Assembly: GCA_900767415.1 (NCBI GenBank)
Contig: CAAFYZ010000036.1
Location: forward strand, 21,084-85,083
Length of the DNA: 64,000 nt
Origin: Clostridia bacterium
GTDB taxonomy: Bacteria; Bacillota; Clostridia; Oscillospirales; CAG-272
Direction: 5' to 3'
Position numbers and translations under genes: made by a program. This document shows positions 1-64,000 of the stretch, one piece after another. The number at the start of each line of letters is the position of its first letter. Positions within the stretch are counted from its first letter, which is position 1. A model generated the notes under the pieces. That model was not told the origin of the DNA and searched no databases. It saw only the letters and a program-made list of their open reading frames with translations.

Positions 1-602
1 ATGTCGAGATGGTTGGTCGGCTCGTCGAGCATGAGAACATCCGGTTCCGTCGCGAGCAGACGCGCGAGAGCGAGACGGGTGTATTGTCCGCCCGAGAGCG
101 TGGCGATCTTTTGCGTCAGTTGCTCTTCGGTAAAGCCGAGGCGAAGGAGCATCCCGCGGGAGAGGGAGCGAAAGCGGTTGCCGCCCTCCGCTTCGTAACG
201 GCGGCGCACTTCGTCGAGTGAGTGGGAGAGGGCGGAGAGTTTTTCTTCGTCTTCTTTCGGCGTGCGGGCGAGTTCTTCTTCGAGCCGCGCAATCTCTTCT
301 TCCGCGGCGAGCAGATCGGGGAACGCCGTGATCATATAGTCGAGCATGGTGTGATCGGCGGGGAGAGCGGAGAGGTCCGGATTCTGTTCCAGAATACCGA
401 TCTTATGCCCTTTTTGCAGATACACGGCACCGCTGTCGGGAGTGAGTTCTCCGCCGATCAGGCGGAACAGCGTGGTTTTTCCCGCTCCGTTGACGCCGAT
501 GATGCCGACCTTGTCTCCGTCGTTTACCGCGAAGGAGACGTCGGAGAGGATCACATCGGTGCCGAAGGCAAGGGAGAGATCGGAGACGGAGAGCGCAATC
601 AT
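1..602 (-). CDS. ABC-F family ATP-binding protein, N-terminal part (gene runs off the window start)
   Basis: Own minus-strand translation from ATG at 602 (absent from the ORF track because it is truncated): MIALSVSDLSLAFG...GIIGVNGAGKTTLFRLI (Walker A)...LSGGQYTRLALARLL (signature)...LMLDEPTNHLD (Walker B). The long acidic helical stretch inserted within NBD1 is ABC-F-like. Confidence 0.8.
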   Translation of the reverse strand, partial: MIALSVSDLSLAFGTDVILSDVSFAVNDGDKVGIIGVNGAGKTTLFRLIGGELTPDSGAVYLQKGHKIGILEQNPDLSALPADHTMLDYMITAFPDLLAAEEEIARLEEELARTPKEDEEKLSALSHSLDEVRRRYEAEGGNRFRSLSRGMLLRLGFTEEQLTQKIATLSGGQYTRLALARLLATEPDVLMLDEPTNHLD

Positions 603-905
603 GGCGGATCCTTTCTGTGTGAAAAATGTTCTTTTGCTATTTTATCACAAAACCGGGAGAAAATCAAGAGCGCGCGTCGGGAGAAAAGCAAAGGTTGCAT
701 ATTTATGCGTATAATGCACAATTTCAGACAGAAAACTGGAAAAAGAAAAGAGGGCGGAACCCCGTCGCTTTGACGAATTTTTCCCCGTATTTTCTTTTCA
801 AAACGAAAAATCCGACGGTTTTGCGCACAGATTGCACAAAAAACGGGGGATTCCCGCAGAAAACGCATAAAAATTCAATAAACATGAATTTTTTTGCAAA
901 AACTC

Positions 906-934
906 TTGACAAAGCGGAAAAAGAGGTGTATAAT
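906..934 (+). promoter_or_regulatory. sigma-A type promoter of the amino-acid ABC operon
   Basis: TTGACA (906-911), 17-nt spacer, TATAAT (929-934), 58 nt upstream of the ATG at 992. Confidence 0.65.
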
Positions 935-991
935 GAGTCCATCAAAAACGAAACGGGGACGGCAGTCCCGCGAAACGGAAAGGAAACCGAA

Positions 992-1813
992 ATGAAAAAA
1001 ATATTTGCATTGCTTCTTTGCCTTGTCCTTGCGGCAGGATGTGCCTTTTCTCTGTCTTCCTGCGGTGAGGATCGACTGACGGTTTATACCGAGGCGGGGT
1101 TTGCTCCCTTTGAATACATCAAGGACGGCAGGATCGTCGGTGTGGACATCGACATCATGCAGCTCGTCGCCGAAAAACTCGGGAAGACGCTTGTGGTCGA
1201 AAATGTGGAATTCGACAAGATCATCGACGCGGTCAAAGAAGGGAAGCTGACCAAGGTCGGCGCCGCCGGTCTCTCGATCAACGAGGAGAGAAAAGCAGTG
1301 GTGGACTTCTCGAAGGAATACTATACCGCGAATCTTTACGTCATTTATAAAAAAGCCGATGCCGCGACGTATGAGAGTCCGACGACCGACGGTGTCACGG
1401 GCGTCTATTGGGACAGTCTGAAAGGCAAGAAGGTCGCCGTGCAAAACGGCACGACCTCCGATATCTTCCTCGCCGACGAACTGAGCGGCGGGACGCTTTC
1501 GGGCAGCGGTGCGCAGAAGACCGGTTTTTCCTCTCTCGCATCGGCACTCTCCGACATCGGGCTGAACAGCGATGTTCTTATCATCGACGAACTCCCCGCG
1601 AAAAAACTCGTGGAAGGAAAAGACGATCTCACCTGTGCCCCCCTGTATTGGAAAGGCGAGGCGGGCGAGGCCGACTCGGTGGCGTGCGATACGTACGCGA
1701 TCTGCGTGACGAAGGGAGAGACCGAGATTCTGAACGCGATCAACGAAGTGCTGGACGAACTCGGGAAAGAGGGCATCGAGGCGCTGATCAACAAGCATCT
1801 CGGCATTCAGTAA
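992..1813 (+). CDS. amino-acid ABC transporter substrate-binding lipoprotein (PBP family 3)
   Basis: ORF 626..1813 trimmed to ATG 992 behind GGAAAGGA. Lipoprotein signal MKKIFALLLCLVLAAGCAFSLSSC. Polar amino-acid-binding-protein blocks present (TEAGFAPFEY, VGVDIDIM, IIDELPA). First gene of an SBP-permease-ATPase operon. Confidence 0.85.
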   Translation: MKKIFALLLCLVLAAGCAFSLSSCGEDRLTVYTEAGFAPFEYIKDGRIVGVDIDIMQLVAEKLGKTLVVENVEFDKIIDAVKEGKLTKVGAAGLSINEERKAVVDFSKEYYTANLYVIYKKADAATYESPTTDGVTGVYWDSLKGKKVAVQNGTTSDIFLADELSGGTLSGSGAQKTGFSSLASALSDIGLNSDVLIIDELPAKKLVEGKDDLTCAPLYWKGEAGEADSVACDTYAICVTKGETEILNAINEVLDELGKEGIEALINKHLGIQ

Positions 1814-1908
1814 AAGAAAAAAAGAGACGGCGAAAAGGGAAGGGCACGCTTCCTTTTCCGTCGGCTTCTTTGTGTTTTCGGTAAAAATACAAACAGAGGG
1901 ATTTTGCT

Positions 1909-2607
1909 ATGTTACAGGACATCGGGCGTATTCTCTCCTCGGGAGAGATGCGCGGTTACATTTTTCAGGGGTTCGGGAATACCCTGTTGCTTGCCGTGAC
2001 GGCGGCGTTTCTCGGTCTGATTCTCGGCTTTATCGTCGCAATCGTCAAGATTGCCGCCGAACATAATAAATATATGAAGATTCCCGCCGCGATCTGCCAC
2101 GTTTACACGACGGTTTTCCGCGGCACACCCGTTGCCTTACAGCTTTTTATTCTTGTTTTCGCCGTGTTTGCCATTCCGGGGTTCAAGCCCTATGCGGCGA
2201 TTCTTACCTTCGGGATCAACTCGGGTGCTTACGTCTCGGAGAATATCCGCGCCGGCATCGAGTCGGTGGATAAAGGGCAGATGGAGGCGGGGCGCGCGCT
2301 CGGCATGAGCTGGGGGCGCACGATGATCCGCGTCGTCCTTCCGCAGGCGGTGAAGAATATCATTCCCGCCATCGGCAACGAGATGATCGCTCTTCTGAAA
2401 GAGACGTCCATCATTATCATGATCGGTGCGACGCCGGGGACGATCACCTTCGATCTGAATGCGGCGGCGAATACCATCTACCGCCAGATCCCGAACTACC
2501 TTGCGAGTGGTCTGATCGTCGGTGCCTGTTATCTCGCTATCGTGTATCTGATGGTCCTCGGAGTAAAAATTGTAGAAAGGAAGTTAAAAGCCGGTGATCA
2601 GCGTTAG
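1909..2607 (+). CDS. amino-acid ABC transporter permease (His/Glu/Gln/Arg/opine family)
   Basis: 232-aa polytopic protein with the conserved cytoplasmic loop [20 protein letters not shown]. Lies between the SBP and ATPase genes. Confidence 0.85.
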
Positions 2608-3517
2608 AAATATCTATAAAGACTTCGGGAAACTTTCGGTGCTCCGCCGCGTTTCCTGCGAAATCGGAAAAGGGGAGAAGATCGCCATTATCGGTCCGTC
2701 GGGCGGGGGGAAAAGCACGTTGCTCCGCTGTATGAACCTGATGGAAGAGCCGACCTACGGCGAGGTTTGGATCGACGGAGAACTTCTGACACCCGTCGAC
2801 CCGTATCTGCATTTTGACGTGATCCGCACCTCCGATACCTATCGGAGACTTCTTGCGGTGCGCCGCACGGAGAAGCCGGAAGAAGACCCCGCCGCGGCAG
2901 ACGCCGAGGTCATTCGCGACATCAAAGAAAACGACCTTCTGAAACTGAAAGAAGGGAAAGCGTATCGCCGCGCCATCGCGGCACTGGAAGAAGAAAAGCG
3001 GATTCCGATCGACCTCGCCCGCCGCCGTATGGGTATGGTATTCCAGCATTTCAATCTGTTCGCGAATCTTACCGTATTGCAAAATCTTATGCTCGCCCCG
3101 ACCGAACTGCATCTTCTTACCAAAGAGGAGGCGGAAGAGAAGGCGATGGGACTGCTCGCCCGCATCGGACTTGCCGATAAGAAGGACGAATATCCCGGGC
3201 GTCTTTCGGGCGGGCAAAAGCAGAGGATTGCGATCGTGCGCGCTCTGATGATGTCTCCCGAGGTCATGCTGTTCGACGAGCCGACGAGTGCCCTTGACCC
3301 CGAGATGGTCGGAGAGGTTCTCGACCTGATCCGCGACCTTGCCGACGAAGGCATGACGATGGTCATCGTCACCCACGAGATGGGATTCGCGCGCGAGGTC
3401 GCCGACAGAGTTCTCTTCATTGCGGACGGCGGCATCGCCGAAGAAGGCACTCCGGAAGAAATCTTCACAGAGCCGAAGACCCCCCGTCTCCGCGAGTTTT
3501 TAAGTAAGGTTTTGTAA
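2594..3517 (+). CDS. amino-acid ABC transporter ATP-binding protein with a ~60-aa insertion between Walker A and the Q-loop
   Basis: GTG start overlapping the permease stop by 14 nt. Motifs: GPSGGGKST (Walker A), MVFQHFNLF (Q-loop), [26 protein letters not shown] (Walker B), VTHEM (H-loop). 307 aa, longer than I recall for typical GlnQ-type ATPases. Confidence 0.85.
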
Positions 3518-3567
3518 AGAAACATTCGCAAAACGACAAATTTAAAAAGAAAAAAGGAGAAAATGCC

Positions 3568-3987
3568 GTGGAATACAAGAGATTCGGGAACACCGTCATC
3601 GTGAGAATGGATCCGGGAGAAGAGATTCTCGGACAGTTAAAAGCGGTAGCGGAAAAAGAGAAAATCCGTCTCGCAAGCATCACGGCGCTCGGTGCCGTGC
3701 GCGAGTTTACCGTCGGCGTCTATAAAACTGCGGAAAAGAAATATTACGCCAACGATTTTTGCGGGAACTTTGAGATCACCTCCTTAACGGGGAGCGTGAG
3801 TACCATGGACGGTGCCTGCTATCTTCACCTGCACATGAGCGCGGGAAATGAAAAAGGTGAGGTATTCGGCGGGCATCTGAACCGCGCGATCGTCAGCGCG
3901 ACCTGCGAGGCGGTGATCACCGTGATCGACGGAGAGGTCGACCGCCGCTTTGACGAAGAGATCGGACTGAATCTGTTTCGCTTTTAA
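3568..3987 (+). CDS. PPC (DUF296) domain protein
   Basis: 139 aa. Blocks FEITSLTGSVS, CYLHLHMSAG and GEVFGGHL are typical of the PPC/DUF296 fold as I recall it. Confidence 0.7.
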   Translation: MEYKRFGNTVIVRMDPGEEILGQLKAVAEKEKIRLASITALGAVREFTVGVYKTAEKKYYANDFCGNFEITSLTGSVSTMDGACYLHLHMSAGNEKGEVFGGHLNRAIVSATCEAVITVIDGEVDRRFDEEIGLNLFRF

Positions 3988-4014
3988 GTCCCGCCCCCCC
4001 GGGACACCCGATAC

Positions 4015-4070
4015 AAAAAGAAAACCCCTTCCGACGCCGTGCAAAAGACACGCTTTCGGAAGGGGTTTTC
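4015..4070. terminator. bidirectional intrinsic terminator between convergent genes
   Basis: Arms aaccccttccga (4023-4034) and tcggaaggggtt (4056-4067), with an A-run upstream and a T-run downstream. Confidence 0.6.
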
Positions 4071-4088
4071 TCGGTCTTCGGAGCGAAG

Positions 4089-5021
4089 TTATCCTCTCTC
4101 CAAAATAGCGAGCAGTTTCCGGAAATCCGCGGGAAGGGGACACTCAAAGGTCATCGTCTCCCCCGTGCGCGGGTGGCGGAGGGTCAGCCGCTTTGCGTGC
4201 AGTGCCTGCCCGTGCAGGAGCGCGGAATGTTCTTTTTCAAAGCGGGTGTGCCCGCCGCCGTAGAGCGTGTCGCCGAGCAGCGGGTGTCCGAGTGCCGCCA
4301 TGTGCACGCGGATCTGATGAGTGCGTCCCGTTTCAAGGTGCAGTTTCAGATAGGTCACCGCGCCGAAGTCGCCGATCACCTCGTAGTGCGTAACGGCGGG
4401 GCGGGAGGTGTGCGTGCCGTCTTTGATGACCGCCATCTTTTTGCGGTCGACGGGGTGCCTGCCGATCGGAAGATCGACCGTGCCGACGGGGGTGCGGAAT
4501 CCGCCGTTTGCCAGCGCGTGATATTCTCTTTCGATATGATGCCCTTCCAGTTCGGCGGCGAGGGCACGGTGCGCCTCGTCGTTCTTTGCCACGACGAGAA
4601 GACCGCTCGTGTCCTTGTCGATCCGATGCACGATTCCCGGGCGGAGGACGCCGTTGATCCCCGAGAGTTGCCCGCGGCAGTGGTGGAGCAGGGCGTTGAC
4701 GAGCGTTCCGTCGGGATTCCCGGGGGCGGGATGCACGACCATGCCCTTCGGCTTGTTGATCACGAGAATATCCGCGTCTTCGTAGAGAATGTCGAGCGGA
4801 ATGGCCTCGGGGCGCGCCTCGGGGAGAGTCGGCTCTCTCTCCTGCAGAAAGATTTCGTCCCCCGCGCGTACTTCATACCGCTTCGGGAGGACGGCGCCGT
4901 TCACCTTGACGTCTCCTTCTTCGATTCTTTTTGCCGCCGCGGATCGGGAGAGCGAAGAGAGGCGGGAGACGGCAGCGTCCAGCCGTTCTCCCGCCTCTTT
5001 TTCGGATATCAGAAATATCAT
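4089..5021 (-). CDS. rluD: RluD-family 23S rRNA pseudouridine synthase
   Basis: ORF 4089..5387 trimmed to ATG 5021 (MIFLISEKEAGERLD). S4 domain, then HRIDKDTSGLLVVAK catalytic block and GRTHQIRVH. Start overlaps the lspA stop (ATGA). Confidence 0.9.
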   Translation of the reverse strand: MIFLISEKEAGERLDAAVSRLSSLSRSAAAKRIEEGDVKVNGAVLPKRYEVRAGDEIFLQEREPTLPEARPEAIPLDILYEDADILVINKPKGMVVHPAPGNPDGTLVNALLHHCRGQLSGINGVLRPGIVHRIDKDTSGLLVVAKNDEAHRALAAELEGHHIEREYHALANGGFRTPVGTVDLPIGRHPVDRKKMAVIKDGTHTSRPAVTHYEVIGDFGAVTYLKLHLETGRTHQIRVHMAALGHPLLGDTLYGGGHTRFEKEHSALLHGQALHAKRLTLRHPRTGETMTFECPLPADFRKLLAILERG

Positions 5022-5515
5022 GGATTCTTCTTTTCCTTTTTTTCGTGGAGAATGTCGAGAATCAGAGAGAGGACGAGCAGTCCCGCTCCGACACAGACAA
5101 AAGAGTCCGCCCCGTTGAACACGGCAAAATGAATCAGGCGGAAGTCGATGAAGTCGATGACATAGCCGAGCGCGATGCGGTCGATCATGTTGCCGATGCC
5201 GCCCGATACGATCATCGAGAAGGCGACGGTCGCGAGCGTCCCCCGCGCGTAGCCGAAGAAAAGATAGACGGCGATGCCGACGATGGCAACGGTCGAGAGG
5301 ACAAGAAAGACCCATCTCGCGTCTTTCATCATGCCGAAGGCGGCACCCGTATTTTCCACATAGGTCAGGTGAAGGACGTTTTTCCACAGGGGGACCGTGT
5401 CCACGGGTGCAAGATAGCGCACGGCAAGAAATTTTGTCAGCTGATCGAGAAAAATCCCGCCGAGGATGATACCGATCATCAGAAAATACGTGCCGCGCGG
5501 CAGTTTTTTTATCAT
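5018..5515 (-). CDS. lspA: lipoprotein signal peptidase II
   Basis: 165 aa. Blocks DQLTK, NTGAAFG, GGIGNMIDR and FNGADSF. Classic lspA-rluD pairing. Confidence 0.9.
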   Translation of the reverse strand: MIKKLPRGTYFLMIGIILGGIFLDQLTKFLAVRYLAPVDTVPLWKNVLHLTYVENTGAAFGMMKDARWVFLVLSTVAIVGIAVYLFFGYARGTLATVAFSMIVSGGIGNMIDRIALGYVIDFIDFRLIHFAVFNGADSFVCVGAGLLVLSLILDILHEKKEKKNP

Positions 5516-5553
5516 GAGAATACCCCGCTTTCTTTTATGATCCGAGGCGCGCG

Positions 5554-5826
5554 TCAGAGAGAGGGCAAAAACATCTGCGCGATCGCGATCAGAAGATATG
5601 TGAGACTGAAAGACCAGTCGATCGGGGAATCCTGCCCGATGTTGAACCGTACGAGAAGTGCCCGCACGGGAGCGATGAACGGCTCGGTGACGACGGCGAG
5701 AAAATTCAGAAGCCGACTGTCCTCGTCAAAGACGAAAAAGGAGAGCAGCATACGAAGCAGCATGGCAAGGGAGACTGCGGACAGGAGCAGATTGACCGTC
5801 CGCGCGAAAATATCGAGGATTACCAA
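5554..5826 (-). CDS. YggT family membrane protein
   Basis: 90-aa two-TM protein directly downstream of sepF. Position and size fit the yggS-sepF-yggT unit. Confidence 0.75.
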   Translation of the reverse strand: MVILDIFARTVNLLLSAVSLAMLLRMLLSFFVFDEDSRLLNFLAVVTEPFIAPVRALLVRFNIGQDSPIDWSFSLTYLLIAIAQMFLPSL

Positions 5827-5860
5827 TTCGGCTCCTTTCCTTTTCCCGTAAAACCGGGGT

Positions 5861-6262
5861 TTATTTTTCGCTGACGTCGACGTCGCGGGGCGTGACGATA
5901 TAGGTCGTCTGGGCGACCTGCTTGATCTCGCCGTCGGTGGAGTAGGTTACCCCGTTCAGAAAATCCAGCATACGGACGACCGACATACGATCCAGTGCTT
6001 CGAGGTTCAGAACGACGGTGCAGCCGGCGAGCAGATGGTCGGCGATCGTGCTGACGTCGGCGAAGGACTCCGGACGGACGACCTTCAGCTCGATGTTGCT
6101 CTCCGTCCCCGTTTTGATAGAGGAGGTGAGCGGTGCCGGCTCGGGCATCGGAGCGGGGATGTCCGCTCTCGCGGGGGCGGCGGCAGTGTCGTAATCCCGG
6201 AACGAGATCTCCTCTGTCTGTTTTGCTTTTTCTTTCAGTTTGTCAGCCCATTTTTCAAACAT
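5861..6262 (-). CDS. sepF: cell division protein SepF
   Basis: ORF trimmed to ATG 6262 behind AAGGAGGAAAAC. The C-terminal domain VVRPESFADVSTIADHLLAGCTVVLNLEALD...RMLDFLNGVTY is typical of SepF. Confidence 0.85.
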   Translation of the reverse strand: MFEKWADKLKEKAKQTEEISFRDYDTAAAPARADIPAPMPEPAPLTSSIKTGTESNIELKVVRPESFADVSTIADHLLAGCTVVLNLEALDRMSVVRMLDFLNGVTYSTDGEIKQVAQTTYIVTPRDVDVSEK

Positions 6263-6275
6263 TTTGTTTTCCTCC

Positions 6276-6971
6276 TTACGTTCGGACAAACAGACGGCGT
6301 CCGACGCGCACAAGCGTCGAACCTTCTTCCGCCGCGACGCCGTAGCTGTCGCTCATTCCCATGGAGAGAACGGGGGAGTCGGTCTCGTAGCCGTATTGTT
6401 CGCCGATTTTATCAAATATTTTTTTGGTCAATCGAAAATAGGGGCGGATCGCCTCGGGATCTTCCGAGAAGGGACCCATCGTCATGACGCCGCACAGCCG
6501 CAGGTGGGGGAAGGCGCGCACCGCTTCGTAAAAGCGGAGGGCGTCCTCGGGGAAAATCCCGCTTTTGCTCTCTTCTTTCGCGCTGTTGATCTCGATCAGC
6601 ACAGGCATACGGATCCCGAGGGCGGCGGCGCGCCGTTCGATCTCTTCCGCCAGGGGGAGGGAGGAGAGGGAGTGGATCATCGCGGTCACGGGGAGAATGC
6701 TTTTCACCTTGTTCGTCTGCAGATGGCCGATCTCGTGCATACGCACGGCGTATCCCGCATCGTCGAGCATACGCTTTCTGCGCAGGACTTCCTGCGGGCG
6801 GTTCTCCGCCATATCGCATACGCCGAGGGCGGCGAGGGCGAGGACTTCGTCGTCCGAGGCGCTCTTGGTTACGGCGACGAGCGTTATCTCGTCGCCCCGC
6901 CCGTTTGCATGGCGGGCGATGGTATCTTTTACGACATCGAGATTCTCGCGAAGATAAGAGTAGGATTCCAT
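6276..6971 (-). CDS. YggS/YlmE family pyridoxal-phosphate-binding protein
   Basis: 231 aa. Blocks LVAVTKSAS (PLP lysine), HEIGHLQTNKV, SMGMSDSY and RVGRRLF. Confidence 0.85.
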   Translation of the reverse strand: MESYSYLRENLDVVKDTIARHANGRGDEITLVAVTKSASDDEVLALAALGVCDMAENRPQEVLRRKRMLDDAGYAVRMHEIGHLQTNKVKSILPVTAMIHSLSSLPLAEEIERRAAALGIRMPVLIEINSAKEESKSGIFPEDALRFYEAVRAFPHLRLCGVMTMGPFSEDPEAIRPYFRLTKKIFDKIGEQYGYETDSPVLSMGMSDSYGVAAEEGSTLVRVGRRLFVRT

Positions 6972-7095
6972 GGTTTCCTCACAGGGGACAGTATTTCATC
7001 ATGTAATATAGACCATTATAACACAAGAAAAGAAAAGATTTCAAGTCTTTTTGAAAAATATTTTCGCGCGAGAGAAAAAGAGAAGGGCAAAAGTC

Positions 7096-7124
7096 TTGAT
7101 TTTGCGGTCGGAATGTGCTATACT
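7096..7124 (+). promoter_or_regulatory. sigma-A type promoter of mrnC-hisS
   Basis: TTGATT (7096-7101), 17-nt spacer, TATACT (7119-7124). Confidence 0.6.
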
Positions 7125-7180
7125 GATATCAATTTACAGCGTGCGGCAGGCAGACCGTCAAGACCGCGGAAAGGAGTCCC

Positions 7181-7594
7181 ATGCACGGAAAAATCACGGG
7201 TGCCTCTTTGCCCGCTCCTCTCGCGCTCGCCTATCTCGGCGACGCGGTGTATTCTCTGTACGTCAGACGCCGTCTGATTGCGGAGGGGTGCGAAAAGTCC
7301 GGGGCATTGAACGAGGCGGCACTCGGCTATGTGACAGCCGAGGCGCAGGCGACGCTCATGCGCCGTATGGAGCCGCATCTTTCGGAGGACGAGCATGATG
7401 TCTTCCGCCGTGCGGCGAACTCCACGAAGCTGCGCCGACCGAAGCACGCGAGTGCGTCGGATTATCGCCTTGCTACGGGATTCGAGGCGGTGCTCGGTAT
7501 GCTCTTCTGGATCGGAGACGTGCCGCGCATCGAAGAACTTCTGCGCGCCGCCGAAACGGGAGAGACGCCCGAAATCAAAGAAAAGGATGACTGA
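7181..7594 (+). CDS. mrnC: mini-ribonuclease III
   Basis: 137 aa. Blocks ALAYLGDAVYSLYVR (RNase III signature region) and ATGFEAVLGMLF. Confidence 0.85.
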   Translation: MHGKITGASLPAPLALAYLGDAVYSLYVRRRLIAEGCEKSGALNEAALGYVTAEAQATLMRRMEPHLSEDEHDVFRRAANSTKLRRPKHASASDYRLATGFEAVLGMLFWIGDVPRIEELLRAAETGETPEIKEKDD

Positions 7595-7596
7595 CA

Positions 7597-8841
7597 ATGA
7601 TACGTAAAATCAAAGGTACGATGGATCTCTTTCCCGAGGATACGCTCCTCTTCCGCCATATTGAAAAGGTCATGAGAGAAGAGGCCGAGGCATACGGCTA
7701 CGGAGAGATCCGCACGCCGATGTTCGAGAATACGGAGCTGTTTGTCCGCGGCGTCGGCGATACGACCGACGTGGTGCAGAAGGAGATGTATACCTTCAAC
7801 GACCGCGACGAGAACCGTTCGATCTCCCTCCGCCCCGAGGGGACGGCGTCGGTCGTGCGCGCACTGATCGAGGACGGGAAATGTTCCGAGCCGATGCCCC
7901 TGAAATATTATTACATCATCTCCTGCTTCCGCCACGAAAAACCGCAGGCGGGACGCAGCCGCGAGTTTTTCCAGTTCGGCACCGAGATGTTCGGTGCGGA
8001 GAGCCCCGCCGCCGACGCGACGGCGATCTCCCTCGCCGCTTCGGTTCTTCGCCGTCTCGGACTGTCCGACGTCCGCCTGCATCTCAATTCGATCGGGTGT
8101 AAAAAATGCCGTCCCGACTACCGTGCCGCTTTGGTAAAGCATTTTACCGCGCACGAGTCGGAGCTTTGCGATACCTGCCGCGAGCGTCTTGTGAAGAACC
8201 CGCTCCGCCTTCTCGATTGCAAGAACCCCGCCTGCCACGCGATCGCCGCGTGCGCGCCCCGCACGGTGGACTACCTGTGCGACGAGTGCCGTGAGAAGTT
8301 CGAGGGGCTGAAATCCTGCCTTGACGCGATGGGGATTGCCTATACCGTCGACCCCTCCATCGTCCGCGGACTGGACTATTATACCAACACCGTCTTTGAA
8401 TTTATCGCCGAGGGCATCGGCGCGCAGTCGACCGTCTGCGGCGGCGGACGCTACGACGGACTGGTCGCCTCGCTCGGCGGTCCGGATCTTCCCGGCATCG
8501 GCTTCGGCATGGGGCTGACGCGCGTGATCCTCGCGATGAAAGAGAAGGGGCTTGCCGATCTTTCCGCTCCCGCACCGAAAGTATATATCGCCTCGCTCGG
8601 CGCGCGGGCGACGATCCGCGCCGCCGCCATTGTCGAGCGTCTCCGCCGCTTTGGCGTGTACGCCGAGTGTGATCTCGTCGGCAGAAGTCTAAAATCGCAG
8701 ATGAAATACGCCGACAAAATCCACGCCGCCTATACGCTGATTCTCGGCGACAGCGAGATCGACTCCGGGCGTGCGAACCTTCGCAACATGGCGGACGGAA
8801 CGCAGACGGAAGTCGATATTGACAACTTTGATTTTCATTAA
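7597..8841 (+). CDS. hisS: histidine--tRNA ligase
   Basis: 414 aa. Blocks KGTMDLFPED, GEIRTPMFE, FRHEKPQAGRSREF, GGGRYDGL and an anticodon-binding C-terminus. Confidence 0.95.
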   Translation: MIRKIKGTMDLFPEDTLLFRHIEKVMREEAEAYGYGEIRTPMFENTELFVRGVGDTTDVVQKEMYTFNDRDENRSISLRPEGTASVVRALIEDGKCSEPMPLKYYYIISCFRHEKPQAGRSREFFQFGTEMFGAESPAADATAISLAASVLRRLGLSDVRLHLNSIGCKKCRPDYRAALVKHFTAHESELCDTCRERLVKNPLRLLDCKNPACHAIAACAPRTVDYLCDECREKFEGLKSCLDAMGIAYTVDPSIVRGLDYYTNTVFEFIAEGIGAQSTVCGGGRYDGLVASLGGPDLPGIGFGMGLTRVILAMKEKGLADLSAPAPKVYIASLGARATIRAAAIVERLRRFGVYAECDLVGRSLKSQMKYADKIHAAYTLILGDSEIDSGRANLRNMADGTQTEVDIDNFDFH

Positions 8842-8964
8842 CGATACTTTTCCGCCCTTTCCCGAACAGCCGTCGGGAGAGGACGGGTACGAAAAATGCG
8901 TGATCGCTCCGAAACGGCGACCGGCGCATTTTTCTTTCCGCAGAAAATTCGGGAGGCAGAATTC

Positions 8965-11247
8965 ATGAGTGCAGAGAAAAAACGAACTCTTCCCGACCGC
9001 TCCCTCTTCTTGCCGGTAAACGCCGACGACGTCGCGGCGAGAGGGTGGTCGGAGGTTGATTTCGTCTATGTGACGGGGGATGCGTATGTCGATCACCCCT
9101 CTTTCGGCGTGTCGATCATCAGCCGCGTTCTGGAGGCGGAGGGCTTTCGCGTCGCGATCCTTTCCCAGCCGGATTACAAGAGCACGAAGGACTTTACCCG
9201 CTTCGGCAGACCCCGCCTCGGATTCCTCGTCACGGCGGGGAACATCGACTCCATGGTGGCGCATTATACCGTCTCGAAGAAAAAACGCTCCTATGATTAT
9301 TACAGTCCCGGCGGGCAGGCGGGTCGCCGCCCCGACCGCGCGCTGATCGTCTATTGCAACCGGATCCGCGAGGCATACGGCGACGTGCCGATTCTCGTCG
9401 GGGGACTGGAAGCGTCTCTTCGCCGTTTCGCCCATTATGATTATTGGGACGACCGCGTCCGTCGGAGCATTCTTGTCGATGCCCGCGCGGATATTCTCAT
9501 GTACGGCATGGGAGAGAATATCGTCCGCCGCCTTGCCCATCTGCTTGATCGCGGAATCCCCGTGAAGAAGATCCGCGACGTCAGAGGAACCGTTTATCTT
9601 GCAAGGCGCGGAGAAAAAGTCTTTTTCGACAGTGTCGAAGTCGGCGACTATGATACGCTGAAAACCGATAAAAAAGCGTATGCCGACGCCTTCCGCCTTC
9701 AGTATATCAATACCGACTCGGTCGCGGGTCGCGCGGTGATCGAGTATTACGACGACAAAATGCTGGTGCAGAACCCGCCGATGCCTCCGCTTGAGCGGGA
9801 GGAGCTTGACCGCGTCTACGCCCTTCCGTACGTGCGGGATTATCACCCGGATTACGAGGCGGAGGGGGGCGTGCCCGCCATCGCCGAAGTCAAGTTTTCC
9901 GTCACGCACAACCGCGGCTGCTTCGGTGCCTGCAACTTCTGCGCGATCGCCTTTCATCAGGGGCGCGAGGTGCGCTCGCGGAGCGAGGAGAGCGTATTGG
10001 AAGAGGTGAAGAAGATCGTCGCCCTCCCGGATTTCAAGGGATATATCCACGATGTCGGCGGCCCGACGGCGAACTTCCGCTATCCGTCCTGCGACAGGCA
10101 GAAGACCGAGGGCGTCTGCCCGCGGCGAAAATGTCTTGCGCCGACCCCCTGTAAAAATCTGAAAGTCGATCATACCGAATACGCACATCTGCTCCGGGAG
10201 ATCGAAAAGATCGACGGCGTGAAAAAAGTCTTCGTCCGCTCGGGGATCCGATTTGACTATCTTATGTACGACCCCGACCGTACCTTCTTCCGTCAGCTCG
10301 TAACGCACCACGTGTCGGGACAGCTGAAGGTCGCGCCCGAGCATTGCTCCGACCATGCGCTCACCATGATGGGCAAGCCCTGTATCGCCGTCTTCGAGGC
10401 ATTCCGCGACGCTTATTTTTCCTATTGCAAAGAGGCGGGGTTAGAGCAGTATCTCGTCCCCTATCTTATGTCGAGCCACCCGGGCACGACCATGGAAGAC
10501 GCCGTCACCATGGCACTCTGGCTGAAAAAATGGGGATATTCTCCCGAGCAGGTGCAGGATTTTTATCCCACCCCGGGGACGATCTCGACCGTCATGTATT
10601 ATACGGGGATTCACCCGATGACGGGCAAGAGCGTTTATGTCACGACCGACTATCACGAAAAGCAGTTGCAACGCGCGCTTTTGCAATATGCAAGACCCGA
10701 AAACCGCAATCTCGTGCGCGAGGCGTTGCGGAAGGCGGGCAGAGAAGACCTGATCGGCACGGGACCCGAGTGCCTCGTCCGTCCCGCCTTCGGACAGGAA
10801 GAGCCGTCGGCACCCTATTCCGACAGACGCAAAGCAAACCTTACAAAAACGAGGAAGAATACAAAGAACTCTTCCCATAAAGAGAAAAAAACGCCCTCCC
10901 GCGCCCGGAGCGGAGAAAAAAAGAAGAGCAAGCTCGAGCGTATCTTCGGCGACGACGCCGTGCGGATTCTCCGCGAGGCGGACCGTATGAAGAGGGGAGA
11001 GGGCAGCCATAGCGAAAGCGGCGCGTCCGTGAGCGGGAAAAAAGATACCCGTACCCCCCGCACGCAAAAAGGCGGGAGAGACGGAAGTTTTACTCCCGCA
11101 AAAAAGAAAAAAGCGGAAAGAAAAATACGAAGCGATAATTTTTACGAAGCACGAAACAGAAAAAAAGGGGCAGAACGACCGTTCGGAAACGGGGTATGCA
11201 AATCCGCGAAAATGCAGGCGATTCTTGCAAAAGACGGAAAAGGATAG
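8965..11247 (+). CDS. ygiQ: YgiQ family radical SAM protein (UPF0313) with a long basic C-terminal tail
   Basis: ORF trimmed to ATG 8965 (MSAEKKRTLP). Blocks DFVYVTGDAYVDHPSFGVSIISRVLE and HNRGCFGACNFCAI (radical SAM cysteine triad). The last ~150 aa are Lys/Arg/Ser-rich. Confidence 0.85.
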   Translation: MSAEKKRTLPDRSLFLPVNADDVAARGWSEVDFVYVTGDAYVDHPSFGVSIISRVLEAEGFRVAILSQPDYKSTKDFTRFGRPRLGFLVTAGNIDSMVAHYTVSKKKRSYDYYSPGGQAGRRPDRALIVYCNRIREAYGDVPILVGGLEASLRRFAHYDYWDDRVRRSILVDARADILMYGMGENIVRRLAHLLDRGIPVKKIRDVRGTVYLARRGEKVFFDSVEVGDYDTLKTDKKAYADAFRLQYINTDSVAGRAVIEYYDDKMLVQNPPMPPLEREELDRVYALPYVRDYHPDYEAEGGVPAIAEVKFSVTHNRGCFGACNFCAIAFHQGREVRSRSEESVLEEVKKIVALPDFKGYIHDVGGPTANFRYPSCDRQKTEGVCPRRKCLAPTPCKNLKVDHTEYAHLLREIEKIDGVKKVFVRSGIRFDYLMYDPDRTFFRQLVTHHVSGQLKVAPEHCSDHALTMMGKPCIAVFEAFRDAYFSYCKEAGLEQYLVPYLMSSHPGTTMEDAVTMALWLKKWGYSPEQVQDFYPTPGTISTVMYYTGIHPMTGKSVYVTTDYHEKQLQRALLQYARPENRNLVREALRKAGREDLIGTGPECLVRPAFGQEEPSAPYSDRRKANLTKTRKNTKNSSHKEKKTPSRARSGEKKKSKLERIFGDDAVRILREADRMKRGEGSHSESGASVSGKKDTRTPRTQKGGRDGSFTPAKKKKAERKIRSDNFYEARNRKKGAERPFGNGVCKSAKMQAILAKDGKG

Positions 11248-11254
11248 TTTGGAG

Positions 11255-11387
11255 TTTTCCACATTCCGCAATGTGGAAATGGTGGAAAACCTGCCTGTCC
11301 GATGGGGAAAACTTCGGTTTTTCCCCTTCATTCGGTGCTTTTTTCCCGAAAGTTATCCACAATATCCACAAAATAAAATGTGGAAAA
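11255..11387. promoter_or_regulatory. cluster of DnaA-box-like 9-mers
   Basis: ttttccaca 11255-11263, tgtggaaat 11272-11280, ggtggaaaa 11281-11289, ttatccaca 11353-11361 (perfect consensus), atatccaca 11362-11370, tgtggaaaa 11379-11387. Both orientations occur, all within 133 bp of non-coding DNA. Confidence 0.65.
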
Positions 11388-11444
11388 CTTTTTTGCGTAC
11401 CGACGGCACCGATGGCAAAAATGCGGGAATCGGAGAGAAAAAAA

Positions 11445-11466
11445 CGGGGGAGAGCCCCCTGTTTTC
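11445..11466 (+). terminator. intrinsic terminator
   Basis: cggggg-agag-cccccg hairpin followed by tttt. Lies about 200 nt after the ygiQ stop, downstream of the DnaA boxes. Confidence 0.55.
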
Positions 11467-11553
11467 CCCCTCTTTTTCCTCGTCTTCGAATGCCGCGTGA
11501 AAATATACATCACAAAAATTACGAATCCCGATTTTTCGGGCGAAAGATGAACC

Positions 11554-13959
11554 ATGCAAGAGACAAAAGACAAGAAAACGAGATACCTTGCGGCGAAGCG
11601 CCGACTCTTTGACCGCGTCTATGGAGAGCGGCTGAACCCGCCGCAGCGCGCCGCCGTTTTTACGGCGAAGGGACCGTTGCTCGTCCTCGCCGGGGCGGGG
11701 AGCGGGAAGACGACCGTTCTCGTCCACCGCGTCGGTTACCTGATTAAATACGGCAACGCCTATTTTGACGACAGCGTGCCGGAGGATCTGTCGGACGGTA
11801 TGCTCGCGGCACTGGAGGCGGCGGTATCCGAGCCGCCCGAGGTCATTCGCGAGATTCTTCCGCAGTTTATCAAGGACCCCTGCCCCCCGTGGGCAGTGAT
11901 GGCGATCACCTTTACGAACAAGGCGGCGCGCGAGATCCGCGAGCGGCTGGAAGAGAGTTTTTCCGACCCTGCGGTGACGGAGGAGATCACAGCGGGGACG
12001 TTCCACTCGGTATCGGTGCGGATTCTGCGTCGGTACGGCGAGCGGCTCGGGTACCGCCCCGGATTTTCGATCTACGATACCGACGATAAAAAACGCCTGC
12101 TCACCATGTGCATGAAGGACCTCGGCATCGACGAGAAGGTTCTCTCGGTCAAGGCGGTGGCAAACGCCGTCAGCATGGCGAAGGATCGGCTCGAGACCCC
12201 GGAGGAGCTGTCTCTCGGGCAGGACCCGCGGGAGAGAGACATCCGTCGGATCTATTCCTATTATCAGAAGAAACTGATGGAATTCAATGCCGTCGATTTC
12301 GACGACATTATCATGCAGACGGTGCGCCTTCTGGAAGAGGACGCCGAGGTGCGTTCCTATTATCAGAACCGTTACCGGTATGTTCTCGTCGACGAGTATC
12401 AGGATACGAACTACGCACAGTTCGTTCTGACGAAACTTCTCTCGGACAAATACCGCAACCTGATGGTCGTCGGCGACGACGATCAGAGCATCTACCGCTT
12501 CCGCGGTGCGACGGTGGAGAACATTCTGAATTTCGACAAGACCTATCCCGATGCGAAAGTGGTCAAACTGGAGCAGAATTACCGCTCTACCGAATGTATC
12601 CTCGATGCGGCGAACGCCGTCATCTCGCACAATGGCGACCGCCATGAGAAAAAACTCTGGTGCGAGAAGGGAAGAGGAGAAAAAATCATCCTCAAAGAGG
12701 CGGAAGATCAGATCGGAGAAGGGCGTTACATCGTCGACCGCATTGTCCGCGCCGTGGCGGGAGGGCGGCATTATTCCGATTTTGCCGTCCTCTACCGCGT
12801 CAACGAGATGGCGCGCTCGCTGGAAGGCGCGTTTACGAAAAGCGGGATTCCGTACAGGATTCTCGGCGGGCAGCGTTTCTATGACAAAAAAGAGATCCGC
12901 GATATGCTCGCCTATCTGTCGCTCACCGATTCGACCGACGACGATCTGCGGCTGAAACGGATCATCAACGAGCCGAAACGGAAGATCGGCGCCGCCACCG
13001 TGGACGCCGTCGAGAGCATCGCCCGCATGAACGGAATGTCCATGTACACCGTCATGTCCCGCGCCGACGAATACGTCGCGCTCGGCAAGAGCGCGGAAAA
13101 ACTGAAAAGTTTTGTCGCTCTGATCGACGGACTCCGCGCACGGGAGATGAAGCCGTCCGAGCGGATCGAGGCGATCTTCGAGGAGAGCGGCTATCATGCC
13201 ATGCTGACGGCGGAGGGCTTTGAGGGAGAGGGACGGATCGACAGTGTCAAAGAGTTCGTTTCCGCCGCCGCCGAATACGAGGCGAGATGCGAGGAAAATT
13301 CCATCGAGCCGACGCTCTCCGGATTCCTTGAGGAGGTTTCCCTCGTCAGCGACGTCGATAAGTACGACGAGACGGCAGACGCCGTCGTTCTGATGACCGT
13401 CCACTCGGCGAAGGGACTGGAATTCCCGGTCGTCTTCCTCGCCGGTATGGAGGACGGCGTGTTCCCCGGCGCACAGAACCTCGGAGAACCGCAGGAGATG
13501 AGCGAAGAGAGACGCCTCGCCTACGTTGCCATCACCCGTGCCAAAGAGATGCTCTATATCACCCATGCAAAGTGCCGTATGATGTACGGAAAGACGGCGT
13601 TCAACCCGCTTTCGGTCTTCGTCAGAGAAGAGATTCCGAAGGACCTGATCTTGGAGGAGACGCCGAAGGCACCGCCGCCGCGCAGTGATTTCTCCCCCTT
13701 CGGCAGGACGCCGCGGGAGACCCCCCGTCTTTCGGACGAAATGCGCCGCCGCCCCGACATGGCGCCGAGACAGAGGGGGGCGGGCAACTTCGGCGTCGAA
13801 AAATTCGCCCCGGGGACAAGGGTGCTTCACCCCCTGCTCGGCGAGGGCGTCATTCTTTCGGCTAAAGATATGGGAGGCGATATTTTGTATGCCGTCCGCT
13901 TTGCCGACGGGACGGAAAAGAAACTGATGGCGACCTTTGCCAAGATGAAAAGATTATAA
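11554..13959 (+). CDS. pcrA: ATP-dependent DNA helicase PcrA/UvrD
   Basis: 801 aa. Blocks LNPPQRAAV, AGAGSGKTTVL (motif I), VDEYQDTN (motif II), NYRST, TVHSAKGLEFPVVF and VAITRAK. Confidence 0.9.
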   Translation: MQETKDKKTRYLAAKRRLFDRVYGERLNPPQRAAVFTAKGPLLVLAGAGSGKTTVLVHRVGYLIKYGNAYFDDSVPEDLSDGMLAALEAAVSEPPEVIREILPQFIKDPCPPWAVMAITFTNKAAREIRERLEESFSDPAVTEEITAGTFHSVSVRILRRYGERLGYRPGFSIYDTDDKKRLLTMCMKDLGIDEKVLSVKAVANAVSMAKDRLETPEELSLGQDPRERDIRRIYSYYQKKLMEFNAVDFDDIIMQTVRLLEEDAEVRSYYQNRYRYVLVDEYQDTNYAQFVLTKLLSDKYRNLMVVGDDDQSIYRFRGATVENILNFDKTYPDAKVVKLEQNYRSTECILDAANAVISHNGDRHEKKLWCEKGRGEKIILKEAEDQIGEGRYIVDRIVRAVAGGRHYSDFAVLYRVNEMARSLEGAFTKSGIPYRILGGQRFYDKKEIRDMLAYLSLTDSTDDDLRLKRIINEPKRKIGAATVDAVESIARMNGMSMYTVMSRADEYVALGKSAEKLKSFVALIDGLRAREMKPSERIEAIFEESGYHAMLTAEGFEGEGRIDSVKEFVSAAAEYEARCEENSIEPTLSGFLEEVSLVSDVDKYDETADAVVLMTVHSAKGLEFPVVFLAGMEDGVFPGAQNLGEPQEMSEERRLAYVAITRAKEMLYITHAKCRMMYGKTAFNPLSVFVREEIPKDLILEETPKAPPPRSDFSPFGRTPRETPRLSDEMRRRPDMAPRQRGAGNFGVEKFAPGTRVLHPLLGEGVILSAKDMGGDILYAVRFADGTEKKLMATFAKMKRL

Positions 13960-13983
13960 TTTGCAAAGAAAGGTTTGCATATT

Positions 13984-14643
13984 ATGAAAAAATGCTGTAT
14001 TTTCGATATGGACGGCACGGTGCTGAATACCTTGCCGACCATTACGTATTTTATGGACCGCACGCTCGTCGATTTCGGACTTTCTCCGATCGGGGAAGAG
14101 AATTGCCGCCGCTTTGTCGGCAACGGCGCGCGGATTCTGATGGAGCGCGTCTTCGATTATCTCGGACTTGACACGCGGGACACCGACCTCTTCGAAAAAA
14201 TCTATCGGGCATATAAAGAAGGGTACGATGCCGAGCCGCTCTATCTGACAGAGCCGTATCCCGGGATTCTTTCTCTCCTCTCTTCTCTTCGCGATGCGGG
14301 CATCGGCGTCGGCATCGTGTCGAACAAGCCGCACACCGCCGTCCTTCCTCTCTCCCGCCACTTTTTCGGCGATCTCGTCGGGGAGGTACAGGGGGCGGCG
14401 GACGACCTGCCGTTAAAGCCCGATCCCGCCGTCGTCCGTACGGTGATGCACCGCCTCGGCGGGAGGGAGCGGTTCACCGCGTACATCGGGGACAGCGAAG
14501 TGGACGTCGCCACGGGGCGCGCCCTCGGTGCGGGGCGGACGGTCGGCGTCCTTTGGGGATTCCGCGACAGGGAAAAACTTTCGGGGGCAGACCTCCTTGT
14601 CTCCCGTGCCGATGAGATTTTGCCGATTGCCCTTTCTTTGTAA
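13984..14643 (+). CDS. HAD-superfamily hydrolase (phosphoglycolate phosphatase-like)
   Basis: CIFDMDGTVLNT (DxDGT motif I), SNKP (motif II), GDSEVD (motif IV). The start could also be ATG 13975. Confidence 0.8.
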   Translation: MKKCCIFDMDGTVLNTLPTITYFMDRTLVDFGLSPIGEENCRRFVGNGARILMERVFDYLGLDTRDTDLFEKIYRAYKEGYDAEPLYLTEPYPGILSLLSSLRDAGIGVGIVSNKPHTAVLPLSRHFFGDLVGEVQGAADDLPLKPDPAVVRTVMHRLGGRERFTAYIGDSEVDVATGRALGAGRTVGVLWGFRDREKLSGADLLVSRADEILPIALSL

Positions 14644-14700
14644 GAAATAGACAAACCGCGCGCGCAAAATTTGACAAAGGAGAAAAATATTTTGCGAAAA

Positions 14701-14740
14701 GGCGGGACGCCACGGCGTCCCGCCTTTACTTTCCCTTTTT
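14701..14740 (+). terminator. intrinsic terminator after the HAD gene
   Basis: ggcgggacgc / gcgtcccgcc 10-bp stem followed by a T-rich tract. Confidence 0.7.
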
Positions 14741-14753
14741 CCCGTGGTATAAT
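14725..14753 (+). promoter_or_regulatory. promoter of the MBOAT locus (extended -10)
   Basis: TTTACT (14725-14730), 17-nt spacer ending TGg, TATAAT (14748-14753). 38 nt upstream of ATG 14791. Confidence 0.55.
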
Positions 14754-14790
14754 GAAAAAACAAAAAATCGGCAATAAGGAGAACCGAAGA

Positions 14791-17139
14791 ATGAAAAGAT
14801 CCCGTTTGCTTTTCGTTTTTTTCTTTTCGCTTTTGATTCTGACCCTCTTGGCGTTCACTTCCTGTACGCCCTCTGCGGGCGGGGGAGACACGGAGAAGAC
14901 CTACCGCGTGATGGTGAGTGTCCCCGAGGGCGCGACCGTGGTCGGGAAGAACCCCGCGGATGTCAAAGAGGGCGGGAGCGTGACCTTCCGTCTCTCGATC
15001 GGAAAAGAATACGTCTGCACCTCCGTCAGTGACGGCACATACGATCCCGCGACCGGGATACTGACCGTCTCGGACGTGCGGGAGAAGAAGAACATCACCG
15101 TCTCTCTTCTTCATGTCGGATACGACACGACGGTAAAATATGCGTATTTCTTTCACGGCACCGAAAAAGACGTCAGCAGTCAGGACAGCGGCGTCCGCCT
15201 TTTTGCCGGCACCGAAATTACCGTGCGGGCAGAGGATACCGACCGCCTGTTCGCCGGTTGGTCGTTTAGCAAACTGGGTGCCGACCGTTCGGTCATCGTC
15301 TCGACCGACAGAGAATATACCTTCCGTCTGTCGCCCGACAAAGCCGCCGGCGGCAAGGTCGATCTGTATGCGAACTACACGGATACGAACCGCCTCTACT
15401 ATGACGCGAACGGCGGTACGGTGAATCCGGGGACGAAGAACATGACGGCGGACGACTATTACGTTGCCGCGACCTCCGGCTCTTCCGTCCTCGTTACCAT
15501 GAAGCAGAACTACCTCGATTATTGCGAGTGCGCCTCTGCCTTCTGGGACGACGGCACCTTCCGTCGCGACGGGTATCTTCTGAAAGAGTACAACACGATG
15601 CCCGACGGCAGTGGCGAGTCGTACAGCCCGGGGTCGAAGGTGTATCACGTGACGGGCGACGGCTCCTATCTCACCCTGTATTGCATTTGGGAAAAGTGCG
15701 CGGACGCAGGCGTCTTTACCGTCGCCGACGCGATCTTTGCCGCCCCCTCGGGCGTCAACCGCAACGATATCCCCGGCTGGCACGACAGCGGCGTGAAGAT
15801 CACCGGATATACCGGCTCCCACGACACGCTCGCCATTCCCGAGACGATAGGAGGGAAGACGGTCATCGGCATTTCGGCGGGCGCGTTTCGCGATGCCTCT
15901 TTCACGACGCTTCTTCTCCCCCGGACGCTGGAATACATCGAAGACGGTGCCTTCGTCGGCTGTTCTTCGCTGACGACGCTGTATTTCCCCGACAGCATCT
16001 ATTCGATAAAGAACGCGGCGTTCGATGCCGCCACCTATCGGAATTTCCGTCACTTCATCGTCAACGCGACGATGGCACCCCGCCTCTCTTCCACCGAGTG
16101 GGGCTCCATGTCGCTGAAACTCTCCCGCCTTCTCGCGAGCGGGGATCAGAACCGCATCGTGATCGTCGCCGGCTCCTCCGCCTATCAGGGGATAGGGACC
16201 GAATATCTCGAGCGCCTGCTCGATAACCGTTACCGCGTCGTCAACTTCGGCACCGCCCGCACGATGAACGGCGTCTTCCTTCTCGAAGCCATGCGGCACT
16301 ACGTCCACGCGGGCGATACCGTCCTGTACGCCCCCGAGAACAGTACGTATATGATGGGAGAGAGGGAACTCTATTGGAAGACCGTCTATCTGACCGAAGG
16401 AATGTATAACCTTTGGCGCTATGTGGACATCTCCGAATATACGAACCTCTTTGATGCCTTCACCGACTACAATCAGAATTACCGTTACAACCGCGCACCC
16501 ACGACCTACGAGGCGATCGTAAAGCAGTCTGCCCGCATGAATAAATACGGCGACTACCTGTCCCGCGACCGTGCGTACTACTGCGAGACACCGGGCGCAC
16601 CGAAGTATTACGACACCTACTACATTACGATGAACGAGCGTTACAAGTCGAAGAACGAAGGAAATTGGCAGGACGTCGAAAACCAGGAGGCGAACAAGGA
16701 TTATAAAGATCCGAACAACACGACCTGGGCGAGCATCACGGACGCCTATTTCGCCGACAGCATGAACCGCGCGATCCGCCTTGTCAAAGAGGCGGGGGCA
16801 AAGGTCTACTTCTCCTTCTGCCCGGTCGACGCGGATAAACTGGTGGAAGAGGCGAGAGATCCCGCACGCTTTGCCGCTTACGATCAGATGATCTCCGAGA
16901 CTTTTGAATTTGACGGCTTGGTCGGTATGTCCATCGATTATGTCATGGCACACAAGTATTTTTACGACAACGCCTTCCACCCGAACGATTACGGCAGAAC
17001 CTACCGTACCCACCAGCTTTACCGCGATCTTTGCGGTATCTTCGGAACCTATACCGTGTACGGCGTCCGCGACGTCGGTACGGATTTTGCGGGTTGTCTT
17101 TTCGAGTCGGGGAGCATGACCCCCGCCGGGATTTCGTGA
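14791..17139 (+). CDS. surface lipoprotein: N-terminal Ig-like/Listeria-Bacteroides-repeat region, BspA-type LRR, C-terminal SGNH/DltD-like domain
   Basis: ORF 14671..17139 trimmed to ATG 14791 behind AAGGAGAA. Lipobox LLAFTSC. LRR block LAIPETIGGKTVIGISAGAFRDASFTTLLLPRTLEYIEDGAFVGCSSLTTLYFP. SGNH-like blocks IVIVAGSSAYQG ... DNAFHPNDYG. C-terminal half is paralogous to the N-terminal half of 18907..20355. Confidence 0.7.
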   Translation: MKRSRLLFVFFFSLLILTLLAFTSCTPSAGGGDTEKTYRVMVSVPEGATVVGKNPADVKEGGSVTFRLSIGKEYVCTSVSDGTYDPATGILTVSDVREKKNITVSLLHVGYDTTVKYAYFFHGTEKDVSSQDSGVRLFAGTEITVRAEDTDRLFAGWSFSKLGADRSVIVSTDREYTFRLSPDKAAGGKVDLYANYTDTNRLYYDANGGTVNPGTKNMTADDYYVAATSGSSVLVTMKQNYLDYCECASAFWDDGTFRRDGYLLKEYNTMPDGSGESYSPGSKVYHVTGDGSYLTLYCIWEKCADAGVFTVADAIFAAPSGVNRNDIPGWHDSGVKITGYTGSHDTLAIPETIGGKTVIGISAGAFRDASFTTLLLPRTLEYIEDGAFVGCSSLTTLYFPDSIYSIKNAAFDAATYRNFRHFIVNATMAPRLSSTEWGSMSLKLSRLLASGDQNRIVIVAGSSAYQGIGTEYLERLLDNRYRVVNFGTARTMNGVFLLEAMRHYVHAGDTVLYAPENSTYMMGERELYWKTVYLTEGMYNLWRYVDISEYTNLFDAFTDYNQNYRYNRAPTTYEAIVKQSARMNKYGDYLSRDRAYYCETPGAPKYYDTYYITMNERYKSKNEGNWQDVENQEANKDYKDPNNTTWASITDAYFADSMNRAIRLVKEAGAKVYFSFCPVDADKLVEEARDPARFAAYDQMISETFEFDGLVGMSIDYVMAHKYFYDNAFHPNDYGRTYRTHQLYRDLCGIFGTYTVYGVRDVGTDFAGCLFESGSMTPAGIS

Positions 17140-17147
17140 GGTGAACG

Positions 17148-17441
17148 ATGATATTCTATACACTCCCTTATATTTGGGCACCCCTTCTTCTGATGCTCAT
17201 TCTGCACGTCGTCGCCGCCTTCCTTCGTGACCCGATCGGGAAGATTTTGGCTTATGTAAACATAGGTTTGCATATTATCTTTGTTTTTCTTTTGATCCTC
17301 GGAAAAGTACCGCTGGAAGAATCGGTGCTTCTCTTCATGATTTCCGTCTCCGTCTATCTCTTTGCGGGCGCGTTCGACGCCCGCCGCCGTACGGCGCGGG
17401 AGAAGACGGAAGACGAGAGGGAGGTGCCGCATGACATTTAA
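17148..17441 (+). CDS. small hydrophobic membrane protein (3 predicted TM segments), unknown function
   Basis: 97-aa ORF, hydrophobic throughout with a charged C-terminus. Its stop overlaps the MBOAT start by 11 nt. Codon usage is consistent with its neighbours. Confidence 0.5.
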   Translation: MIFYTLPYIWAPLLLMLILHVVAAFLRDPIGKILAYVNIGLHIIFVFLLILGKVPLEESVLLFMISVSVYLFAGAFDARRRTAREKTEDEREVPHDI

Positions 17442-18888
17442 CTCCTGGGAATTTCTGATTTTTTATCCCGTCGTCCTTCTCTTGTGGTTCACCCTGCCGA
17501 AGGTCTGCCGCCGCCCGATGCTCCTGATCGCCAGTTATTTCTTCTATATGTGCTATCAGGCGGAACTCGTCTTTTTGATTTTCGGCACGACCTTAATCTC
17601 CTGGGGCGCATCTTTCCTGATCGAAAAGAGCCAAAACAAAAAGGTGCGTCGCGCCGCCCTTGCCCTGACGCTCGTCGTCTGCCTCGGCGTTCTCTTCTTC
17701 TATAAGTATTTCAACTTCTTCACCGGCACGGTATGCGGACTGATCTCACTGTTCGGCGGGACGGTACAGCCGATCGTCCTCGATCTTATCCTCCCGGTCG
17801 GCATCTCCTTCTATACCTTCCAGACGCTCTCCTACGTGATCGACGTCTATCGCGGGGACATTCATACCGAGAAGAATTTCTTCTGGTACGCACTCTTTGT
17901 GTCCTTCTTCCCGCAACTTGTCGCCGGACCGATCGAGCGTCCCGAGAATCTTCTGCCGCAGCTGACGGCGGAGCATACATGGAACCGTGACGACGCTATC
18001 AAAGGGGCGAAGCATATGCTCCTCGGCTTTTTCAAAAAGGTCGTCGTCGCCGACACGATCTCGGTCTATGTCGACGCCGTTTACAATCAGCCCTCCGGGG
18101 CGACGGGGCTTGGCGTCCTTCTCGCGACGGTTCTCTTTGCCGTGCAGATCTATTGCGATTTTTCGGGATATACCGACATCGCGATCGGTTGCGCGCGCGT
18201 GATGGGCATCCGTTTGATGAAGAACTTCGACCACCCGTACACCGCCACCTCGATCCGCGAGTTCTGGGCGCGCTGGCACATCTCCCTGTCCACCTGGTTC
18301 CGAGATTATCTCTATATCCCCCTCGGCGGCAGTCGGTGTAAAAAGTGGCGGCACATGATGAACCTTTTCATCGTCTTCCTCGTCTCGGGACTCTGGCACG
18401 GGGCGAATCTGACCTACGTCGTCTGGGGTGCGATCCACGGTCTGTATCAGATCGTCGGCAATCTTTCGCGCCCGGCGCGCGACCGCCTTCTCTCCCGTGC
18501 GGGACTTTCGGCGTCTTCCCGCGGGGTGATCCTCTGGCGCCGCCTTGCGACCTTCTGCCTTGTCTCCTTTGCGTGGATCTTCTTCCGCGCGGGGAGCATC
18601 GCCGACGCCGGCACGCTGATCGCCGCCCTCTTCACGAAGTGGTCGACCGCCCCCGCCGCCGTCTTCTCGGGCATGGGACTGACCCTTTTGCGGGCACTTA
18701 CCGTCATCGTCTCGGTCCTTCTGCTTCTTTTGCTTGACCGTCTTCTCACGCACGGCGACGGGCCGGACGGTTCCGCTCTGTATGTCCGTCGCGGCGGTTA
18801 TGTCTATCTTGTCTGGATCGTCGCGTTCGCCTGGGCTCTTCTCCTTTCCAAAGGCATGGAGAGTACCTTCATTTATTTCCAGTTCTGA
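17431..18888 (+). CDS. MBOAT family O-acyltransferase (AlgI/DltB/PatA-like)
   Basis: ORF trimmed to ATG 17431 behind GGGAGGTG. N-terminus MTFNSWEFLIFYPVV is typical of the family. Blocks ISFYTFQTLSYVIDVYRG, FFPQLVAGPI, FWARWHISLSTWFRDYLYIPLGGSR and LVSGLWHGA (catalytic His). Confidence 0.9.
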   Translation: MTFNSWEFLIFYPVVLLLWFTLPKVCRRPMLLIASYFFYMCYQAELVFLIFGTTLISWGASFLIEKSQNKKVRRAALALTLVVCLGVLFFYKYFNFFTGTVCGLISLFGGTVQPIVLDLILPVGISFYTFQTLSYVIDVYRGDIHTEKNFFWYALFVSFFPQLVAGPIERPENLLPQLTAEHTWNRDDAIKGAKHMLLGFFKKVVVADTISVYVDAVYNQPSGATGLGVLLATVLFAVQIYCDFSGYTDIAIGCARVMGIRLMKNFDHPYTATSIREFWARWHISLSTWFRDYLYIPLGGSRCKKWRHMMNLFIVFLVSGLWHGANLTYVVWGAIHGLYQIVGNLSRPARDRLLSRAGLSASSRGVILWRRLATFCLVSFAWIFFRAGSIADAGTLIAALFTKWSTAPAAVFSGMGLTLLRALTVIVSVLLLLLLDRLLTHGDGPDGSALYVRRGGYVYLVWIVAFAWALLLSKGMESTFIYFQF

Positions 18889-18906
18889 GAAGGGAGGAGA
18901 AACGTT

Positions 18907-20355
18907 ATGAAAAAACCGATAGGGAAAACCGTATGCTGTATTCTCCTTGCCCTTCTGATTCTCGCCTCGCCGGCGCTGATCGTTGGGGGCGTGATTTTCC
19001 TCACCCCGCCGCAGTACGGCGACACCTTCCTCGGCGAGCTGGATGAAAAGTTCGACCGTCTGACGGGCGTCGAAGGGGAAAAACTCGTGCTTGTCGGCGG
19101 CTCGTCGGTCGCCTTCGGCTACAACAGTGCCCTGCTCGAAGCGTACACCGGGCGCAAGGTCGTGAACTTCGGACTTTACGCCGCCCTCGGGACGAAGCTG
19201 ATGATGGACCTCTCCCGTGCCGGTATCGAAAAGGGAGACGTCGTCCTTTTCGCTCCCGAGCTGGATCCCGAGACACTTTCGCTCTATTTCAACGCCGAGA
19301 GTACGTGGCAGGCGACGGAGGGGAATTTCTCCATGCTCCGCTACCTCCCGATGAACAACAAGATGTCTCTTCTCGGCGCGTCCTTCTCTTACGCGGAAGA
19401 AAAACTCGGGTACTTCCTCGGGAAAAACGCCCCGAAACCGAGCGGCGTCTATTCCGCCTCCAGTTTTAACGAGTACGGCGACATCAACTATCCGAGAGAG
19501 AAGAACGAGATGTTCTTCTACTACGACAAGAACAAGACCATCACGCTTTCACCCGACATCTTTTCGAGCGATTTTGTCGATTATGTAAACGATTATATAC
19601 AATATTGTGAGAGCAAAGGGGCAAAAGTCTATTATACCTACTGCCCGATGAACAAGATGGCACTCTCCGACAAGACGACGGATGAGTCGATTGCCGCGAT
19701 GGAAGAATATCTTGAGCGTCATCTTTCCTGCACGATCCTCGGTAAGGCGAAGGACGCAATCTTCGAGGCAGGGTATTTCTTCGACACGAACTTCCACCTG
19801 AACGATGCGGGTGTCACCGCACACACCGCGCGCATTGTGCGCGACCTGCTCTTCGAGCTCGGGATTCCGACCTACGTCGACATCGATGTTCCGCCCGCTC
19901 CCGCCCTCCCGGCGAACGATACCCGTCTCTTTATCGAGGACGAGAACGATCGCTATTTCACCTATCGCGAAGACGAAAACGGCGGTTACACCGTCATTGG
20001 TCTGACCGAAGAAGGGAAGGCGGCGAAGACCCTGACCCTGCCGCTCGCCTACCGCTATCAGCGGGTGCTCGGCATTGCCGACGGCGCGTTGTCGGAGGGG
20101 CAGATGACCTCGCTCCGCGTCCCCGCTCCGGGGGCGGAAGGGATAAAATTCCAGTTTGAAAACGGTGCCTTTCGCGGTGCCGCCACCCTTACCGACCTTT
20201 GGCTTTACGAGAGCGATGCGACCGCTGTGATCCCGCCCTCCGGTTTCCACGGCGTCGCCGACGCTTTCCGCGTCCACGTCCCCAGAGGCAGTTTCTACGC
20301 CGAGGACTACAACTGGTCCCCGCTGAAACTCACCTACGTTTACGACGCGGATTGA
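18907..20355 (+). CDS. membrane-anchored SGNH/DltD-like protein with C-terminal BspA-type LRR
   Basis: N-terminal signal-anchor CCILLALLILASPALIVGGVIFL. SGNH-like blocks LVLVGGSSVAFG, VVNFG, GDVVLFAPE, GAKVYYTYCP and DTNFHLNDAG. C-terminal LRR-like LTLPLAYRYQRVLGIADGALS...FENGAFRGAATLTDLWL. Confidence 0.7.
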   Translation: MKKPIGKTVCCILLALLILASPALIVGGVIFLTPPQYGDTFLGELDEKFDRLTGVEGEKLVLVGGSSVAFGYNSALLEAYTGRKVVNFGLYAALGTKLMMDLSRAGIEKGDVVLFAPELDPETLSLYFNAESTWQATEGNFSMLRYLPMNNKMSLLGASFSYAEEKLGYFLGKNAPKPSGVYSASSFNEYGDINYPREKNEMFFYYDKNKTITLSPDIFSSDFVDYVNDYIQYCESKGAKVYYTYCPMNKMALSDKTTDESIAAMEEYLERHLSCTILGKAKDAIFEAGYFFDTNFHLNDAGVTAHTARIVRDLLFELGIPTYVDIDVPPAPALPANDTRLFIEDENDRYFTYREDENGGYTVIGLTEEGKAAKTLTLPLAYRYQRVLGIADGALSEGQMTSLRVPAPGAEGIKFQFENGAFRGAATLTDLWLYESDATAVIPPSGFHGVADAFRVHVPRGSFYAEDYNWSPLKLTYVYDAD

Positions 20356-20368
20356 ACGTTACGATCCG

Positions 20369-20412
20369 AAAAACCCCCGCCCCTCGGCAATGCCGAGGGG
20401 CGGGGGTTTTGT
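20369..20412. terminator. strong bidirectional intrinsic terminator
   Basis: 16-bp GC stem cccccgcccctcggca / tgccgaggggcggggg, flanked by aaaaa and tttt. Lies between convergent genes. Confidence 0.85.
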
Positions 20413-20547
20413 TGCCGATCCGTCGGGGCTTTTACACCGCTATCGCGTGTGCGTTGTTTTTCGTCGGGAGAAAGACGAAATTGCGATTTCGGTTTTACGG
20501 AGCGACACCTTGAAAAAACGGCGGATCGGCGATCGGGGACGGCGGGA

Positions 20548-22065
20548 TTATTTGTTTTCTTTCCGCTCGTTTTTCAGTTTTTCAAGGTACTCTCTTGCCG
20601 CGGTTTCCGCGTCGTCCAGGGCTTTTTCGAGAGCTTTCTTCTGATCTTTCATCTTTTCGACGGCGGCTTTCTTTCTCTCTTCGATCTCTGCCAACTCCTC
20701 TTCCGAGAGATCCGCATTTATCTTCTCCAGATACGCATCGGCTTTTTCCTGCAGAAGGTCGGCTTTTCTTCTCAAAACCTTCAACTCGACTTTTTCACCG
20801 GTCAGCAGGTCGCCGATTTCATTGAGAATATCTTTCAGATCGGCGGTCGCCGTGTTCAGGACGGACTGCACGCTTTCCGGCAGGACGTTCATCATGCCGT
20901 CTACCGACGCGATCAGCTGACGCATACTCAGAATTGCCGCTTCGATTTGCGGTCTGTATTCTTCCGCTATTTCGGAGAGACGTTCTTTGATTGCCGCTTC
21001 TGCCTGCGAAAGGGCTTCGGTGAGATCCTTCTTTGTCTGTTCGAGTTCATCGGAGGGCGGGGTATTCTTGAAGAGCTTGTCGACGTATGCTTCTATGCTT
21101 TCGATGGTGACTTCACCGTTGGAATTTCTGAGGGGGTCTGCCGATTCCATGCCGAGTGCGGAAACGATCGCGTTGATCTGCCCTTCGTTCATTGGATAGG
21201 TGCGGACATTCGCCGTGAGTTCTGCCATATCGCAGATAATCTCAAAGCAGGTTGCCGCCGAGGCATACATCTGATAGGTGCCGCCGTAATAAGCGGTCGT
21301 GGGGTGGGAGAGAAACTTTTCCATGTAGAACTGCGAGTAGACACTGTAAGCCGCAAGCGCGGTTGCCCGATCGTACGTGGCAAGGGCTTGTGCCTTGGCT
21401 TCCCGATAGGTCGCCGTAGCGAATTCTTCGATCTGCGGGGTGATGTCTTTCAGCATATCGATCAGTTGCGTATCGTCGAGCGCGATCGCCGCATCGATCG
21501 AAAGATCTCCCGTTTCCGAAACGGAGAGCGCGAGCTTGAACTTCGAGACGGTCACGTTCTGCACTGCCTCGTTGTCGGGAAATTGCTTTTTGACCTCATC
21601 CATTCTGCGGAGAAGGGAATACGCGCCCTCACCGTCCGTCGTAACGCTCAGCCCCGACTTTTTCGCCGTCGCCGTAACGGTGGTGTTGACCTTGCTTAAT
21701 ACCGTGGCGGAAAAATCGCTGTCCGCGGAGGAAACGAGGGTATCGACCACCCGGTTGGATTCGTCGAGATAGCCGTACCGGATTGCCAGGTCGGTGATCT
21801 TCTGAATGGCGGTGTCGAGGGGCTCACCCACGATCCCCGTCTCTTCGTACAGAAGGACCTGTCCGTCTTCGTTCTCGCCGCGCACGCTCACGACGCGGTT
21901 GTCCCGATCGACGATCAGTTCGACGGCGGGGTTGATGTCAAGACTTATGTATGCCTGTTTTTCCGGCTTTCCGGAAGGGTCGTCGTCTTTCGCGTTGCAG
22001 GCGGTGAGCATACACAGAGACGCCGCTGTGAGGATCGACAGAACAAGGGATAAAAATTTTTTCAT
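20548..22065 (-). CDS. lipoprotein paralogous to the anti-sigma ectodomain, with a long C-terminal coiled-coil
   Basis: ORF trimmed to ATG 22065 behind CGGAGG. Lipobox LCMLTAC. Block ISLDINPAVELIVDRDNRVVSVRGENEDGQVLL...AIRYGYLD aligns with the anti-sigma block TLEINPAVAFVTDADGTVQRITSLNEDADILL...AAKLGYLD. C-terminus is E/K/A-rich heptad-like. Confidence 0.6.
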   Translation of the reverse strand: MKKFLSLVLSILTAASLCMLTACNAKDDDPSGKPEKQAYISLDINPAVELIVDRDNRVVSVRGENEDGQVLLYEETGIVGEPLDTAIQKITDLAIRYGYLDESNRVVDTLVSSADSDFSATVLSKVNTTVTATAKKSGLSVTTDGEGAYSLLRRMDEVKKQFPDNEAVQNVTVSKFKLALSVSETGDLSIDAAIALDDTQLIDMLKDITPQIEEFATATYREAKAQALATYDRATALAAYSVYSQFYMEKFLSHPTTAYYGGTYQMYASAATCFEIICDMAELTANVRTYPMNEGQINAIVSALGMESADPLRNSNGEVTIESIEAYVDKLFKNTPPSDELEQTKKDLTEALSQAEAAIKERLSEIAEEYRPQIEAAILSMRQLIASVDGMMNVLPESVQSVLNTATADLKDILNEIGDLLTGEKVELKVLRRKADLLQEKADAYLEKINADLSEEELAEIEERKKAAVEKMKDQKKALEKALDDAETAAREYLEKLKNERKENK

Positions 22066-22070
22066 AAGAT

Positions 22071-22138
22071 AAAACCTCCGTTTCGGCAGTCGGCTTTTTG
22101 ACTGCTTTTGACCGTTAAACACGGCAACGGAGGTTTTT
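22071..22138 (-). promoter_or_regulatory. long-range helix enclosing the Shine-Dalgarno of the lipoprotein gene
   Basis: Perfect 12-bp complement aaaacctccgtt (22071-22082) / aacggaggtttt (22127-22138). On the minus strand the 3' arm contains GGAGG, 7 nt before ATG 22065. Inner hairpin gcagtc/gactgc. Confidence 0.5.
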
Positions 22139-22160
22139 ATTGCACTTTTTGCAAAAATTT

Positions 22161-23540
22161 TTATTTTTTATTCCAAAAATTTTCGAGCGAACCGTATTTT
22201 TCCGTTATCTCGTTGACAAAAGCACCGTAATCCGCTTCCGTGATCGCGCTCCGCGGCTGCTCGTAGATGCTTTGATACGCTTCGGCTCTCGAGCGAAACC
22301 GCGCCGTCCACATCGTTTCCAGTTGCGCGATATACTCCTGCACGGTTGTCGGAACACGCAGGAGGGTTTCGAGTCCGCCGACGTCGCAGCCGATGTTTTT
22401 CAGGATGCCGATATATTTTTCCGCCGAAGACTGAAAGTCCGACAAGGAGAGGGAAGAAAACACGGTTTCGAGATCCAACCCCGAAAGGAAGGAATAGACG
22501 TTGACGGCAGAGGTCAGCTCATCCGTGTCGTTGATCGTAACGCCGAATTTTTCTTTATAGGCGCAGAGCAGGTCTTCCATCTTCCGCATCAGAGCGGTAA
22601 ACTCTTCGCTCTCGCTCTCCCCCTGATATTTTTTGACCCGCCAATAATCCAGGGGCAGGAGAGAAGGATTGTCTTTGTGCATCATGATTTCGTAATTGCA
22701 CCGTGCGATCTGCTGCAGCATCTGCGCATTCAAGAGGATGTCGTTCAGGTTCTTCAACAGTTTGTCGCGCACGGTTTCAAAGGTTTGCAAGCCCATGATA
22801 TACGTCCGATAAAGATTTTGGAGTTCTTCCGCGTCCGCGTTCTCTTCCACCCGCTCTCCAAAGCGGTCGGAGAGACGGCAGAGTGCGTCGGTCAGTTCTT
22901 TGAGATCGGAGGTTTCCGCTACCCCCAGCCGTCCGCACAGCTCTTTGACGTCCGCCCGGTTTTCCACCACGACCGCATAGATCCCGTTTGTCATAAAGTA
23001 CTCTTTCAGACTTCCCGACACGGCGGAGAGGAGATTTCCGTCCGTCTCCGTACTGCTCGACAGGCGAACGGCACTTTGCGTGGCGGAGAGGTCGAGATAG
23101 CCGAGTTTTGCCGCCTCGTCGGTGTAGGCGACGATCGCTTCGGTCAGCGGTTTGTTTTTCACTTTTTCCGTGAGTGCGGGGTCGGACAGCAGAATGTCGG
23201 CGTCTTCGTTCAGCGAAGTAATGCGTTGCACGGTGCCGTCCGCATCGGTAACGAAGGCGACGGCGGGGTTAATCTCCAGAGTGAATACGAAGTGATCGAA
23301 GGCGGGCGGCGGGGGTGCCGGCGCTTTGAAAATGCCGATAAACGCAAAAACGATTGCAATCGCGACGGCGGCAAGCGCAGAGCCCGCCCCGAGATAGCGT
23401 TTGAAGAGGGGCGGCTTGGTTTTTACGACGGGGATTTTTGTATCGGTCGCCGTGACGATCGGTGCGTTTTTGACGTCTTCGCGCAGAGGCGGCGCGATAT
23501 GATCGAATTCTTCGTTGAATCGCTTTTTCCAGGATTTCAT
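22161..23540 (-). CDS. putative anti-sigma factor (single-pass membrane protein)
   Basis: Start ATG 23540 forms ATGA with the sigma stop and follows GGAAGGAGGAAG. About 60-aa cytoplasmic N-terminus, TM segment GAGSALAAVAIAIVFAFIGIF, large ectodomain. The assignment rests on context and translational coupling. Confidence 0.55.
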   Translation of the reverse strand: MKSWKKRFNEEFDHIAPPLREDVKNAPIVTATDTKIPVVKTKPPLFKRYLGAGSALAAVAIAIVFAFIGIFKAPAPPPPAFDHFVFTLEINPAVAFVTDADGTVQRITSLNEDADILLSDPALTEKVKNKPLTEAIVAYTDEAAKLGYLDLSATQSAVRLSSSTETDGNLLSAVSGSLKEYFMTNGIYAVVVENRADVKELCGRLGVAETSDLKELTDALCRLSDRFGERVEENADAEELQNLYRTYIMGLQTFETVRDKLLKNLNDILLNAQMLQQIARCNYEIMMHKDNPSLLPLDYWRVKKYQGESESEEFTALMRKMEDLLCAYKEKFGVTINDTDELTSAVNVYSFLSGLDLETVFSSLSLSDFQSSAEKYIGILKNIGCDVGGLETLLRVPTTVQEYIAQLETMWTARFRSRAEAYQSIYEQPRSAITEADYGAFVNEITEKYGSLENFWNKK

Positions 23541-24067
23541 CTTTCTTCCTCCTTCCATGCTACTTTCAGTTTGTCCGCGGCTCGTTTATATTTCGAGGTG
23601 ATCGTTCCTAACGGACGTTGAAGGATTGTTGCGATTTCTTTATGTTTATATCCCCATATCACATGGAGAATGAGGATGCGCTGTTCTTCTTCGTCCAGCA
23701 CGCGCCGCATGACGGAGGTGAGTGCGCTCCGCGTTTCCAAGCTTTCGTAGGCGTCCGTTTCGCCGACGGCGGATTCCGTCTGCCACCCGATATAGTTGGA
23801 ATTTTTGCGTATTTCGTTCAGTGCCGTGTTCTTCGCGATCTGTAAGATCCACGCCAGCCCGTTGCTGCCGGCTTTGTATTGCCCGATGTTCTGCTTGATT
23901 TTCAGATAGGTGGTCTGCATCGCGTCTTCGCAGTCGGCACTGCTTTTGAAATAGGAGAAGAGAAAGGCATATACTCCGCGCTTAGTCTCTGTGTAGAGGC
24001 GTCCGAAGGCGTCGTTGTCGCCGTGCGCGATCTGTTTCAAAGCATGGTCGATTTCCCGTTTGTTCAT
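23537..24067 (-). CDS. ECF-type RNA polymerase sigma-70 family factor
   Basis: 176 aa. Region 2 (DCEDAMQTTYLKI...) and region 4 (ILILHVIWGYKHKEIATILQRPLGTITSKYKRA) have an HTH-like pattern. Confidence 0.85.
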   Translation of the reverse strand: MNKREIDHALKQIAHGDNDAFGRLYTETKRGVYAFLFSYFKSSADCEDAMQTTYLKIKQNIGQYKAGSNGLAWILQIAKNTALNEIRKNSNYIGWQTESAVGETDAYESLETRSALTSVMRRVLDEEEQRILILHVIWGYKHKEIATILQRPLGTITSKYKRAADKLKVAWKEEER

Positions 24068-24216
24068 TGTCCGTTCCTTTCCTATCCGTTAAACAAAACG
24101 GAATCGGATTTTATTGCATAAAAAGAAAAAATTTACAGGGAGAGCATCGCGGAGTGCAATGCCGAAAACGGCGGGCGGGAAGCCGCAGACTTTCCGCAGG
24201 AGCGTCTCGTGATTCT

Positions 24217-24245
24217 ATTATATCACTTGTTTTTCAAAATCGCAA
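24217..24245 (-). promoter_or_regulatory. sigma-A type promoter of the ECF sigma operon
   Basis: On the minus strand: TTGCGA (24245-24240), 17-nt spacer, TATAAT (24222-24217). Predicts a ~140-nt leader before ATG 24067. Confidence 0.65.
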
Positions 24246-24246
24246 G

Positions 24247-24808
24247 TGCCGCAGAGCGCGATATGGTGGAATCTGCTCTTCGCGGCGCGGTGCGCCGTGC
24301 GATCTCTGGGGGATCCGAAGAGCAGTGTTCGAACCGCGGGTGCTATCCTTGCGTCGGCAGAAAACAGAGGTAGGCAAAACGCACCCGCGGTCGAAAAGCC
24401 CCGGGGCGCATAAAAAGGCACCCCCACATCGGGGGTGCGCAGAGCGCGATATGGCGGAATCTGCTCTTCGCGGCGCGATGCGCCGTGCGATCTCTGGGGG
24501 ATCCGAAGAGCAGTGTTCGAACCGCGGGTGCTGACTCGGCGCAGAGAAGAGCGAAAGAGGTGCGACGCACCCGCGGTCGAAAAGCCACGGGGCACACAAA
24601 AAAGCACCCCGTATTGGGGTGCGCAGAGCGTGATATGGCGGAATCTGTTCTTCGCGGCGCGATGCGCCGTGCGATCCCACGGGGATCCGAAGAGCAGTGT
24701 TCGAACCGCGGGCGCTATCCTTGCGTCGGCAGGAAACAGAGGTAGGCAAAACGCACCCGCGGTCGAAAGGCCATGAGGCACACAAAAAAGCACCCCGTAT
24801 TGGGGTGC
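24247..24808. repeat. three tandem ~186-nt structured units, each ending in a GC hairpin (candidate tRNA-distal ncRNA array)
   Basis: Units start at 24247, 24436 and 24620. They share the helices ctgctcttcg/cgaagagcag, cggcgc/gcgccg, gatcYc/gggatc, ccgcgggYgc/gcacccgcgg and gcacccc/ggggtgc. The apical insert differs in the middle unit. Functional strand is unresolved (see findings). Confidence 0.8.
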
Positions 24809-24815
24809 TTTTTTG

Positions 24816-24890
24816 TGGTGACTCGTGGCGGAATCGAACCGCCGTTACAGCCGTGAAAGGGCCGTGTCTTAACCTCTTGACCAACGAGCC
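24816..24890 (-). tRNA. tRNA-Glu (anticodon UUC)
   Basis: Minus strand: ggctcgttggtcaagaggttaagacacggccctTTCacggctgtaacggcggttcgattccgccacgagtcacca. Acceptor ggctcgt/acgagtc, T-loop ttcgatt, encoded CCA. Confidence 0.93.
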
Positions 24891-24893
24891 GAA

Positions 24894-24970
24894 TGGTAGC
24901 GGAAGTCGGATTTGAACCAACGACCTGCCGGGTATGAACCGGACGCTCTAGCCAACTGAGCTATTCCGCC
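24894..24970 (-). tRNA. tRNA-Met (anticodon CAU, elongator-like)
   Basis: Minus strand: ggcggaatagctcagttggctagagcgtccggttCATacccggcaggtcgttggttcaaatccgacttccgctacca. Lacks the initiator features (C1:A72, triple G-C anticodon stem). An Ile2 (lysidine) identity cannot be excluded from sequence alone. Confidence 0.88.
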
Positions 24971-25011
24971 GTTTGCGCGGAAAATGAGGATGCCTCAAAC
25001 CTTGCTGGAAT

Positions 25012-25040
25012 ATTATATCACGGAGAAATGCAAAAGTCAA
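25012..25040 (-). promoter_or_regulatory. sigma-A type promoter of the tRNA-Met/tRNA-Glu operon
   Basis: Minus strand: TTGACT (25040-25035), 17-nt spacer, TATAAT (25017-25012). About 40 nt upstream of the tRNA-Met 5' end. Confidence 0.7.
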
Positions 25041-25162
25041 GATGTTTTGCAAAGTTTTTCGGATTTTTGGCGATTTTTCCGTTTTTGTAAAAAAGGAGAG
25101 GGATTTTTCGCCCGAGCGGATAGCGAAAAAATCGGCGTCCGAAGGGAATTGCGGGTTGCTTC

Positions 25163-25191
25163 TTGACAAAAACGGCGTTTCGGGGTATAAT
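25163..25191 (+). promoter_or_regulatory. sigma-A type promoter of serC
   Basis: TTGACA (25163-25168), 17-nt spacer, TATAAT (25186-25191). Confidence 0.7.
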
Positions 25192-25253
25192 ATTCTTACT
25201 TTACAGTATGTTTCGGAAAGGTTTCGCGCATCCGGCGCGATGTGGTACTTTTG

Positions 25254-26354
25254 ATGGAAAGAGTGTATAATTTTTCCGCCGGGCCCTCCATGCTTCCGCT
25301 TGAAGTCCTGAAGACCGCAAGAGATGACCTTCTTTGCTACGGGGATACCGGTATGTCCGTGCTGGAGATGAGCCATCGCTCCGCGGAGTTTGCGGAGATC
25401 GTCGCGAGCGCGGAAAAATCCCTCCGCACCCTGCTCGGGATCCCGTCGAACTATCGCGTCCTCTTTTTGCAGGGGGGTGCCACGACGCAGTTTGCCGCCG
25501 TCCCGCTGAACCTCCTCTCCGAGCATAAGTGCGCGGACTATATCATCTCCGGTCAGTTCTCCAAAAAGGCATATATGGAAGCGAAAAAGTACGGCGACAT
25601 CGCCATCGCGGCGTCTTCTGCCGGCGCGACGCCGACCTTTTCCACCGTCCCGGAAGTCAAGCGGTCGGATTTTCGCCCCGACGCGGATTATGTCCACATT
25701 TGTTATAACAATACCGTCTACGGCACAAAATATCATTATATTCCCGATACGGGGAACATTCCGCTCGTCGCCGATATGTCCTCCTGTATCCTTTCCGAGC
25801 CGATCGACGTGTCGAAATTCGGTCTGATTTATGCGAGCGCGCAGAAGAACATCGCACCCGCCGGGCTGACGGTCGTCATCGTACGGGACGATCTGATCGG
25901 CAACGCGCGTCCCGACACTCCCGCCATGCTGAATTATAAACTGCTCGCCGAGAGCGGCTCTCTCTACAACACGCCGCCCTGTTTTTCGATCTATATGGCA
26001 AAACTCGTCTTTGAGCAGATCCTCTCTGTCGGCGGACTCGACGAGATGAAACGCCGTAACGAAAGAAAGGCGAGTCTGCTCTACGATTATCTCGACAGTC
26101 AGAGTTATTATACCGCCCCCGTGGATAAAAAATGCCGCTCGATGATGAACGTCGTCTTCGTTACGGGAGATGCCGAATTGGATAAAAAATTCACCAAAGA
26201 GGCGTCCGCCGTCGGACTCTGCAACCTCGGAGGACATCACTCGGTCGGCGGTATGCGCGCCTCGATCTACAACGCCATGCCCTACGAAGGCGTCGAAAAA
26301 CTCGTCGCCTTCATGAAACGCTTCGCCCTCGAAAACCCGAGATTCGACACCTGA
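25254..26354 (+). CDS. serC: 3-phosphoserine aminotransferase
   Basis: ORF trimmed to MERVYNFSAGPSMLP. Blocks SHRSAEF, FLQGGATTQF and YASAQKNIAPAGLTVVIV (PLP lysine). Confidence 0.93.
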   Translation: MERVYNFSAGPSMLPLEVLKTARDDLLCYGDTGMSVLEMSHRSAEFAEIVASAEKSLRTLLGIPSNYRVLFLQGGATTQFAAVPLNLLSEHKCADYIISGQFSKKAYMEAKKYGDIAIAASSAGATPTFSTVPEVKRSDFRPDADYVHICYNNTVYGTKYHYIPDTGNIPLVADMSSCILSEPIDVSKFGLIYASAQKNIAPAGLTVVIVRDDLIGNARPDTPAMLNYKLLAESGSLYNTPPCFSIYMAKLVFEQILSVGGLDEMKRRNERKASLLYDYLDSQSYYTAPVDKKCRSMMNVVFVTGDAELDKKFTKEASAVGLCNLGGHHSVGGMRASIYNAMPYEGVEKLVAFMKRFALENPRFDT

Positions 26355-26382
26355 CCCGACGCCGGGACCTGTCCCGGATATA

Positions 26383-26427
26383 AGCCCGCCCTGCCGCACG
26401 GATTTTTACGGCAGGGCGGGCTTTTTA
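26383..26427 (+). terminator. intrinsic terminator after serC
   Basis: 14-bp stem agcccgccctgccg / cggcagggcgggct followed by ttttt. Confidence 0.8.
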
Positions 26428-26642
26428 CACGCCCTTTTCACGCTCTTTCCACCCGAAAGAACGTTTTTCCTTTTGCGGAAAGAATCCGCCGTTTCTTCCT
26501 TATAATATATTATAACCTCGTTTTTCCCCGAATGCGGTAAATTTTTGTACATTTCAAATAAAAAAACACATTCCTTTCTCTTTCAAATTGGGGTATAATA
26601 AAAACAACGACGAAAAGTCGAAAAAGAAACGGAGGATCTATC

Positions 26643-27713
26643 ATGAAAAAGATCATCGCAACCATTCTCGCGCTCACACTCGCGCTGACAGCTTTGCTCG
26701 GGCTTGTTTCCTGCGGAGGAAACGAGGCGGGTGAAATCTCTGTCTTCTACTACACCAACGCAGACACCTACATTTCCAGTGTCCGGACCGCAATGAACAA
26801 AATGCTCACCGACGCCGGTCTGAAGTATGCGAACTATGACGCAAACGGCAGCCAGACCACCCAGACCGAGCAGGTCACGACCGCGATCGCGAAGGGCTCC
26901 CGCGCTCTGATCGTCAACCTCGTGGACACCAACTCGGACGATGCCGCGCAGAACATCGTGAACATGGCGAAAGATAAAGGCATTCCCGTCATTTTCTTCA
27001 ACCGTTCGGTCAAAGAATCGGTTATCAAGAGCTATGAGAAGTGCGCCTTCGTCGGTACCGACTACGAAGAAGCGGGTCATATGCAGGGTAAGATGATCGG
27101 CGAGTATGTTCTTGCCAACTATGACAAACTCGACCTGAACAAGGACGGCAAAATCAGCTACGCCATGTTCAAGGGACAGGAAGGCAACCAGGAAGCCATC
27201 GCCCGTACCGAATTTGCGGTAAAAGATGCGAACGCGATCCTGACCGCCGCCGGCAAGCCCGAGCTTGTCTACTACGACGCCAACAATACGAACAAGTACC
27301 AGGTTGACCAGAACGGTCAGTGGTCTGCCGCCGCGGCGAGAGACTATATGAGCACCAACCTCAGCCAGTACAGCGAAGCGAACAACAACATGATCGAGCT
27401 CGTTATCGCGAACAACGACGAGATGGCACTCGGTGCGATCACCGCACTTCAGGAACTCGGATACAACAAGGGCGGTAGTAGCAAGCTGATCCCCGTCTTC
27501 GGCGTTGACGCGACCGATGCGGCGAAAGCGGCAATCAGCGACGGCTCGATGGTCGGTACCATCAAGCAGGACGCGGAAGGCATGGCAAGCGCAATCGCTA
27601 CCGTCGTGCAGAATATGCTCAACGGCAAGCCGATGTTCGATACCATCGATTCGAAGAACGTGGTCGGCTCTTGGAGAGTCAACATTCCTTACGCAACCTA
27701 TCTCGGCAAGTAA
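26643..27713 (+). CDS. mglB: galactose/glucose-type sugar ABC transporter substrate-binding lipoprotein
   Basis: Lipobox [11 protein letters not shown] type-I sugar-binding pattern. Immediately upstream of clear mglA and mglC homologues. Confidence 0.8.
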
Positions 27714-27784
27714 TATTGTCATCCCTCCCCGGAGCGGCGCCTGCGCCGCTCCGGGAAAATCCATCCGGAAGGCAGGAAACCATT

Positions 27785-29305
27785 ATGAATGAAACCAAAA
27801 ACGAGGCCGCTCCGGTGCTTCTCCGCATGGAAGGCATCGAAAAGGTCTTTCCCGGTGTCCGCGCGCTCGACGGAGTCAATCTGACGGTCAGAGCGGGCAC
27901 GGTTCACGCGCTCATGGGAGAGAACGGAGCGGGGAAATCCACGCTGATGAAATGCCTGTTCGGCGTCTATGCAAAGGACGGCGGGCACATTTATCTCGAA
28001 GGAAAAGAAATCAATTTTCATCATGCCAAAGAAGCACTGGAAAACGGTGTTGCCATGGTACATCAGGAACTGAATCAGGCGCTCAAACGCAACGTGATGG
28101 ACAACATGTGGCTCGGTCGTTTCCCGACCGTGGCACGCGGGATTCCTCTCACGAGCGAAAAGAAGATGTATGCCGCAACGAAAGAGATCTTCGACCGTCT
28201 CGGTATCGACGTCGATCCGCGGACGATCATGGGAAAACTCCCGGTCTCCAAACGGCAGATGGTGGAGATCGCCAAAGCCGTCTCTTACAATGCCAAAGTC
28301 ATCGTCTTCGACGAACCGACCTCTTCTCTGACCGAGGACGAGGTTGAGCACCTCTTCCGCATCATCAATATGTTGCGCGACGAAGGGTGCGGGATTATTT
28401 ATATCTCTCATAAAATGAAGGAAATTCTCGAAATTTCCGACGAGGTCACGGTCATGCGCGACGGTAAGTGGATCGCCACGCGCGACGCAAAAGACCTGAC
28501 GACCGACGAGATCATCAAACTGATGGTCGGTCGTGAACTGACCAACATTTACCCCCCGAAAACAAACAAGGTGGGAGACGTGCTCCTCGAGGTGGAGCAT
28601 CTGACCGCCCTGTATTCTAAATTGACCGATGTCTCTTTCCGGGCGCACAGAGGAGAGATCATCGGCGTTGCGGGGCTTGACGGCTCGGGCAGAACCGAAC
28701 TGCTGGAAAATATCTACGGTACCGCGACGAGAAAGTCGGGTACGTTGACGTTGGACGGCAAGCCGATCAAGAACCGCTCCGCGCGGGAATCCATCAAAAA
28801 CGGCTTTGCTCTGCTGACGGAAGAACGGCGCGCAACCGGCATTTTCGGGATACTGAATATCCGCGAGAACGCCACGATCGCCAGTCTTGACAAAGATAGG
28901 AAAGGGCCTTTTCTGAGCGAGAAGAAACGCAAAGAAAGCACCGACTGGGTGATCCGGTCGATGCGTGTCAAGACGCCGTCGCAGGAAACGAAGATTCGTT
29001 CGCTCTCCGGCGGCAACCAGCAGAAGGTTATTCTCGGACGCTGGCTTCTGACCGATCCGACGGTACTTCTGCTTGACGAACCGACACGAGGTATCGATGT
29101 CGGCGCGAAATACGAAATTTACCAACTGATCATCGATCTTGCCGCGAAGGGCAAGACGGTTCTCATGGTATCCGGCGAAATGCCCGAACTGCTCGGCGTA
29201 TGCGACCGGATTCTGGTCATGTCCGGCGGTCGCCTCGCCGGGGAAGTGGATGCCGCAACGGCAACCCAGGAAGAGATCATGACCCTTGCCGCCAAATATG
29301 TATAA
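27785..29305 (+). CDS. mglA: galactose/methyl-galactoside ABC transporter ATP-binding protein (duplicated NBD)
   Basis: ORF trimmed to ATG 27785. The N-terminus [46 protein letters not shown]...[17 protein letters not shown]...[11 protein letters not shown] follows the E. coli MglA sequence as I recall it, block by block. Second NBD present. Confidence 0.9.
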
Positions 29306-29319
29306 GGAGGAATCTTTCC

Positions 29320-30408
29320 ATGTCAAACGAAACCACTACCAAACGCAAGAGCCGTCTTTTGCTCTGGTTTGAAAATTTCCGTGCACAGTCCCCGGCAGAC
29401 AAACGCAGAACGATCACCGATCTGCTCTTCAACAACGCCATGTATATCATCATCTTCGTCGCGATCGTTTACGTCGCGATCCGGGTGCCGGCGTTCCTTT
29501 CCGTCTCCTCTATCGTCAACATTATCTCCCTGACCGCCGCCAAACTTCCGATTGCTCTCGGTATCGGCGGTGCGATCGTGCTGACCGGTACCGATATTTC
29601 CGCCGGTCGTGCGGTCGGTCTGACCGCCTGTATCGCGGCGTCTCTTCTTCAGTCGACGACGTACAGCAGCAAGATCTTCCCGAACATCGGGGTCATGCCG
29701 CTCCCGCTCGTACTTCTGGCGGTGATCGTGGTCGGCGCGCTGATCGGACTCGTGAACGGATTCTTCGTCGCGAAGTTCAAACTCCATCCCTTCATCGTCA
29801 CCCTGTCGACGCAGCTGATCCTCTTCGGTCTCGTGCTGATGTACCTGATGATCGGCAACAATAACGGTCAGACGCTTTCGGGTCTTGATCCGGTCTATAC
29901 GGACTTCGTCCGCGGCACGCTCTTCAAGATCGGTAACGTTTCAGTCCCCCGTTACGTGCTGTATGCCATTCTTCTGACCGCCCTGATGTGGGTGATCTGG
30001 AACAAGACGAAATTCGGCAAGAATATGTTCGCGGTCGGCTCCAACGAAGAAGCGGCAAACGTCTCGGGCGTCAACGTCTTTTGGACGATCATCATGGTCT
30101 TCGTGCTGGCGGGCGTGATGTACGGTATCACCGGTTTCATCGACGCCGCGCGTATCGCCTCCATTTCGGCGAACACGGGTCTGAACTATGAGTCCGATGC
30201 GATCGCCGCCTGCGTCATCGGCGGTGTCTCCTTCGTCGGCGGTACCGGTAAGATCAGCGGCATCGTGGTCGGCGTCTTCCTTCTGCAGATCATCTTCGTC
30301 GGTCTGAACTTCCTCTCCGTCGATCAGAATATGCTCTACGTCATCAAAGGCCTGATCATCCTCTTCGCCTGCGCGATCGATATGAGAAAATATCTCGCCA
30401 GAAAATAA
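29320..30408 (+). CDS. mglC: galactoside ABC transporter permease
   Basis: ORF trimmed to ATG 29320 behind AAGGAGGAA. Polytopic RbsC/MglC-type permease (TGTDISAGRAVGL, SNEEAANVSGVNV). Confidence 0.85.
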   Translation: MSNETTTKRKSRLLLWFENFRAQSPADKRRTITDLLFNNAMYIIIFVAIVYVAIRVPAFLSVSSIVNIISLTAAKLPIALGIGGAIVLTGTDISAGRAVGLTACIAASLLQSTTYSSKIFPNIGVMPLPLVLLAVIVVGALIGLVNGFFVAKFKLHPFIVTLSTQLILFGLVLMYLMIGNNNGQTLSGLDPVYTDFVRGTLFKIGNVSVPRYVLYAILLTALMWVIWNKTKFGKNMFAVGSNEEAANVSGVNVFWTIIMVFVLAGVMYGITGFIDAARIASISANTGLNYESDAIAACVIGGVSFVGGTGKISGIVVGVFLLQIIFVGLNFLSVDQNMLYVIKGLIILFACAIDMRKYLARK

Positions 30409-30672
30409 AACATTTCGGAGACGTGAGGACCCCTCCCCGGGAGGGGTACCTCCTCTCCGTGATTTTCCGGAGCCGAGGACACTCCCACGGGAAGGGACGG
30501 TGTCCCGTCGGCGGATGGAGCGGGGCAGTGTTCCGTCCTCGGTTTCGGAAAGTTACCTTCCTTCTTCCTGCCATGCAGGAGGAAGAAAAAACGACCTATT
30601 TTTCGGAAACGAAAAGAAAACATACGGCAGAACGAAAAAACGCCGCACGGATGATCGCGAAAGGAGCAGAGT

Positions 30673-31059
30673 ATGGGACAGAACACGGAACAAAATACGG
30701 AACAGAATACGGAACAGACCGGCACGCCGCGCCCGAAGGGCGGGCTGTACGCCAAGATTAAAATGTCGGTAAAAACCGCGAATATCCTCGTGGCGGTGCT
30801 GGCGGTTGCGCTGGTCGGTGTTTTGATTTTCGCGAGTCTGCATAACGGCTTTACGGTCACCTTCGACACCGGGGGCGGGACGGCGGTGGAGAGTGTGAAG
30901 GTTCTTCACGGTGAGACACTTCCCGCACAGAGCGCGCCGACGCGGGAAGGATACGTGTTCACCGGTTGGTACACCGACCGTGCCTGTACCGCCAAGTGGA
31001 ACGAGGGGGATGCTGTCACCGGCAGTATGACCCTTTATGCGGGTTGGGCAGAGAAATAG
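30673..31059 (+). CDS. small membrane-anchored protein with one Listeria-Bacteroides (InlB B-type) repeat domain
   Basis: 128 aa. N-terminal (QNTE)x3 repeat, TM segment ANILVAVLAVALVGVLIFASL, then FTVTFDTGGGTAVESVKVLHGETL...REGYVFTGWYTD...LYAGW. Confidence 0.6.
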   Translation: MGQNTEQNTEQNTEQTGTPRPKGGLYAKIKMSVKTANILVAVLAVALVGVLIFASLHNGFTVTFDTGGGTAVESVKVLHGETLPAQSAPTREGYVFTGWYTDRACTAKWNEGDAVTGSMTLYAGWAEK

Positions 31060-31188
31060 ACAAAAGGGACGGCAGATCCGAAAGGATGCCGTCCCTTTTT
31101 CTTTCCGCCCCTTCTTCGTTACAATTTCTGCTTGATTTTTTCAAAAAAAATGGTATAATAAAAGCAGTATCGGGCGAAAAAGGGGGAT

Positions 31189-32796
31189 ATGGCTTTGAAA
31201 TACACCGTTCTTGTAGTGGATGACGAGCAGGAACAGCGACAGGCGCTCATCCGGCGCGTGCGTTGGGACGCGGCGGGATTTGAAGTGGTGGGAGAAGCGG
31301 AGAACGGCGTGGAAGCGCTGGATCTTGTCGACGAGCTGGAACCCGACCTCATTCTGACCGACATCCGGATGCCGATGATCTCGGGGCTCGAACTTGCCGG
31401 CAGGGTGCGTGAGATGCGCCCGGCGACGCAGGTCGTCATTCTCAGCGGTTACGACAGTTTTGAATACGCGCGCACCGCGATCGAATACAACATCATCAGC
31501 TACCTGCTGAAACCGATCTCGTCCGACGAAATGTCCGAGGCACTCTTCGAAATTCATCGGAAAATGGACGAAAGATTGGGGCAGTTATTCCCTGCGCAGG
31601 ACCCCGACCTGCAGGCGCAGCTTCGCCGCCTGCGTATCAACGAGTTTTTGCTTCCTCTTTTTCTCGGCAGTAACGAGTCGAGACAGAACGACGCCGACCT
31701 TCTGCGCCATGCGGAATCGCTCGGTGTCGTGGAAGAGAACGCGGCGTCCCCCCGTTTTTGCGTTCTCGTATCGAAATTCAAGAGCGAAGACGGCGTCTAT
31801 ATCGCCGACGCGCGTCATGCCGAGTTCGTCGGCAATATTTTTCACCGCCACGGACTGAAGACGACGGGGCTTGTCGCCTATCAGCGCGTCATCACGCTGG
31901 TGACGCTCGGCGGCACGGGGAAATCGGAGAACCTTCTGGAACTTCCGCTGACCGAAATCGTGCAGACCGCGCGTCGTCTGCAAAGGGAGCACTGCACCAT
32001 CGGCGTCAGCCGTGAATTTAGTGCACTTTCCGACTGTTCCGACGCTTATTATCAGGCAGTAACCGCAAGACGCTATACGTCGGACGGTGCCGGCGACATC
32101 CGTTTTATCGACGACCAGGAAAAAAACGAGGAGTTCGCCATCGACCAGGCGGAGAAGACCGCCGCCATGCTCGAACAGCTGCTCAAAGTCGGGACGGAGG
32201 ATCGCTTGACGGATTTTATCGAGGGACTTTACCGCCACAGCACCCCGGAGAACGCGAATCTCATGATCGCGCAGATCATCGCGACGGCGTGCCGCGTTGT
32301 CGGCTCTCTTTCGGAACAGCCGGACGCCATGCACTTGCTCGCCTCCAACCCCCTCTTTTCCCGCATCACCGCGAACAGCTCGGAGGAGGCGACGAAACAG
32401 GAGATCCTCGACTTCTGCCGAAGGGCACAGACGCTGATCACGCAATCCCGCAAAAGAGACTCCGACGTGCTCTGTGATCGCGTGGTCGAGATCATCGACG
32501 GGAAGTATTCCGACGAGGAACTCTCGCTTGTGAGCGTCAGCGGAGAACTCGCCGTCAGTCCGAACTATCTCAGCGCGCTGATTAAAAAAGTCAAGAAGAA
32601 GAACTTCATCACGCTCCTGACCGAGCGTCGGATGAAGGCGGCATACGATATGCTGGTCTGTACCAATATGCGGATTCAGGAGATCACCGAGCGGTGCGGG
32701 TACAGCGATCAGCACTACTTCAGTTATTGCTTCAAAAAATTCTACGGGGAATCGCCGAACCGCGTGCGTCAGCAAAACAGCGGCGGACAACTCTGA
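31189..32796 (+). CDS. two-component response regulator, REC + AraC-type HTH (YesN-like)
   Basis: VLVVDDE...LILTDIRMPMISGLE (receiver domain) and a C-terminal AraC HTH (GYSDQHYFSYCFKKFYGESP). Confidence 0.9.
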   Translation: MALKYTVLVVDDEQEQRQALIRRVRWDAAGFEVVGEAENGVEALDLVDELEPDLILTDIRMPMISGLELAGRVREMRPATQVVILSGYDSFEYARTAIEYNIISYLLKPISSDEMSEALFEIHRKMDERLGQLFPAQDPDLQAQLRRLRINEFLLPLFLGSNESRQNDADLLRHAESLGVVEENAASPRFCVLVSKFKSEDGVYIADARHAEFVGNIFHRHGLKTTGLVAYQRVITLVTLGGTGKSENLLELPLTEIVQTARRLQREHCTIGVSREFSALSDCSDAYYQAVTARRYTSDGAGDIRFIDDQEKNEEFAIDQAEKTAAMLEQLLKVGTEDRLTDFIEGLYRHSTPENANLMIAQIIATACRVVGSLSEQPDAMHLLASNPLFSRITANSSEEATKQEILDFCRRAQTLITQSRKRDSDVLCDRVVEIIDGKYSDEELSLVSVSGELAVSPNYLSALIKKVKKKNFITLLTERRMKAAYDMLVCTNMRIQEITERCGYSDQHYFSYCFKKFYGESPNRVRQQNSGGQL

Positions 32797-32807
32797 AGGA
32801 GGGACTC

Positions 32808-34544
32808 ATGCGAAAAAAGCATATCGGTAAACTCCGACTCCGCACCATCACCGTCCTCTCGGTGACCGTTGCCATGCTGATTGCCGTGACGATCTGCATG
32901 ACGGTGTTCGCCACCGTGTACAGTACCACCGTCCGTCAGGACGCGCGCGTCAGCGCGTCGCAGACCGTCGAGCAGGCGGCGACGGCGGTCAGCAACCGAC
33001 TGGAAGACATGAAAGAAAAACTGAACGCCGTCAGTGCCATGGTCATGGAGGAGGCGACGCCGGAAGTCTTCCGTACGCGGATTGCGGCGTTGACTTCGAT
33101 CGAGCGCGAGATTTTTGCCGTCACGGTCTATGACGCGGACGGCGGCATTCTTGCCTCGGTCGGCAGCGGATACCGATTGAAAGAACAGCCGAAAAAGGAT
33201 CTTTCCTTCGATCGGGAAGGGTATGAAAAGTCCGACGGATTCTATCTGTCCGCCCCGCACGTCCAGACGCTTTACGAAGGGATCTATCCCTGGGTCGTCA
33301 CGCTGGCACAGCGCACGACAGAACCCGTCTTCGGCACGGGCGTCTATATCGCCATCGACTTTCGCTTTTCCGAACTTGCCGGGTATATCGACAAGGTCGG
33401 CGTCGGCAGACACGGCTATTGTTATATCGCGGACAACGACGGCAATCTCGTTTATCACCCGCAGCAGCAACTGATCTTTTCCGACCTGCGGGCAGAAGAC
33501 ACCGAATGTCTCTTTTCACTCGCGGACGGCGTATACACCGACGGGTGTGTGATCCGTGCCGTAAAGACCGCGACCGACACCCGCTGGCGCATCGTAGGCG
33601 TCAGTTATACCGACGAACTTGTGGCGGAGGGGCGCGACCGCATTATCGGGAGCATCTTCATCTCGCTCGCCAGCTGTGCCGTGATCCTGTTTGCCGTATT
33701 GCAGGTGTATTCGCACATCGTCAGTCGCCCGGTACACGAACTCGCCGACGCGATGAAACGCTTTGAAACTTCCGCCGCGGATTTTCGGTACAGCGGCGGA
33801 CAGGAGGCGGTGGCGGAACTGCATACGCTCTCCGAGAGTTTTGCCCACCTGACGGGGCGCGTGCGGGAACTGATGGAGCAGGTCAGAGAAGAAGAGACCG
33901 CCCTGCGTAAAACCGAGCTGAAAGCGTTGCAGGCGCAGATCAATCCGCACTTTCTTTACAACACGCTCGATTCGATCCAGTGGATGTGCGAGCAGGGAAA
34001 AACCGAAGAAGCCACAAAGATGATAGGGGCACTCGCCCGTCTTTTCCGTATCAGCATCAGCCGCGGGCACGAGCTGATCCCGCTTGAAAGCGAACTCCGG
34101 CACGCGGAAAGTTATCTCGTCATTCAGAGTTACCGTTACCGCAACCAGTTTTCCTATCGGTTCGACGTGGACGGTACACTGCTTCATTATCTTTGCAATA
34201 AAATTACGATTCAGCCGCTGATCGAGAACGCCATTTACCACGGCATCGACCGCATGGTGGACGAAGGGGAGATCGTGATCTCGGTGCAGACCGCGCCCGA
34301 TAACACGGACGACATTCTCATTACGGTATCCGACAACGGGATCGGCATGACCGAAGAGCAGTGTCGGAAGATCCTGCAAAAGGAAAAGAGCGATTCCGGC
34401 GGCATCGGCGTCAAGAACGTCAACGACCGACTGAAAATCTGGTTCGGCGAGCGATACGGGATTACCCTGCGGAGCGAGCCGGACGTGGGGACGACGGTCA
34501 TCGTCCGGATCCCGAAAGTCGAAGAGGAGGTGGAACACCGATGA
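32808..34544 (+). CDS. sensor histidine kinase (YesM/LytS-type His_kinase + HATPase)
   Basis: ORF trimmed to ATG 32808. Two TM segments flank an extracytoplasmic domain. H-box QINPHFLYNTLDSIQWM. ATPase blocks IENAIYHG and DNGIGM. Confidence 0.9.
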   Translation: MRKKHIGKLRLRTITVLSVTVAMLIAVTICMTVFATVYSTTVRQDARVSASQTVEQAATAVSNRLEDMKEKLNAVSAMVMEEATPEVFRTRIAALTSIEREIFAVTVYDADGGILASVGSGYRLKEQPKKDLSFDREGYEKSDGFYLSAPHVQTLYEGIYPWVVTLAQRTTEPVFGTGVYIAIDFRFSELAGYIDKVGVGRHGYCYIADNDGNLVYHPQQQLIFSDLRAEDTECLFSLADGVYTDGCVIRAVKTATDTRWRIVGVSYTDELVAEGRDRIIGSIFISLASCAVILFAVLQVYSHIVSRPVHELADAMKRFETSAADFRYSGGQEAVAELHTLSESFAHLTGRVRELMEQVREEETALRKTELKALQAQINPHFLYNTLDSIQWMCEQGKTEEATKMIGALARLFRISISRGHELIPLESELRHAESYLVIQSYRYRNQFSYRFDVDGTLLHYLCNKITIQPLIENAIYHGIDRMVDEGEIVISVQTAPDNTDDILITVSDNGIGMTEEQCRKILQKEKSDSGGIGVKNVNDRLKIWFGERYGITLRSEPDVGTTVIVRIPKVEEEVEHR

Positions 34545-35512
34545 AACAGGTCCGAAAAATCGCGCTTCTCCTTGCTCTTTTGCTCTTTGCTCTCTCCCTT
34601 TCTTCCTGCGTCGGAAGCCGCGACAGGACCGTAAAGATCGCGGTGATCGTCAAAGCGACCGATTCCGACTTCTGGCACGCGGTGCGGGCGGGGGTAGAAG
34701 CGGCGGCGATCGAATACAATGCGACCGTCACCTTCGAAGGACCTGAAAACGAAGAAGATTACGAGGCACAGAACCGCATGATCGCCGACGCCGTTTTGCG
34801 CGGGGTGAACGTGATCGTGCTTTCGGCGATCGATTACGATCAGAACGCCGACGCCGTGAACGACGCGATCCGCCGCGGCGTGAAGGTCATCACGATCGAC
34901 AGCAACGTAAACTCCGATCTTGTCACGCAGTTCATCGGCACCGACAACTACGAGGCGGGGATCGCCGCCGCGCAGGCCGCCGTTGATTTCACCCCGCCGA
35001 GCGGAGCGAAAATCCGTATCGGACTGGTCAATTATATGAGCGAAACCGCGAACGGCCGTCGGCGGGAAGAGGGCTTCCGTGCCTATATCGCCTCGGTCGG
35101 CAACGCGGAGATCGTCGCGTCGGTTACCGCCGACAGCAACGAGGCGAGTGCCACCGTCGGTGCAAAACAACTTCTCGAGGCATACCCGGAGATCAATGTG
35201 CTGGTCGGATTCAACGAGTGGATGACGCTCGGCGTCGGCAACGCGATCCGCGAAAAGGGGAAGGCGGAGAGCGTCCGCGGCATCGGCTTCGATTCCAACG
35301 TGATCTCCGTCGGAATGTTGGAGACCGCGGAGATGGACGCCCTGATCGTACAGAACCCCTTCGCCATCGGCTACCTCGGCGTCCGCAACGCCGCGCGTCT
35401 CGCCGTTGGCGACGATGTCGGCAATGCCAAAATTTCCACGGCGATGACGACGGTGACGAAGAAAAATATGTTTGATGCGGATATTCAGAAAATTCTGTTT
35501 CGTTTTACCTGA
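34541..35512 (+). CDS. periplasmic sugar-binding lipoprotein (PBP type I) coupled to the kinase
   Basis: ATGA overlap with the kinase stop. Lipobox LSLSSC. RbsB-like blocks KIAVIVKATDSDFW and VKVITIDSN. Confidence 0.85.
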   Translation: MKQVRKIALLLALLLFALSLSSCVGSRDRTVKIAVIVKATDSDFWHAVRAGVEAAAIEYNATVTFEGPENEEDYEAQNRMIADAVLRGVNVIVLSAIDYDQNADAVNDAIRRGVKVITIDSNVNSDLVTQFIGTDNYEAGIAAAQAAVDFTPPSGAKIRIGLVNYMSETANGRRREEGFRAYIASVGNAEIVASVTADSNEASATVGAKQLLEAYPEINVLVGFNEWMTLGVGNAIREKGKAESVRGIGFDSNVISVGMLETAEMDALIVQNPFAIGYLGVRNAARLAVGDDVGNAKISTAMTTVTKKNMFDADIQKILFRFT

Positions 35513-35527
35513 AAGGAGAATTTACCC

Positions 35528-36517
35528 ATGTATACTGCAAAAGGGAACCGCTATGCCGACATGACCTATTCGCGATGCGGGAGATCGGGGCTGAAACTGC
35601 CCACTCTCTCCCTCGGACTCTGGCACAACTTCGGAGACACGGCTTCGTATGAAAATATGAAGGCCATGTGCTTCACGGCATTCGATCACGGCATCACGCA
35701 TTTTGACCTTGCCAACAACTACGGACCGGAACCGGGGAGCGCGGAGCGCAACTTCGGACGGATCCTGCGCGAAGAATTCGCCGCCTACCGCGACGAGATG
35801 ATCGTCAGTACGAAGGCGGGCTATACGATGTGGGACGGCCCTTACGGCGATTACGGCAGTCGCAAGTATCTGCTCGCCAGTCTCGACGCGAGTCTTTCGC
35901 GTCTCGGACTGCCGTATGTGGACATTTTCTACCACCATCGCCCCGACCCCGACACACCGCTCGAGGAGACGATGGGCGCGCTCGCACAGGCGGTCTTCAG
36001 CGGAAAGGCGCTTTACGCGGGACTCTCCAACTATAACGGAGAACAGCTTCGCCGCGCCGCACAAATCCTCGACGAGCTTCACTGTCCCTTCGTCATCAAT
36101 CAGAACCGCTACTCCATCTTCGACCGCACGATCGAACGGAACGGGTTGAAGGCGACCGCCGCCGAACTCGGGCGCGGGATCATCGCATTCAGTCCGCTCG
36201 CACAGGGACTTCTCACCGATCGGTATCTTGACGGGATCCCGAGCGACAGCCGGATCATGACCGACGGCAGATTCCTTCACGCGGACAGTCTGACCGAAGA
36301 AAAACTCGCGAAGATCCGTGCCCTTTCCGACATCGCCGCCGCCCGCGGGCAGTCGCTCGCGCAGATGGCGCTCGCATGGGATCTGCGGGACGGCGTCGTC
36401 ACCTCGGTGCTGATCGGCGCATCAAAGCCGTCGCAGATTCTCGACAACCTCGGTGCCCTTGCGAACACGCACTTTTCGGAAGACGAGCTTGCCGCGATCG
36501 ACAAACTCGGCGGCTGA
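35528..36517 (+). CDS. aldo/keto reductase (YghZ/L-glyceraldehyde-3-phosphate reductase-like)
   Basis: 329 aa. Blocks GLWHNFG, HFDLANNYG and STKAGY, with the typical AKR C-terminus. Confidence 0.85.
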   Translation: MYTAKGNRYADMTYSRCGRSGLKLPTLSLGLWHNFGDTASYENMKAMCFTAFDHGITHFDLANNYGPEPGSAERNFGRILREEFAAYRDEMIVSTKAGYTMWDGPYGDYGSRKYLLASLDASLSRLGLPYVDIFYHHRPDPDTPLEETMGALAQAVFSGKALYAGLSNYNGEQLRRAAQILDELHCPFVINQNRYSIFDRTIERNGLKATAAELGRGIIAFSPLAQGLLTDRYLDGIPSDSRIMTDGRFLHADSLTEEKLAKIRALSDIAAARGQSLAQMALAWDLRDGVVTSVLIGASKPSQILDNLGALANTHFSEDELAAIDKLGG

Positions 36518-36566
36518 GAGGAAAATCCCCGTCCGAACCCCGTAAAAATCCGTCGCAAATCCGACG

Positions 36567-36601
36567 AAAAAAGAGACTGTCAAGAAGGCAGTCTCTTTTT
36601 G
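36567..36601. terminator. bidirectional intrinsic terminator
   Basis: agagactg / cagtctct stem flanked by aaaaaa and ttttt. Lies between convergent genes. Confidence 0.7.
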
Positions 36602-36634
36602 CATAGCATTGCTTTGCATGAGAACAAAGTTTTC

Positions 36635-37894
36635 TCATCCCTTCGCCGACGTGATCTCTTCGATCAGTTCCGAGATGATATTGTTTCCGTAGAACACGCC
36701 GTCGCGCGTCAGGGTCACAAGATCCTCCGTGAAGGTGAGATATCCCGCGTCCGAGAAGGCGGAGAGTTTTTCCTCAAAGAGGTACGAGAGGTCGATCCCG
36801 AGCCGCTCCGAATAAGGGGAGAGGTGCGCCGCGCCTTTTTGAAGCGCGTAGATCAGAGAGTCGAGCACCCGGTATTCGGGGCGCAACACCCGTCCGCGGG
36901 AGGAGATCCGTATCCCGTCCGAAAGATTCCCGACGGCGTGCGAGTTATGGTAAAAATAATTTTCGATATTCCCGCCCGCTCCGTGTCCGAGAGCGATACA
37001 ACTGCCTCCGCTGTGACGGATCTCCATATAGTCGTAGCGATCCCGCCCGTCTTTTACGAGTTTGGTCAGCTCGAGCATACGGTATCCGTGCGGCACGAGA
37101 CGGTCGAAGATCCGATCGAAGAGCGCACGCTCTCTTTCCGTATTCCGCATGGCTTCTTTCGTCGCGTCGTCAAGGCGGCGGTAAAGGGGCGTTTTTTCAT
37201 GCAATATCAGGGAATAGAGGGAGACGCCGGCGACATTGAGTGCCGCGAGGGTGTCGAGATCCCGATCCAGCACCTCGTCGCTCTCACCCGGGGTGTTGTA
37301 AATCAGATCGACACCCGTATTCGTAATCCCTGCGCGGATTGCCGCCGCGACACGGGAGGCGGCGAACTCTCCGCTCCCGCGCCTGCCGAGCAACTTCCGC
37401 GTCGCATCGTCAAAGGTCTGGATTCCGACGGACAGGCGGTTGACCCCGCCCTCCCGCAGGACTTCGATCATCTCGTCGGAGAGTTCGGTCGCCGAAGTTT
37501 CGACGCTGATCTCCGCCCCCTTCGCAATCGTGAAGTTTTCGTGCAGTGCCGAGAGCACCGCCCGCATCTGCGCGGGGGCAAGGGAGGTCGGCGTCCCGCC
37601 GCCGAAGTTGACGGCGTCGATCGGCGCCTTCATGTACGGGTAGTCCCGCACCTCGTGCATCTTTGCGACAAGATAGTTGTGGTAGTCCCGTCTTGACAGC
37701 TCGTCCGGGCGGTGAAAGGGACAGAAGGAGCAGACCTTGTTGCAGAAGGGGACGTGCAGATAGATCGCCCGCCGACTTGTCGGCGGTGTCGCGAGGACGG
37801 CGGAAAGATAGTCTCCGCCGCCCTCCTCCGTCATGTATTTTTTCTTCAGATCACGCGATGCGTCATGATGACTTTTGTATCGAATTGTAAACAT
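36635..37894 (-). CDS. HemN-family radical SAM enzyme, ChuW/HutW-like (putative anaerobic heme-degrading methyltransferase)
   Basis: YLHVPFCNKVCSFCPF (CxxxCxxC), GGGTPTSL, VSLYSL. Last gene of an iron-chelate/heme ABC operon. The ChuW/HutW assignment is by context. Confidence 0.6.
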   Translation of the reverse strand: MFTIRYKSHHDASRDLKKKYMTEEGGGDYLSAVLATPPTSRRAIYLHVPFCNKVCSFCPFHRPDELSRRDYHNYLVAKMHEVRDYPYMKAPIDAVNFGGGTPTSLAPAQMRAVLSALHENFTIAKGAEISVETSATELSDEMIEVLREGGVNRLSVGIQTFDDATRKLLGRRGSGEFAASRVAAAIRAGITNTGVDLIYNTPGESDEVLDRDLDTLAALNVAGVSLYSLILHEKTPLYRRLDDATKEAMRNTERERALFDRIFDRLVPHGYRMLELTKLVKDGRDRYDYMEIRHSGGSCIALGHGAGGNIENYFYHNSHAVGNLSDGIRISSRGRVLRPEYRVLDSLIYALQKGAAHLSPYSERLGIDLSYLFEEKLSAFSDAGYLTFTEDLVTLTRDGVFYGNNIISELIEEITSAKG

Positions 37895-39030
37895 TACTTT
37901 TCTTTTTTGAAAGAAAACGCAACGTCGGGGTAGAGAATCTCCGCGAGTTTCTGATACGCCTCGGCAAAACGGCTGTTCGGCTTGTTGTGGAAGAGCGTCT
38001 TTTCAAGGTAGAAGACCTTACCGTTTTGAACCGCACGCAGTGACTGCCAGACGGGATTGTCTCCATAGTTTTTTTTCACCTGTTCCTTTGCCGCATCGAT
38101 GCCTGCGTGGCACTGGACGACGATGATGTCGGGGTTCGCCGCGAAGACGGTCTCAAGGTTGATTTCGAGACGGCCGGCGCCCGCGCTGTTCTCCCAGTCG
38201 TCGACGATGTTCTTCGCCTTCATCGCACTCACCATGCCGCCGACCACGGTCAGGGAAGTATTCGCCTCGAGTTTGCTCGCGTTGGCGAACATACTGAAGA
38301 CGCGGGGAGCCCCCTCATCCGGGATCTCGCACAGCATGTCGACCACATCGTCGAGTGCCTTCATGGCGACGCTGTCCCAGAGTTCGGGGTGACCCGAGAG
38401 ATTGCAGAAGACTTTGAACCATTTGAGATAGTCCGAAAAATCGTCGTACTTCATCGCGATGACGGGGATGTTCGCCGCCTTCGCCGGTGCTTCCACGGTG
38501 GAATAGCCGCTCATCGCCGTCGAACAGATGATCAGCTCGGGGTTCAGCGCGACGATTTTTTCCGTATCCCACTTTTTCCCCGACGAAGAGGTGGCGACCA
38601 CCGTCATACCTTCGTCCTTCGTGATGTCTCTTCCGATATATTCTTTGTAGAGATCCTGCGAGGAAGTGCCGCCGATACAGCCGATGACGCTCCCGCCCGC
38701 CTCATACCAGAGGGTGGTAAAACTCGCATAAAGATTCAGAACTTTCGCGGGGTTCTTCTTGATCGTGACGGTGGAGCCGTCCGTCGAGGTCGCGTCCTTG
38801 AAGGTGACGGAATCTTCCTTCACGATCACCTCGTCGGCGGCAGTTAAGAATCCGGCTTTCAGTGTCGCTTTCCGCTCGTCTTTTGCGTTGTCGTCCGCGG
38901 GGGTATTCTTGTCACCCGACGGGGTGGTGCCGCCCGAAGGGTTGTTCGGTGTCTCGGGCGTTTTCGCACAGGAGGTGAGGGCGCCTGCCAGAAGGCAGAG
39001 GCAGAGAAGCAGGGTAAAAAATCTTTTCAT
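37894..39030 (-). CDS. iron-chelate/heme-type ABC transporter substrate-binding lipoprotein
   Basis: Lipobox LLAGALTSC. Class III (FhuD/BtuF/HmuT-like) pattern ...KIVALNPELIICS...NPDIIVV. TAATG junction with the downstream radical SAM gene. Confidence 0.75.
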   Translation of the reverse strand: MKRFFTLLLCLCLLAGALTSCAKTPETPNNPSGGTTPSGDKNTPADDNAKDERKATLKAGFLTAADEVIVKEDSVTFKDATSTDGSTVTIKKNPAKVLNLYASFTTLWYEAGGSVIGCIGGTSSQDLYKEYIGRDITKDEGMTVVATSSSGKKWDTEKIVALNPELIICSTAMSGYSTVEAPAKAANIPVIAMKYDDFSDYLKWFKVFCNLSGHPELWDSVAMKALDDVVDMLCEIPDEGAPRVFSMFANASKLEANTSLTVVGGMVSAMKAKNIVDDWENSAGAGRLEINLETVFAANPDIIVVQCHAGIDAAKEQVKKNYGDNPVWQSLRAVQNGKVFYLEKTLFHNKPNSRFAEAYQKLAEILYPDVAFSFKKEK

Positions 39031-39062
39031 TTGTTTTTCTCCTTAAAAATATAGAATTTATT

Positions 39063-39863
39063 TTATTTTGCGGCAAAGACTGTCCTTTGCGGAATAAAAT
39101 ACGGGCACCCGTGAAGCGGGTCTTCGTAAACGGCGGCTTCAATCTCGAAGATGTCGCGCAGATGTTTTTCCGTCACCATCTCTTCGGGCGTCCCCGCCGC
39201 GAAGAGGGTGCCCCCTCGGATCGCCGCCAGAAGATCCGAGTAGCGGGCGGCAAGATTGATGTCATGGAGTACCATCACGATCGTGATTCCGAGCGCGCGG
39301 TTGAGATGTCGGATCAGTTCGAGTACTTCGACCTGATAACTCACGTCGAGGTAGGTGGTCGGCTCGTCGAGGATCAGGATCTCCGGCTCCTGTGCGATCG
39401 TCATGGCGATCCACGCGCGCTGTCTTTCCCCGCCCGAGAGGGTGGAGAGAATCCGCTCTCCGAGATGGGAGAGACCCGTCATAGAGAGCGCGCGGTCGAT
39501 GATCTCACCGTCTTTTTCCGTCAGCCCCCTCCCGAAACGGGAGTAGGGGAATCTTCCGTAGGACACCAGCGTGCGCACGTCGATGTCGGGGGGAGACTCA
39601 TGGACCTGCGAGAGATAGGCGATCTTCCGTGCCAACTCTTTCGGCGGGTAGGAAGAAAGTTTCTTCCCCCGATAGACGACCTCGCCGCCCAGCGGAGAGA
39701 CCGCACGGGAGACGGTTTTGAGCAGGGTGGACTTCCCGCAGCCGTTCTGACCGATCAGCGTGACGACCTTCCCGCGCGGAATTTCGAGCGTCAGCCCGCG
39801 CAGAACCTCTTTTTTTCCGTAGTCCGCGTAAATATCGCGAAATCCGAAGTACATCCCCCTCAC
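39063..39863 (-). CDS. iron-chelate/heme ABC transporter ATP-binding protein (FecE/HmuV-like)
   Basis: GQNGCGKSTLL, LSGGERQRAWIAMTIAQ, LILDEPTTYLD. Confidence 0.88.
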   Translation of the reverse strand: MRGMYFGFRDIYADYGKKEVLRGLTLEIPRGKVVTLIGQNGCGKSTLLKTVSRAVSPLGGEVVYRGKKLSSYPPKELARKIAYLSQVHESPPDIDVRTLVSYGRFPYSRFGRGLTEKDGEIIDRALSMTGLSHLGERILSTLSGGERQRAWIAMTIAQEPEILILDEPTTYLDVSYQVEVLELIRHLNRALGITIVMVLHDINLAARYSDLLAAIRGGTLFAAGTPEEMVTEKHLRDIFEIEAAVYEDPLHGCPYFIPQRTVFAAK

Positions 39864-40912
39864 CCCCTTTTTCCTTCTCTCGTGCGGAGAAGGTAGAGAA
39901 AGAAGGGCGCGCCGATGAAGGAGAGAATGATGCTGACAGGGACCTCTCCGGGCGGCAGGATCACCCGCCCGATCGTGTCGCAGATACAGACAAGGGAAAA
40001 GCCGAGCAGAGCGGACGCCGGGAAGAGATATTTATAATCCGACCCCACAAGGAGTCTCGCAATATGCGGTACGACCAGTCCGACGAAACTGATGAGCCCC
40101 GCGACGGCGATCGCCGCGCCTGCGAGCAGGGAGGACACCGCAATCAGAAAAAAGCGGAACAGTTCGGTTCGGAGTCCGAGGGCATTTGCCGTCTCGTCTC
40201 CGAGCATCAGAATGTTCATGCGGGAGGGAAGGAACGCGCAGATGAAGATTCCCGCCGCCGCGTAGGGTAAAATCATGGGCAAGCTCTTCCAGCCGACCCC
40301 GTTCAGTCCCCCGACAAGGAAGCCGGAGGCGTTGCCGAGCGACTCGGCGAAGAAGGTCTTGATGATGTCGTTGAAAGCACCGAACAGCGCGGACACCGCC
40401 ATGCCGGAAAGAATCATTTTGACCGGGGAGACGCCCTTCTGATACGCCAACGCATAGATCAGCATCGTGGTGGCGAAGGCGCCGAGAATGGAGCCGATCG
40501 GGAGAAGAGAAGAATACGCGGGGAAGGCGACGAGCGTCAGATAACCGATAAAACTCGCGCCGCCCGTCACACCGATGGTGGAAGGGGACGCCATGGTATT
40601 GCGCATGACCCCCTGCAGAATACAGCCGGAGAGGGAGAGACACACGCCCACGAGCCCGCCGATCAGCACACGGGGGAAGCGCAGGTTCCACACGAGCAGG
40701 CGCGCCATGCTGCCGTCATCGACAAACAGTGCCTTCGCCACCTCGGGGATCGGGATTTTCACACTGCCGATGCCCGTACAGACCAGCACCGAGAAGACGG
40801 AGATCACTCCGAAGACGAGGATTACGGCGAGTTTTGCCGCCCGCCGCCTCGCGCCGATGCCGACCGCCGCCTCTCCGTGCGGTGCGGGGGCAGAAACCGT
40901 TTTTCTTTTCAT
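39860..40912 (-). CDS. iron-chelate/heme ABC transporter permease (FecCD/HmuU-like)
   Basis: 350-aa polytopic protein with FecCD-family blocks (LSGCILQGVMRNTMASPSTIGV, LGDETANALG). Overlaps both neighbouring genes by 4 nt. Confidence 0.88.
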   Translation of the reverse strand: MKRKTVSAPAPHGEAAVGIGARRRAAKLAVILVFGVISVFSVLVCTGIGSVKIPIPEVAKALFVDDGSMARLLVWNLRFPRVLIGGLVGVCLSLSGCILQGVMRNTMASPSTIGVTGGASFIGYLTLVAFPAYSSLLPIGSILGAFATTMLIYALAYQKGVSPVKMILSGMAVSALFGAFNDIIKTFFAESLGNASGFLVGGLNGVGWKSLPMILPYAAAGIFICAFLPSRMNILMLGDETANALGLRTELFRFFLIAVSSLLAGAAIAVAGLISFVGLVVPHIARLLVGSDYKYLFPASALLGFSLVCICDTIGRVILPPGEVPVSIILSFIGAPFFLYLLRTREGKRG

Positions 40913-41826
40913 GCTTTTTTGAGGAACTCCGCGACCGCGAGGCGCGCCCCTTCCAACTCTTCGGCGTTCGGGTGCCCGAGCGATTCCTTCTGCTTTTCAA
41001 AGCGCTCCATCGAGAGATGCCCTTTTTCTCCTTTGGGGATTCTCGTGCGGGCGAAGGTGCGGCGCAGATCGATGCTCCCACGGCACAGATAATGCCCGAG
41101 CAGGGTGTTGTGTTCGGACGCCAGAGCGATGACGTTTTCCGTGACTTTGGCGGCGTGCGCCGTATCGGTCGCGACGCCGAGCGTACCGATCACGATCAGT
41201 TTTTTGCCGTGCATACGGGCGATCAGGTCGATGGTGTCGTCGTCCGCCGTCCCGTGGTTGCACCAGTAGGAGAGGACGAAGGTGTCGAATTTGTCGATCA
41301 CCTCGTCGGTGATATAACGGATATTGTAGGGTCCCACATGGTCGGGCACCGCCTCTGCCGCCGCCGCGGCGAGTTTGTAGCCGTTGCCCGTGATGGTGGA
41401 GAAGATGACAGGCACCGTGTTTTTAAGATCCGGGCGGCTCTCTTTTTTACAGACGAGCGTCCCGCCGAGTGCCTTCGCCTCTTCTTCCGTCGCCGCGGGG
41501 GAGAGCATGACGCATCTTGCCGCCCGTCCGACGCGCAGGATGCTGTCGACCGTCTCTTCTTTGCCTGCGATCCCGCCGAAGAGTGCGCACTTTTTCCCGG
41601 GAAGATAGGGAAGAGAGCGGGAGAAGAGGGACAGGAGATCCTCCGTCGGAGATGCCGTTCCGAGTCCGAACGCCGCCGCATCGTATCCGATGAGAACCGC
41701 GGGATCGACCGTAGCATCGAAGCGACCGACATCGGCGCCGTTTTCCACTGCCCCTGTGGCGAGTGCTTCCGCCATTTTTTCGAGCGTTCCCTCTTTTTGT
41801 AAACAAATGATTGCAAGTCTTGACAT
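40909..41826 (-). CDS. flavodoxin-family protein (two flavodoxin-like halves)
   Basis: 305 aa. The N-terminal half (IICLQKEGTLEKMAEAL...FGLGT) and second half (VIFSTITGNGYKLA...SYWCNHGTADDD) both resemble flavodoxin-like folds. First gene of the heme operon. Confidence 0.55.
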   Translation of the reverse strand: MSRLAIICLQKEGTLEKMAEALATGAVENGADVGRFDATVDPAVLIGYDAAAFGLGTASPTEDLLSLFSRSLPYLPGKKCALFGGIAGKEETVDSILRVGRAARCVMLSPAATEEEAKALGGTLVCKKESRPDLKNTVPVIFSTITGNGYKLAAAAAEAVPDHVGPYNIRYITDEVIDKFDTFVLSYWCNHGTADDDTIDLIARMHGKKLIVIGTLGVATDTAHAAKVTENVIALASEHNTLLGHYLCRGSIDLRRTFARTRIPKGEKGHLSMERFEKQKESLGHPNAEELEGARLAVAEFLKKA

Positions 41827-41844
41827 ATATCCTCCTTAATTTAT

Positions 41845-41862
41845 GGTTAGCAATCGCTAACC
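41845..41862. promoter_or_regulatory. palindrome GGTTAGC-aatc-GCTAACC (candidate operator or RNA hairpin) next to the RBS
   Basis: Perfect 7-bp arms. Ends 5 nt upstream of the AAGGAGG of the flavodoxin gene. Confidence 0.5.
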
Positions 41863-41935
41863 GCCGCGTCGAAAAAGAAACCGTACAAAACGGTTTTTTT
41901 CTTCCTCTTTTTCGGAGCGACACGCTTCTTATTGA

Positions 41936-41951
41936 GTTAGCGTCCGCTAAC
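41936..41951. promoter_or_regulatory. palindrome GTTAGC-gtcc-GCTAAC (candidate operator) just downstream of the -10
   Basis: Perfect 6-bp arms with the same half-site as 41845-41862. Centres are 90 bp apart. Confidence 0.5.
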
Positions 41952-41962
41952 CGAACGCTTGT

Positions 41963-41991
41963 AGTATAGCATACGCAAAACGCTTTGTCAA
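41963..41991 (-). promoter_or_regulatory. sigma-A type promoter of the heme uptake/degradation operon
   Basis: Minus strand: TTGACA (41991-41986), 17-nt spacer, TATACT (41968-41963). Confidence 0.7.
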
Positions 41992-42292
41992 GGGGTTTGT
42001 ATGTAAAATTTTTGAAAGCGGGCGGCGACACCGTTAAAAGACGGCTTTTACCGCGTGTCGCAGGATTCACGTGCAGGGGGGGGCGACCATCGGTCGTATG
42101 TCTTTTGCCACCGTCCGGAAAGCGAACGGAAAACGGGTGGGAGACGGCGGCGCGGCGTCTTTGACGATCGGGACGACGGACATGGGGTTTTCGGCGGGAG
42201 AGCGTTTTCTTCTCCCGAAAGGCAAGAAACCGCCCGTAGCACGGCGGTTTTCTTCTTTTTCGATAAAAATCCGAAAAAATTTGCAAAAAGGT

Positions 42293-42321
42293 TTGCAATT
42301 CGGGTAAAAATGTGCTATACT
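42293..42321 (+). promoter_or_regulatory. sigma-A type promoter of typA
   Basis: TTGCAA (42293-42298), 17-nt spacer, TATACT (42316-42321). Confidence 0.6.
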
Positions 42322-42378
42322 GTCTAAGTTAGAAAAAAATACCTGTATTTTCAGGCGTCAAGAGGAATTCGGAGTTAT

Positions 42379-44223
<1,845 letters not shown>

Positions 44224-44288
44224 ATTCCTCCGTTTTCGCGATGCGGCAAAAGACGATCGGAAGATAGGCATATTCCGTACATTCCCTA

Positions 44289-44317
44289 TTGACAAACGGG
44301 AAGAGTGCGAGTATAAT
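44289..44317 (+). promoter_or_regulatory. sigma-A type promoter of the FMN riboswitch-ribU unit
   Basis: TTGACA (44289-44294), 17-nt spacer, TATAAT (44312-44317). Confidence 0.7.
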
Positions 44318-44337
44318 AAGAGTATAAATCATATAGA

Positions 44338-44451
44338 CGGTTTCTTTGGGGATTGGTGAAATTCCATACCGGCAGTAAAGTCTGCGAGGCATATGCCTGA
44401 CGGGGTGCGATTCCCCGACCGACGGTAAAGTCCGGAAGAGAAAAGAAACGG
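44338..44451 (+). promoter_or_regulatory. FMN riboswitch (RFN element) aptamer
   Basis: P1 gtttctt/aagaaac. Conserved cores ggggattGGTGAAATTCCataCCGGCaGTAAAGtc and GGGGTGcGATTCCccgaCCGACgGTAAAGTCcGGAagaGA match the RFN consensus as I recall it. Confidence 0.85.
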
Positions 44452-44497
44452 CGGGCATATCGCTTTTTGCGTGTGACACCCTACTTTTTGTGAAAAT

Positions 44498-44534
44498 ATC
44501 CCCGTGGGCTCATAGAAGTCCGCGGGGATTTTTC
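44498..44534 (+). terminator. riboswitch expression-platform terminator
   Basis: atccccgtgg / ccgcggggat stem with a 12-nt loop, followed by ttttt. Upstream of the ribU start. Confidence 0.7.
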
Positions 44535-44561
44535 TCGGAAACCGCTCGGAAAAGAGGGGTT

Positions 44562-45245
44562 ATGAAAACCATGAACAGCAAAAGAAAAAACCAAAATCGG
44601 AAAATCACGGAAGCCGTCGTCGGCATCGCCATGTTCGCGGCACTTGCCTACGGCGTGACCTTTGTCTTCCGGATTCCCGTCTCCTTTCTGACCTTCGACG
44701 CAAAGGACGCGGTCATCACCGTCGCCTCCTTCGTCTACGGTCCGATTGCCGGGATCGTGATGTCCCTGCTTACCGCTTTGATCGAACTTTTCACGGTCAG
44801 CGGCACGGGCTTTTACGGCTTTGTGATGAACTTTGTCTCTTCGGCGGTCTTCGCCGCGACGGCGTCGGGGATTTATAAACTGTGGCGCAATCCGCGCGGC
44901 GCGGTGCTCGGACCCGTTCTTGCCGTGCTGACCATGACGGGGACCATGCTCCTTATGAACCTTTGGATCACGCCGATCTACATGGGTGCACCGCGGGATC
45001 AGGTCGTCGCCATGATTCCGACGCTTCTCTTTCCCTTCAACCTTGCAAAAGGACTTCTGAACGCCGCCCTCGCCATGCTCCTGTATAAGCCGCTGTCGGT
45101 CGCGCTCTCCCGCGCGGGTCTTGTCGGACGCGGAGAAGAGAAAAAGTCCTTCTCGTGGAACCGCACGAGCATTCTGATCGCCGTCGTCTCCCTTCTCATG
45201 ATCGCCGCCGCCGTTATCCTGTTCGTCTTTTTGAAACAGAAATAA
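44562..45245 (+). CDS. ribU: ECF transporter S component for riboflavin
   Basis: ORF 44490 (GTG) trimmed to ATG 44562 behind AGAGGGG. Multi-TM S-component pattern. Sits directly behind an FMN riboswitch. Confidence 0.8.
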   Translation: MKTMNSKRKNQNRKITEAVVGIAMFAALAYGVTFVFRIPVSFLTFDAKDAVITVASFVYGPIAGIVMSLLTALIELFTVSGTGFYGFVMNFVSSAVFAATASGIYKLWRNPRGAVLGPVLAVLTMTGTMLLMNLWITPIYMGAPRDQVVAMIPTLLFPFNLAKGLLNAALAMLLYKPLSVALSRAGLVGRGEEKKSFSWNRTSILIAVVSLLMIAAAVILFVFLKQK

Positions 45246-45246
45246 A

Positions 45247-45284
45247 CGAAAAGTACCGCAAGGTTTTCCTTGCGGTACTTTTGT
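45247..45284. terminator. bidirectional intrinsic terminator
   Basis: 13-bp stem aagtaccgcaagg / ccttgcggtactt with loop tttt. Lies between convergent ribU and the RNHCP gene. Confidence 0.75.
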
Positions 45285-45312
45285 TGCCTCCGCTCTTTGC
45301 TCGGATGCGGGT

Positions 45313-45642
45313 TTACGGCTTGCCCGCCGTCAGGCGGATGAGAAGAGACATATTGTCGGGTTGCACCTTCGCCTCGTGCGCCGCACGGTTACGGACGACA
45401 GCACCGCACCTGTCACAGCGCTGAATCACGATGAACCCCTTTTTCGGGTCGGGGGCGGCACCGATCGGACGGAGCACGCCGTGGCAGGGATTCGCCCTGT
45501 CCCCGGGGAGAATATCCACGTGCAAGGAGCAAAGGCAGAACGGACAGTGATTGCGGGAGGTGTACCCGAGGGGCAAAACCTCGCGTCCGCAGTTCACGCA
45601 GATGAATCCGTCGTCCTTCTTTTGAAATCGTTTGGTTTCCAT
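45313..45642 (-). CDS. RNHCP domain protein (Cys-rich)
   Basis: ORF trimmed to METKRFQKK. Contains the literal RNHCPFC motif plus CVNCG and CDRCG pairs. Confidence 0.7.
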   Translation of the reverse strand: METKRFQKKDDGFICVNCGREVLPLGYTSRNHCPFCLCSLHVDILPGDRANPCHGVLRPIGAAPDPKKGFIVIQRCDRCGAVVRNRAAHEAKVQPDNMSLLIRLTAGKP

Positions 45643-45667
45643 AATATTCTCTTTTGCAAAGTATTCT

Positions 45668-47050
45668 TTACTTTCCGACGCAAAAACGAGAGAAAATATC
45701 CTGCACGATCTCTTCGGTGACATTCTTTCCCGTCAGCTCGGAGAGATAGGAGAGCGCGACTTCGACATCGGAGGATGCCGCGTCGGTCGGGACCCCCGCC
45801 GCATAGGCGTCGAGAGAGAGGGAAAGGTGCTTTCCCACTTCGGCGAGCGTGGTATACTGCCTTGCCGAGAAGAGGACGGGATCTTCCGAGAGATTCAGCG
45901 TCCCGTCGGTGAAGAGACGATCTACCGTCGCCGCAAGAGGTGCGAGATCTCCTTTTTTGCAGGAGAAGGGAATCACTTCGGGAAAACTTTTGGAGAGTGC
46001 CGACGGCTCCCACACGGCGTCGAGGTCGCTCTTGGTCGCGAGCGCGAGGACCGTCGCCCCCGAGGCGAGTGCCGCGTCGGCGAGTGCTCTGTCCTCTCCG
46101 TCGAGTGGGCGGGACGTGTCGAAGAGAAGAAAGATGAGATCCGCCGAAGCGATTTTTTCTTTCGAGCGGCAGACGCCGATCCGTTCGATCGGGTCGTCCG
46201 TCTCGCGGATTCCCGCCGTGTCATAGAGGCGGAGCAGAACCCGCCCGAGCGGCACCGTGCGTTCCAGCACGTCGCGTGTCGTACCGGGAATATCGGTGAC
46301 GATCGCGGCGTTCTCGCCGAGTAAGAGGTTGTAAAGCGAACTTTTTCCGACGTTCGGTTTCCCTGCGATGACGGCGGAGATGCCCTCGGTGACCGCCCGC
46401 CCCGTCTTGTAGGTTGCGAGCAGGGAATTGACCCGTGCGAGAATATCGCGCAGTTTTTCCGCCGTCTCTTCGTCCGAGAATTCTCCGAGGTCCTCTTCGG
46501 GATAATCGATGCGGGCGAAGATCGAGGAGAGCAGGTGCGTCAGTTCTCCTTCGATCCCGAGGAGCGCGTCGGAGAGTCGCCCGCGCGCGCCCCGTTCGGT
46601 CAGGGTGAGTTGGGCATGGCTTTTCGCGTCGAGGAGAAGACCGATCGCCTCCGCCTCAGTCAGCGAGAGTTTCCCGTTCAGGAAGGCGCGGCGGGTGAAC
46701 TCTCCCGCCGCGGCGGGTGCCGCCCCCGCGAAGAGAAACGCTTCCAGCACCGTGCGCGTCAGGAGCACGCCGCCGTGGCAGGTGATCTCCACCGTATCCT
46801 CTCCGGTATAAGAATGCGGCGCGGCAAAACGGGTTGCCATGCCGTCGTCGATCGCCTCTCCCTCCCGCATCACTCTGCCGTAGATCTGCGTGCGGAGGGG
46901 ACATTCGGACAGTTTTTTTCGGTTCATCGGGAAAAACACGCGGTCGGCGATCTCGAATGCTCCGTCTCCCGACAGACGAAGAAGAGCGACCCCGCCCTTT
47001 CCGGGCGGGGTCGAAATCGCTATGACCGCGCGGTGGGGGTCATTCCTCAT
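45668..47050 (-). CDS. mnmE: tRNA modification GTPase MnmE
   Basis: ORF trimmed to ATG 47050. Blocks IAISTPPGKGGVALLRLSG, GKPNVGKSSLYN, DTAGIRET and the C-terminal FCVGK. Confidence 0.92.
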   Translation of the reverse strand: MRNDPHRAVIAISTPPGKGGVALLRLSGDGAFEIADRVFFPMNRKKLSECPLRTQIYGRVMREGEAIDDGMATRFAAPHSYTGEDTVEITCHGGVLLTRTVLEAFLFAGAAPAAAGEFTRRAFLNGKLSLTEAEAIGLLLDAKSHAQLTLTERGARGRLSDALLGIEGELTHLLSSIFARIDYPEEDLGEFSDEETAEKLRDILARVNSLLATYKTGRAVTEGISAVIAGKPNVGKSSLYNLLLGENAAIVTDIPGTTRDVLERTVPLGRVLLRLYDTAGIRETDDPIERIGVCRSKEKIASADLIFLLFDTSRPLDGEDRALADAALASGATVLALATKSDLDAVWEPSALSKSFPEVIPFSCKKGDLAPLAATVDRLFTDGTLNLSEDPVLFSARQYTTLAEVGKHLSLSLDAYAAGVPTDAASSDVEVALSYLSELTGKNVTEEIVQDIFSRFCVGK

Positions 47051-48179
47051 CGTTCTTTTCGGTCGTGGGGACGCTCGCACGCGCCTCGCCTGCCGCATCG
47101 TCCGACAGTTCGGGCGACAGGGTGACGGTATCGACACCGACGACCACGGCGGGTTCGTTCACGGCTTCTTCCGGTGTCTCGGCGACGCGGAAGGGCGCTT
47201 TGATGCGGGGTTTCAACTCACTTGTCAGATCGTCGTCGTCCCGCTTGAATTCGGTGGTGAGGGGGGTGAGTTCGACGGGTTCCTCTTCTTCGAAGATCCC
47301 CTTCGGCTTCTTGTCGGTCAGATAAATGACGATCTTGCGGTTGTTGTCCGAGCCGATCGAGTTCGTCGAGACTCCTTCGATGCCCTGCACCTCGGAGTGG
47401 ATGATGCGTCTTTCGTAGGGGGTCATCGGCTCGAGCATGACACTGCGCTTGTTGCGGAGTGCCTTCGCCGCCATGCGACGGGCAAGGGCGCGGAGTGCCT
47501 CTTCTCTCTTCGCACGGTATCCTTCGATGTCGAGCGTTACGCGGCTCTTGATCTTCTCGCCGTTGACGTTTTTCTGCGCGGAGGCGAGGTTGGCAAGGTA
47601 CTGCACGGCGTCGAGCGTGTCGCCGTGATGACCGATCAGGGCAGAGGCGTCCTCGCCCGTAACCGTAATCCGACGGGTGCCGTCGTCGCAGGAGTAGAGT
47701 TCCGCCGTGGCGTCAAGCCCGAGGTTCGTCAGCAGGGTCTTGACGAATTCGAAGGAGAGATCCTCTCCCTCGGCAACTTCGAGTTTTTCGAACTTGAGTT
47801 CGGTCTCGGGAATGACCGCGCTCTTCGGCTTTTCCGCCTTCGGAGCGGTGTCCGCCTTGACGCGCTCGGGTCTTTGCGCCGCGGGCTTTCTTTCTCCTTC
47901 GGGGCGGCGGGGTCTTTCGGTGCGCTCGGGTCTTTCGGCGCGCTCGGTGCGCTCGGGACGCTCTCTTCTTTCACGGCGTTTCGGCTCTTCTCTGCCGGGG
48001 ACTTCCATCGACGCCTTGACCTGCGCCTGCTTTACACCGATAATGCCGAAGATACCGCGGCTGCCCGCGTGGAGAACTTCAAATGTGACGTCGTCGAGAG
48101 GACCTGCGCCGAGCGCGGCTCTCGCGTTTTCTTTCGCTTCGGATACGTCTTTACCGAAGGCTGTGATTTCCTTTATCAT
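47040..48179 (-). CDS. jag: Jag/KhpB RNA-binding protein (Jag_N, KH, R3H) with an expanded Arg/Glu/Pro-rich linker
   Basis: MIKEITAFGKDVSEAKENA (Jag_N), KH-like core, R3H block MLEPMTPYERRIIHSEV. Linker RRERRERPERTERAERPERTERPRRPEGERK. Confidence 0.88.
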   Translation of the reverse strand: MIKEITAFGKDVSEAKENARAALGAGPLDDVTFEVLHAGSRGIFGIIGVKQAQVKASMEVPGREEPKRRERRERPERTERAERPERTERPRRPEGERKPAAQRPERVKADTAPKAEKPKSAVIPETELKFEKLEVAEGEDLSFEFVKTLLTNLGLDATAELYSCDDGTRRITVTGEDASALIGHHGDTLDAVQYLANLASAQKNVNGEKIKSRVTLDIEGYRAKREEALRALARRMAAKALRNKRSVMLEPMTPYERRIIHSEVQGIEGVSTNSIGSDNNRKIVIYLTDKKPKGIFEEEEPVELTPLTTEFKRDDDDLTSELKPRIKAPFRVAETPEEAVNEPAVVVGVDTVTLSPELSDDAAGEARASVPTTEKNDEE

Positions 48180-48212
48180 AACAATGACTGCCTTTCTTTC
48201 CTTTACAAAGAA

Positions 48213-49268
48213 TTACTTTTTGTTTCTGTCGTCTTTGAGATCGGAGGTCTCGAGACCGCCCGAGGTCTTCTTCGTCTCGTTTGTCTTTTTCGCTTCGGGG
48301 AGTTCGTCGTAGTCGTCATCGTCGATATAGTGGAGCGACTTGACTTTCGGCTGTGTCTGCATCGCGGCTTTCTGCGCGGCGGCACGCTCTCTTTCCATCT
48401 TCGCCATCTCTTTCAGTTCTTCGTCGGTATAGGTCGGGAGCGGCATTACCTTCGAGAGAATGTACTGCTGAAGAATCGTGATGACGGACTGATAAATCCA
48501 GTAAAGACCGAGCATACCCGAGAAGTTGAACGCGAAGAAGAGGGTCATCAGCGGGAAGACGAGGTCCATCATGCGCATGGAGATTTGCGACTGTGCGTCC
48601 GCCCCCGGCATCTGTGCCGTGCCGTTCATCTTCTTCATGAGGAACATCGAGAGCCACTGGAACGCGGCGGCAAGCACGGGGATCAGAATCAGAATCGAGA
48701 AATTCTGAAAGCTCGGGGTCGCGGCAAGATTGACGCCGAAGAGGTCGAAGTTCGGGATCAGCGAGACGTTGAGCCCGGTCGCGGCGACCGCGTCGGCACC
48801 GTTTTTCGCGATGTAGCCGTTGATCGCGTCGAGCAGGGCGATCTCGTCGCTACCCGTGTATTCGACCAGCGTCTTGAGCGCGGTGACGGTATCGGCACTT
48901 GCTTTACAGATATAGGAGAGGGGACTGCGGATAACGTTGTAGAGGAAAATAATGATCGGGAACTGAATCAGCATGGGCAGACAGCCGGAAAGCATACTGT
49001 AACCTTCCTTCTGCTGAAGCTCCATGATCTCCTGCTGTTTTTTCTGCAGGGTAACTCTGTCGGTCCGACCGGCATATTTTTTTTCGATTTTAGCGATTTT
49101 CGGGCGAAGTTTCGCCATGAGGATCTGATTTTTCTGCGTTTTGATACCAAAGGGCAGGAAAATCACTTTGAAGAGGAGCGCGAAGAGCAGGAGTGCGAGG
49201 GCATAACTGCCGGTCACGCTGTTGAACCAGGAGAGAATGGTTCCGAAGACACTGTAAATAACACTCAT
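48213..49268 (-). CDS. yidC: membrane protein insertase YidC
   Basis: 351 aa. Blocks [27 protein letters not shown] and a basic C-terminal tail. Confidence 0.9.
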
Positions 49269-49567
49269 TCGTTTGTTTCCTTTTTTGATACTTCGGGGGA
49301 GGGTGGGTCGGTGTGCTCGTCCTCTTTTTTCCTGTTTTTCGGATTTCGGAATCCGTGCTCGGGCACCGGGTCGTAGCCGCCTTTACAAAAGGGGTTACAG
49401 CGGAGAATCCGCCACACGGTGAGAAGAAATCCCATAAAAAAGCCACGTTTTTCAAACGCCTCGACGGCGTAGGCGGAACAGGTCGGCGTGAACCTGCAAC
49501 AGGACGGTTTGTAAGGGGAGATGTATTTCTGATACCATCTGACGATGGCAATCATCACGCGCTTCAT
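49265..49567 (-). CDS. yidD: membrane protein insertion efficiency factor YidD
   Basis: [26 protein letters not shown]...RCNPF...GYDPVPE. 4-nt overlaps on both sides. Confidence 0.9.
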
Positions 49568-49938
49568 ACGAACATACCGAGTTTTTCAAAAGCGACTTCG
49601 AGTTCGCGGCGGATCTCGGTGCTTTTTTTCGGCAGGGCGGCGGCACGCGCCGCGATGACGATGAGAAAGCCGGTCTTTATCGGACGCTCTTTCATGAGCG
49701 TGCGCAGTCCCTCACGCAGGATTCTGCGGGCGCGGGAACGGACGACGGCGCCTCCGAGTTTTTTGGAGACGGTCAGACCGATGCGGTTCACCGTTCGTTT
49801 TTCGGGATGTGCTTTTGCAAGTCGTTTTGCGGCATAATCGGGTAAAAGATAGACCGCGACGGAGGGCATGACTGCCCGTTTGCCTTTGGCATACGCTTTT
49901 TGATACAGATGATTTTCCCGTATGGCTCTGAATTTCAT
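49564..49938 (-). CDS. rnpA: ribonuclease P protein component
   Basis: 124-aa basic protein with [25 protein letters not shown] (RNR motif). Lies between rpmH and yidD. Confidence 0.9.
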
Positions 49939-50096
49939 AATGCGACCTCTCCCGCCCGCGGCGGGTACTTTCTGATTTCGGATGTTCGGACGCTTCGGCA
50001 GAGCGGTCTTCGGGTAGTTAACAAAAACCCCGATAAAGGGTCCCTGCGGTGCAGTCCCGGTTTATCGGAGGTTTTGTAGTAGGTCACGCTTCGTGA

Positions 50097-50231
50097 TCAA
50101 TAGGTGAGACGGGCTCTTCCTTTGGCGCGTCTTCTTTTCAGAACTTTTCTGCCGTTAGCGGTTGCCATTCTTTTTCTGAAACCGTGTTCCTTGTTTCTCT
50201 GTCTCTTCTTGGGCTGATAGGTTCTCTTCAT
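50097..50231 (-). CDS. rpmH: 50S ribosomal protein L34
   Basis: Own translation (too short for the ORF track): [51 protein letters not shown] lies 8 nt upstream. Confidence 0.95.
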
Positions 50232-50289
50232 GTTTCGGCACCTCCTTTACAATGAACATAAATTGCGTATTTGCACAAAAGCAAGGTTT

Positions 50290-50318
50290 ATTATATCTTA
50301 TTTTTTTCTGTTTGTCAA
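50290..50318 (-). promoter_or_regulatory. sigma-A type promoter of rpmH-rnpA
   Basis: Minus strand: TTGACA (50318-50313), 17-nt spacer, TATAAT (50295-50290). Confidence 0.7.
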
Positions 50319-50367
50319 GAGATTTTTTAAAATTCTTTGTTTTCGGCGGGAAAAGCGTCGGTTTGTA

Positions 50368-50396
50368 TTGACTTTTCCCGTCGTTTCTGATAAAAT
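50368..50396 (+). promoter_or_regulatory. sigma-A type promoter of hpt
   Basis: TTGACT (50368-50373), 17-nt spacer, TAAAAT (50391-50396). Confidence 0.6.
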
Positions 50397-50430
50397 AGAG
50401 AAACAAAAACGATACGCAAAAGGATATGCC

Positions 50431-50982
50431 ATGAATCAGGATATTGAAAAAATCATGATTTCTTCCGAGGAGTTGGATAAGATTACCACCCGCCTCGCCG
50501 CCGAGATCGACCGCGATTACCGCGACAGCGATAAGCGCCTGCTGATGGTCTGTATTCTGAAGGGCTCGCTCGTCTTTATGGGCGACCTGATGAAGAAGCT
50601 GACGATCCCCGTCGAGATCGACTGCATGAAGGTTTCTTCTTACGGGAGCGGGACGGAGTCGAGCGGCTCCATTCATATTTATCTCGATCTGATCCGCTCG
50701 GATCTTCCCGACTGCGATATTCTCATCATCGAGGACATCATTGACAGCGGCTGTACCCTGAGTTATCTGACCGAATATCTGCGGCTGAAAGGTGCACACA
50801 GCGTGCGCACCTGCACCCTGCTCGACAAGCCCTCGCGGCGCAAGACCGAGTATACGCCCGACTATGTCGGCGTCGAGATCCCCGACGAGTTCGTCGTCGG
50901 TTACGGGCTGGATTATGCCGAGCGTTATCGCGCCCTTCCTTATATCGGGATTCTGAAGCCCGAAGTTTACAGCGAAAAGTAA
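50431..50982 (+). CDS. hpt: hypoxanthine phosphoribosyltransferase
   Basis: ORF trimmed to MNQDIEKIMISSEEL. Blocks LKGSLVFMGDL and ILIIEDIIDSGCTL (PRPP loop). Confidence 0.92.
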   Translation: MNQDIEKIMISSEELDKITTRLAAEIDRDYRDSDKRLLMVCILKGSLVFMGDLMKKLTIPVEIDCMKVSSYGSGTESSGSIHIYLDLIRSDLPDCDILIIEDIIDSGCTLSYLTEYLRLKGAHSVRTCTLLDKPSRRKTEYTPDYVGVEIPDEFVVGYGLDYAERYRALPYIGILKPEVYSEK

Positions 50983-50983
50983 G

Positions 50984-52321
50984 ATGCCGACCGTAGGACT
51001 TTATACCCTCGGCTGTAAGGTGTCGCAATATGAGACGGAGGCGATCGCCGAGGCGTTTGCGAAGGCGGGCTTTACCGTTTTGCCCTATGAGAGCGTGTGC
51101 GACGTCTATGTGATCAATACCTGTACCGTTACGGCGGAGAGCGACCGGAAGTCGAGACAGATCATCCGCCGTGCGAAGAAGACGAATCCCGACGCCGTCG
51201 TCTGCGTGACGGGCTGTTACGCGCAGACCTCGCCCGATGAGGTCGCCGCCGTGGAAGGGGTCGACATCGTCACCGGCACGGCGGACAAACTGTCGCTTGT
51301 CACCCGTGCCGCGGCGCGCCTTGCCGCCTGTGCGGGAGGGGAGAGCACCGAGATTGCCGTCGGCTCGCTTGCCGGCGCACCGTTTGAAAAAATGACCGTT
51401 ACCCATGCGCCGCGCACGAGAATCTATGTCAAAATCGAGGACGGTTGCGAATGCCGCTGTACCTATTGCGCCATTCCGGGCGCGAGAGGGGACGTCCGGT
51501 CGAAACTGCCGGCAGACGTCATCGCCGAGGTGGAGGCACTCTCCGCCGCCGGCACGCGTGAGGTCGTGCTGACGGGGATCGAGACGGCGTCCTACGGCGC
51601 CGATTTTCACGACGGCTACCGCCTGATCGATCTCGTCGAAGAACTTGACGGACGGGGGAGCGTCGACAGGATCCGTTTCGGCTCTCTGACCCCCGAGCTG
51701 ATGAGCGAAGATTTCGTTTCCCGCATGGCGCGCCTCTCTTCTCCCGTCCCGCACTTTCATCTTTCGATGCAGAGCGGCTCGGACGGCGTTCTCCGCCGCA
51801 TGAAGAGACGATATAACCGCACACAGGCGCTTGCCGCGCTTGCACGCACCCGCGCCGCCATGCCGCGGGTACAGTTTACCACCGACCTGATGGTCGGATT
51901 CCCCGGCGAGACGGAAGAAGAATTTTCCGAGACGCTCGACTTCGTGCGAAAAGCCCGCTTTCTCGCGGTGCACGTGTTCGCCTATTCGAAACGGAAGAAT
52001 CCCCCCGCCGCGACCTTCCCGGGGCAGGTCCCCGAGAGGGTGAAGCACGAACGCTCCGCACGGCTGATCGCCCTTTGTCGGGAGATCGGGGAGGAGATCC
52101 TCTCGGAGATCGTTTCGTCGGGTGAGACACTCCCCGTCGTCTTCGAGACGAGAGAAGGGGAGTTTTTCACGGGGCACTCTGACACCTTCATCGAGGTGCG
52201 CGTGCCGAGCGCGCGGGACCTTCACGGCGAACTCCATACGGTGCGTCCGACATCTCACGAGGACGGGATCCTCTACGGTGAGATTGTCGATGTGGTTCCG
52301 CATAAAACAGCGATTAAGTAA
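50984..52321 (+). CDS. mtaB: tRNA (t6A37) methylthiotransferase MtaB
   Basis: [28 protein letters not shown] (radical SAM), [15 protein letters not shown] and a TRAM-like C-terminus. Confidence 0.88.
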
Positions 52322-52350
52322 AGAAAACTATACATTTTGGAGATAAAACG

Positions 52351-53742
52351 ATGGAAAACAGCAAAAAGACAATGGATAAGATCGTCGCACTCTGCAAGAC
52401 GCGCGGATTCATTTTCCCCGGCTCGGAGATCTATGGCGGTCTTGCGAATTCGTGGGACTACGGACCGCTCGGCGTCGCTTTCAAGAACAATGTGAAGCGC
52501 GCCTGGTGGAAAAAGTTCGTTGAGGAGTCCCGCTACAACGTCGGACTGGACGCCGCGATTATCATGAACCCCGAGACGTGGGTCGCCTCCGGGCACGTCG
52601 GCGGATTCTCCGACCCGCTGATGGACTGCCGTCAGTGTAAGGCGAGACACAGAGCGGATAAGCTCATCGAGGACTACGCGTTTCAGAACGGCACGGATGA
52701 CAACCCCGCCGCATGGAGTTTCGAACAGATGGCGGCGTTTATCAAAGAGAAGAACATTGCCTGCCCCGTCTGCGGCGGTCATGACTTCACCGAGATCAAA
52801 AAATTCAACCTGATGTTCAAGACCTTCATCGGCGTCACGGAGGATTCTTCCAGCACCGTCTATCTCCGCCCGGAGACCGCACAGGGCATTTTCGTCAACT
52901 TCCCGGCGGTACAGCGTTCGACGAGAAAGAAACTGCCCTTCGGTATCGGACAGATCGGTAAGGCGTTCCGCAACGAGATCACCCCCGGCAACTTCACCTT
53001 CCGCACGAGAGAGTTCGAGCAGATGGAGCTGGAGTTCTTCTGCAAGCCGGGCACCGACCTCGAGTGGTTTGCCTATTGGAAGGACTATTGCCATAAATTC
53101 CTGCTTTCGCTCGGTATGCGGGTCGAGAACCTTCGTCTGCGCGACCACGACAAGGAAGAGCTCTGCTTCTATTCCAAGGCGACGACCGACTTCGAGTTCC
53201 TCTTCCCGTTCGGCTGGGGCGAGCTTTGGGGTCTTGCCGACCGTACCGACTACGACCTCGGTCAGCATCAGAAGTTCTCGGGCAAGGACATGACTTACTT
53301 TGATCCCGAGACGAACGAGCATTATCTGCCCTATGTCATCGAGCCGTCCCTCGGCGCGGACCGCGTCGCGCTCGCCTTCCTTGTCGACGCCTACGACGAG
53401 GAGACGATCGGTGAGGGTGACGTCCGCACCGTCCTGCACCTTCATCCGGCACTCGCGCCCTTCAAGGCGGCGGTGCTTCCTCTCTCCAAGAAACTCTCCG
53501 ACAAGGCGCTTGCTCTCTTCGACGACCTCGTGAAGTCCTTTGCCTGCGACTTCGACGAGACCGGCTCGATCGGCAAGAGATACCGCCGCGAGGACGAGAT
53601 CGGCACGCCCTTCTGCATCACCTACGACTTCGAGTCGGAAAACGACGGGTGCGTCACCGTCCGCGACCGTGACACGATGGAGCAGATCCGCCTTCCTATC
53701 ACCGAAGTAAAAGCGTATATCGAAGGGCATCTTGCCTTCTGA
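52351..53742 (+). CDS. glyQS: glycine--tRNA ligase (alpha2 type)
   Basis: 463 aa. Blocks [31 protein letters not shown] and EPSLGADR. Confidence 0.95.
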
Positions 53743-53762
53743 GACAAAGATTCCGAAACCAT

Positions 53763-53800
53763 AGCGTCTCCCGCCGAAAACGGCGGGAGACGCTTTTTTA
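53763..53800 (+). terminator. intrinsic terminator after glyQS
   Basis: 14-bp stem agcgtctcccgccg / cggcgggagacgct with loop aaaa, followed by tttttt. Confidence 0.85.
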
Positions 53801-53856
53801 TATTGTCAAAATCGCCGAAAAAACCTGTGCAACATGACCAAAAACCGCAGGGATCG

Positions 53857-53885
53857 CTTGACATTGCGGGCGCGCGTCTTTATAA
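53857..53885 (+). promoter_or_regulatory. sigma-A type promoter of the heparinase-like gene pair
   Basis: TTGACA (53857-53862), 17-nt spacer, TATAAT (53880-53885). Confidence 0.7.
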
Positions 53886-53962
53886 TGAAAACGGACACGC
53901 GCCGTAAGAGAAGAGCGCGTGCCGAAACGACAGATGCCGCGGATCTGCGGCAGGAGGATATT

Positions 53963-55774
53963 ATGTCAAGAATTTTTGCCGAGCGCGGGATGCGCGCCGA
54001 AGGAAACGTGTTGCCCTTTGAGAAATTCCGTCTGTTCCTTGACGAAAAAGACCCGAAATTCGACGACGAAAAACTGGCGAAGGTCGTCGCGTCCGCCGAA
54101 AAAATGCTGGATGAGCCGATTCCGTTTTTGCCGGCGTCCCTGTATCGCGAATTTGCCGTAACGGGGAACCGCTCGCATTTTGAAAAACCGTATTTCCGCC
54201 GTCGTGAGATGGCATACACCCTCTCGCTTGCGGAAGCGTATGAGAAGAAGGGCAGATTTTCCGAAAAACTGATGGACGTTCTCTTTGCGATCTTCGAGGA
54301 GTCCTCTTGGGTCATTCCCGCGCACAACGGGAACAATCCGCTCTACACCGAGTTCGGAATCCCCGCGGTTTTCGGGGACAGAATGCACGGCATCGATCTG
54401 TTTTCCGCGATGACAGGTGCTGTTCTGGCAGTCGCATATTACTATGTCGGCGACGCATTGAATCGTGTCACCCCCGTGATTACCGAGCGTCTTCTTTACG
54501 AGACGAACCGCCGTCTGATCGTTCCGTACCTCAACTGCTGTTTCTGGTGGACGGGCGAACGGGGGAACAGCACGAACAACTGGAACCCGTGGATTCACTC
54601 CAACCTTCTGTTTTTGACCGCTCTGACCGAAAAAGATCCGTATCTCCGTACCCGCATGACGGCGAAGTGTATGCAGGGGCTGGACAATTTCATCGCCTTC
54701 TATCCGGAGGACGGCGGCTGTGACGAAGGACCCGGCTATTTCGGTGCCGCGGGCGCGTGCTATTTCGATGCACTGGAACTTCTTTACGATATGTCGGGCG
54801 GAAAGATCAACGTCTTCGATCACCCGCTGGTCAGAAACGTCGGCGAATACGCCGTGAAGTTCAACATCGCGGGCGACCGTGTCATCAACTTTGCCGACTG
54901 CGCACCCAACTGTCACATGGACGGCGCGATGCTTTCCCGTTTCGGCAGACGCACGGGGTCGCGGATTCTCGAAGAGTTCGGCAGAGAACAGTCCTATACG
55001 GGCAGTGTCGGCAGCGGCTGGCAGCTGTACCGCGGACTCTATAATTACATCACGCCCGAAGTCAAAGAAAAGCCCGCAAGAGTCGCCGCGACGAAGATCT
55101 GGTTCCCGAATCTGAAGGTGATGGCGGCGCGCGAGAGCGAAGACGCGACGAAAGGAATGTTCGTCGCGATGAAGGGCGGCAACAACGGCGAGTCGCACAA
55201 CCACAACGACGTCGGCAACTTCATCGTCTATCACGACGGACAGCCCGTCCTGATTGACTCGGGCGTCGGCACATATACGAAGCAGACCTTCTCCTCCCGT
55301 CGGTACGAACTCTGGTTCATGCAGTCCTCCTATCACAACCTTCCCGACATCGGCGGCATCGCGGAGAAAGACGGCGGTGCTTTCCGTTCTTCGGACGAGG
55401 TGTATAACGAGGCGACGGGCGGCGTGAAAATGGAGATCGGCGGTGCCTATCCGAAAGAGGCGGGCATCCTCTCCTACACCCGCGAGACGGTACTTGCGGA
55501 CGGCGTCGTCACCGTGACCGACACGCTCTCCCTCACGGAAGAGAAGGACATTGATTTCCACTATATGTCCCCCGTGAAGCCGGTACCGAGCGGGAACACG
55601 ATCGCCCTTGCCGAAGGGCGCACGATGACCTTCGACCCCCGTCTCGCTCTCGAGATCGAAGAGTTCGAGGTGAAGGACGACGGTATTGAGCGCAACTGGA
55701 AATCTCCGGTTCTCTGGAGAATCCACCTTCGTACAAAGATCAAAGAAGGAAGTTTCACCGTTACCGTAAAATAA
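53963..55774 (+). CDS. heparinase II/III family protein, no signal peptide (paralogue 1)
   Basis: ORF trimmed to ATG 53963 behind AGGAGGA. 603 aa. Blocks NNWNPW, GCDEGPGYFG and GESHNHNDVGNFIVYHDGQPVLIDSG. Confidence 0.75.
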   Translation: MSRIFAERGMRAEGNVLPFEKFRLFLDEKDPKFDDEKLAKVVASAEKMLDEPIPFLPASLYREFAVTGNRSHFEKPYFRRREMAYTLSLAEAYEKKGRFSEKLMDVLFAIFEESSWVIPAHNGNNPLYTEFGIPAVFGDRMHGIDLFSAMTGAVLAVAYYYVGDALNRVTPVITERLLYETNRRLIVPYLNCCFWWTGERGNSTNNWNPWIHSNLLFLTALTEKDPYLRTRMTAKCMQGLDNFIAFYPEDGGCDEGPGYFGAAGACYFDALELLYDMSGGKINVFDHPLVRNVGEYAVKFNIAGDRVINFADCAPNCHMDGAMLSRFGRRTGSRILEEFGREQSYTGSVGSGWQLYRGLYNYITPEVKEKPARVAATKIWFPNLKVMAARESEDATKGMFVAMKGGNNGESHNHNDVGNFIVYHDGQPVLIDSGVGTYTKQTFSSRRYELWFMQSSYHNLPDIGGIAEKDGGAFRSSDEVYNEATGGVKMEIGGAYPKEAGILSYTRETVLADGVVTVTDTLSLTEEKDIDFHYMSPVKPVPSGNTIALAEGRTMTFDPRLALEIEEFEVKDDGIERNWKSPVLWRIHLRTKIKEGSFTVTVK

Positions 55775-55855
55775 AATTAAACAGCGCGCTTTCCTCTTCG
55801 GAGAGCGCGCTTTGAAAAGAAAAGTTTACAAAACAACCGACAAGGAGGCAATATC

Positions 55856-57667
55856 ATGCCGAGAATTTTTGCAGAAAGAGGACTGACGGCAAGCGGGAAT
55901 CTTCTTCCGTTTGAAGATTTTGTCCTTTACCGCGATTTGAAGGGAGAGAGAAAACCCGACCCCGAAAAACTCGCCGCCATCACCGCACGGGCGGAAAAAT
56001 ACCTTTCGGAAGACGTCCCGATGCTCCCGCTTTCGCTTTACCGCGAATTTTTCGTCAACGGAAACCGCTCGGATTTTGAAAATCCGTATCACAAGCGTCG
56101 CGCCATGACGGAGGCACTCGCTATCGCGGAACATTACGAAGGGAAAGGACGCTTTGCCGAAAAACTCGCCGACGCCCTTTGGGCGATTCTCGAAGAGTCC
56201 ACGTGGGTCTATCCCGCGCACACGGCGCACATTCCCGTTTACGGTGCGGGGTATTCCGTACCCTCCACCTTCGGCGATCGTCTGCACGGCATCGACCTCG
56301 GTTCCGCCTCGACGGCGGCACAGGTCGCGATGGCATGGTATCTTTGCCATGACGCTCTGGACGCCGTCTCTCCCATGATCGGCGAGCGTCTTCTGTACGA
56401 GTTGGACCGCCGCGCGGTAAAGCCGTATCTGAACGCCGTCTTCGGCTGGTCGGGAGAACGCGGCAACCGCGTCAACAACTGGAACCCGTACGTTCACGTT
56501 CATCTTCTGACCGTTACCGCACTCGTCGTCAAAGACCCGTATCTCAGAGGGCACATGACGGGAAAGATCATGTCCCTTCTCGACAATTTCGTAAAATTCT
56601 ATTCTCCCGACGGCGGGTGCGACGAGGGACCCGGCTATTTCGGCATGGCGGGCGGCTGTTATTTCGACGCACTGGAACTTCTCTACGATATGTCGGGCGG
56701 AAAGATCGACGTCTTCGACCATCCGCTCGTGCGCGCGATCGGCGAGTATGAGGTCAAATTCAATATCGCGGGCGACCGCTTTATCAACTTTGCCGATTGC
56801 GGCGCGCAGTTCGTGACCGACGGCGCCCGTCTTGTCCGTTTCGGCGAGCGGACCGGCTCGGAGATTCTCGTCTCCTTCGGCAACTCGCAGATGGCACTCG
56901 GCGGCTCGCCCGGCGGGCTGACCTATTGCGGCCTGCGCGATCTTCTTACCAAAACGCCCGAAAAGACCGTGCAGAAGGCGGCGACGAAGATCTGGTTCCC
57001 GGATCTGAAGGTCATGGCGGCACGCGAGAGCGAAGACCCGACGAAGGGGATGTTCGTCGCGATGAAGGGCGGCAACAATAACGAGTCGCATAACCACAAC
57101 GATGTCGGCAACGTCATCGTCTACCACGACGGCAACCCCGTGCTGATCGACTCGGGCGTCGGCACGTATACGAAGCAGACCTTCTCCTCCCGCCGCTACG
57201 AACTTTGGTATATGCAGTCTTCCTATCACAATCTTCCCGACATCGGCGGTGTCGCCGAGCGGGCGGGCGGACAGTATTGCTCCGCAAGCGAAGAATACGA
57301 CCAAAAGAGCGGCGGCGTCAGAATGGAGATCGGCGGTGCTTATCCGAAGGAGGCAGGCATCCTCTCCTACACCCGCGAGACGGTGCTTGCGGGCGGCACC
57401 GTGACCGTTACCGACAGGATTTCGCTGAGCGAAGAAAAGGAGATCGACTTCCATTTTCTGAGCCCCGTAAAGCCCGAGGGCGGCGACGGCGTGATTCGCC
57501 TTGCCGAGGGGCGCACGATGACGTACGACCCCACGCTCACCCTTGCGATCGAAGAGTTCAAGATCGGTGACGGAAGACTTGAAAAGTCTTGGAAATCCGA
57601 TGTACTGTGGAGAATTTCTTTGAAAACTACCGTAAAAGCGGGAACTTTCCTCTTTAAGATCCACTAA
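55856..57667 (+). CDS. heparinase II/III family protein, no signal peptide (paralogue 2)
   Basis: 603 aa, colinear with 53963..55774. Long identical blocks include CYFDALELLYDMSGGKI, KVMAARESED and LIDSGVGTYTKQTFSSRRYELW. Confidence 0.75.
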   Translation: MPRIFAERGLTASGNLLPFEDFVLYRDLKGERKPDPEKLAAITARAEKYLSEDVPMLPLSLYREFFVNGNRSDFENPYHKRRAMTEALAIAEHYEGKGRFAEKLADALWAILEESTWVYPAHTAHIPVYGAGYSVPSTFGDRLHGIDLGSASTAAQVAMAWYLCHDALDAVSPMIGERLLYELDRRAVKPYLNAVFGWSGERGNRVNNWNPYVHVHLLTVTALVVKDPYLRGHMTGKIMSLLDNFVKFYSPDGGCDEGPGYFGMAGGCYFDALELLYDMSGGKIDVFDHPLVRAIGEYEVKFNIAGDRFINFADCGAQFVTDGARLVRFGERTGSEILVSFGNSQMALGGSPGGLTYCGLRDLLTKTPEKTVQKAATKIWFPDLKVMAARESEDPTKGMFVAMKGGNNNESHNHNDVGNVIVYHDGNPVLIDSGVGTYTKQTFSSRRYELWYMQSSYHNLPDIGGVAERAGGQYCSASEEYDQKSGGVRMEIGGAYPKEAGILSYTRETVLAGGTVTVTDRISLSEEKEIDFHFLSPVKPEGGDGVIRLAEGRTMTYDPTLTLAIEEFKIGDGRLEKSWKSDVLWRISLKTTVKAGTFLFKIH

Positions 57668-57674
57668 AACCCCG

Positions 57675-57705
57675 CCCCTGTGCTGTCAAGAGGACGGCAC
57701 AGGGG
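57675..57705. terminator. hairpin between convergent genes (probable terminator)
   Basis: cccctgtgc / gcacagggg 9-bp stem. The U/A tracts are a few nt away on both sides, so this is weaker than the other terminators. Confidence 0.45.
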
Positions 57706-57717
57706 CAAAGCACTTTT

Positions 57718-58548
57718 TTAAGGAATCAGATAGTTTTTTTTGACCGTTTTGCTCGGCGGTACGCCGAAATACTTTTTATACGTGCGGGTGAAGTAAGAAA
57801 GATTCGAGAATCCGGAAGACAGAGCCGCCGTGCTGACGCTGCTGCCCCCGACGATCATGACGTGCGCGTTTTTACAGCGGGCAACGTTCAGATATTCGAA
57901 TACCGTCTGACCGATGTATTTACGGAACTGACGGCACAGATAATAGCGGCTGACACCCGCCTCGGCGGCGACGCGGTCGAGAGAGATCTCTTCGGTCAGG
58001 TGGCGGTTGATATATTCGACGGCGTTTTTGACATGGCGCATCGCTTCCGCCTCGGAAGAGTCGGCGTCGGGAGAGCGGACGACGCAGTATCCCGCATACA
58101 GAGGGACGAGAAAAGAGAGGAGAGCCGCCCGCACCCGCGCGGCAAGATAGGGGTCTTCCGTCAGAGCGGTCGCCTCCCGCACCTTGGCAAACAGGTCGCA
58201 GAGCGTGCGGTCGCCGCGGATCACCGTGGGAAAGGTGACGAATTCGACGGGCAGGCGGTTCTCTTTGCAAAAACCGCGGTCGACGATCAGACAGTCGTAT
58301 CGGAGGCAGTCTTCCGATATCGCGCTGTGGATGACGTTCGACCCGATGATGACGAGATCACCGGGCAGCACGTCGTAACTTTTCGCGTCGCAGATGCACT
58401 GACCGCTCCCCTCCGTGATCGAGAGGATCTCCATGTTGGCGTGCCAGTTGGCGCTGTCGTTGCGCCGCGTGCGGATGAGCGTGTCCGAGTGGAAAATATA
58501 AGGGAAGTCCGCACCTTCGAGAAGGTGGGTTTCGTAAAAAATCGGCAT
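57718..58548 (-). CDS. AraC family transcriptional regulator (cupin + HTH)
   Basis: 276 aa. Cupin-like N-terminus. C-terminal HTH blocks VSRYYLCRQFRKYIGQTVFEYL and GFSNLSYFTRTYKKYFGVPPS. Confidence 0.88.
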   Translation of the reverse strand: MPIFYETHLLEGADFPYIFHSDTLIRTRRNDSANWHANMEILSITEGSGQCICDAKSYDVLPGDLVIIGSNVIHSAISEDCLRYDCLIVDRGFCKENRLPVEFVTFPTVIRGDRTLCDLFAKVREATALTEDPYLAARVRAALLSFLVPLYAGYCVVRSPDADSSEAEAMRHVKNAVEYINRHLTEEISLDRVAAEAGVSRYYLCRQFRKYIGQTVFEYLNVARCKNAHVMIVGGSSVSTAALSSGFSNLSYFTRTYKKYFGVPPSKTVKKNYLIP

Positions 58549-58737
58549 ATTCCCTCCGATGGCAAGATTGTGTTAATACCGGGCAACAATCCGCCTTGAA
58601 AGTCTTTTGATTTTATTATACAATAAAAATCAGGAAAGTCAAGAAAGAGTTTATTTTTTTTGGCTTTTTCGGAAAAATCCAAAAGAATCCGACACCTGTT
58701 ACGATGCCGCCTCCGGGCGGCGGAAAAGGAGAACGTT

Positions 58738-59595
58738 ATGTATCATTTTCCGATCGGCGTCATTCTGGAGTCCTTTCGTCTTCCACGCAGCGAGGCAATT
58801 GCCAAAGCGGCAGAGATCGGCGCAAAAGGAATTCAGATGTACGCGACAAAAGGGGAGAACGCTCCCGAAAATCTGAATGCCGCCGACCGCGCGGCACTTC
58901 GCCGTGAAGTGGAAGGGAAAGGGCTTGTTTTCTCCGCACTGTGCGGCGACCTCGGACACGGGTTCGGCGACAAGGAGATGAACCCCGCGCTGATTGAAAA
59001 ATCCAAAGCCATTCTGAACCTTGCCAACGACCTCGGCACGAACATCATCACCACGCACATCGGCGTTGTCCCCGCGGACGAAAACGCGGACCGCTACAAG
59101 GTCATGCAGGAGGCGTGCTTTACGCTCGCCGATTATGCGAAGCGTCACGGCTCGTACTTCGCGGTGGAGACGGGACCCGAAAAGTCCGAGACGCTCTGTC
59201 ATTTTTTGGATTCGCTCGGGTCGGACGGCGTCGCCGTCAACCTTGACCCCGCCAACCTCTGCATGGTCGTCGGGGATGATCCTGTTCATGCGGTGAAGAC
59301 GCTGGCAAAGTACATCGTTCACACCCACGCAAAGGACGGCGTGATGCTGAAGCCCTCGAACCCCGAGTTCGTCTACCGCGTCGTGCATCCGATCCCCGAG
59401 GAGTGTCTCAAAGAGAGATATTTTGAAGAAGTGCCCCTCGGCACGGGGAGCGTGCATTTCCCCACCTATCTGAAAGCCCTCGAAGAGATCGGCTATCGCG
59501 GCTTCCTGACCATCGAGCGCGAGGTCGGCGATACTCCCGAGAAGGATATCCGCACGGCGGTCTCCTTCCTCGAAAAAACCATTGCCGAAAACTAA
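58738..59595 (+). CDS. sugar phosphate isomerase/epimerase (xylose-isomerase-like TIM barrel)
   Basis: ORF trimmed to ATG 58738 behind AAAGGAGAA. Blocks ITTHIG, FAVETGPE, NLDPANL, HAKD and LTIERE (metal-ligand pattern of the family). Confidence 0.8.
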   Translation: MYHFPIGVILESFRLPRSEAIAKAAEIGAKGIQMYATKGENAPENLNAADRAALRREVEGKGLVFSALCGDLGHGFGDKEMNPALIEKSKAILNLANDLGTNIITTHIGVVPADENADRYKVMQEACFTLADYAKRHGSYFAVETGPEKSETLCHFLDSLGSDGVAVNLDPANLCMVVGDDPVHAVKTLAKYIVHTHAKDGVMLKPSNPEFVYRVVHPIPEECLKERYFEEVPLGTGSVHFPTYLKALEEIGYRGFLTIEREVGDTPEKDIRTAVSFLEKTIAEN

Positions 59596-59641
59596 AAAAC
59601 GTGAAATCCGGTAAAAAACAAAGAAAAAGAGGATAATAAGA

Positions 59642-60703
59642 ATGAAAAAACTGAAAATCGGTCTGATCGGTGCCGGCAACATTGCGAACGCGCACCTTGA
59701 GGCATATCGGAGCGTTCCCGATGCCGAGATCTTCGCGGTCTGCGACATCAATCCCGAAAGACTGAAAGAAACCGCCGATCGCTTCGGCATCGAGCGCCGC
59801 TATCCGTCCGTCGACGCCATGCTGGAGGCGTGCCCCGAGCTCGACGCCGCCGACGTCTGCGTCTGGAACTGCAACCATGCGGAATGCACGATCAAGGCAT
59901 TGAATGCGGGACTGCACGTTCTGTGTGAAAAGCCGATGGCGTATAACGCCGAAGAAGCCGAGAAAATGCTCGCGGCGGCAAAGAAGAACGACCGTCTTCT
60001 GATGATCGGCTTCGTTCTTCGTTTTTCCGACGACGCCCGCATCGCCTCCGACCTGATCCGCTCCGGTGTGCTCGGCGATATTTATTACAGCGAGGCACAG
60101 TATGTCCGCCGCCACGGCAACCCCGGCGGCTGGTTCTGCAATAAGAAACTGTCCGGCGGCGGTCCGATCATCGACCTCGGTGTCCATGTCATCGACCTCA
60201 CCCGGCATCTGATGGGCAATCCGAATCCCGTGAGCGTCTATGCCGTCGCGAGCGACAGACTCGGCAAGCGTCCCGAACTGAAGACGAACGCCGGCTGGAT
60301 GCCGAAGGGCGCGTCGGACGCCGATCCCTGCGATGTGGAAGATTTCGCCACCGCACTGATCCGCTACGATAACGGTGCCGTCACGCATCTGATCACTTCC
60401 TATGATTTCAACGGGGAGGAGAGAGCGAAACGCGCGCTTTACGGCACGAAGGGCGGTCTGGATCTTTCGAACGGGGTAAAACTCTATACAACGACGAACG
60501 GATTCCTTTCGGACATCAACCTTCATACCGAAAATTATAAGGAACACCGCGATATGTTTGTGGCGGAGATGGGACATTTTGTCGACTGCACGCTCCACGG
60601 CACCGAGTGCCGCGCGAAGGCGGAGGACGGCGTCGTCGTTATGAAGATTCTCGGCGCGATCTATGAGTCGGCACGCACGGGTCACGAAGTACTCATTAAA
60701 TAA
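59642..60703 (+). CDS. Gfo/Idh/MocA family oxidoreductase
   Basis: KIGLIGAGNIANAH (Rossmann fold) and VLCEKPMA. Confidence 0.88.
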   Translation: MKKLKIGLIGAGNIANAHLEAYRSVPDAEIFAVCDINPERLKETADRFGIERRYPSVDAMLEACPELDAADVCVWNCNHAECTIKALNAGLHVLCEKPMAYNAEEAEKMLAAAKKNDRLLMIGFVLRFSDDARIASDLIRSGVLGDIYYSEAQYVRRHGNPGGWFCNKKLSGGGPIIDLGVHVIDLTRHLMGNPNPVSVYAVASDRLGKRPELKTNAGWMPKGASDADPCDVEDFATALIRYDNGAVTHLITSYDFNGEERAKRALYGTKGGLDLSNGVKLYTTTNGFLSDINLHTENYKEHRDMFVAEMGHFVDCTLHGTECRAKAEDGVVVMKILGAIYESARTGHEVLIK

Positions 60704-60722
60704 TAAATAAAAGGAGTTTGAG

Positions 60723-61580
60723 ATGAAAATTTCAGTCACCACGTACTCTTTCTGGCAGTTGATCAACGCCGGGAAAATGACGCAGGCGGATTGCGTCCGC
60801 GTCGCACACGAGATGGGCTTTGACGGTATCGAATTTACCGATATCGCGGGAGATACTTTCGAAGAGCAGTGCCGCCTTGCGAAGAAGATCCGCGCAGATG
60901 CCGACGCACTCGGTATGCCGATCGTTTCGTACGCCATCTCGGCGTGTATGTATCAGCCGACCAAAGAAGCGTCGGATGCGGAAGTGGAGAGAGTCTGCCG
61001 TAAGGTCGATATCGCGAAGATTCTCGGCGCGCCCGTCATGCGTCACGATATGACTTTCGCGCTCGGTAAGAGCGGAGACGCCGTGAGCTTTGACCGTATG
61101 CTCCCCACCATGGCGGAGAATACGCGTCGCATCACCGAGTATGCCGAAAAGCAGGGGATCGTCACCATGACCGAAAACCACGGTATGATTTCGCAGGACA
61201 GCGAGCGGGTCGAGAGAATCTGGAATGCCGTCGCGCATGACAACTTCAAACTTCTCATCGACATCGGTAACTTCGCCTGCGCGGACGAGGATTCCTTCCT
61301 CGCCGTCGCAAGACTTGCGCCCTATGCCCGCCACGTCCATGCAAAGGATTTTGCCCCTGCCGTGACCGACGGCTTTATGACCCGCGGCGGCAGACGCATC
61401 CGCGGCACCGTCATCGGCGAGGGATTCATTCCTGTCGTTCCTTGTCTCCGTGCCTTGATGCACGCCGGCTACGACGGGTACATCACCGTCGAATATGAAG
61501 GCAGTGAGGATCCCCTTACCGCCATCGCCCGTGGAAAAGCCAACCTTGAGGCACTTCTCAAGCAGGCAAAGCCCGAATGA
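60723..61580 (+). CDS. sugar phosphate isomerase/epimerase (TIM barrel), second copy
   Basis: 285 aa. Blocks GFDGIEF, MTENHG, LIDIGNF, HAKD and ITVEYEG. Confidence 0.8.
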   Translation: MKISVTTYSFWQLINAGKMTQADCVRVAHEMGFDGIEFTDIAGDTFEEQCRLAKKIRADADALGMPIVSYAISACMYQPTKEASDAEVERVCRKVDIAKILGAPVMRHDMTFALGKSGDAVSFDRMLPTMAENTRRITEYAEKQGIVTMTENHGMISQDSERVERIWNAVAHDNFKLLIDIGNFACADEDSFLAVARLAPYARHVHAKDFAPAVTDGFMTRGGRRIRGTVIGEGFIPVVPCLRALMHAGYDGYITVEYEGSEDPLTAIARGKANLEALLKQAKPE

Positions 61581-61597
61581 TCCGTTTCCGAAACCGC

Positions 61598-61640
61598 GCG
61601 GCGCGCACGATGTTCTCGTGCGCGCCGCTTTTTCTTTTTT
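61598..61640 (+). terminator. intrinsic terminator of the sugar cluster
   Basis: 13-bp stem gcggcgcgcacga / tcgtgcgcgccgc followed by tttttctttttt. Confidence 0.85.
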
Positions 61641-61839
61641 GTAAATCTGCTTTTTTGCTTTTTGTGCAGACGTTTTTTGTTTTTATCTGTGAAAATCCTT
61701 GCAATATGAAAAGATAAGTTTACAAAAAGTCGGATATTTCTTTTAAGTTTTTTCGTTTTTTGATTTTATAACGAAGAAAATCTTTGCGAGAAAAAGCAAA
61801 AGAGCCCGACGGGACGGTCGGACTCTTTTGTCTTTTCGT

Positions 61840-62841
61840 TTATTCTTCTGTCTTGGGTGCCGATGCCGCGTCGGTATTCGGCTTTCTTCTGCGCTTTCTG
61901 CCCGAACGGCGGGTGCGCGTCTTCTTTCTCACGTCGCTCTCTTCCAGTTTGCGCCGATATTCGGCGATGGCTTCTTCATCGGCACGGGTAACGGTGCGTT
62001 TTGCACGGAAGGTGTCGTTGAAGTTTCTCTGCACCTTCAGGGTAAGGAACATATTGCCGTCTCTTGTGCAGGAGTACGGGAAGAGGTAACGCTGTCCTTT
62101 GGAATGCAGGGGCTTTCCCTTCGGGAGGAGCGGCTTTTTGCAGAGGGGACACAGGGGGGCTGTCACACAGTCGTCTTCGAGCATCTCACCGACGGTAACA
62201 TAGCCGTCGTCTCCCGCATCGGCGTCGCCGATCACGGAACTTTCGAGATATTGTCCCCGCGAGGCGTCGTAGGCGCGGATACCGCCCGCGACATCGAGCT
62301 TTCCCGCGACAAGGGCGGTGAAATATGCGTCGTTGAGCGCGTCGTGCGCGGGGAGGGTCTGCGGAATGGAAAAGTGCTCCATCGCATATTCGAGAGAACG
62401 CTGTTTGTTCCCGCCGCCTTCGACCTGCTTGTTGTAGATGACCTGAAGATCATAGGTCGTATCGAGCCAGTCGGAGGGAATCTTGTGAACGTGAAAATTC
62501 TCTTTCAGCATCGGGATATCGTCGGGTCCCCATGTTAAGAAGGCAAAATCCCGTCCGCAAAAGCGTTTGAAATTCTCCGCCGCCTCGGCAAGCGAGACGC
62601 CGAGATCCATCTGCTCCTGCGAGATCCCCGTGAGCTGTGCCACGTGCTTGTGGATCTTCTTGAAATATTTCGGCTTGACAATGACGGAATAGGAGCCGCA
62701 GGGGCGCAGATTCCTGTCGAGTTTTACCGCGCCGATCTGAATGACCTCACCGCGCAGGCGGGAGGACAATTGCTTTTGCACGGCAATGGCTTTTTGCGCG
62801 TATGCCTGGTTCCATTCCAGGTCGAGTGTAATATAATACAT
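61840..62841 (-). CDS. DEDDh 3'-5' exonuclease domain protein with a Cys-containing middle region and polybasic tail
   Basis: Exo motifs TLDLEWN (DxE), WGPDDIPML (D), HDALNDAYF (Hx4D). Then CVTAPLCPLCKK...YSC and the tail KKTRTRRSGRKRRRKP. Confidence 0.75.
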   Translation of the reverse strand: MYYITLDLEWNQAYAQKAIAVQKQLSSRLRGEVIQIGAVKLDRNLRPCGSYSVIVKPKYFKKIHKHVAQLTGISQEQMDLGVSLAEAAENFKRFCGRDFAFLTWGPDDIPMLKENFHVHKIPSDWLDTTYDLQVIYNKQVEGGGNKQRSLEYAMEHFSIPQTLPAHDALNDAYFTALVAGKLDVAGGIRAYDASRGQYLESSVIGDADAGDDGYVTVGEMLEDDCVTAPLCPLCKKPLLPKGKPLHSKGQRYLFPYSCTRDGNMFLTLKVQRNFNDTFRAKRTVTRADEEAIAEYRRKLEESDVRKKTRTRRSGRKRRRKPNTDAASAPKTEE

Positions 62842-62961
62842 TCCGCTTTCCTTTTTCTCTTTGTCTTACAATAGAAAATTATACCACGCGTAAGGAGGAT
62901 TGTCAAGACGGGAGAGATAAAATTCCCGATCACGGATCGTTTTCGCTCTCCCGCTGTCGCG

Positions 62962-64000
<1,039 letters not shown>

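Follow-up and report, generated by a model that had tools for sequence, protein, structure and literature searches.

Between a tRNA-Glu gene and the promoter of an operon for an ECF-type sigma factor, the Clostridia DNA analyzed here (a stretch of 64 kb, hereafter the window) carries three head-to-tail structured units, and the question raised by this locus is whether the units encode RNAs or form a repeat of some other kind. A preliminary description had noticed three tandem units of ~186 nt filling this gap, and had proposed a candidate array of non-coding RNAs. Using TRF, we obtained a single array (24250-24808; period 186; 3.0 copies; 85% matches), in which the three units are 184-189 nt in length (Table 1). 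The 24-nt core GAAGAGCAGTGTTCGAACCGCGGG was present in exactly three copies, compared with an expectation of 0 from 100 shuffles, and was found nowhere else in the 64 kb. The array starts 8 nt past tRNA-Glu and, because the sigma promoter sits at 24245-24217 on the minus strand, it occupies the entire gap between the tRNA and this promoter. Tandem array and promoter position accordingly agree with the layout that had been described.

The promoter-proximal unit A abuts the -35 element and is not followed by a terminator of its own. The promoter itself (TTGCGA-17-TATAAT) drives the ECF-type sigma gene and two RsgI-like anti-sigma genes, and its -10 region and leader are kept in two relatives, L006 and L007. 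The genes neighboring the array encode the sigma and anti-sigma factors, SerC and an ABC transporter. When the units were compared with the remainder of the 64-kb window by low-stringency BLAST, nothing above 14-nt chance matches was returned. With regard to dispersed palindromic repeats (REP/BIME, MITE), no further copy of the unit was found within the 64-kb window, and inspection by eye for terminal inverted repeats of the whole unit gave none that was convincing.

Table 1. Features of the tandem array and its surroundings, in positions of the window
Feature	Position	Strand	Description	Basis
Unit A	24247..24435	-	Promoter-proximal; insert type X	TRF and sequence
Unit B	24436..24619	-	Middle; insert type Y	TRF and alignments
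Unit C	24620..24808	-	tRNA-proximal; insert type X	TRF and alignments
Three-way junction, unit B	24461..24513	.	10-bp closing helix (arms 24461-24470/24504-24513, with counterparts in units A and C) and two 6-bp hairpins	Inverted-repeat scan and folds
Three-way junction equivalents	24273-24325 (unit A), 24645-24697 (unit C)	.		Inverted-repeat scan
Helix P2, unit B	24521..24577	.	11-bp perfect arms 24521-24531/24567-24577, around insert Y 24532-24566	Inverted-repeat scan
Helix P2 equivalents	24333-24391 (unit A, X 24344-24380), 24705-24763 (unit C, X 24716-24752)	.		Inverted-repeat scan
5' half of T-arm-like sequence, unit B	24517..24525	-	GCGGTTCGA	Sequence and alignment to tRNA-Glu
3' half of T-arm-like sequence, unit B	24452..24461	-	GATTCCGCCA	Sequence and alignment to tRNA-Glu
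Terminator beside tRNA-Glu	24781..24817	.	16-nt perfect inverted arms 24781-24796/24802-24817; stem flanked by A6 and T6	Inverted-repeat scan and sequence
Intrinsic terminator between units C and B	24604..24622	-	7-bp stem, then TTTTTT	Terminator scan
Intrinsic terminator between units B and A	24418..24438	-	9 pairs, then CTTTTT	Terminator scan
tRNA-Met (CAT)	24894..24970	-	First gene of the tRNA operon; Rfam tRNA 64.2 bits	ARAGORN, Rfam
tRNA-Glu (TTC)	24816..24890	-	Rfam tRNA 60.8 bits	ARAGORN, Rfam
Sigma-70-type promoter, tRNA operon	25012..25040	-	TTGACT-17-TATAAT, with TG; 11/12 matches	Consensus scan
Sigma-70-type promoter, sigma/anti-sigma operon	24217..24245	-	TTGCGA-17-TATAAT, with TG	Consensus scan
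ECF-type sigma factor gene	23537..24067	-		Pfam Sigma70_r2/r4_2
Two RsgI-like anti-sigma genes after the sigma gene	22161-23558, 20548-22122	-		Pfam RsgI_M

An inverted-repeat scan recovered all of the helices that had been pointed out at first reading, namely the closing helix, the two small hairpins within it, the helix around the apical insert and the terminal hairpin. The claim that the terminal hairpin is identical to the one following tRNA-Glu is correct, the sequence of 24604-24622 being the same as that of 24790-24808. The apical insert is 35 nt long in the middle unit (Y) and 37 nt in the outer units (X); Y is not the inverse of X, and their similarity is at most marginal (p about 0.04), in keeping with the earlier view that the middle unit carries a swapped module. 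Within each unit, the terminator accounts for ~35 of the 186 nt and the palindrome-rich core for roughly 150 nt. Compared with shuffled sequences, unit B displayed low folding energy on both strands (z -5.0 on the minus and z -3.6 on the plus strand). Such a result is expected of palindromic DNA, and the strand is not identified by it.

We then compared the units with known RNA classes. At the gathering threshold, Rfam matches were limited to the two tRNAs and to an FMN riboswitch unrelated to the units; when both strands were scanned at E<=10, the matches touching the units were far under the gathering scores of their families and represented weak, terminator-driven noise. ARAGORN and the Rfam tRNA model likewise called tRNA-Met and tRNA-Glu only, and no tRNA in the units. 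Both earlier impressions, that the units belong to no known Rfam family and that they are not tRNA cloverleaves, are thus borne out by these searches. A tRNA pseudogene was also rejected, since ARAGORN was negative on unit B even when the three-way junction was removed, and a three-segment chain extending to the anticodon loop was not significant. The unit starts with GTGTG after a T tract, as a group II intron remnant might, but no Rfam group II intron model matched at E<=10. An integron attC site was rejected from a reading of the sequence, in which no integrase lies nearby and no GTTRRRY core occurs at the junctions.

On the minus strand, three consensus hairpin plus U-tract terminators stand in series on the way from the tRNA operon to the sigma operon, and a strong intrinsic terminator precedes each unit, including one between tRNA-Glu and the first unit. 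The minus-strand terminator scan detects two of these hairpins (24622-24604 and 24438-24418). The tRNA-proximal hairpin is flanked by A6 and T6 and is therefore terminator-like on both strands. A consensus scan found no promoter-like site within the array. The preliminary description had offered, as an alternative to its RNA array, a triple terminator insulating the sigma operon from the tRNA operon. This is the sole activity supported by the sequence; it leaves the roughly 150-nt structured core unexplained. The array resembles tandem terminators or insulators in having three terminators in series, and differs from them in its structured core, which has no role in such systems.

We infer from this arrangement that the function of the array, if it has one, is insulation: serial termination on the minus strand would keep read-through from the strong tRNA operon out of the sigma/anti-sigma operon. 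Each unit may then be regarded as the tRNA-Glu terminator joined to the palindrome-rich core, which RNA polymerase would reach only by read-through, presumably at a low level. However, terminators alone need no 150-nt core with four perfect helices, and the origin of this core has to be considered separately.

In this regard, each unit on the minus strand contains GCGGTTCGA, followed after 56 nt by GATTCCGCCA, and together these stretches correspond to the T arm of tRNA-Glu (GCGGTTCGATTCCGCCA), split after TTCGA by the three-way junction. A split tRNA-Glu T arm had been claimed before. Both of its halves are indeed present on the minus strand, and the similarity is suggestive: compared with dinucleotide shuffles, p was about 0.007 under strict gap scoring and 0.05-0.08 under looser scoring. 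E. coli RtT, used as a positive control in the same test, fell far outside its shuffles. The resemblance is restricted to the T-arm halves (9 + 10 nt), and the 13 nt after GATTCCGCCA are unlike the acceptor strand.

The RtT repeats, which are 178 bp in length and distal to tyrT-tyrV, go back to Bosl and Kersten 1991, as cited in PMC3318445. RtT is reported to be encoded in a repeat unit of the tyrT operon and has been linked to processing of the tyrT transcript (PMC3318445; bioRxiv 10.1101/2024.07.17.603846). When the E. coli K-12 tyrT-tyrV locus was subjected to the same repeat analysis, we obtained a period of 178 nt with 3.1 copies, each repeat being matched by the Rfam model of RtT (RF00391). 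In the tyrT repeat, AAGGTTCGA is followed by about 74 nt of helix-closed hairpins and then by AATCCTTCCCCCACCACCA; in other words, the T arm of tRNA-Tyr is split at the same place, after TTCGA. The tyrT precedent is therefore closer than the preliminary description had indicated. Both systems are tandem repeats of ~180 nt in about three copies that follow a tRNA gene immediately and share its strand, and both hold T-arm halves that are split after TTCGA by a helix-closed hairpin insert.

There are also differences between the two. RF00391 scored 133-138 bits in four matches on E. coli tyrT, which served as the positive control, whereas neither strand of 24100-25050 was matched by it, also when E<=10 was allowed (gathering score 45 bits). 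The E. coli repeats share 19 contiguous nucleotides with the tRNA and keep its 3' end including CCA, while the Clostridia units hold the T arm only. Furthermore, each Clostridia unit stands behind a strong intrinsic terminator, in contrast to the link of RtT with transcript processing, and the Clostridia units additionally contain a second long helix whose apical module is variable. Judged from the two sequences, the design parallel with E. coli RtT is nevertheless real and specific, and we suggest that the core may derive from the T arm of a tRNA in which an insert of two hairpins, closed by a helix, follows TTCGA, as in the tyrT RtT repeats.

This parallel could indicate that the units, like RtT, give rise to processed RNA. 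Read-through of the very strong tRNA operon would then be cut into small RNAs of ~170-190 nt, each ending at its own terminator hairpin, and X or Y would give them specificity. The layout shared with E. coli tyrT argues for this possibility, as does the minus-strand folding of unit B; moreover, in a leader-core-terminator register, units C and B end in a hairpin and U tract, like genes of small RNAs. However, the strong terminator before each unit, the lack of a promoter-like site, the negative result for RF00391 and the missing acceptor strand and CCA of the RtT repeats all argue against processed RNAs, and, taken with the evidence from strains and relatives presented below, we consider such RNAs unlikely. 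The bolder version, in which the units would be a second, independently evolved RtT-type system of T-loop-interrupted tRNA-derived RNAs cut from read-through, with X and Y setting the binding partner, appears quite improbable.

We next consider how the array varies among strains. In three loci (L001, L002 and L015), the flanks were 100% identical to those of the window over about 2.8 kb without a single mismatch, comprising the sigma gene with its leader, both tRNAs, serC and the serC spacer. Nonetheless, L001 contains three units (X-Y-X, as in the window), L015 contains two (X-Y, consisting of unit C and a hybrid of the 5' part of B with the 3' part of A), and L002 contains only one (X, a hybrid of the 5' part of C with the 3' part of A). 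These hybrids would be the expected products of unequal crossing-over between units. The units were counted in metagenomes assembled from short reads, a point against the minisatellite reading; the stretches shared at the switch points of the hybrids are 35 and 53 nt, far under the final assembly k of 119, so that simple graph collapse is unlikely, though assembly error remains a caveat. The one-unit allele of L002 is without Y. It has a single terminator, and therefore amplification is not essential; this observation also counts against a repeat maintained for serial termination.

Further orders of units were found in L010, L021 and L022, which are 2-5% diverged, and in spurious ORFs from other assemblies: X-?-X, Y-X, X-X-X (P0363) and X-Y-X-Y (P0362). 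In L021/L022 and P0362, the internal duplication had a different junction, with an extra CGCGATTCTTCTT, a sequence with which the flank past the array otherwise begins. Duplication within the array has therefore occurred more than once and with different end points. Across all alleles, from one to four units are present, with the two insert types in varying order; both types are kept in strains 2-5% apart, with point differences within each type. These results show that the array is a hypervariable minisatellite that is strain-variable and driven by recombination, and unequal homologous recombination or slippage between units could account for its expansion, contraction and reshuffling.

Intergenic minisatellites are known in bacteria as VNTR loci, such as the mycobacterial MIRUs. 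The present array resembles these loci in being an intergenic tandem repeat with a unit of tens to a few hundred bases and a copy number that varies among near-identical strains through unequal recombination or slippage. It differs from them in its long unit with nested perfect palindromes and a terminator, and in occupying a single locus in 64 kb, with no dispersed family seen. We also observed that the array breaks metagenome contigs and yields spurious ORFs, which are now present in protein databases.

The variation among strains also allowed us to ask whether the folded structure is constrained. Among nine distinct copies of the unit from several strains, no pair displayed changes on both sides, and the copies are too alike to speak either way; the covariation support sought for an RNA array thus did not materialize. 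With the insert and terminator excluded, variable columns were fewer among paired than among unpaired positions (3/66 and 13/64, respectively; Fisher p=0.007). In addition, ~100 nt of the scaffold are invariant between strains whose sigma 5' leaders diverge by 4-5%. That the stems are less variable than the loops is a modest hint of structural constraint. This tendency counts in favor of processed RNAs and, together with the conservation of the scaffold across strains, is a difficulty for a repeat of terminators alone. The three substitutions in stems are single transitions. G-U pairs result on the plus strand from two of them and on the minus strand from the third, so that the substitutions do not single out one strand, which is a further point against processed RNAs.

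The constant scaffold with a swapped apical insert could also suggest a guide-like array, in which the scaffold would present exchangeable targeting modules of 35-37 nt, as in CRISPR or guide-RNA arrays. The persistence of both insert types in diverged strains would be consistent with such a design, and it is not anticipated for a repeat of terminators. However, only two insert types, themselves marginally similar, appear among all alleles and drift by point changes, and the one-unit allele lacks Y. The insert cores (21 nt for Y and 23 nt for X) had no exact match in IMG/VR. Complementarity of the apical inserts to other loci, as the preliminary description had envisaged, was not borne out in the window, where neither complement nor match of X or Y exceeded chance, and no effector-like gene is located nearby. 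On these grounds we rejected a CRISPR-like array and regard guide-like modules in general as very improbable; the chance-level result for X and Y likewise disfavors processed RNAs whose specificity would lie in the insert. The simplest reading of the sequences is that the insert, rather than being a targeting module, is a loop on which constraint is relaxed and of which two old alleles exist.

We further analyzed the distribution of the unit. The sigma and SerC proteins place the lineage among Acutalibacteraceae-like Clostridia from gut metagenomes. A degenerate pattern satisfied by all variants of the unit (GGTTCGAACAC-N40-65-AGATTCCRCCA) produced 1 match in 185,579 species-representative genomes (GTDB) and 2 in JGI metagenomes, all of which fell within coding sequence and were due to chance; IMG/VR gave none. 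Similarly, blastn of unit B against plasmid and phage records returned nothing. An accidental reading frame of 191 residues across the array was also used as a query against 1.8 billion protein representatives, and five matches were obtained, 4/5 of which were arrays of the same species cluster. The fifth (P0365; E=1e-5; on an ENA contig), which was detected solely through a spurious ORF, represents an array that has clearly diverged and has a period of 56 residues (168 nt); it keeps the terminator and leader portion and part of the region of the second hairpin. The array is accordingly confined to one Acutalibacteraceae-like species cluster of gut Clostridia, apart from this one diverged array, on account of which the element is somewhat older than one species. 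The existence of a diverged array elsewhere counts against a mere repeat of terminators and is a point in favor of processed RNAs.

Among the relatives, the sister species L013 (serC 84% identical at the nucleotide level) is the nearest one with a syntenic tRNA-Glu and readable sequence downstream of it. In L013, tRNA-Met-tRNA-Glu is kept beside serC and the unit is absent; tRNA-Glu is followed by a different terminator and then by unrelated sequence. In L012 (serC 87% nucleotide identity), the contig stops 34 nt past its own terminator and is uninformative on the unit. The more distant SerC relatives (L017-L020) lack the tRNAs at this position, and in L006 and L007, in which sigma is 71-72% identical, the sigma operon is preceded by other genes or by unrelated sequence, with neither tRNA nor unit. 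A close relative without the unit therefore exists, because L013 has tRNA-Met-tRNA-Glu and no unit, and this absence argues against processed RNAs as well. Taken together, the terminators before the units, the lack of a promoter, the lack of covariation, the variation of copy number between identical flanks and the absence of the unit from L013 leave the candidate array of non-coding RNAs proposed at the outset without support.

The other end of the array also varies. In L010, L021 and L022, the last unit is separated from the -35 element of the sigma promoter by a segment of 1.26 kb that carries a Fic-domain gene. This gene is oriented convergently to the tRNAs and possesses a separate promoter-like site; the 9-bp direct repeat CGCTCTGCG, identical to the last 9 nt of each unit, stands on both sides of the segment. 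In these strains, the bidirectional tRNA-proximal hairpin may end the convergent Fic transcript. Homologues of the Fic protein with 85% identity adjoin a large serine recombinase in other contigs, and at the nucleotide level the homology to such mobile Fic loci does not extend beyond the ORF. From the Fic polymorphism and the recombinase-linked homologues, it follows that the flank of tRNA-Glu acts as a variable hot spot. Type III toxin-antitoxin (ToxI-like) repeats were rejected, since the Fic gene is convergent with the units, lies beyond the array and is missing from the window.

These observations raise the possibility that the core is a remnant of mobile DNA, amplified later, at a hot spot of integration linked to the tRNA. 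It might be a decayed attachment site, or a site structured in single-stranded DNA (an origin or element end), left by elements using the 3' flank of tRNA-Glu. The Fic cassette with its direct repeat at the array end in some strains, its homologues beside a serine recombinase, the partial copy of the tRNA T arm in the unit and the nested perfect palindromes, which fold equally on either strand, would all be compatible with such an origin. However, a displaced tRNA end should retain the acceptor 3' strand, which the T-arm copy lacks, and an att relic of this kind was rejected for that reason. The Fic cassette was rejected as the source of the unit because the homology with mobile Fic loci covers the ORF alone. 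Moreover, no integrase or transposase is located within about 5 kb, the unit has no match in the plasmid, phage and IMG/VR collections, and no further copies are present in the 64 kb. We therefore regard a mobile-DNA origin of the core as unlikely.

The explanation that we favor, to which we give about an even chance, is that the array is a lineage-restricted hypervariable repeat that would act, if at all, as serial terminators insulating the sigma/anti-sigma operon, and whose core may descend, as an RtT-like relic, from the T arm of a tRNA. The array is accordingly best filed among tRNA-distal tandem repeats of the RtT type, behaving as a minisatellite.

To our knowledge, the function of E. 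coli RtT has been unclear since 1991. If the Clostridia units are expressed, a structurally parallel array in a Firmicute would provide a second testable system besides RtT, and would point to tRNA 3' ends as a general source of structured repeats. If the RtT-type reading is true, T-loop-interrupted tRNA relics would be a recurrent source of small RNAs in distant phyla. Annotation of metagenomes also calls for caution, as contigs may break at such arrays and array-derived spurious ORFs may be recorded. If the array is merely a recombination-prone terminator repeat, it would show how tRNA-adjacent intergenic regions change within a species of gut Clostridia. A change in copy number beside the promoter of the sigma operon could alter read-through into this operon.

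The apical insert of the middle unit (insert Y, unit B) contains a stretch, GCGCAGAGAAGAGC, with 86% complementarity across 14 nt to GCTCTTCGCGGCGC at the beginning of the three-way junction, and an alternative pairing is thus predicted for unit B that the units carrying insert X (A and C) lack. Short pieces of the unit (GCGCAGAG and GAAGAGC) also recur within insert Y. The positions of these segments and of the other features considered here are collected in the table below.

Features of the window and of related loci
Feature	Sequence	Position	Strand	Remark
Insert Y complementarity	window	24539-24552 with 24463-24476		unit B
Two consecutive genes with RsgI-like anti-sigma central domain	window	20548-23558	-	
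FMN riboswitch (RF00050)	window	44338-44451	+	107 bits
Fic segment, 1.26 kb	L010; also L021, L022	1240-2497 (L010)		insertion point, window 24246/24247
84-aa ORF	L013 (sister species)	2402-2656	-	downstream of tRNA-Glu
RtT repeats	L030 (E. coli NC_000913.3 1285800-1288000)	905-1463		tyrT locus

At the E. coli tyrT locus, each RtT repeat contains the T arm of tRNA-Tyr, split after TTCGA by approximately 74 nt of intervening structured sequence, and a fourth RF00391 match lies between tyrT and tyrV. Outside the species cluster, the sole sign of the element is P0365, a spurious 167-aa ORF across a diverged array homologue on a 61,163-bp ENA contig, observed here at the protein level. This array has a period of 56 aa (168 nt) over approximately 2.6 units, and it retains the portion with the terminator and leader, together with some of the second-hairpin region.

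Gene calling across the array has also given rise to at least five spurious proteins, now deposited in databases. Short-read metagenome assemblies frequently show breaks or scaffold gaps within or beside the array: contigs end there at five related loci (L003, L005, L011, L012 and L016), and runs of N occur in the three diverged strains (L010, L021 and L022). In the assembly with two units (L015), the tRNA-Glu gene, at about 2570, carries a single anticodon-stem substitution (GACAAGGCC versus GACACGGCC), which may be either a true variant or an error introduced by sequencing or assembly.

On the other side of the array, the gene for the ECF-type sigma factor is followed by both RsgI-like genes, and this trio is conserved in relatives whose sigma factor is 72% identical. 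Elsewhere in the window, the FMN riboswitch lies upstream of an open reading frame (44490-45245).

In some strains, the 1.26-kb segment separates the last unit from the sigma -35, and it is flanked on both sides by a 9-bp direct repeat, CGCTCTGCG. It encodes a 360-aa Fic-domain protein, the gene for which is convergent with the tRNAs and has its own promoter-like site (TTGACA-17-TAGTAT). Homologues of 85% identity are adjoined by DUF6809, and a large serine recombinase is encoded close to one of them. The 84-aa ORF of the sister species, which lacks the unit, has no Pfam match on record; by eye, its sequence appears to resemble a helix-turn-helix region fused to the beginning of a Fic-type protein. 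Should this reading be true, Fic-related genes would occur beside tRNA-Glu in two species.
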